Shown: positions 1 through 24,779 of the stretch, piece after piece
Position numbering within the stretch: position 1 is the stretch's first letter
How the letters are laid out: each line of letters opens with the position of its first letter
Assembly: GCA_021129615.1 (NCBI GenBank)
Contig: JAJOKY010000023.1
Location: forward strand, 1 to 24,779
DNA length: 24,779 nucleotides
From: Minisyncoccota bacterium
Lineage (GTDB): Bacteria > Patescibacteriota > Minisyncoccia > Minisyncoccales > CSSED10-335
Direction of reading: 5' to 3'
The notes under the pieces: generated by a model
What the model saw: only the letters and a program-made list of their open reading frames with translations
The model's database searches: none
What the model was told of the DNA's origin: nothing
Made by a program: the position numbers and the translations under genes

Positions 1-207
1 ATCTAATACTACTTGCTTAACTGCCTGCTCTTTTTCTAACTGAAAAGTTTTACAAGATTTAGCAATCTCATTTTCAATCTCTTTTTCGGTCATCTCTAAA
101 GGAAAAGCGTGATTGATTGTTTCGACCTTTTTATTTTTGTCGTAAAATTCTGCTTCTACGACAAAGCGATTTGTTTCTCTCTCTATTTTTGTGATTTTGT
201 AATTCAT
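1..207 (-). CDS. Hypothetical protein, partial (runs off left edge)
   Basis: Not in the ORF track. ATG at 207 opens 69 stop-free codons to base 1 (MNYKITKIERETNRFVVEAEFY...). Its upstream leader closely resembles that of 242..529. Confidence 0.7.
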   Translation of the reverse strand, partial: MNYKITKIERETNRFVVEAEFYDKNKKVETINHAFPLEMTEKEIENEIAKSCKTFQLEKEQAVKQVVLD

Positions 208-241
208 AATTATTGTTAAGAATTAAATGTTTTACAACCTT

Positions 242-529
242 TTAGACATAATAAATATACAAAACCGCATTAGCCCCCGCTCCCTGGTCTAAAGTAACAG
301 AAACTCCATTACTCGTAGTTGGAGCAGAAATCTGTTCCCAATTCTCTGTATCCACACCATCAACCGTGTTGGCAGATAATTTAACAATCTCATCTCCTGA
401 TTGAGCAGTAGCATTATCATACAGAATTACAGTTGTAGCGGCAGTTCCAGCAACTAATCTTGTCCCTACAATCCTAAATTGTCCACTTAATACTCCATTT
501 GTTGAAGCTGTAATTTTTTTAATTGGCAT
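242..529 (-). CDS. Small probable virion structural protein (95 aa)
   Basis: Directly downstream of the capsid gene; Thr/Ala/Gly/Val-rich, beta-strand-like composition. Function inferred from position only. Confidence 0.7.
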   Translation of the reverse strand: MPIKKITASTNGVLSGQFRIVGTRLVAGTAATTVILYDNATAQSGDEIVKLSANTVDGVDTENWEQISAPTTSNGVSVTLDQGAGANAVLYIYYV

Positions 530-566
530 ATTATTTTTCTTCTTTTATTAAGAATTAAACATTTTA

Positions 567-574
567 CGACCTTT
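567..574 (-). promoter_or_regulatory. AAAGGTCG motif
   Basis: Exact motif 37 nt upstream of ATG 529. Confidence 0.6.
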
Positions 575-581
575 ATAAAGA

Positions 582-620
582 AAAGGTTTTATTTTCCACA
601 AGGAAGAAGGAAAAACCTTT
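582..620 (-). terminator. Possible weak terminator/attenuator after the capsid gene
   Basis: On the minus strand AAAGGTTT...TTCC-TTGT-GGAA...AAACCTTT forms a hairpin followed by TCTTT. Confidence 0.35.
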
Positions 621-653
621 AAAAACCTAAATCGTATTCTTATTACCCGTTAC

Positions 654-1835
654 TTAACTAAGGTTACTGTGAATCGCAAAAGCCTCAAGAGCGTTACGGA
701 CTTCTACAGTGTATGTTCCACTTAACATTGCTTCAATCAATCTTCCAGTCTTTGCTAAATCTTCAAGAGCCACAGCATCAGTTTGAAGCGGTCCAACTGT
801 AATCCTATTCAAGTCACCAACAACATAAATATCGTCAGGAACGTGAGGATTAACAATAATCTCTACTTCAAACCCCAAATCAGAAATAAATCTTTCTACA
901 ACATAACCAGCAGATTTACTATCAAAATCCATTCTTCGGTAAGCTTGGTCAAAAGTAGAAATGTTTCTCTTTTGTTTACCACCAACAAGAAGGAACAATC
1001 TTCCACCAGCAACCATACCACCATCATCCCAAATTTGCTTAATACTGGCATTCAAAACACTCGGACTAATTGCTTCAGGAGTAGTATTAGTATTACCACC
1101 TGACTGAGAAACAAATTCAATCAAACCACCAAAAGACGAATAATCAGCAGAACCACCTTCAGTGCCAGACCTAATAGAGTTAATCAAAGCACTATCAAGC
1201 TGTCTCATAAACTCTTTTAATCGGTATGCAGATTGATGAGAGAATTCATTTGGAATAGCAGCGTGGTCAACCGCCTGACGTCTTCGAGTAATGGCAATTC
1301 CATAACCCATTGTCATCAAGTAGTTAAATGGACCAGTTCTTTCAGCAGACCAATCTTCTCCATCTGGTTTCCAAGATTCTTGCTTGGTATGAGCAATAAT
1401 CATTATAGAAAATCCAGTAGAAGGAGAAGTTCCGTGTTCTTCACCAGAAGTAGAACCGTGACCTCTTTCAATTGTTAGGGTATCAGCAGAAACATTAGTT
1501 ACTCTCATTACTTCTGTCTTTCCAGCAGCCGCATCTTTGAACAAAGTTCCAATTTTGAACCTAACTCCGTGTCCAGGGCTAACATCAAGAGAAGTTTCAG
1601 AGGCATCCAAATAACCAGCCGCAGTATTAGGAGTAGTAGCAGTATTCGGATTTAGTTGGTCTTCGATCCAGCTATGCTTTAATTGAGTAGCAACTAAACC
1701 TCCTGCTCCTATCCTTTGAAGCAAAGCAGTATTATCAGTTCTAATAATTTCAGCTAACTCTTCAGACAAATCTAATTTCTTAACATTAGTCGGAATATTA
1801 TAAGCGGGTAGTCCCGTTGCAGTAGATAAAGGCAT
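654..1835 (-). CDS. Major capsid protein (HK97-fold, DUF5309-like) with a beta-rich insertion domain
   Basis: 393 aa, follows a scaffold-like gene. Motifs LDLSEELAEII, HSWIEDQL, GGLIEFV and GTYTVEVRN resemble DUF5309-type capsids. Confidence 0.85.
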   Translation of the reverse strand: MPLSTATGLPAYNIPTNVKKLDLSEELAEIIRTDNTALLQRIGAGGLVATQLKHSWIEDQLNPNTATTPNTAAGYLDASETSLDVSPGHGVRFKIGTLFKDAAAGKTEVMRVTNVSADTLTIERGHGSTSGEEHGTSPSTGFSIMIIAHTKQESWKPDGEDWSAERTGPFNYLMTMGYGIAITRRRQAVDHAAIPNEFSHQSAYRLKEFMRQLDSALINSIRSGTEGGSADYSSFGGLIEFVSQSGGNTNTTPEAISPSVLNASIKQIWDDGGMVAGGRLFLLVGGKQKRNISTFDQAYRRMDFDSKSAGYVVERFISDLGFEVEIIVNPHVPDDIYVVGDLNRITVGPLQTDAVALEDLAKTGRLIEAMLSGTYTVEVRNALEAFAIHSNLS

Positions 1836-1878
1836 ATTTAATTTTGGAGGAATTAAAACTTAAAGGAGAGACGACCTA

Positions 1879-2583
1879 TTATCCTACAAGCCTGATTTTA
1901 GAACGGATTGATTTTTCAACTGCATCAACTCCGCCTTCTTTCAAAGCTTTTTCGGAAAAAGTTTCGGTCTTTGGAGATTCAGCCCCAGAGGGTTGAACCA
2001 CATCAGCCCTAAACTCTTTACCCTCTCCTTCTTTGGGTTTTTCTTTGGGTTGAGTTTCCTTCTTCAAAGAAGAAACCCTTTTGTCCAACATATCTTTTAC
2101 TTGCTCTACAGTATCTTCAGCATCTATAGCATTTTCTACCAAAGCAAGCGGATTTTTCCGAAGAACTTCTTTTAAGGTTACATCTTTTTTAAGAACTTCC
2201 TGATATTCAGGATTATCCCAAACAAGATTACTAATAGCTAACCTTGCAACCATCTCCTCCTCTACTTCTTTAGGAGTAGATTCAGGTGGCAGCTCTTCAT
2301 CTATCCCTATTTCTCCGCTTCTTATCTTTTCAATCCTTTGCTCCAACCTCTCTCTTGTAATTCTTTCTATTCTCGCTTTTTTGTCGGCTTGAGATTGCAA
2401 ATTCTTCTGCTTTTCAAGCTCTTTTTTAAGGACATCAACCTTGCCCTCCAACTCTGCTACCTTTTTTTCTTCGGGGGAAGAAGTTGGTTCTTCCTTTGGT
2501 TTTTCCGAAGTAATTGCTTCCTTCTCCTTTGAGGCAGTAGCTTCCCCTTCTTTTGGAGTAGGAGTAGTGGCTTCATCAACCAT
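1879..2583 (-). CDS. Capsid scaffolding protein
   Basis: Glu/Lys-rich, coiled-coil-like, low-complexity N terminus; immediately upstream of the capsid gene. Confidence 0.7.
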   Translation of the reverse strand: MVDEATTPTPKEGEATASKEKEAITSEKPKEEPTSSPEEKKVAELEGKVDVLKKELEKQKNLQSQADKKARIERITRERLEQRIEKIRSGEIGIDEELPPESTPKEVEEEMVARLAISNLVWDNPEYQEVLKKDVTLKEVLRKNPLALVENAIDAEDTVEQVKDMLDKRVSSLKKETQPKEKPKEGEGKEFRADVVQPSGAESPKTETFSEKALKEGGVDAVEKSIRSKIRLVG

Positions 2584-2629
2584 ACTTTTTACGAATTTCT
2601 TATTGATTCAAAATCCGTATATTAAATTA

Positions 2630-2932
2630 TTATTTCTTTTTTTTACGATATTTTTTTAAAGTTTTCCAAAATCCTTCAATCCTTAAATTTTTTCGCATTG
2701 CCCTTCCTTCAGGAGTTGCCATACCTCTTTTTTCCATTCGTTCACCATATTCTCCACCAGCTAAATGCCAACGAATCCTTTTTTTAATTTCTCTTGGCGT
2801 CTGAAGTATTCCTTTAAAAGTTTCTATTACTAAACCCTTCGGACTTTTTAAATGCTCAGCTCGTTTTTTTAATTGGGCTGCTTCTCTCTGGTATTTTTGA
2901 ATACGAAATTTTCTTCTATTTTTTATTTTCAT
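2630..2932 (-). CDS. Highly basic 100 aa protein (start revised to ATG 2932)
   Basis: MKIKNRRKFRIQKY...KKYRKKKK. The track's longer start (2995) lies upstream of a promoter at 2970-2942, so ATG 2932 is preferred. Confidence 0.7.
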   Translation of the reverse strand: MKIKNRRKFRIQKYQREAAQLKKRAEHLKSPKGLVIETFKGILQTPREIKKRIRWHLAGGEYGERMEKRGMATPEGRAMRKNLRIEGFWKTLKKYRKKKK

Positions 2933-2941
2933 ACTATTTTC

Positions 2942-2970
2942 TCTATAACAAAATTTAGTAAATTTGTCAA
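2942..2970 (-). promoter_or_regulatory. Sigma70-type leftward promoter (late class)
   Basis: TTGACA-17 nt-TATAGA with extended -10 TG; ATG 9 nt after the -10; nearly identical to the promoter at 14274-14246. Confidence 0.75.
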
Positions 2971-2979
2971 GAATAGAAA

Positions 2980-3099
2980 TTAAGACACTCCCCATTTTAA
3001 TAATAAATAACCTCCAATTATAACAAAAAGAAATGGAGCTAATATTATTAAAAACCCAACTATAAATTCCAAAATATATCTTAAAATACCTTTAATCAT
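2980..3099 (-). CDS. 39 aa hydrophobic membrane peptide
   Basis: Not in the ORF track. MIKGILRYILEFIVGFLIILAPFLFVIIGGYLLLKWGVS*; its ATG overlaps the TGA of 3096..6977 (ATGA coupling). Confidence 0.65.
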   Translation of the reverse strand: MIKGILRYILEFIVGFLIILAPFLFVIIGGYLLLKWGVS

Positions 3100-6000
3100 T
3101 TTTTTCTTTTTTCTAATTCCTTTTTTATTCTTCTTCGCTGTTCCTTTCTTAATGCTCTTTGTTCCTTTTGCTTTCTTCTATAATACCATCTTCTTTGTTG
3201 AATAGGGTCATAAGAATATTGTTTAAGTCCTAAAATAGCATCTAAAATAGCATCAAAGGTTGTTGCATCTTCTTTTGTCAACCTCCTTGTATATCCCATA
3301 ATTCTTAAATTACCTAAAAGTGTTTTCTTTAATGCTTCTCTAAAAACCTTTTCTTCAGGAAGATTGGGGTCAATAATATCTCTACCCATAAAAAGACTAT
3401 AATTCATAAGAGGTTCAAATGCTAATTTAATCCCTGGATGTAAAGCAGAAAACCATTCTCGTATAACACCAGGGTCTTTCAAATTCAAACGAGCCAAATC
3501 TTGAAAAGCAAAATCAAAATTCATATAAACAGGTTTATCTTTCCGTTCCCAGGGCATTCTTGTAAACACTTCTCTTTCTCTCATCCAGTCTGGCAAATAC
3601 CTTTCATCAGGTATTTCTGATAAACTTTCAAACGCTGCTTGGGTTTTTCTGACTGCAGCAAACTTTCCAGGTTGTTTAAAAAGTTGTTCAATTTGTAAGG
3701 GCAAATTTTTCCTAAGCCAGGTGTAGAATGGGACCACCCTTCTCATTACCTTTCTTTCAAAGGCAGTATTACCACTTAAATAAATTGTTCCATTCCTTCT
3801 TGCAACCAATGTTTGATTTTTTGAACTTACACACCATATTTTATCATTATACTTTATTTTTTCTCTTTTGAATTCATCAACATAAACATTTTTAGAAGTA
3901 TAAATACTAACTCTATTATACACTTTCCCTTTTCTTGTTTCTTTTCTACAATTAGACCTCTTACCAATTAAAAAAAGTAGAACTTGAAACACTCCAGCAA
4001 AATCATTTCCTTTTTGCGTAAATACTTCGTGATTATTTTTATGATGTTTAGTTCCATCCGTAATCATTAATATTTCATATAACAACCTTAATTGTTTATT
4101 TGTCAACCTCAACAAAAAATCAACTGTTAATTGCTTATCTGGAAACATATCAATAATCTTATGAGCTAAATCCTTACCAATATAAAAAGAATGAATATTA
4201 TTATCTCTCTTAAAAATATATTCTGTAAATGTTCCTTGATATTCTTTTTGAATTTTTTGCCAACATTTTCTTAATCTATCAACTTTATTTTTATTAACAA
4301 CTGATTGATATACCTGAATTGATTTTCCTTGATGAGAATAATTCCCTTCTGTTAAAATCCACCCAATCAATTCCACAAAAGTATCACTAAAAATCTTTTC
4401 TTTTATTGGATTATTATAATTACAAGACTGAACTTTTAACTTAACCCTTTTTATATTATTCGTTTCTACTAACGAATACTTATCTCTTTTAATAATATTA
4501 TGATTTCCCTTCTTACCAATATCACCATAAACAATCCATTTATGTTTATCTGTTATCATTGCATTAAATCTTGTAGAATGCCAATAATTTAATTCACCAT
4601 TAAAGTCTTGTATATGAATATAATTTATATCATTCCATTCAAGATAATCTTTTTTAAGATTAAAAGAAAGAACTTTTAATCCAGCCTGAATATCAAACCA
4701 TCTTTTCCAGCCCTTATTAGTTAAAATCTCTGTTTCTTTATCAAAACAAAGCTCCCCATAATCAAAAAGGAATTTTTTCGTATGCCTTGTCGCCGAATGT
4801 ATATCAATTCCCTTGTCAAGTTGGTCTAAAAATAAAGCAAAACGGGCGTTATTCTCTACTGCTGTTCCTGCTCCTCTTGGTAATTCCATTGTAATGTTCC
4901 TCGCCATATCCCTATATTTTGCTTTTTCAGTTAATCTTGGTTTAACCCCTGTTGTAACAGCTATCTCTCTGGTAATATCTTTTCCCAATTCTGCCCCATA
5001 CCAACCACGATTTAGAACTCCTGTTTCCAATCCTTCTTGATATAATTTTGATGCTTTATATTTCTTGCCAGCTAAAGTTACTGTAAAATCATCAGTAGCT
5101 TTCATCAATTTTGCTGGAACTCTTGTTAAAGTTCTTCCTAATCTTCCAGCCTTAGTAGTGCTATAACCATACATCTGAATCCTCATCGCTGTCGTAAATC
5201 TGCGTGGGTCTTTTAGCCCTCCTAAAAAAGTTAACCATAAATTAGACATAGCATTTCTTGAATGATAAGCTGGAAACCAAGAAGTAACTGAAGTTTTCCA
5301 AAAATTTGTAACACTATCAATATGTCTTATTAGCCCCTTTTGAATCACATCCCTTGTAAGATATGGAGACATTGCATTCATTACATCAGCCACCTCATCA
5401 GGCATTAAATAAACAGGAACATCATCTGAAATTTTAAAAGTTGTTTTAATAGTATTAGGCCTTAATTTCATTACTGTTCTATCTAAAAATGCCTCTCCCT
5501 GTGTTTCAAATAATTTCTTCATCGCTCTTTCATTGCCCATTTGAACTACTTTTGTTTTTTTAGAATTATACAAAGGATAAAACCTTGCCCCTCCTCTCGG
5601 GAGATAAAGTCCCATTCCCTCTGGCAATCTTCCAAGTTTCATTGCCTTATTAAATGATTTTTTATCCATTGGAGTTCCAGTTAAAGAAAGCATTTTTTGG
5701 ACATAGTCATCAACAGCAATTACTTTTTTAGAATAAGCATTTCTTATACCTACAGCAACAGCAAAATCTTCTATTGGCTGCCAACCAGCCTTTATCGCTT
5801 CATCCATTGTTTCAAATATTCTTGATTTTCCTGCTCGGTTTCTGGCAACAATAGGATGAGGAACATCTCTTCCCAACATCCCAGCTAATCTTTTTGGATA
5901 ATAATGAGGAATATACCCTAATCTAAAAGTTTTAAGCAACCCTCTTTGAGCTTCTGGCTCTGTAATTTCCTTAAAAATAAACTTCTGAACATCCTCAGCT

Positions 6001-6977
6001 TTTCCAACCAAATGTTTTGGAAGCAACGTTGATAAAGGAACTTTTTTCTTTGCTGCTTGCTCTATTGACCTTGAAATCAATTCTCTATCAACAAGTCTGG
6101 GAACTGCTTTAGCCATTTCTTTTGTCTTTGTCATTGCTAATTGCCCACCTAAAAGAATTCTCTCATTAGCTTGTTGACGATAAAGGACAGCCAAATTTTT
6201 CTGCAAAGGAGTTAACTTTTTAGCTTTCTTCATTATAAAATCATCTCCAATAAATGCCTCTCCAGCCCACCTAAAAGGTTGTCTTCTTGTAAATTTCCCC
6301 CAAGCTTTTCCAGTCATTTTACCTGTTTGATAAAGAATGTCAGAAACTACTGGAATCTTTTTACCAAAAATTCTAACTGCTGTTTTATCAACATATTCAT
6401 CTGGATTTTTTAACGCAGTTCTTAAAACCATTTCTTCTATTTCATCTACAGCCAACTTTCTCGCCATCTTCTTATCAACAACACCAGCTTTCAAATGCTT
6501 TTTTGTGAACATTGATAAATTCTTTTTCAAAGCTGCTTTTTTCAATAATCTTCCTTTTTTATTCAAAACCGTCGATCCCAATTTTGCTCCTGCACTTTTC
6601 CCAAAAGTCATATAGGTCAATGGGTCTAATCCAACATCCAAAGCAAAACCTGCGATTGACCTAACATATTTATTTTTCACACCAGCACTCTCTAAAACAT
6701 CACTATAAAAAACTCTTTCTTTTCCCCTAAGTCCTCTATAAGATGCTCTTAATGCCTCCCTTATACCTTTTCCTTCTACTATTGCTTTAGAAAAAGAAGC
6801 TGAAGCATAAGTAGGTCTTGTAATAAAATCAAGAGCCTTCATTAAAGTTCCTTCTGGTTCTCGTATAGCCCTACCGTGTTGAGGAGTAAAAACCCCCACT
6901 TCATTTCTCGGATGTGGAGATGTATGCAATGTTTGTATTTCTCTAAGTTTTTCTAATTCTTCTGGAGTAAATGCCAT
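3096..6977 (-). CDS. Large probable internal virion/DNA ejection protein with intein (966 aa after splicing)
   Basis: 1293 aa. Extein motifs LDVGLDPLTY, WKTSVTSWFPAYHSRN and FDYGEL/TAFERKVMRRVVPFYTWLRKN resemble large phage virion/polyvalent proteins; lies within the virion operon. Confidence 0.7.
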   Translation of the reverse strand: MAFTPEELEKLREIQTLHTSPHPRNEVGVFTPQHGRAIREPEGTLMKALDFITRPTYASASFSKAIVEGKGIREALRASYRGLRGKERVFYSDVLESAGVKNKYVRSIAGFALDVGLDPLTYMTFGKSAGAKLGSTVLNKKGRLLKKAALKKNLSMFTKKHLKAGVVDKKMARKLAVDEIEEMVLRTALKNPDEYVDKTAVRIFGKKIPVVSDILYQTGKMTGKAWGKFTRRQPFRWAGEAFIGDDFIMKKAKKLTPLQKNLAVLYRQQANERILLGGQLAMTKTKEMAKAVPRLVDRELISRSIEQAAKKKVPLSTLLPKHLVGKAEDVQKFIFKEITEPEAQRGLLKTFRLGYIPHYYPKRLAGMLGRDVPHPIVARNRAGKSRIFETMDEAIKAGWQPIEDFAVAVGIRNAYSKKVIAVDDYVQKMLSLTGTPMDKKSFNKAMKLGRLPEGMGLYLPRGGARFYPLYNSKKTKVVQMGNERAMKKLFETQGEAFLDRTVMKLRPNTIKTTFKISDDVPVYLMPDEVADVMNAMSPYLTRDVIQKGLIRHIDSVTNFWKTSVTSWFPAYHSRNAMSNLWLTFLGGLKDPRRFTTAMRIQMYGYSTTKAGRLGRTLTRVPAKLMKATDDFTVTLAGKKYKASKLYQEGLETGVLNRGWYGAELGKDITREIAVTTGVKPRLTEKAKYRDMARNITMELPRGAGTAVENNARFALFLDQLDKGIDIHSATRHTKKFLFDYGELCFDKETEILTNKGWKRWFDIQAGLKVLSFNLKKDYLEWNDINYIHIQDFNGELNYWHSTRFNAMITDKHKWIVYGDIGKKGNHNIIKRDKYSLVETNNIKRVKLKVQSCNYNNPIKEKIFSDTFVELIGWILTEGNYSHQGKSIQVYQSVVNKNKVDRLRKCWQKIQKEYQGTFTEYIFKRDNNIHSFYIGKDLAHKIIDMFPDKQLTVDFLLRLTNKQLRLLYEILMITDGTKHHKNNHEVFTQKGNDFAGVFQVLLFLIGKRSNCRKETRKGKVYNRVSIYTSKNVYVDEFKREKIKYNDKIWCVSSKNQTLVARRNGTIYLSGNTAFERKVMRRVVPFYTWLRKNLPLQIEQLFKQPGKFAAVRKTQAAFESLSEIPDERYLPDWMREREVFTRMPWERKDKPVYMNFDFAFQDLARLNLKDPGVIREWFSALHPGIKLAFEPLMNYSLFMGRDIIDPNLPEEKVFREALKKTLLGNLRIMGYTRRLTKEDATTFDAILDAILGLKQYSYDPIQQRRWYYRRKQKEQRALRKEQRRRIKKELEKRKK
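3768..4748 (-). mobile_element. Intein with LAGLIDADG homing endonuclease (327 aa, residues 744-1070)
   Basis: N-terminal block CFDKETEILTNKGW, block B region MITDKHKW, LAGLIDADG-like motifs LIGWILTEGN and YEILMITDGT, C-terminal KIWCVSSKNQTLVARRNGTIYLSGN followed by Thr(+1). Confidence 0.92.
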
Positions 6978-6979
6978 AA

Positions 6980-8512
6980 TTAAAATTTTGGCAACCTTTC
7001 AATTGGTAACCCTTTAATAAACTTTTTTGATTCTTCTGTCATAATATCAGAAGGAATACCTGTTATTATTGGTTTTTTTTCTTTCATCCGCCCATATTTT
7101 GCATCTATTTCTTTCATCCGTCGTCTTTCCCTTTCACTTATTCCTCCTATCCATTCTCCTATCCTTTCACCTATTCCTCCTATCCATTCTCCTATCCCTT
7201 TCTGTCCTTCCAACCGTTCTTCCAACATTCTTAATCTTTGTTCTCTAGGCATTTTTCTTTCTTCTGCCCATCTTTCTACCCCTCTTCTCTGCCATTCTCT
7301 CATTCTCCTTGGTGTTCCCAATAACTCTCTTCCAAAAGCATTCCAAAAATTGAATTGTTCAGTTTCATTTTCTCTGGAAAATCTCTCTCGGATAAATTCC
7401 TTAAAAGGTGTAACTGCTCCTGCCAAAGTATTCAATTGTTCGTCTGGACTTAATTGATATACTTTATCCTCTTGGAAACCTAATTCATTCTTCCATTTAT
7501 CTGACTTTATAGAAGTAAATGTCATATCTTGATTAACATAATAAAATTCTCCTCTATCATTTTCTACAAAAGTACCAGGATTAATTTCGTGGATACTGGC
7601 GTGTCGTATATTTTGATAACTAAAATTATCTACATCGCCTGTAAATCTCTCACCATCATATTCAAAATCTACTCCCGCAAAGTTATATTTATCTCCAAAC
7701 ATAGCATTTGCTCGTATAAAATATGTTGATAATCCTTCTACTAAATCATCTCCAGTTCCTAAAACAGGATTTCCTTCTGCATCAGGAACAATAGTAAATT
7801 TCAAATTTGTCGGTTTCATATGACTAATTTGCTTATCAGCCTTACTAACAATCCGCATATTCTTTACTTTCCCCATATAAGGAGTATAAACTACCGCATA
7901 TTCTCCTAACCTACGAGCACCCCTTGCTCTTACCTTTTCATCCATAGAACCCAATTCTTCAAACCCTCTATTTATCTCAGCATATTTAAACTCTTCCATT
8001 TCAAAATCTCTTATCAAATCCTCAAGGGCACTAGTATCTATATGATGTCTTTTGAAAATTTCAAGTAAATCATAAACATTATTTACATCTTCTCCTAATG
8101 CTGTTCCATAAAGAACATCTCCATATTTTATTTGAGCCATTGTGGCATAATGATAAGGGTCTTGTGGAGTTTCAAACTGAATAAACCTTAAATCTTGCTC
8201 TATCAACTGCTTCAAATCTGTAGTATCTATATCTTTTCTTCTGGCTAATTGAGTTCTTAACTTCTTAATTTGGAAATCAATTAAATCAGCTTGTGCCTTT
8301 CTCCTTTCTCTATCTGTGATATAAGGATTTCTTAAAATTGCAGCAGTATCAGCTATAGCTTTATCCCAACCAGCAGGACTATAAATCTCACCTCCTTGGT
8401 CTAAGGCTTCTTGTCTTAATTCAATATCTCTCATATCAGACATTATCCTATAATAATCTGCTGTTTTTCTGGCTCTTGGGAATAAAATTGGACGAAAATT
8501 AAATGTTGGCAT
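6980..8512 (-). CDS. 510 aa protein of unknown function, probable internal virion protein
   Basis: Long ORF tightly packed (2 nt gaps) between the LysM protein and the 1293 aa protein. Confidence 0.6.
   Translation of the reverse strand: MPTFNFRPILFPRARKTADYYRIMSDMRDIELRQEALDQGGEIYSPAGWDKAIADTAAILRNPYITDRERRKAQADLIDFQIKKLRTQLARRKDIDTTDLKQLIEQDLRFIQFETPQDPYHYATMAQIKYGDVLYGTALGEDVNNVYDLLEIFKRHHIDTSALEDLIRDFEMEEFKYAEINRGFEELGSMDEKVRARGARRLGEYAVVYTPYMGKVKNMRIVSKADKQISHMKPTNLKFTIVPDAEGNPVLGTGDDLVEGLSTYFIRANAMFGDKYNFAGVDFEYDGERFTGDVDNFSYQNIRHASIHEINPGTFVENDRGEFYYVNQDMTFTSIKSDKWKNELGFQEDKVYQLSPDEQLNTLAGAVTPFKEFIRERFSRENETEQFNFWNAFGRELLGTPRRMREWQRRGVERWAEERKMPREQRLRMLEERLEGQKGIGEWIGGIGERIGEWIGGISERERRRMKEIDAKYGRMKEKKPIITGIPSDIMTEESKKFIKGLPIERLPKF
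7131..7196. repeat. 33 bp tandem duplication (2 copies, 1 mismatch)
   Basis: CTTTCAC(T/C)TATTCCTCCTATCCATTCTCCTATC twice; encodes IGEWIGGI(G/S)ER twice. Confidence 0.9.
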
Positions 8513-8514
8513 AT

Positions 8515-10419
8515 TTATTTTAGAGGAAGAACTAACTTCTGTCCGACCTTTAATTTTTTAGCGGTTTCTTCAGTAAAAGCAATTCCTTCAGGAGTTTTTA
8601 ACTCTTTCCATCTTCTTCCTGCTCCTAACTCTCTCTGAGCAATATCCCATAAGGTTTCTCCTCTTTTTACTGTAACTATTTTAGGTTCTATTTTTGGTTC
8701 TTCTACCTTTGGCTCTTCCGCCTTTGGCTTTACTTTAACCTCTGGCTTAACTTCTACTGGCGGAACATCTACCTTGACATCTTTCTTAATATCTGGTTTA
8801 ATTTCTGGTTTAACTTCAGGTAATCTCAACCTTGCCCCAGTAAAAATTCTATCTGGGTGTTTAATTTGAGGATTTAATCTCATCAATTCTTCTACCGTAG
8901 TTCCGTATTGTTGAGCTAATCCGCTCAATGTAGCCCCTCTTGGAATAGTTATTTCTTCTTTTGGAACTACATCCTTTACTGGCGGAACATCTGCTGATGG
9001 TTTTATCTCTGCTTTAACTTCTGGCTCAACAAATTGTTCTTTAACAATTTCTTCTGGTCTTTTTTCAAGCATCTCTTCTGGTTCAATTTCAGTAACTACC
9101 GCAGGTGCTTGAACTTTAAGCCACTCTGTAATTTCAGCAGTTGTAGGGAAGCGACCTTCTCTTTCTTGGAAATTTTGCATCCAAGATTGAAGTTCCCCTG
9201 CTATTTCTGTTGTATGATGAACTCGTTTTTGAACCAATAAAGTATTTAATCTCTGAAAATCAGGAGATAAAGAAACATCAGCCCCGAATAGAGTTTCAAG
9301 ATTTTTATACTTCTGCATAGCTCTTTGATAATTGGCTTCAGTAGCTAAATCTGGTGTAGCTAAATATTCTTGAGCAATTATACTCTTTGAAGCAAGATTC
9401 AAGGCATTAATAACTGTATCTTGAACTGCTGAAGTTACAATTTGTGGGAAAATCTCCAACTCAGGATGAGTCCTTAATATCTGATTTTTAGCAACTAAAT
9501 TCTCTAAATAAGAATCAGGAAGTATTCCTAATTTATTCCACATAAGGGTTGCTTCTTTTTTATTTTCTGAAACATACTCGTTCACAAAATCACCTAAAAT
9601 ATAATTATTCAAAGTAGTTGCCCAAAATTCTCTTTCAGAATCATATCTCACACCACCAACATTAACTGGCAAATCAAGGTCACCCTTATCTTTAAACCCA
9701 GCAAATACTTCCAATTTCCACAAAGAAGGATTAGCCCTTTCTTCACTAACCGCATTCATTACCATCCAATTCATCTTATCTTCTATTGTAACTTCTAACC
9801 TTTCTTTTGTTAATGTCCTTAATTGTAATTCATAAGCAGTCCTTAAAACATCATCTCTTTGAATTTCAGGTTTACCCAATTGAGCATTCACTAAAGCAAT
9901 TGCATCATCCAAAGACTTAGCAGTCCTATCATCTTTCTTAAAACTTATCTGAGAATCTATAATCATCCTATCTTGCCTTGTTTTTTCTTCAGAAACCTTA
10001 AGAATTTCATCTTGAATCTCATCTCTAATTTCTCTATTCCATCCTTGTTCTAAAGTATTTTGTAAATATTCTAAATGGTCTGCTAATGTTTTTTTTCCAG
10101 TAACTAATTCTTGTAAAAAAGCATAATACTGGTCTCTAAACTCTCTTGCTTTAACCAACTTTCTCAAAGAAGAAATTGAAGTTTTTATCTCATCTATAAA
10201 ATCTAAATCAGGATAAGTTTTTTCTTGCTCTTCTTTTAATTGTCTTTTCCTATAATCTAATTGGTCTTTCCAAGATAAATCTTCATCAACTACTCTTCTT
10301 TGAAAAACAGCTTCTCCTGTTGCCTGAATCCTTTTTCGGGAAAGAGTAAAACTATTAAGTCGTGTCTTGACAATTTCAGATAAATCTATTGTAAATTCTT
10401 TAACTCTTTCTACTGACAT
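8515..10419 (-). CDS. Virion protein with two C-terminal LysM domains
   Basis: LysM1 ITIPRGATLSGLAQQYGTTVEELMRLNPQIKHPDRIFTGARLRLP and LysM2 VTVKRGETLWDIAQRELG...LKVGQKLVLP, flanked by Pro/Glu/Lys/Val linkers; helical N-terminal region. Confidence 0.8.
   Translation of the reverse strand: MSVERVKEFTIDLSEIVKTRLNSFTLSRKRIQATGEAVFQRRVVDEDLSWKDQLDYRKRQLKEEQEKTYPDLDFIDEIKTSISSLRKLVKAREFRDQYYAFLQELVTGKKTLADHLEYLQNTLEQGWNREIRDEIQDEILKVSEEKTRQDRMIIDSQISFKKDDRTAKSLDDAIALVNAQLGKPEIQRDDVLRTAYELQLRTLTKERLEVTIEDKMNWMVMNAVSEERANPSLWKLEVFAGFKDKGDLDLPVNVGGVRYDSEREFWATTLNNYILGDFVNEYVSENKKEATLMWNKLGILPDSYLENLVAKNQILRTHPELEIFPQIVTSAVQDTVINALNLASKSIIAQEYLATPDLATEANYQRAMQKYKNLETLFGADVSLSPDFQRLNTLLVQKRVHHTTEIAGELQSWMQNFQEREGRFPTTAEITEWLKVQAPAVVTEIEPEEMLEKRPEEIVKEQFVEPEVKAEIKPSADVPPVKDVVPKEEITIPRGATLSGLAQQYGTTVEELMRLNPQIKHPDRIFTGARLRLPEVKPEIKPDIKKDVKVDVPPVEVKPEVKVKPKAEEPKVEEPKIEPKIVTVKRGETLWDIAQRELGAGRRWKELKTPEGIAFTEETAKKLKVGQKLVLPLK
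8544..8551 (-). promoter_or_regulatory. AAAGGTCG motif inside the 3' end of the LysM gene
   Basis: Exact motif 31 nt upstream of ATG 8512. Confidence 0.55.
8756..8992. repeat. 15 bp direct repeats flanking LysM1
   Basis: ACTGGCGGAACATCT at 8756-8770 and 8978-8992, 222 bp apart (in frame). Confidence 0.85.
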
Positions 10420-10449
10420 AAATTTCTATTAATTTTTAATAAAAATATC

Positions 10450-12168
10450 TTAACGCCCCCTAAATCCTTTTTGGGCTATCGCCCCTTCTGGAGATTCGGG
10501 TGATTGTTGAGGAACTCCAGGAGCCGCCATTGGTAACTCTTCTCCTGCTTCGTGTCCTGCTCCACCCGCAGCTTCATCTAATATAGGTCCTCTTTCTGGA
10601 CCTTCCTCTCCCCGACCAGCTATTGCCTGAGCTATCATTTGCTGAATCTGCATTCTCATTTGAGGACTTCTTGAAATCTCTATCATTAAACTGGTATCTT
10701 CCCACTCCTTTTTCATAATCTTTTGTTCCTCTTTTGGAGAAGGAATACCAAGATTCTTCATTGTTGTATATTGCGACTGAAGTTTCATATTAAATTTGTT
10801 AATCTCTTCCATCACATCTCTAATCAAAACTGAAGGGAAGAAAATATCAGTTTTATAATACCCCTGTATTAAAAATTTAGCAGCAGGAACATAAACTTCT
10901 ACCAATCTTAAAATACTGGCATTCAACTTTTTCAAAGCAACTCTCCAATATTGCTGTTTATGTTTAACTTTATTATTCACCCCCTGCATTAAAACTGATA
11001 AAGCTCTACCAGTAGCCCTTGCTGTCATAGCTCCTCCATAAAAGATTTCAGAAATCATTGATAAATGATGAATATCATTTTTCCGACTGGCAGTATATGT
11101 ATCAAAAGGGGCAGTAGATTGTCCCATTGGGTCGGGCCACAACCTATCTTCTGCTCCTAATTTAATCATTTCCGCCTGACCTGCGTGATATTCTACTGGT
11201 TCTCCTTCACCTGAATAAAAAATGTGAGGCACTGCCACTTGATTAATTTTTCCTCTGGTAGCACAGACAGTTTCATTATATTCTACTTGCGGGTCAAGCA
11301 TATCTTCAATATCAGAAACCCCCCAGGGTCTTGTCGGATGAGACATATTTTTAACAAAAATACCAGGAATAAAATCCCAATTGTGTTTAGCAAAATCTAC
11401 TATCTTATTGTCAATCATTGCTAACATATACTTACTATCCCAATAAATCTGAATCGTGCACATTGGATAACCAGTTGGTTTTTTATACCCAATTGGCTGA
11501 GAGGAAACAAAGCTTACTATTCCCCTTTCCTTCATTTGCTCTTTATAAATTTCCTCTGCCTTTTTTACTGAAACTCGGTAATGAAAAATAAAGCCCTCCA
11601 TTTCTGTAAAATCTTCGTCAGACCAAAGAGGTCGCACATTTTCTACCCTTTTTACATTCTTAAATCTAATTCTTGGGATTTTTTTTCCTTCAACTTTAAC
11701 CCATTCAACATAAGGACCAAAAATAAAACAGTCCCCCAATAAACTTTGGTTCTGGACTGCCTCAGCAAAAACAACTGGATATTCATTATCCTCTTTAATT
11801 GCTCCTAAAAGTTTTTCCACTTCTTCTGACCGAGCTATTTCTATATCATCTGTATTATCTCTTGGCGGAATATCATCTTCAGGCGGCTCGCTAGCAAGAA
11901 AAGATGTATAATTCAAAACTGTTGTCCGACAATAATTATAAACCCTTTCTGGCGTGCCATCATCCTTAAAATAAGACCAATGGTCTCCTTCAAAAAATCT
12001 TCTTAGGTCATTATAGCCAGCAATTTTCTTACCTTTTCCTAAAGCATTACTAACACCACTCACTCTTTCTGCATAATCTTGATTGAGTTCACTATCACGA
12101 CCAATAACATAATTTCTAAGAGTTTCTTCGGTTATATCATCTTCAATAAGTGGATTGATTTCTGCCAT
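10450..12168 (-). CDS. Portal protein
   Basis: 572 aa directly after TerL; portal-like segments (FFEGDHW...VYNYCRTTV, WGVSDIEDMLDPQVEYN, ATGRALSV). Confidence 0.85.
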   Translation of the reverse strand: MAEINPLIEDDITEETLRNYVIGRDSELNQDYAERVSGVSNALGKGKKIAGYNDLRRFFEGDHWSYFKDDGTPERVYNYCRTTVLNYTSFLASEPPEDDIPPRDNTDDIEIARSEEVEKLLGAIKEDNEYPVVFAEAVQNQSLLGDCFIFGPYVEWVKVEGKKIPRIRFKNVKRVENVRPLWSDEDFTEMEGFIFHYRVSVKKAEEIYKEQMKERGIVSFVSSQPIGYKKPTGYPMCTIQIYWDSKYMLAMIDNKIVDFAKHNWDFIPGIFVKNMSHPTRPWGVSDIEDMLDPQVEYNETVCATRGKINQVAVPHIFYSGEGEPVEYHAGQAEMIKLGAEDRLWPDPMGQSTAPFDTYTASRKNDIHHLSMISEIFYGGAMTARATGRALSVLMQGVNNKVKHKQQYWRVALKKLNASILRLVEVYVPAAKFLIQGYYKTDIFFPSVLIRDVMEEINKFNMKLQSQYTTMKNLGIPSPKEEQKIMKKEWEDTSLMIEISRSPQMRMQIQQMIAQAIAGRGEEGPERGPILDEAAGGAGHEAGEELPMAAPGVPQQSPESPEGAIAQKGFRGR

Positions 12169-12192
12169 TTTTTTGTAAAAAGAAAAAATAAA

Positions 12193-13668
12193 TTATTTAT
12201 AAAAATTAGTTAGAGAAAACTTTTTAATTTTACTTGCCTTTAAATACTTTTCAACATACCAAGCTAACATTGCGAAAACCATCACCCAATCTTGTTTAAT
12301 TTTCCTATCTTCTAATTTATAAGAAGCTAACTGCTTTTCTAATTTTGGCAAGTAATAACTCTTTAATTTACCCATAGCAGATTCTTCACCAAAAGTCAAA
12401 CGTTTTCTAAGATTATTCCTTAATCGCAACTGCAGAAAAAACAAAGCATCTGATTTATTCCCCTGTCCAAAAATAATTGGAGAAAATTGTTTTAACATTT
12501 TTTTAAAAATCGTGCCCCCCATCTCTGTTACATCCATTACCATAGGAGCATCATTATAAGTCATCCGTTTAAAACTCGCCATAGCCATTAACTCAATCGG
12601 GTCTCCTCCCTGTTTAGAATAAGCATCTACCACTTCCACATTATTTAAATCCGTGACATCAGCTATAAAAATTACCGTCTCATCCCCTCCATCTGCTACA
12701 CCCCAATCAATTACTTCAACATATTTTCTATCAAGCTGACTATCAGTTGGTCCTTTTTTGTCATTCCATATCCCTTCTATAACATCAGGTGGAAACATTC
12801 TGTCAGACGAAGCTAAGAAAACACCTTTAATAACCTGAAGATACTTCATTGGCGATACTCTTTTTAATCTTTCAATAAATTCATATCTTTTACGTTCTGG
12901 AATAAAAATATTTTCTTGATAAAAACCCTCAACTAAATGCCACTCACCTTCTTTTTTCTCCTCCTGTGCTCGTTTAGCCGCAGTATAAAGATGATACCAA
13001 TACTGTTGAGATTTGCCCAATTCATCAGGAGTAGATACCAAAACAACCCAACCAGAATATTTAGCAGTTCTTGAAAAAATACGAGCACCAAGTTCTTCCT
13101 CAAGATGGTGTGATTGAACCGCCTCATCATAAGTAATAAGAGCAAATTGTTTCCCAGCCAAACCAGATGCCTTATCAGCTGCAGTAGACAAACACCAAAA
13201 AGAAGAATTATTTCTGAAATCTATCCTACCAAGAACTTCATTTTTTCCCTCCCAAAACCATTTAATTTTACAATCGTTAATATAACGCTTTCCTTCTATT
13301 TCCCAAGAAAATTGTGAACGCAAAATCTCTTCTACATAACGAAATGCTTCTGAAGACTGACGAGAAATCGGTGAAATGTTCAATGTTTCATATCTCGCTT
13401 TTTCTATTAACTCTGGTTTTCCATCTAACCCTTTTTTATAAAAATTAAACCAAATGTGAACTATCGCAATAGCAACAGTTTTCCCAACCTGATTAGCTGT
13501 TACCCATAAATTCTGTTTCGACCATTCAACAAAATCAACATTCTTTTTTCTACATTTACATAAAGATAATAATGCCCTTTTCTGAAAAGGATTAAGGGCA
13601 AGCCCTAAAATATTTTCAGCAAAAAAAATAGGGTCGCCTTCACCTAATAATAACAGAAGCTTGTCCAT
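12193..13668 (-). CDS. terL: Terminase large subunit (probable start ATG 13668)
   Basis: Walker A TANQVGKT, Walker B ITYDEA, coupling motif VSTP, nuclease IDWG...DETV and C-terminal DWVM. AAGGAG lies 6 nt before ATG 13668; the track start is 13713. Confidence 0.9.
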   Translation of the reverse strand: MDKLLLLLGEGDPIFFAENILGLALNPFQKRALLSLCKCRKKNVDFVEWSKQNLWVTANQVGKTVAIAIVHIWFNFYKKGLDGKPELIEKARYETLNISPISRQSSEAFRYVEEILRSQFSWEIEGKRYINDCKIKWFWEGKNEVLGRIDFRNNSSFWCLSTAADKASGLAGKQFALITYDEAVQSHHLEEELGARIFSRTAKYSGWVVLVSTPDELGKSQQYWYHLYTAAKRAQEEKKEGEWHLVEGFYQENIFIPERKRYEFIERLKRVSPMKYLQVIKGVFLASSDRMFPPDVIEGIWNDKKGPTDSQLDRKYVEVIDWGVADGGDETVIFIADVTDLNNVEVVDAYSKQGGDPIELMAMASFKRMTYNDAPMVMDVTEMGGTIFKKMLKQFSPIIFGQGNKSDALFFLQLRLRNNLRKRLTFGEESAMGKLKSYYLPKLEKQLASYKLEDRKIKQDWVMVFAMLAWYVEKYLKASKIKKFSLTNFYK

Positions 13669-14236
13669 CCTGTTCTCCTTCTCTAAGTTGTAAGATTCTA
13701 TCAAAACTGGCATTGACTTGTTTTCTTAATTCTTCAAATTTTTCTGGCGACATTTTTAAAAGTTGATTATATGGCAAAAGAGTTCTCACTGTCTCTAATT
13801 TTAATTTCCCTCTAGCTATTTCTGTTCTTTTAACCGCTTCTTCTGTGTTCCGAATAATTTGATAAAGTCGAGAAACCTCTTTAATGTCAACATTTTTATA
13901 CCTGCTCTTATGCTTCTCATAATCCTTTAAAATTCTATTAAGCATTAAAACTGTTCGCTTCCGATTTTGAATAAGCATCTTTTCAACTTTATCATCTGGT
14001 AACATATCTACCTCTTGTTTAATCAAAACACCTTTTTCTTCTTTTTTCCATCTTCTAATCCAGAACATAAAAAAAGCCCAATCTTTTCCACCACCAGCTC
14101 CTGTTTTTTTTCTAACATTAAAATACTTTGGCACAAGAAGTTCATCATAAATTTCTCTTGCCTTTTTAAATGCTCTATTCGCAAGCCAAATGTCTTTAAC
14201 TTCTTTTTCTTTTTTTTCAATATCTTTAACCGCCAT
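13640..14236 (-). CDS. Probable terminase small subunit
   Basis: 198 aa basic helical protein overlapping the TerL start. Assignment by synteny only. Confidence 0.55.
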   Translation of the reverse strand: MAVKDIEKKEKEVKDIWLANRAFKKAREIYDELLVPKYFNVRKKTGAGGGKDWAFFMFWIRRWKKEEKGVLIKQEVDMLPDDKVEKMLIQNRKRTVLMLNRILKDYEKHKSRYKNVDIKEVSRLYQIIRNTEEAVKRTEIARGKLKLETVRTLLPYNQLLKMSPEKFEELRKQVNASFDRILQLREGEQDGQASVIIR

Positions 14237-14245
14237 AACACTTTC

Positions 14246-14274
14246 TCTATAACAAATTATTTACAATTTGTCAA
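14246..14274 (-). promoter_or_regulatory. Sigma70-type leftward promoter for the terminase-portal operon
   Basis: TTGACA-17 nt-TATAGA with extended -10; ATG 14236 is 9 nt downstream of the -10. Confidence 0.75.
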
Positions 14275-14283
14275 TAGTTTATC

Positions 14284-14303
14284 TTGTCCACAACTTATTC
14301 ACA
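14284..14303 (+). promoter_or_regulatory. Two DnaA-box-like 9-mers between divergent promoters
   Basis: TTGTCCACA (14284-14292) and TTATTCACA (14295-14303), compared with consensus TTWTNCACA. Confidence 0.65.
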
Positions 14304-14313
14304 GAACTAAGAC

Positions 14314-14341
14314 TTGACAAACTTTTTGATTTGTCTATAAT
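14314..14341 (+). promoter_or_regulatory. Sigma70-type rightward promoter
   Basis: TTGACA-16 nt-TATAAT; no sizeable plus-strand ORF downstream. Confidence 0.7.
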
Positions 14342-14346
14342 AGAAA

Positions 14347-14493
14347 TCAGAGCTGACCTTTAGTTAGAGGTCAACAAGAATTTGTTGGTAAGGCTAAATG
14401 TCAGCTCTACCAACCCTATTATGACAACTTTAATTTTCTTTCAACAATTATTTTCACTGTTTTAAAACCAGGTTTTTTAGTTCCTGGTTTTTT
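14347..14493 (+). ncRNA. Candidate ~145 nt small RNA
   Basis: Follows a consensus promoter; AGAGCTGAC(14349)/GTCAGCTCT(14400) closes a rod-like hairpin; ends at a terminator-like hairpin. Confidence 0.5.
14464..14493 (+). terminator. Intrinsic terminator, possibly bidirectional
   Basis: AAAACCAGG-10 nt-CCTGGTTTTTT. Confidence 0.6.
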
Positions 14494-14561
14494 AATAAAA
14501 AAACCACCCTTAACGAGTGGTAAAAAACCTTTAACCATACCAAAGTTTTTATTTTAAATAT

Positions 14562-14590
14562 ATTATAGAACATTTAAGAAAACTTGTCAA
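14562..14590 (-). promoter_or_regulatory. Consensus leftward promoter
   Basis: TTGACA(14590-14585)-17 nt-TATAAT(14567-14562). Confidence 0.7.
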
Positions 14591-14593
14591 GGC

Positions 14594-14621
14594 TTGACAA
14601 AATAAATTATAAATATATTAT
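14594..14621 (+). promoter_or_regulatory. Rightward promoter back-to-back with the previous one
   Basis: TTGACA-16 nt-TATTAT; the two -35 elements form the inverted repeat TTGTCAAG-G-CTTGACAA. Confidence 0.5.
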
Positions 14622-14894
14622 AAATATTAACAAAGTAAAATAAGAGAAAAGAAGGGGGCTCTGTTTGGCGACTTTACATCCCCATAACCTCTAATAGTTA
14701 TTGGATGTGCTTTAGGGGGAGGGTTTGAATAAAAGTGGTAGTTATAGATATAACGCACCAAACCTATATCTCGGTTTATTAAAACCAAACTACTTATCCA
14801 ATCACCTATAAATGATAATATAATGGCGACCGACGGAAATAGACATTAAATTATTCTTTTCTCTTTTTTACCACATAAGGATTGTTATGAAAAC

Positions 14895-14919
14895 CTTTTA
14901 GGGAAGACCTCCCTAAAAG
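14895..14919. repeat. Perfect 10 bp inverted repeat
   Basis: CTTTTAGGGA-AGACC-TCCCTAAAAG. Confidence 0.8.
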
Positions 14920-15330
14920 TCGCCTTTGGCTCCCTCTGGAAATAGACAAAAAGAGACCCTAATTTAGGAGATAACATAATTAAGAAAGTTTGTCAAGTGT
15001 TATAGATTAATAAAGAGAAAAATAATAAAAAAAAATAGGAAAAAAAATAGAAAAGGGTAGAAATCTTAATTTTGGGGTTGGGGGGTGCATATAGAGTTTC
15101 ACAATTTCTAAAAAAAAACTACCCCTAAGTCAAATTGACAAAATGAAGAAGTTATGTTGAAATATTAAGTGTTTATATTAAAGGTTAATAAAAATATAAT
15201 TTTTAAAAAAGGAAATAAGGTTTAAGGTTTTGTTTGGTCCGTCCTAAAAATAAAATAATTTTTATAATCCATAAGATATAGTTTATTATATCTTTTTTTT
15301 TATTTAATAGGGGCAAAAAAGAATAAAAAG

Positions 15331-15350
15331 TTATTCACAGGCTGTCCACA
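15331..15350 (+). promoter_or_regulatory. Two DnaA-box-like 9-mers
   Basis: TTATTCACA (15331-15339) and CTGTCCACA (15342-15350), ending 10 nt before a -35. Confidence 0.6.
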
Positions 15351-15360
15351 GGTAGGGGGC

Positions 15361-15389
15361 TTGACAGGGTTTTTTGATGGGTGTATAAT
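15361..15389 (+). promoter_or_regulatory. Strong early promoter
   Basis: Perfect TTGACA-17 nt-TATAAT. Confidence 0.85.
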
Positions 15390-15399
15390 TAAAGCAGTT

Positions 15400-15407
15400 A
15401 AAGGTCG
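15400..15407 (+). promoter_or_regulatory. AAAGGTCG motif
   Basis: 38 nt upstream of ATG 15446. Confidence 0.6.
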
Positions 15408-15445
15408 GTTCATTAAAAAATTAAAAATTAAAAAGATAAAATAAA

Positions 15446-15643
15446 ATGACAAAAAAAGACTATATTTTATTTGCTGAAATGCTGAAACAAAACAGACAAG
15501 CAATTAAAGAAGCACAAAAAGAAGGACGAAAAATTACGCTTGAAGGATTGTCACTGGCTATTGAGCGAGATATAGCTGACATCTTCTTTAATGACAACCC
15601 CTGTTTTGATTATAGGAAGTTTAGAGAGTATATTGCTGATTAA
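15446..15643 (+). CDS. Early hypothetical protein (65 aa)
   Basis: First ORF after the early promoter; MTKKDYILFAEML. Confidence 0.8.
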   Translation: MTKKDYILFAEMLKQNRQAIKEAQKEGRKITLEGLSLAIERDIADIFFNDNPCFDYRKFREYIAD

Positions 15644-15646
15644 ATA

Positions 15647-15697
15647 ATAGCTCTTGATTTTACCCCTGAAATATCGGGGGTAAAGATGAGGAGCTAT
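15647..15697 (+). repeat. Inter-cassette hairpin H1
   Basis: ATAGCTC-TTGA-TTTTACCCC-TGAAATATCG-GGGGTAAAG-ATGAG-GAGCTAT. Confidence 0.85.
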
Positions 15698-15703
15698 AAA
15701 TTA

Positions 15704-15711
15704 AAAGGTCG
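15704..15711 (+). promoter_or_regulatory. AAAGGTCG motif
   Basis: 35 nt upstream of ATG 15747. Confidence 0.6.
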
Positions 15712-15746
15712 GGCTTCTTAATAAAAATTAAATAATAAACAATAAA

Positions 15747-16022
15747 ATGAAAAAAGGAATAATTAAAATAATCAAGCTTGGTTATTATCACCCCTCAAAT
15801 GCTAACTGGAATTACGGCATTCATTTAATAATTGATAAGACAGGAGCGAGGGCTTACAAGGAAACATTCGGAGGAGACAGCAGAATGATTGAAAAACTAA
15901 AAGGAAAAGGTATTGAGGTTGAAAGAATAACTGGAAATATCCCCTATGCTTGCTATAAGTGGCAGGATGTAAAAGATTTGCTTGATATTGAAAAATACGA
16001 AGGCAAAAATTGGGTTAGATAG
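15747..16022 (+). CDS. Early hypothetical protein (91 aa)
   Basis: Clean ORF with A-rich leader; its stop TAG lies inside hairpin H2. Confidence 0.8.
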   Translation: MKKGIIKIIKLGYYHPSNANWNYGIHLIIDKTGARAYKETFGGDSRMIEKLKGKGIEVERITGNIPYACYKWQDVKDLLDIEKYEGKNWVR

Positions 16023-16069
16023 CTTTTGACATAGTCCCTGAAACATCGGGGATTATGACGAGAAGCTAT
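16019..16069 (+). repeat. Inter-cassette hairpin H2
   Basis: ATAGCTT-TTGA-CATAGTCCC-TGAAACATCG-GGGATTATG-ACGAG-AAGCTAT. Confidence 0.85.
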
Positions 16070-16074
16070 AAAAT

Positions 16075-16082
16075 AAAGGTCG
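16075..16082 (+). promoter_or_regulatory. AAAGGTCG motif
   Basis: 38 nt upstream of ATG 16121. Confidence 0.6.
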
Positions 16083-16120
16083 GGGTTTCTCAATAAATAA
16101 TTAAAAGATAATAAAAAACT

Positions 16121-16696
16121 ATGAGCTATGAAATTGTTAAAGCTGTTAAAATAGAAAATGACAGAGTGATGATAAAGGGAGCGAGTAACAATGTATATCC
16201 TAAAAATTACGAATATTGGGAGTGTCATCCGCTAACAAAAACATTGCGAGAAAAAGGAAAAGAGCAAGCTGAAATTGATATTTTAAAAGCGTATGAAGAG
16301 GGCAATTTTCAAGCAGGGACAGAAAATAAATATACCAGAGCATTAAAGATTCTACGATATTTGTCAGAATATGAAAGGTTTGATTGGAGGAATAAATACA
16401 AAGGAGATGAAGACAATGACAAGATAATAGAGCAAAGGCGGGAAAGCAAGGAATTTGATGAGTTGTTGCTGAAGGTATTGAATACAAAACTACCAAAGCA
16501 AAAATTTGTCATCACAAAGAAAGTAGGAAATGATGAAGAAAAACAAGTTATCTATATGAAATATAGGAAAAATGCTGGTTATTGTAAATGGTATACTGAT
16601 ATAAAAAAGGCAAAAAAGTTTGATTTTTTAGAGGAAGCAGAGAGCATAAAAAAATACTTTACGAATAGCGAAAACTGGGAAATTATTAGAGTATAG
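16121..16696 (+). CDS. Early hypothetical protein (191 aa)
   Basis: Clean ORF; its stop TAG lies inside hairpin H3. Confidence 0.8.
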   Translation: MSYEIVKAVKIENDRVMIKGASNNVYPKNYEYWECHPLTKTLREKGKEQAEIDILKAYEEGNFQAGTENKYTRALKILRYLSEYERFDWRNKYKGDEDNDKIIEQRRESKEFDELLLKVLNTKLPKQKFVITKKVGNDEEKQVIYMKYRKNAGYCKWYTDIKKAKKFDFLEEAESIKKYFTNSENWEIIRV

Positions 16697-23165: not shown

Positions 23166-23368
23166 ATAAATTAAAAACAAACCTTAAAATTATAAAAACA
23201 GAAGTTGAAGGAGAATTGTTATTTAGGCAAGAGTTCCGTTGGAGAAACAACAAACCCGTTTGCTTAAAAATAGGGGATGTTATTGAGGTAGAACTTGATA
23301 GTTCCAAAAAATATGCCTATGTCAAAAGAAAAAACAATTACAGAAAGTCAAAGGTCGCATTAAAATAA
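23162..23368 (+). CDS. Hypothetical protein (probable start ATG 23162)
   Basis: ATGA overlap with the nuclease stop. Confidence 0.7.
   Translation: MNKLKTNLKIIKTEVEGELLFRQEFRWRNNKPVCLKIGDVIEVELDSSKKYAYVKRKNNYRKSKVALK
23350..23357 (+). promoter_or_regulatory. AAAGGTCG motif within the upstream CDS
   Basis: 25 nt upstream of ATG 23383. Confidence 0.55.
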
Positions 23369-23382
23369 ATTAGGTTAAAAAT

Positions 23383-23589
23383 ATGGAAAAAGAAATAAAA
23401 ATAAAAGAAAAGATAATTGCAGTCGGAAGTGAAGAAGATAAAGTTTTTTGTAGATGCGGTGAGAAGATGCAACCTATCGTTATGAGTCATTCAGTTCAAT
23501 ATAGGTGTCCTAAAGCAAGGTGGTATCATTTCTTTTTATTTTTTTTGTCGCCACATTCTTTGCCAGAAATTTTTGTAAGGTATAAGTGA
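23383..23589 (+). CDS. Small Cys-containing hypothetical protein
   Basis: CRCG...YRCP, possible Zn ribbon. Confidence 0.6.
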   Translation: MEKEIKIKEKIIAVGSEEDKVFCRCGEKMQPIVMSHSVQYRCPKARWYHFFLFFLSPHSLPEIFVRYK

Positions 23590-23692
23590 AGAAATAAAAA
23601 ACCATCTTTAGTAGATAAGTTTTTATGGTGGCAGAAAAACTTTAAAAATAGAAAGAAAACAATTAATTCAAATAAAATAAAAAAAGAGTTAT

Positions 23693-24013
23693 ATGGGTGG
23701 AAGTCAATCTCTTAAAAAAGGTAAAAAGGGTGAGTACCTTTTTAGAAAGCTCTGTGAGAAATATGGTTTTAATGTTGTTAACCAAGCAGAAGATAAAAAT
23801 AAACCTGATATTCGTTTTGAACATTTAGAATGTGAAATAAAATATAGAAAGAATATATCTAAAAAGTTATATGATTGGTTAGAAGAAAAACAAGCTGATA
23901 TTCTTGCTGTTAAAAGAATATCTAAAAAAGATAGAAATAGAGATTGGTTAATAGTAATACCATTTGAAAAATTTATTAAATTATTTAAATCCCTAAAATG
24001 GCAAAAGGAATAA
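23693..24013 (+). CDS. Holliday junction resolvase (PD-(D/E)XK type)
   Basis: SLKKGKKGEY, KPDI...ECEIK and DWLIVIPFEKF match the phage resolvase pattern. Confidence 0.75.
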   Translation: MGGSQSLKKGKKGEYLFRKLCEKYGFNVVNQAEDKNKPDIRFEHLECEIKYRKNISKKLYDWLEEKQADILAVKRISKKDRNRDWLIVIPFEKFIKLFKSLKWQKE

Positions 24014-24357
24014 TACAACAATTTTTTAAAAGTTTTAAAGATGAAGAATTTATTTTAATTACAAAGGAAGAATTGAAAAGTTGGTCTGATTATTTAATTG
24101 AAGAATTTAAGGTAGAAATAGGAATTTGTTTAAAATGTAATCAAAAAATAAAAGGTAAAAAAGGAACAATAATTTGTAGTAATTGTGAAAAGAAAGCTAA
24201 GAAAATTAAAAGAAAAGCAAAAAAGATTAAATGTAAATTTTGTAAAAAGGTATTTTTACCAAATTTACACTTTAAGAAAGTATGTAGTATAAAATGTAGA
24301 AAAGAAAATGAACGCATTTTAAACAGAAAAAGAAACAAAAGATTTAAGAAAAAATAA
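23998..24357 (+). CDS. Zinc-ribbon protein
   Basis: CLKC, CSNC, CKFC, CSIKC; very basic. Confidence 0.7.
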   Translation: MAKGIIQQFFKSFKDEEFILITKEELKSWSDYLIEEFKVEIGICLKCNQKIKGKKGTIICSNCEKKAKKIKRKAKKIKCKFCKKVFLPNLHFKKVCSIKCRKENERILNRKRNKRFKKK

Positions 24358-24358
24358 T

Positions 24359-24583
24359 ATGACTCAACCAATTATATCACAAAAAACAATCCAGCCAACT
24401 CAACAATTAGAAGAAGAACAATCAAAAAGATTTCAAAAGATAATTGATAAAATTTTTAAGATTTTAATTGAAGAAAGTGTAGCAGTTAATGAAATTCCTA
24501 TTATTCTTAAACTTATTACTGGTAAATTAGGAAAAATAATAGATGAATCATTAGTAGAAACAATTATAGATATAAAAAAATGA
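24359..24583 (+). CDS. Hypothetical protein (74 aa)
   Basis: Starts 1 nt after the previous stop. Confidence 0.7.
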   Translation: MTQPIISQKTIQPTQQLEEEQSKRFQKIIDKIFKILIEESVAVNEIPIILKLITGKLGKIIDESLVETIIDIKK

Positions 24584-24596
24584 AACAAGAAGAATT

Positions 24597-24779
24597 ATGA
24601 CGAAATATCAAAAAAAGGCGTGGGTAATAACTGACTGGGATGGCGAGATTAGCAATCTAAGCGTAAGTATATTTGATACTAAGAAAGAGGCAGAAGAAGA
24701 ATTATTAGAGTATTTAAATAAGTTGCCAAATCCTAAAATAAAAGGAAGAAATAAAATTATTCGTGTAGAGGTAAAAGAA
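24597..24779 (+). CDS. Hypothetical protein, partial (runs off right edge)
   Basis: Not in the ORF track. ATG 24597 opens 61 stop-free codons (MTKYQKKAWVITDWDGEIS...). Confidence 0.7.
   Translation, partial: MTKYQKKAWVITDWDGEISNLSVSIFDTKKEAEEELLEYLNKLPNPKIKGRNKIIRVEVKE

What the first reader, a model, noticed from the sequence alone, without database searches (positions are those of the whole stretch)
3768..4748. Endonuclease-bearing intein inside a probable DNA-ejection virion protein
Seen: a complete 327 aa intein (Cys1...Gly-Asn, Thr+1, two LAGLIDADG-like motifs) splits the extein motif FLFDYGEL|TAFERKVMRRVVPFYTW, and its DNA looks more AT-rich than its flanks. Established: inteins are concentrated in nucleotide-binding replication/repair enzymes and in terminases, usually at active sites. 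The host protein here shows no such enzyme motif and lies in the virion operon. Inference: the insertion marks a highly conserved, functionally critical motif of an uncharacterised virion protein family. Splicing could gate virion maturation, or the homing endonuclease could be co-packaged. The penultimate residue is Gly instead of the usual His.
Basis: partly seen in the sequence, partly recalled or inferred. Interest (0 to 1): 0.75.

Follow-up and report, generated by a model that had tools for sequence, protein, structure and literature searches.

The report
Homing intein in phage ejection protein
A real self-splicing, mobile protein insert (an intein with its own homing endonuclease) interrupts the most conserved loop of a large phage protein that is probably packed in the capsid and ejected with the DNA; the intein is an ordinary kind, but I found no earlier report of it in this host protein family.

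Summary
Window 3768-4748 (- strand) encodes a 327-aa intein, residues 744-1070 of a 1293-aa ORF. It runs from Cys1 to Ser-Gly-Asn with Thr+1, has two LAGLIDADG motifs, and has 25% GC against 34-36% in its flanks. A confident AlphaFold model matches solved endonuclease-bearing inteins. Intein-free orthologues, one in a syntenic phage, read straight across GEL|T.

The penultimate Gly is not an oddity. It is near-universal (31 of 32) in a mostly phage-borne intein clade that also has Lys/Arg at B:11, Cys at F:4 and Thr/Ser at G:5. Two penultimate-Gly inteins have been tested and splice well: AceL NrdHF, which matches the clade profile, and mycobacteriophage Bethlehem gp51. Earlier notes of this scan on other genomes reached the same view of the Gly-Asn ending.

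The host protein belongs to a very large uncharacterised phage family of about 11,000 clusters. Its all-alpha core is remotely homologous to cyanophage A4 gp26, a solved pre-ejectosome protein, and to the C-terminal module of phage polyvalent (LPD38-type) virion proteins. So 'probable ejection protein' is supported.

What is new is the host family and a hotspot. At least four intein lineages sit at four points within 20 residues of the motif FDYGELTxFE...PFYTW. The ideas of gated maturation and co-packaging have no support. Interest is moderate.

The parts
3096..6977 (-). Precursor gene: 1293-aa ejection-protein-like host with the intein in frame
   Evidence: One open frame. Full-length homologues occur with and without inteins.
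4749..6977 (-). N-extein, residues 1-743, ending FLFDYGEL
   Evidence: It aligns to residues 1 to about 736 of intein-free alleles.
3768..4748 (-). Intein, 327 aa: HINT splicing domain split by a LAGLIDADG endonuclease domain
   Evidence: AF2 pLDDT 92.8. Foldseek to HEN-bearing inteins at E 3.6e-15. Clade profile against PDB: PI-PkoII 7e-12, AceL NrdHF 3.5e-10, I-DmoI 1.7e-5.
4710..4748 (-). Block A, CFDKETEILTNKG, with Cys1
   Evidence: Cys1 is in 32 of 32 clade members. L9, T10, G13 and W14 are invariant.
4536..4556 (-). Block B, ITDKHKW: Thr B:7, His B:10, Lys B:11, Trp B:12
   Evidence: His is in 32 of 32, Thr/Ser in 32 of 32, Arg/Lys at B:11 in 29 of 32, Trp at B:12 in 11 of 32.
3879..4421 (-). 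LAGLIDADG homing-endonuclease domain (about intein residues 110-290). Motifs at 4341-4370 (LIGWILTEGN, Glu134) and 4050-4085 (LLYEILMITDGT, Asp231).
   Evidence: I-DmoI-like by Foldseek (E about 3e-5, TM by target 0.6-0.68) and by profile. Both acidic residues are present. Pfam LAGLIDADG_3 scores E 0.0014.
3789..3842 (-). Block F, KIWCVSSKNQTLVARRNG: Cys306 at F:4, no His at F:13
   Evidence: Cys is in 30 of 32. It aligns with the Asp of the canonical YDL in PI-PkoII and Mja KlbA, but those alignments are weak.
3768..3788 (-). Block G, TIYLSGN: Ser G:5, Gly G:6, Asn G:7
   Evidence: Gly is in 31 of 32, Thr/Ser in 29 of 32, Asn in 28 of 32.
3099..3767 (-). C-extein, residues 1071-1293, starting at Thr+1: TAFERKVMRRVVPFYTWLRKN (3705-3767)
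   Evidence: It is contiguous with the N-extein in intein-free alleles.
6980..10419 (-). Upstream partners in the same operon: a 634-aa protein with two LysM domains (8515-10419) and a 510-aa protein (6980-8512)
   Evidence: The same order occurs in the syntenic locus L004.
10450..13713 (-). Portal (10450-12168) and large terminase (12193-13713)
   Evidence: PHROG and Pfam hits.
654..1835 (-). SU10-type major capsid protein, downstream end of the module
   Evidence: Pfam SU10_MCP, E 9.8e-48.

Best explanation
A mobile LAGLIDADG-type intein has homed into the gene for a large internal virion (ejection) protein of a short-tailed phage.

The 1293-aa precursor is translated whole. The intein then folds and removes itself: attack at the Leu743-Cys744 bond, transfer of the N-extein to Thr1071, cyclisation of Asn1070, and an acyl shift. 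This leaves a 966-aa protein with the junction ...FLFDYGEL-TAFERKV... That protein is packed into the capsid as part of a pre-ejectosome.

The missing penultimate His is compensated as in the related AceL NrdHF intein, where the basic B:11 residue (here Lys70) takes over that role and Gly at G:6 makes room for it.

The freed intein's endonuclease cuts intein-less alleles in co-infecting phages, and repair copies the intein in.

What is shown: the fold, intact catalytic residues, contiguous empty alleles, horizontal transfer, and the virion-module context. What is inferred: actual splicing, endonuclease activity, packaging and ejection. It remains open whether Cys1 (class 1) or the block-F Cys306 (class 3-like) makes the first attack.
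For: Intein:
- AF2 model with pLDDT 92.8 and pTM 0.91.
- Foldseek top hits are all solved HEN-bearing inteins. The best mini-intein hit is the class-3 AceL NrdHF intein, 6zgq.
- The clade profile hits PI-PkoII at 7e-12 and AceL NrdHF at 3.5e-10.
- Thirty-two full-length relatives sit in classic intein hosts: NrdD, PolA, RpoB, MCM, helicase, TerL, portal and methylase. Several carry precomputed Intein_splicing, Hint and LAGLIDADG_3 Pfam hits.
- All catalytic positions are intact.

Mobility:
- P0038's intein is 73% identical in protein and 76% in DNA to the window's, while the exteins are 29% identical.
- Exteins that are 45-49% identical carry inteins only 24-30% identical, at another site.
- The intein is more AT-rich than its flanks in both phages.

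Empty site:
- P0002-P0012 and P0016 are contiguous across GEL|T.
- P0011 sits in the same gene order.

Gly-Asn ending:
- In AceL NrdHF the ending is T144-G145-N146, G145H abolishes activity, and Arg69 (B:11) compensates (PMC7891396).
- The Bethlehem gp51 intein with penultimate Gly splices fully, and G316H slows it (PMC5050341).

Host protein:
- AF2 core model with pLDDT 90.7.
- The top structure hit among 48,161 chains is A4 pre-ejectosome chain 9k3a_A, at Z 5.7 against 3.9 for the next. This chain is gp26, 1114 aa.
- The profile hits the same chain at the intein motif with E 0.0019.
- hhalign gives probability 86% and E 4.7e-6 over 148 columns.
- BFVD and AFDB hits to 'Large polyvalent protein associated domain' proteins reach E 2e-18 and TM 0.73.
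- The core profile hits phi24B gp47 just upstream of its LPD38 domain. A preprint found gp47 in virions by proteomics (10.64898/2026.04.10.717836).
Against: - No experiment shows splicing, endonuclease cutting or virion location for this protein.
- The link to A4 gp26 is remote. Z 5.7 is below the level the tool calls safe for helical folds, and hhalign used a single-sequence template.
- The window protein itself gives no LPD38 hit.
- The block F/G assignment rests on pattern and on weak local alignments. I could not read coordinates of the model.
- The host bin is a 307-kb partial genome. The host organism, and even whether ejection proteins are needed for its envelope, are unknown.
Confidence: 0.85

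Rival explanations
1. Mechanistic variant: the intein splices by the class 3 route. The block-F Cys306 makes the first attack and forms a block-F branched intermediate, and Cys1 is dispensable.
For: - The window intein has Trp at B:12, Cys at F:4 and Ser at G:5, which is the class-3 triplet positions with Ser for Thr.
- F:4 Cys is in 30 of 32 clade members.
- The nearest characterised mini-intein, AceL NrdHF, has the same H-R-x...C...T-G-N constellation and was proven to be class 3.
- Tori 2010 lists three WCT inteins that keep Ser1 or Cys1. From memory, not read here: Tori and Perler 2011 found that these use the class 3 route.
Against: - Cys1 is invariant in 32 of 32, which suggests it is used. 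Class 3 is defined by its absence.
- Trp at B:12 is present in only 11 of 32.
- Kelley 2016 treats the penultimate-Gly Bethlehem gp51 intein as class 1.
- F:4 Cys is the second commonest residue at that position in inteins generally.
Confidence: 0.4
2. The insert is a degenerate or domesticated HINT domain that is not excised. It either stays in the mature virion protein or only cleaves it into two fragments, as peptidase domains are proposed to do in polyvalent proteins.
For: - One relative (P0014) ends in Arg instead of Asn, and three end in Gln.
- Polyvalent virion proteins are proposed to be processed by their peptidase domains (PMC5512222).
Against: - The window intein keeps Cys1, Thr/His in block B, Asn327 and the Thr+1 nucleophile.
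- It interrupts eight near-invariant residues of the family.
- Close orthologues lack it.
- It moves between unrelated exteins together with an intact endonuclease.
Confidence: 0.05
3. The host protein is not an ejection protein. It is another internal head or morphogenesis protein, or an enzyme of unknown activity. In that case the intein marks a catalytic site, as in classic hosts.
For: - Near-invariant polar residues (His-x-Arg-Asn, Glu-x-Asn-Ala-Arg, Phe-Asp-Tyr, Glu, Arg) resemble an active site.
- The homology to A4 gp26 is weak.
- The gene lies between the portal and scaffold genes, where head-morphogenesis genes usually lie.
Against: - No enzyme fold was found in PDB.
- The only structural and profile match converges on a pre-ejectosome chain.
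- Fold relatives are the end modules of polyvalent proteins thought to be packaged in virions.
Confidence: 0.2

Closest known systems
AceL NrdHF split intein (PDB 6ZGQ; Hoffmann et al. 2020, PMC7891396)
   Same: - Same active-site constellation: His B:10, basic B:11, Cys F:4, no His at F:13, and a Thr/Ser-Gly-Asn ending with Ser/Thr at +1.
- Probably phage-borne.
- Best solved mini-intein match by profile (E 3.5e-10) and by fold.
- It explains why Gly at G:6 is needed.
   Different: AceL is naturally split, has Ala1 (a proven class 3 mechanism) and Met at B:12, and its endonuclease is a separate GIY-YIG gene. The window intein is contiguous, has Cys1 and Trp at B:12, and carries an in-frame LAGLIDADG domain.
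Mycobacteriophage Bethlehem gp51 (RDF, metallophosphoesterase) intein and other actinobacteriophage LAGLIDADG inteins (Kelley et al. 2016, PMC5050341; bioRxiv 10.1101/2025.01.02.630785)
   Same: - A phage-borne, cis-splicing, LAGLIDADG-bearing intein with Cys1 and a penultimate Gly.
- It splices completely, and Gly-to-His slows it.
- Clade relatives of the window intein occur in 57 isolate phage records, mostly Mycobacterium and Gordonia phages, in methylase, portal, TerL and PolA genes.
   Different: The host proteins differ, and none is an ejection or LPD38-type protein. Identity to the window intein is only 22-28%. I did not test directly whether gp51's intein belongs to the clade.
Cyanophage A4 gp26, outer-layer pre-ejectosome protein (PDB 9K3A chain A; Hou et al. 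2025, PMC12002296)
   Same: - A large all-alpha protein of a podophage.
- Top structural match of the extein core (Z 5.7).
- Profile and hhalign matches centred on the motif that hosts the inteins.
- It is encoded beside other large internal proteins, one of which binds or degrades peptidoglycan.
   Different: The homology is very remote (18% identity over 148 columns). gp26 lacks the FDY and PFYTW residues (it reads FTFDD...PFANW) and carries no intein. Gene order in A4 differs (after the tail genes).
Phage-type polyvalent proteins with LPD38 (Iyer et al. 2017, PMC5512222), for example phi24B gp47
   Same: The extein core has the fold of their C-terminal module. The core profile hits gp47 residues 2214-2402, next to its LPD38 domain at 2490-2695. 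These proteins are thought to be packaged and ejected.
   Different: The window protein is 'monovalent': it has no enzyme domains and does not reach the LPD38 model.

Membership tests
Intein (HINT splicing domain) | HINT fold bracketing the insert | tested here: met
   AF2 pLDDT 92.8. Foldseek matches TliVMA, PI-PfuI, PI-SceI and PI-PkoII at E 3.6e-15 to 9e-10.
Intein (HINT splicing domain) | Splice-junction residues: a nucleophile at position 1, Thr/His in block B, a C-terminal Asn, and Ser/Thr/Cys at +1 | tested here: met
   Cys1, Thr66, His69, Asn327 and Thr+1 are present.
Intein (HINT splicing domain) | In-frame insert that is absent from orthologues, which are contiguous across the site | tested here: met
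   Eleven or more intein-free alleles, one of them syntenic.
Intein (HINT splicing domain) | Protein splicing actually occurs | not testable with these tools
   This needs an expression or reporter assay.
LAGLIDADG homing endonuclease (two-motif, I-DmoI/PI-SceI type) | Two LAGLIDADG helices, each ending in an acidic residue, in an alpha-beta-beta-alpha-beta-beta-alpha fold | tested here: met
   Glu134 and Asp231 are present. Helices 122-134 and 217-231 are each followed by strands. I-DmoI matches. The Pfam hit is below the cut-off.
Class 3 inteins | Trp at B:12, Cys at F:4, Thr at G:5 (the WCT triplet) | tested here: inconclusive
   The window intein has Trp, Cys and Ser. The block F assignment rests on pattern and weak alignments.
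Class 3 inteins | No Cys/Ser/Thr nucleophile at position 1 | tested here: not met
   Cys1 is present in 32 of 32 clade members. Three known WCT inteins also keep Ser1 or Cys1 (PMC2807308).
Class 3 inteins | The block-F Cys is the obligate first nucleophile | not testable with these tools
   This needs C1A and C306A mutants.
Pfam LPD38 (PF18857) | A match to the model above its gathering score | tested here: not met
   No hit for P0001, its exteins or P0002. One of 130 core segments hits, at E 0.0018. Fold relatives carry the 'LPD' annotation.
Podophage ejection (pre-ejectosome) proteins | Homology to a protein seen inside a capsid | tested here: inconclusive
   A4 gp26: Z 5.7, hmmsearch E 0.0019, hhalign probability 86%.
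Podophage ejection (pre-ejectosome) proteins | Present in the virion and released on infection | not testable with these tools
   This needs proteomics or cryo-EM.

The most novel reading that the evidence does not exclude
The motif FDYGELTxFE...PFYTW of a very widespread ejection-protein module is a recurrent landing site for inteins that carry two adjacent active-site cysteines (Cys1 and Cys F:4). If those cysteines form a reversible disulfide, as a catalytic cysteine does in the redox-sensitive M. smegmatis DnaB class-3 intein, splicing would be conditional. Supply of mature ejection protein, and so of infectious particles, would then be tied to the redox state of the host cell. That would make it a post-translational checkpoint in virion assembly.
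Probability: 0.07. Interest if true: 0.8.

Novelty: new member of a known kind. Interest (0 to 1): 0.42.

Why it matters
- **New host class for inteins.** It adds an internal virion (ejection) protein to the list of intein hosts. It also points to a 25-residue motif that selection keeps nearly invariant in about 11,000 protein clusters of unknown function. At least four independent intein lineages target that motif at four points, which marks it as functionally critical in a family with no known mechanism. That gives experimenters a defined place to mutate.
- **Annotation.** The family links solved A4 gp26, LPD38-type polyvalent proteins and thousands of 'hypothetical' phage genes.

Tried and rejected
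- Pfam, NCBIfam and PHROG searches on the whole protein and on its parts gave no Hint hit. The only hits were sub-threshold LAGLIDADG_3 and chance matches (RasGEF, ATP-cone, a 'thymidylate synthase' PHROG that probably reflects an intein in that family).
- A single-sequence PDB search with the intein found nothing.
- Foldseek of the extein core against PDB found nothing with E below 3.
- tblastn of an intein-free allele against 50,697 phage records found only four 'hypothetical' hits.
- A profile of the C-terminal 46 residues against PDB was not significant and served only to check block F register.
- Tori and Perler 2011 could not be read. What I say of it is from memory.
- I considered a nucleotide-binding enzyme host and rejected it, because no such family or fold match was found.
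- I considered an assembly artefact or a chance ORF and rejected it, because the same intein occurs at the same site at 76% DNA identity in an unrelated contig.
- The intein clade has only this one copy in the 307-kb genome bin.
Full report
**1. The observation**

The window is a whole 24.8-kb contig of a 307-kb, 43-contig genome bin. Its - strand carries a late operon:
- large terminase (12193-13713)
- portal (10450-12168)
- a 634-aa protein with two LysM domains (8515-10419)
- a 510-aa protein (6980-8512)
- a 1293-aa ORF (3096-6977)
- two small proteins
- an SU10-type major capsid protein (654-1835)

Residues 744-1070 of the 1293-aa ORF map exactly to window 3768-4748. They begin CFDKETEILT and contain ITDKHKW, LIGWILTEGN and LLYEILMITDGT. 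They end KIWCVSSKNQTLVARRNGTIYLSGN and are followed by TAFERKVMRRVVPFYTW.

GC is 25.2% in the insert against 35.6% and 33.9% in the flanks. That is 10th lowest of 476 windows of equal length.

**2. Is it an intein?**

Library searches almost miss it. Pfam gives only LAGLIDADG_3 at E 0.0014, below its cut-off, and no Hint family. A single-sequence PDB search gives nothing.

Homologues settle it. A search restricted to the insert found 31 other proteins. In those, 32 full-length copies of the same element sit inside:
- anaerobic ribonucleotide reductase
- family-A DNA polymerase
- RNA polymerase beta
- MCM and helicases
- terminases and portals
- a methylase and metallophosphoesterases

Many of these carry precomputed Intein_splicing, Hint and LAGLIDADG_3 hits.

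A 31-sequence alignment gave an AlphaFold model with pLDDT 92.8 and pTM 0.91. Its best PDB matches are all endonuclease-bearing inteins: TliVMA 3.6e-15, PI-PfuI, PhoVMA, PI-SceI and PI-PkoII. I-DmoI matches the middle domain. The clade profile also hits PI-PkoII (7e-12), the AceL NrdHF intein (3.5e-10) and I-DmoI (1.7e-5) by sequence.

**3. Empty alleles and mobility**

The host protein has close relatives of 939-957 aa (52-58% identity) that read FLFDYGELTxFEKxxMKRxxPFYTW without a break. One of them, P0011, lies in a 45-kb contig with the same gene order: terminase, portal, LysM protein, a 463-aa protein, the 939-aa protein, small genes, SU10 capsid.

A contig from a Bacillota MAG carries an intein that is 73% identical in protein and 76% in DNA. 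It sits at the same site (YQEL|T) of a host protein that is only 29% identical. In the other direction, hosts 45-49% identical to the window's carry inteins only 24-30% identical, at a different site. The intein is the more AT-rich part in both contigs.

This uncoupling of intein and extein histories is the signature of homing. Both LAGLIDADG acidic residues (Glu134, Asp231) are intact, so an active endonuclease is likely. That is an inference.

**4. The Gly-Asn ending and the splicing class**

Counts across the 32 clade members:

| Position | Residue | Count |
|---|---|---|
| 1 | Cys | 32 of 32 |
| B:10 | His | 32 of 32 |
| B:11 | Arg or Lys | 29 of 32 |
| B:12 | Trp | 11 of 32 (including this one) |
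| F:4 | Cys | 30 of 32 |
| F:13 | not His | - |
| G:5 | Thr or Ser | 29 of 32 |
| G:6 | Gly | 31 of 32 |
| G:7 | Asn (Gln 3, Arg 1) | 28 of 32 |

The penultimate Gly is therefore a clade character, not an oddity.

Two experimental precedents explain it:
- In AceL NrdHF (T144-G145-N146), G145H destroys activity because it clashes with Arg69 at B:11, and Arg69 takes over the His role in Asn cyclisation (PMC7891396).
- The mycobacteriophage Bethlehem gp51 intein, which has a penultimate Gly, splices to completion, and G316H slows it (PMC5050341).

Relatives of the window intein are present in 57 isolate phage genomes, mostly Mycobacterium and Gordonia phages. Earlier notes of this scan on other genomes had reached the same reading of the Gly-Asn ending.

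The window intein has Trp, Cys and Ser at the three positions that define class 3 inteins (WCT; PMC2807308). AceL, its nearest characterised relative, is a proven class 3 intein. But class 3 is also defined by the lack of a position-1 nucleophile, and Cys1 is invariant here. I therefore leave the first step open, at about 40% class 3-like. The register of block F rests on pattern and on weak local alignments to PI-PkoII and Mja KlbA. I could not read model coordinates.

**5. The host protein**

A profile of the intein-free alleles finds 10,997 clusters (at 50% identity) at E <= 0.001 and 7,708 at E <= 1e-10. These proteins are about 300 to 2,500 aa long. The shared part is a C-terminal core of about 340-430 residues. 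No Pfam, NCBIfam or PHROG family covers it.

In a 130-sequence alignment of the core, the columns that are at least 90% conserved include K55, P63, H66, R68, N69, E187, A208, F217, D218, Y219, E226, P235, F236, Y237 and R241. Eight of these lie in the 25 residues that hold the intein sites.

The AlphaFold model of the core (pLDDT 90.7, pTM 0.85) is all-alpha. In that model:
- FDYGELT is a loop (216-223) before a short helix (224-233).
- PFY|TW is the first turn of the next helix.

Foldseek finds nothing in PDB. An exhaustive alignment to 48,161 chains puts one entry clearly first: chain A of the cyanophage A4 pre-ejectosome, at Z 5.7 against 3.9 for the next. That chain is gp26, 1114 aa, the outer all-alpha layer of the capsid-internal ejection complex. 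The sequence profile independently hits the same chain at the motif (E 0.0019). hhalign gives 86% probability and E 4.7e-6 over 148 columns.

In BFVD and AlphaFold DB, the fold matches the C-terminal module of 'large polyvalent protein associated domain' proteins (E to 2e-18, TM 0.73). Some of those proteins also carry Zeta-toxin, helicase, ART, lysozyme or methylase domains.

The core profile also hits phi24B gp47 at residues 2214-2402, just before its Pfam LPD38 domain at 2490-2695. A preprint found gp47 in virions by proteomics and proposes it as an ejection protein.

Taken together, 'internal virion protein ejected with the DNA' is the best reading, at about 75-80%. The homology is remote, and the window protein itself does not reach the LPD38 model.

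**6. A hotspot**

Within this one family I found inteins at four points of the motif:
- DY|(T/S)EL (P0039, P0040)
- DYA|S (P0041)
- GEL|T (the window, P0038)
- PFY|TW (P0014, P0015, P0017, P0019, P0069, P0160)

A maximum-likelihood tree of 33 inteins shows that they are not one lineage (midpoint root for drawing only):
- The window+P0038 pair is sister to P0039+P0040 (100/99).
- P0041 groups with a portal intein (99/97).
- P0014 groups with a terminase intein (100/98).
- P0015, P0017, P0069 and P0019 form another group.
- P0160 stands apart.

So at least four lineages, whose nearest kin sit in other late genes, have entered this motif. Between two sister groups the insertion point differs by three residues.

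**7. Comparison and novelty**

Inteins in phage virion proteins (portal, minor capsid, tape measure) are already reported (bioRxiv 10.1101/2025.01.02.630785). The intein clade and its Gly-Asn ending are also known.

I found no paper that mentions an intein together with an ejection or internal virion protein: the listed papers holding those terms contained no mention of inteins. The polyvalent-protein survey does not mention inteins either.

The finding is therefore a new member of a known kind. It has a new host family, a multi-site hotspot and an unresolved class 1 versus class 3 mechanism.

**8. Verdict**

The intein, the virion and ejection context and the critical motif are supported. The 'unusual' Gly and the rarity of inteins in structural proteins are not.
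- Confidence that this is a functional homing intein in an ejection-type virion protein is 0.85.
- Interest is 0.42.

Noticed in passing
P0014 (metagenome protein), intein end at residue 1059: This site-b intein ends Thr-Gly-Arg instead of Gly-Asn, so it cannot cyclise Asn. It may be a dead intein, a cleavage-only element or a sequence error. Three other clade members (P0019, P0042, one of P0050) end in Gln.
   Followed up: no
P0039/P0040 versus window 4749-4772: Sister intein lineages (52-55% identical to the window's) sit three residues upstream (DY|TEL or DY|SDL instead of DYGEL|T). The host Gly is replaced by the Thr/Ser nucleophile. This looks like a shift of the insertion point between close relatives.
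   Followed up: partly
P0042 (1478 aa, terminase-like): It carries one clade intein plus at least one further intein (a second HMM domain at E 3e-18) and two N-terminal Cys-initiated fragments, making it a multi-intein terminase.
   Followed up: no
window 8515-10419 (-): The 634-aa protein just after the portal has two LysM peptidoglycan-binding domains (residues 494-534 and 568-609). PHROG 'endolysin' hits overlap those repeats, and I saw no clear catalytic domain. The LysM protein keeps this position in L004.
   Followed up: partly
window 2851-3300: This is a second very AT-rich stretch (24-27% GC). It covers the Lys/Arg-rich C-terminal tail of the host ORF and the gap before the next gene.
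   Followed up: no
L005 15484-16686: An IS605 OrfB/TnpB-type (Cas12f-like) gene lies next to the lysis genes of the Bacillota-MAG phage contig that carries the closest intein relative.
   Followed up: no
P0018: A partial family member is deposited under a Candidatus Aenigmatarchaeota (DPANN archaeon) MAG. It could be a binning artefact or a virus of an archaeon.
   Followed up: no
N-terminal ~130 residues of P0001 and distant relatives (P0019-P0037): A second conserved module (RPxYASA...W+GLxGxEKxxYSDVL...G(F/L)xLD(V/I)xLDPxTY) is shared by family members whose middle parts are unrelated. So the family has conserved end modules around a variable centre, like polyvalent proteins.
   Followed up: no

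What the first reader, a model, noticed from the sequence alone, without database searches (positions are those of the whole stretch)
14314..14493. Stand-alone small RNA with alternative folds next to the terminase promoter
Seen: consensus promoter, ~145 nt with no ORF, then a terminator. Fold A is a rod (AGAGCTGAC/GTCAGCTCT, TTTAG/CTAAA, CAACAA/TTGTTG). Fold B uses mutually exclusive pairings GACCT(14355)/AGGTC(14368) and GTTGGTA(14384)/TACCAAC(14408). A perfect opposing promoter (14590-14562) would transcribe its antisense. Inference: a regulatory sRNA or switch controlling late gene expression, or a packaging-associated RNA given its position by the terminase genes.
Basis: partly seen in the sequence, partly recalled or inferred. 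Interest (0 to 1): 0.6.

Follow-up and report, generated by a model that had tools for sequence, protein, structure and literature searches.

The report
Conserved phage micro-mRNA with 5' rod
Next to the terminase genes of this small phage lies a real, self-contained transcription unit of about 150 nt, kept in the same place in about twenty related uncultivated phages, which is a rod-shaped RNA hairpin followed by a tiny 14-codon reading frame rather than an ORF-free RNA switch; its function is unknown.

Summary

Three points need correction.
- The unit is not ORF-free. An accessible ATG at 14421 opens a 14-codon frame that ends at the foot of the terminator.
- "Fold B" is a minor suboptimal structure (0.2% of the ensemble) and is not conserved in relatives.
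- The opposing promoter has its own terminator (14521-14503), so it gives antisense RNA only by read-through.

About 17-19 related phage contigs (TerL 57-75% identical) carry the same unit at the same place. It runs: promoter back-to-back with the terS promoter, rod starting at the first transcribed bases, a G-U-A-R-G bulge on the rod's 3' strand, a mini-ORF whose stop codon lies in the terminator loop, and a terminator. Rod sequences differ but stay paired: 41 G.U against 2 A.C mismatches, with covariation above all shuffles.

Rfam has no match. A covariance model built from the relatives does not find the window's rod, so the window belongs by position and architecture only.

My reading is a structured micro-mRNA (a dual-function type of small RNA) expressed early. 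There is no evidence for a role in packaging or in late-gene control. The scan's notes showed no earlier finding of this unit on other DNA.

The parts
14246..14274 (-). terS (late operon) promoter, back-to-back with the RNA-1 promoter: TTGACA (14274-14269), 17-nt spacer, TATAGA (14251-14246). The terS ATG is at 14236, so the mRNA is almost leaderless.
Evidence: Read.
14284..14303 (+). Two DnaA-box-like 9-mers (14284-14292 and 14295-14303). The second ends 10 nt before the -35 hexamer.
   Evidence: In one search, exact TTWTNCACA boxes lie within about 55 nt upstream of the -35 in 13 of the 20 contigs listed there (19 distinct), window included.
14314..14341 (+). RNA-1 promoter, TTGACA-16-TATAAT (12/12).
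   Evidence: A counterpart with an almost invariant TTGACA stands at the same place in all relatives.
14349..14408 (+). 5'-terminal rod hairpin (three helices). It starts 7 nt after the -10 hexamer, that is, at about the first transcribed base.
   Evidence: z -5.2. Relatives have rods of 36-108 nt that start 5-8 nt after the -10 in 15 of the 17 rods with set boundaries.
14388..14392 (+). GUAAG, the window's version of the conserved G-U-A-R-G purine bulge on the 3' strand of the rod.
   Evidence: MAFFT alignment A3 has invariant columns G, T, A, G there. GTARG lies 10-17 nt from the rod's end in 10 rods, with AUAGG or UUAGG variants in three more.
14409..14420 (+). Unpaired A/U-rich linker before the start codon, without a Shine-Dalgarno sequence, as at the other genes of this phage.
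   Evidence: Mean unpaired probability is 0.91 over -12..+9 around the ATG.
14421..14465 (+). Mini-ORF of 14 codons plus TAA. A second in-frame stop, TAG 14478-14480, lies in the terminator loop.
14464..14493 (+). Intrinsic terminator: a 9-bp stem, a 10-nt U-rich loop and six U.
   Evidence: -10.8 kcal/mol, z -3.2.
14497..14521 (-). Terminator of the convergent short unit: stem-loop 14521-14503, then seven U.
   Evidence: -10.0 kcal/mol, z -5.4.
14562..14590 (-). Opposing promoter TTGACA-17-TATAAT (12/12), which drives an RNA of about 60 nt that ends at 14497-14503.

Best explanation
This is an autonomous small gene, which I call RNA-1. Its strong promoter suggests early expression. Host sigma-70 RNA polymerase starts at about 14348 and stops at about 14493-14497, giving a transcript of about 146-150 nt.

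The transcript has two modules.
1. Its first 60 nt fold into a rod hairpin with a conserved purine bulge (G-U-A-R-G) on the 3' strand.
2. Twelve nt after the rod, an exposed, Shine-Dalgarno-less AUG opens a 14-codon frame that runs to the foot of the terminator.

It is therefore a structured micro-mRNA of the 'dual-function small RNA' type, not an ORF-free riboswitch-like RNA.

Shown here: the anatomy; its conservation by position in related phages; selection for pairing on the transcribed strand; selection for an open frame with an in-frame stop before the RNA's 3' end.

Inferred:
- The rod protects the 5' end.
- The rod acts as an operator or processing site, for host RNase III or an RNA-binding protein at the bulge, that sets how far the adjacent mini-ORF is translated.
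- The mini-ORF is really translated.
- Because the peptides are not conserved, either the act of translation or a fast-evolving micropeptide is what matters.

The target and the biological role remain unknown.
For: Anatomy in the window.

Synteny: a consensus-like promoter divergent from terS, a 5' rod and a terminator are found in L003, L005, L007-L009, L011-L013, L015, L016, L022-L024, L029, L030, L034, L037, L038 and L050.

RNA-level selection:
- Rod z-scores are at or below -3.3 (down to -7.2) in 12 of the 16 rods scored (15 distinct sequences).
- There are 331 Watson-Crick pairs, 41 G.U pairs and only 2 A.C mismatches, which is strand-specific.
- On a MAFFT alignment not fitted to the structure, the basal stem has 84.6% of cells paired against 74.0% in shuffles (0 of 500 as high).
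- Ten of its 12 pairs change on both sides, and slid controls fall to 50-60% paired.

Bulge motif: invariant columns, positions.

Mini-ORF:
- Thirteen contigs, window included, have an ATG-ORF that reaches the terminator; the product of the shuffle probabilities is 9e-8. L004 adds a fourteenth.
- The stop lies in the terminator loop in 11 of these 14 ORFs, where one in three is expected.
- Only 1 of 23 ORF-terminator pairs in the host bin has its stop in the loop.
- The start region is accessible.
- The start context matches the phage's own SD-less genes, five of which also begin ATGAC. The host bin also shows no SD enrichment.

Modularity: L004 keeps the ORF and terminator without a rod; L029 and L034 keep the rod and terminator without an ORF.

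RNase III is present in the host bin and in 29 of its 30 searched relatives (30 of 31 genomes in all).
Against: - There are no transcript or ribosome data.
- The peptides are not conserved in sequence, hydropathy (GRAVY -1.7 to +1.4) or charge, so a protein function is doubtful.
- Four relatives lack the ORF.
- A covariance model built from nine relatives does not find the window's rod. The window's bulge reads GUAAG rather than GUAGG. The window's rod is therefore homologous by position and architecture only.
- No nucleotide similarity to any relative survives in the 1.2-kb region, apart from one 29-nt match elsewhere in it.
- The partner of the bulge is unidentified.
- The relatives are phylogenetically related, so the combined probabilities overstate independence.
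Confidence: 0.5

Rival explanations
1. A purely non-coding, trans-acting small RNA. The rod and its purine bulge, or the single-stranded linker, bind a protein or base-pair with a target mRNA. The mini-ORF is incidental or only stabilises the RNA.
For: L029 and L034 keep the rod and terminator without any ORF. The rod and bulge are the parts under clear RNA-level selection. The peptides are not conserved.
Against: The open frame with an in-frame stop before the 3' end is kept far more often than chance allows. L004 keeps the ORF without the rod. No supported target was found: the duplex with the convergent RNA is no better than about 5% of shuffles.
Confidence: 0.2
2. A translation-gated terminator. 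A ribosome that reaches the stop codon at or in the terminator hairpin masks its 5' arm. When the mini-ORF is translated in step with transcription, the polymerase reads through into the convergent unit (RNA-2 in relatives) and on towards the early region. The rod, or a factor bound to it, sets ribosome loading.
For: The stop lies in the terminator loop in 11 of 14 ORFs, and directly at the stem in the window. This is unusual for the host bin, where it happens in 1 of 23 pairs and the median distance from stop to hairpin is 26 nt. [quoted passage not shown] The rod ends 8-14 nt before the AUG in most members.
Against: A simpler reason exists: an ORF on a terminated RNA must stop before the 3' end, and the U/A-rich loop is the last place where it can. 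No conserved antiterminator pairing was found. Downstream units have their own consensus promoters. It is unknown whether transcription and translation are coupled in this host.
Confidence: 0.13
3. A type I toxin-antitoxin-like pair: a small hydrophobic peptide mRNA with a structured 5' end, plus a convergent small RNA that shares or abuts its terminator (as in par/Fst or txpA/RatA; this comparison is from my own knowledge).
For: The window peptide is strongly hydrophobic (GRAVY +1.41). A convergent small unit abuts it. In relatives the two convergent units share one bidirectional terminator.
Against: Most homologous peptides are hydrophilic and basic. Fourteen residues are too few to span a membrane. 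In the window the two RNAs do not overlap. In relatives the convergent RNA-2 is far more conserved than the ORF it would control.
Confidence: 0.05
4. Part of the replication origin. The transcript from a promoter flanked by DnaA boxes primes or activates replication, and the rod is a DNA or R-loop structure.
For: DnaA-box-like 9-mers lie upstream of the -35 in the window and 12 relative contigs. Cumulative GC skew turns at about 14500-15000. An A/T-rich stretch follows the rod.
Against: G.U pairs outnumber A.C mismatches 41 to 2, so the structure is read on one RNA strand and is not a DNA cruciform. The transcript ends at a good terminator. The skew turn coincides with the switch of gene orientation.
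Confidence: 0.06
5. A chance hairpin between a promoter-like and a terminator-like site, with no function; or a pRNA-like packaging RNA.
For: Promoter-like sites are frequent in A/T-rich DNA: 22 found against 12.5 expected in 13500-16500. The unit lies next to the terminase genes.
Against: The whole architecture recurs at the syntenic place in relatives whose sequences are otherwise unalignable. There is no Rfam match of any kind, pRNA included. The phage has a conventional TerS and TerL.
Confidence: 0.04

Closest known systems
Dual-function small RNAs / small mRNAs (SgrS-SgrT, RNAIII-hld, SR1-SR1P; reviewed in PMC10339803, which I listed but did not read in full)
   Same: A transcript with its own promoter and intrinsic terminator, 100-250 nt long, with a conserved RNA structure and a very short ORF on the same molecule.
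   Different: No base-pairing target is known. The peptide is shorter (14 aa; 12-33 aa in most relatives, with a 42-aa variant in L015) and is not conserved. The structured module sits at the extreme 5' end. There is no sequence relation to any Rfam family.
RNase III processing hairpins in phage early leaders (T7 R0.3/R1.1, lambda N leader); from my own knowledge
   Same: An irregular hairpin of about 20 bp or more with an internal loop or bulge, placed between an early promoter and a start codon. The host bin has RNase III.
   Different: Here the hairpin begins at the first transcribed base and precedes only a mini-ORF. Cleavage is untested. I could not compare the loop sequence with T7 sites using the tools.
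Convergent small-RNA pairs that share a bidirectional terminator (par RNA I/RNA II of pAD1, txpA/RatA); from my own knowledge
   Same: In relatives, RNA-1 and a convergent RNA-2 end at one shared hairpin with a U-rich, conserved loop.
   Different: In the window the two units have separate terminators and do not overlap. The peptides are mostly hydrophilic.
phi29 pRNA (packaging RNA)
   Same: A small structured phage RNA encoded near packaging genes.
   Different: There is no Rfam match of any kind, pRNA included. The phage uses TerS, TerL and an SPP1-type portal. No pair of complementary loops for ring formation was seen.

Membership tests
Any Rfam 15 family | Score at or above the family's gathering threshold | tested here: not met
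   No matches in the window. Only chance-level matches with E of at least 1.3 in 14200-15500. In 14 related loci the only hit is a tRNA in L025.
RNA-1 family of related phages (defined here) | Syntenic place: a consensus-like promoter back-to-back with the terS promoter | tested here: met
RNA-1 family of related phages (defined here) | Stable rod hairpin that begins at about +1 of the transcript | tested here: met
   The window's rod starts 7 nt after the -10; 15 of the 17 rods with set boundaries start at 5-8 nt.
RNA-1 family of related phages (defined here) | G-U-A-R-G bulge on the 3' strand next to the basal stem | tested here: met
   The window has GUAAG at 14388-14392, aligned with GUAGG of eight relatives. 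It is a variant, with A for G.
RNA-1 family of related phages (defined here) | Mini-ORF after the rod with an in-frame stop at or in the terminator hairpin | tested here: met
RNA-1 family of related phages (defined here) | Detectable by a covariance model built from the other members | tested here: not met
   Model R1 (nine relatives) scores L009 at 1.3e-07, L050 at 6.2e-06 and L011 at 0.088. In the window it gives nothing at 14349-14408; the best hit there has E above 1. The model carries mostly the relatives' GGAGG-type stem sequence.
Riboswitch-like / alternative-fold switch | Two mutually exclusive folds of similar stability, both conserved | tested here: not met
   Fold B is 3.8 kcal/mol above the minimum free energy and holds 0.2% of the ensemble. 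It has no counterpart in relatives.
Leader-peptide transcription attenuator | Short ORF before a terminator, an alternative antiterminator helix, and a regulated gene downstream on the same strand | tested here: inconclusive
   The ORF and terminator are present. No conserved antiterminator was found. The next elements are a convergent unit and promoters of their own.
Type I toxin-antitoxin | Conserved hydrophobic toxin peptide and an overlapping antisense RNA | tested here: not met
   Hydropathy is not conserved, and there is no overlap in the window.
5S rRNA loop E mimic (bL25 site) | Symmetric internal loop with the two loop E strands, flanked by helices | tested here: not met
   5S rRNAs of seven related genomes have ..GATGATAG.. 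and ..GAAAGTAGGTAG... Only the hexamer AGUAGG is shared. The 5' side of the rod loop varies from 0 to 8 nt. No 5S match appears.
CsrA/Rsm sponge RNA | Several GGA motifs in loops, and CsrA in the host | tested here: not met
   GGA is not kept in all bulges. CsrA was found in 1 of 31 genomes searched.
T7-type RNase III processing signal | Irregular hairpin with an internal loop that is cleaved by host RNase III | not testable with these tools
   The shape fits, and RNase III is present in G000 and in 29 of the 30 relatives searched (30 of 31 genomes). Cleavage needs an experiment.

The most novel reading that the evidence does not exclude
RNA-1 and the convergent small RNA form a translation-sensing switch in the control region of phages of ultra-small bacteria. 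A factor bound at the conserved purine bulge of the 5' rod sets ribosome loading on the mini-ORF. Ribosomes that reach the stop codon inside the shared bidirectional terminator melt it, so read-through transcription silences the convergent RNA and changes the early programme. The rod with its G-U-A-R-G bulge would then be a new protein-binding RNA operator family.
Probability: 0.1. Interest if true: 0.75.

Novelty: new member of a known kind. Interest (0 to 1): 0.45.

Why it matters
Phages of ultra-small-genome bacteria are known only from metagenomes, and their regulation is unexplored. The host bin is bacterial, and its relatives have genomes of 0.3-1.0 Mb.

This unit is a conserved, sharply delimited small gene that ordinary annotation misses. 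It is a candidate new RNA family, and a micro-ORF sits on the same transcript. It lies in a 1.2-kb non-coding control region packed with consensus promoters, DnaA-box-like sites and convergent small RNAs.

It gives a concrete, testable handle on early regulation in these phages: a 150-nt RNA, one bulge motif and one start codon. It also shows that 'ORF-free' small RNAs in hosts that rarely use Shine-Dalgarno sequences should be checked for tiny frames.

Tried and rejected
- **Similarity to known phages.** blastn of 14200-15500 against the GenBank phage collection gave no match.
- **Nucleotide conservation in relatives.** No part of the finding aligns. The only hit is a 29-nt match at 15110-15138.
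- **Consensus fold on MAFFT alignments.** RNAalifold on the alignment that includes the window gave no pairs, because the apical parts differ in length. A nine-sequence alignment without the window worked.
- **Covariance model R1.** It finds near-duplicates of its seeds and weakly L011. It misses the window, L016, L030, L024 and L005/L038. I did not use it on host genomes.
- **Home-made descriptor (stem of 8 bp or more plus GTARG) over the whole bin.** It gave 35 hits against 34-53 in shuffles, so there is no enrichment, and it misses the window's own rod.
- **Trans pairing with the convergent RNA.** No better than about 5% of shuffles.
- **5S loop E mimic and CsrA sponge.** Rejected.
- **Host rRNA and DnaA.** Not found in the 73%-complete bin.

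Full report
**Context**

The window is the whole contig C1 of a 307-kb, 73%-complete bin. The bin is bacterial: it has a sigma-70 hit and no TBP. Its relatives have genomes of 0.3-1.0 Mb.

The contig looks like a small phage. The minus strand carries an SU10-type major capsid protein, an SPP1-type portal, TerL and a putative TerS. An array of small early genes lies on the plus strand from 15446.

Between terS (ATG at 14236) and the first early gene lies a 1.2-kb stretch without ORFs of 60 codons or more. It holds four near-perfect sigma-70 promoters. The finding is the leftmost unit of this stretch.

**Check of the observation**

All named sequence elements are there.
- The promoter at 14314-14341 matches 12 of 12.
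- Fold A is the minimum-free-energy and centroid structure of 14348-14425 (-25.8 kcal/mol, z -3.7).
- The rod alone has z -5.2.
- The terminator hairpin (14464-14472 with 14483-14491) folds at -10.8 kcal/mol and is followed by six U.
- The fold B helices exist, but the best structure that contains them is -22.0 kcal/mol. Their pairs have probability 0.002, against 0.997 for the basal stem.
- The opposing promoter 14590-14562 is also 12 of 12. It is followed at 14521-14503 by its own hairpin and seven U. It therefore defines a separate convergent RNA of about 60 nt and gives antisense RNA of the finding only by read-through.
- The unit is not ORF-free. ATG 14421 opens a 14-codon frame (MTTLIFFQQLFSLF) that ends at TAA 14463-14465, at the foot of the terminator. 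A second in-frame stop lies in the terminator loop.

**Relatives**

TerL-based searches brought 50 loci from IMG/VR, JGI metagenomes and GTDB genomes, at 35-76% amino-acid identity. The members discussed here lie at 57-75%. The non-coding region does not align at the nucleotide level.

Read in the window's orientation, about 17-19 distinct relatives nonetheless show the same order of elements:
- the terS promoter;
- DnaA-box-like 9-mers (exact TTWTNCACA in 13 of the 20 contigs listed, window included);
- a promoter with a nearly invariant TTGACA;
- a rod hairpin that begins 5-8 nt after the -10 in 15 of the 17 rods with set boundaries;
- a short linker;
- a terminator.

**Is the rod selected as RNA?**

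- Twelve of the 16 rods scored (15 distinct sequences) have z at or below -3.3, down to -7.2.
- Their predicted pairs comprise 331 Watson-Crick pairs, 41 G.U pairs and only 2 A.C single mismatches. A DNA cruciform would not show this asymmetry, so the structure is read on the transcribed strand.
- On a MAFFT alignment of nine relatives (not fitted to any structure), the 12-pair basal stem has 84.6% of cells paired against 74.0% in shuffles (0 of 500 as high).
- Ten of its pairs change on both sides. Every slid control falls to 50-60% paired.
- The only conserved sequence in the rod is a purine bulge on the 3' strand next to the basal stem, G-U-A-R-G. It is GUAGG in most members and GUAAG in the window (14388-14392). 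Its positions are listed.

A covariance model built from the nine relatives recovers near-duplicates of its seeds and weakly L011. It does not score the window's rod. I therefore call the window a member by position and architecture, not by detectable sequence homology.

**The mini-ORF**

- In 13 contigs, window included, an ATG shortly after the rod opens a frame that reaches the terminator. The context is mostly ..TATGAC.., identical over 8-9 nt in the window, L007, L011 and L013.
- The product of the per-sequence probabilities of staying open in shuffles is 9e-8. This overstates independence but is far from chance.
- L004 adds a fourteenth ORF. The stop codon lies in the terminator loop in 11 of the 14, where one in three is expected.
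- In the host bin, only 1 of 23 ORF-terminator pairs is built like this.
- The plainest reading is this: a frame on an RNA that ends a few bases after the hairpin must stop before that end, and the loop is the last A/U-rich place. That in turn argues that the RNA really ends there and really is translated.
- The start region is unpaired (0.91 in the window).
- The start has no Shine-Dalgarno sequence, like every other gene on the contig, and five of those genes also start ATGAC. The host bin shows no SD enrichment either.
- The peptides are not conserved in hydropathy or charge.
- The two modules can occur alone. L004 has the ORF and terminator without a rod. L029 and L034 have the rod and terminator without an ORF.

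**What it most likely is**

It is a structured micro-mRNA. The anatomy, the synteny, RNA-level selection on the rod and selection on the frame are shown. Everything about function is inferred.

I favour this picture: the rod shields the 5' end and serves as an operator or processing site next to the start codon. The rod ends 8-14 nt before the AUG in most members. RNase III is present in the bin and in 29 of the 30 relatives searched.

A translation-gated terminator is an attractive extension, because a ribosome at the stop would cover the 5' arm (general principle in PMC7858274). It is not needed to explain the data.

**Rejected leads**
- A pRNA-like packaging role, an origin primer and a type I toxin have little or no support (see rivals).
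- A 5S loop E mimic shares only the hexamer AGUAGG with real 5S rRNAs of related genomes.
- CsrA was found in only 1 of the 31 genomes searched, so a CsrA sponge is unlikely.
- Fold B is not conserved.
- No Rfam family matches.

**Limits**
- No expression data exist.
- Two GTDB records that hold relatives are labelled as archaeal MAGs. The bacterial promoters, intrinsic terminators and the LysM/endolysin-like gene make mis-binning the likely reason.

Noticed in passing
L003:5050-5200 and L004:2960-3110 (also L015, L024, L034, L037/L050, L043): Most relatives carry a second, convergent small unit ('RNA-2', about 170 nt) that ends at the same bidirectional terminator as RNA-1. It is conserved in sequence, with a core like GCAGGAGTTAAATCYTGAC in the window's orientation, and shows compensatory changes between L003 and L004. 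A frameshift between these two argues against coding. It has no Rfam match and is absent from the window.
   Followed up: partly
window 14497-14590 (- strand): In place of RNA-2 the window has a convergent unit of about 60 nt, with a 12/12 promoter and its own terminator. It has no in-frame stop before its 3' end.
   Followed up: partly
window 14594-15360: A further near-consensus rightward promoter (14594-14621, 11/12) sits back-to-back with the opposing one and opens about 750 nt without long ORFs. A G-rich hairpin region around 15072-15129 is the only part of the 1.2-kb region with nucleotide similarity to relatives (15110-15138 against L007, 86% over 29 nt).
   Followed up: no
window 14284-14303; relatives: One to three exact DnaA-box 9-mers (often TTATCCACA in tandem) lie between the terS promoter and the RNA-1 promoter in the window and 12 relative contigs. 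The pair of divergent promoters may therefore be under DnaA control.
   Followed up: partly
window 14236-14274 (- strand): The terS mRNA would be almost leaderless (about 3-5 nt). None of the 33 genes on the contig has a Shine-Dalgarno sequence, and the host bin shows no enrichment either.
   Followed up: partly
L043/L044, about 550-650 nt upstream of TerL: At the RNA-1 position these more distant relatives have a short 5' hairpin followed by a sequence that looks like the T-arm and acceptor end of a tRNA. ARAGORN and Rfam call nothing there.
   Followed up: no
L025:1157-1233: A tRNA-Ile gene lies in the equivalent non-coding region of this relative.
   Followed up: no
L027, region upstream of terS: A long array of short tandem repeats, which could be iterons, fills the equivalent region in this 59%-identical relative.
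   Followed up: no
L050 and L051: The only GTDB genomes that hold relatives of this phage are MAGs labelled Woesearchaeota and Methanomicrobia. The phage has bacterial promoters, terminators and a LysM/endolysin-like gene, so these are probably binning errors.
   Followed up: no
window 2473-2527: The best hit of model R1 in the window (E 0.08, found on both strands) is a hairpin inside the coding region of the minus-strand gene 1879-2583. It is probably chance.
   Followed up: no
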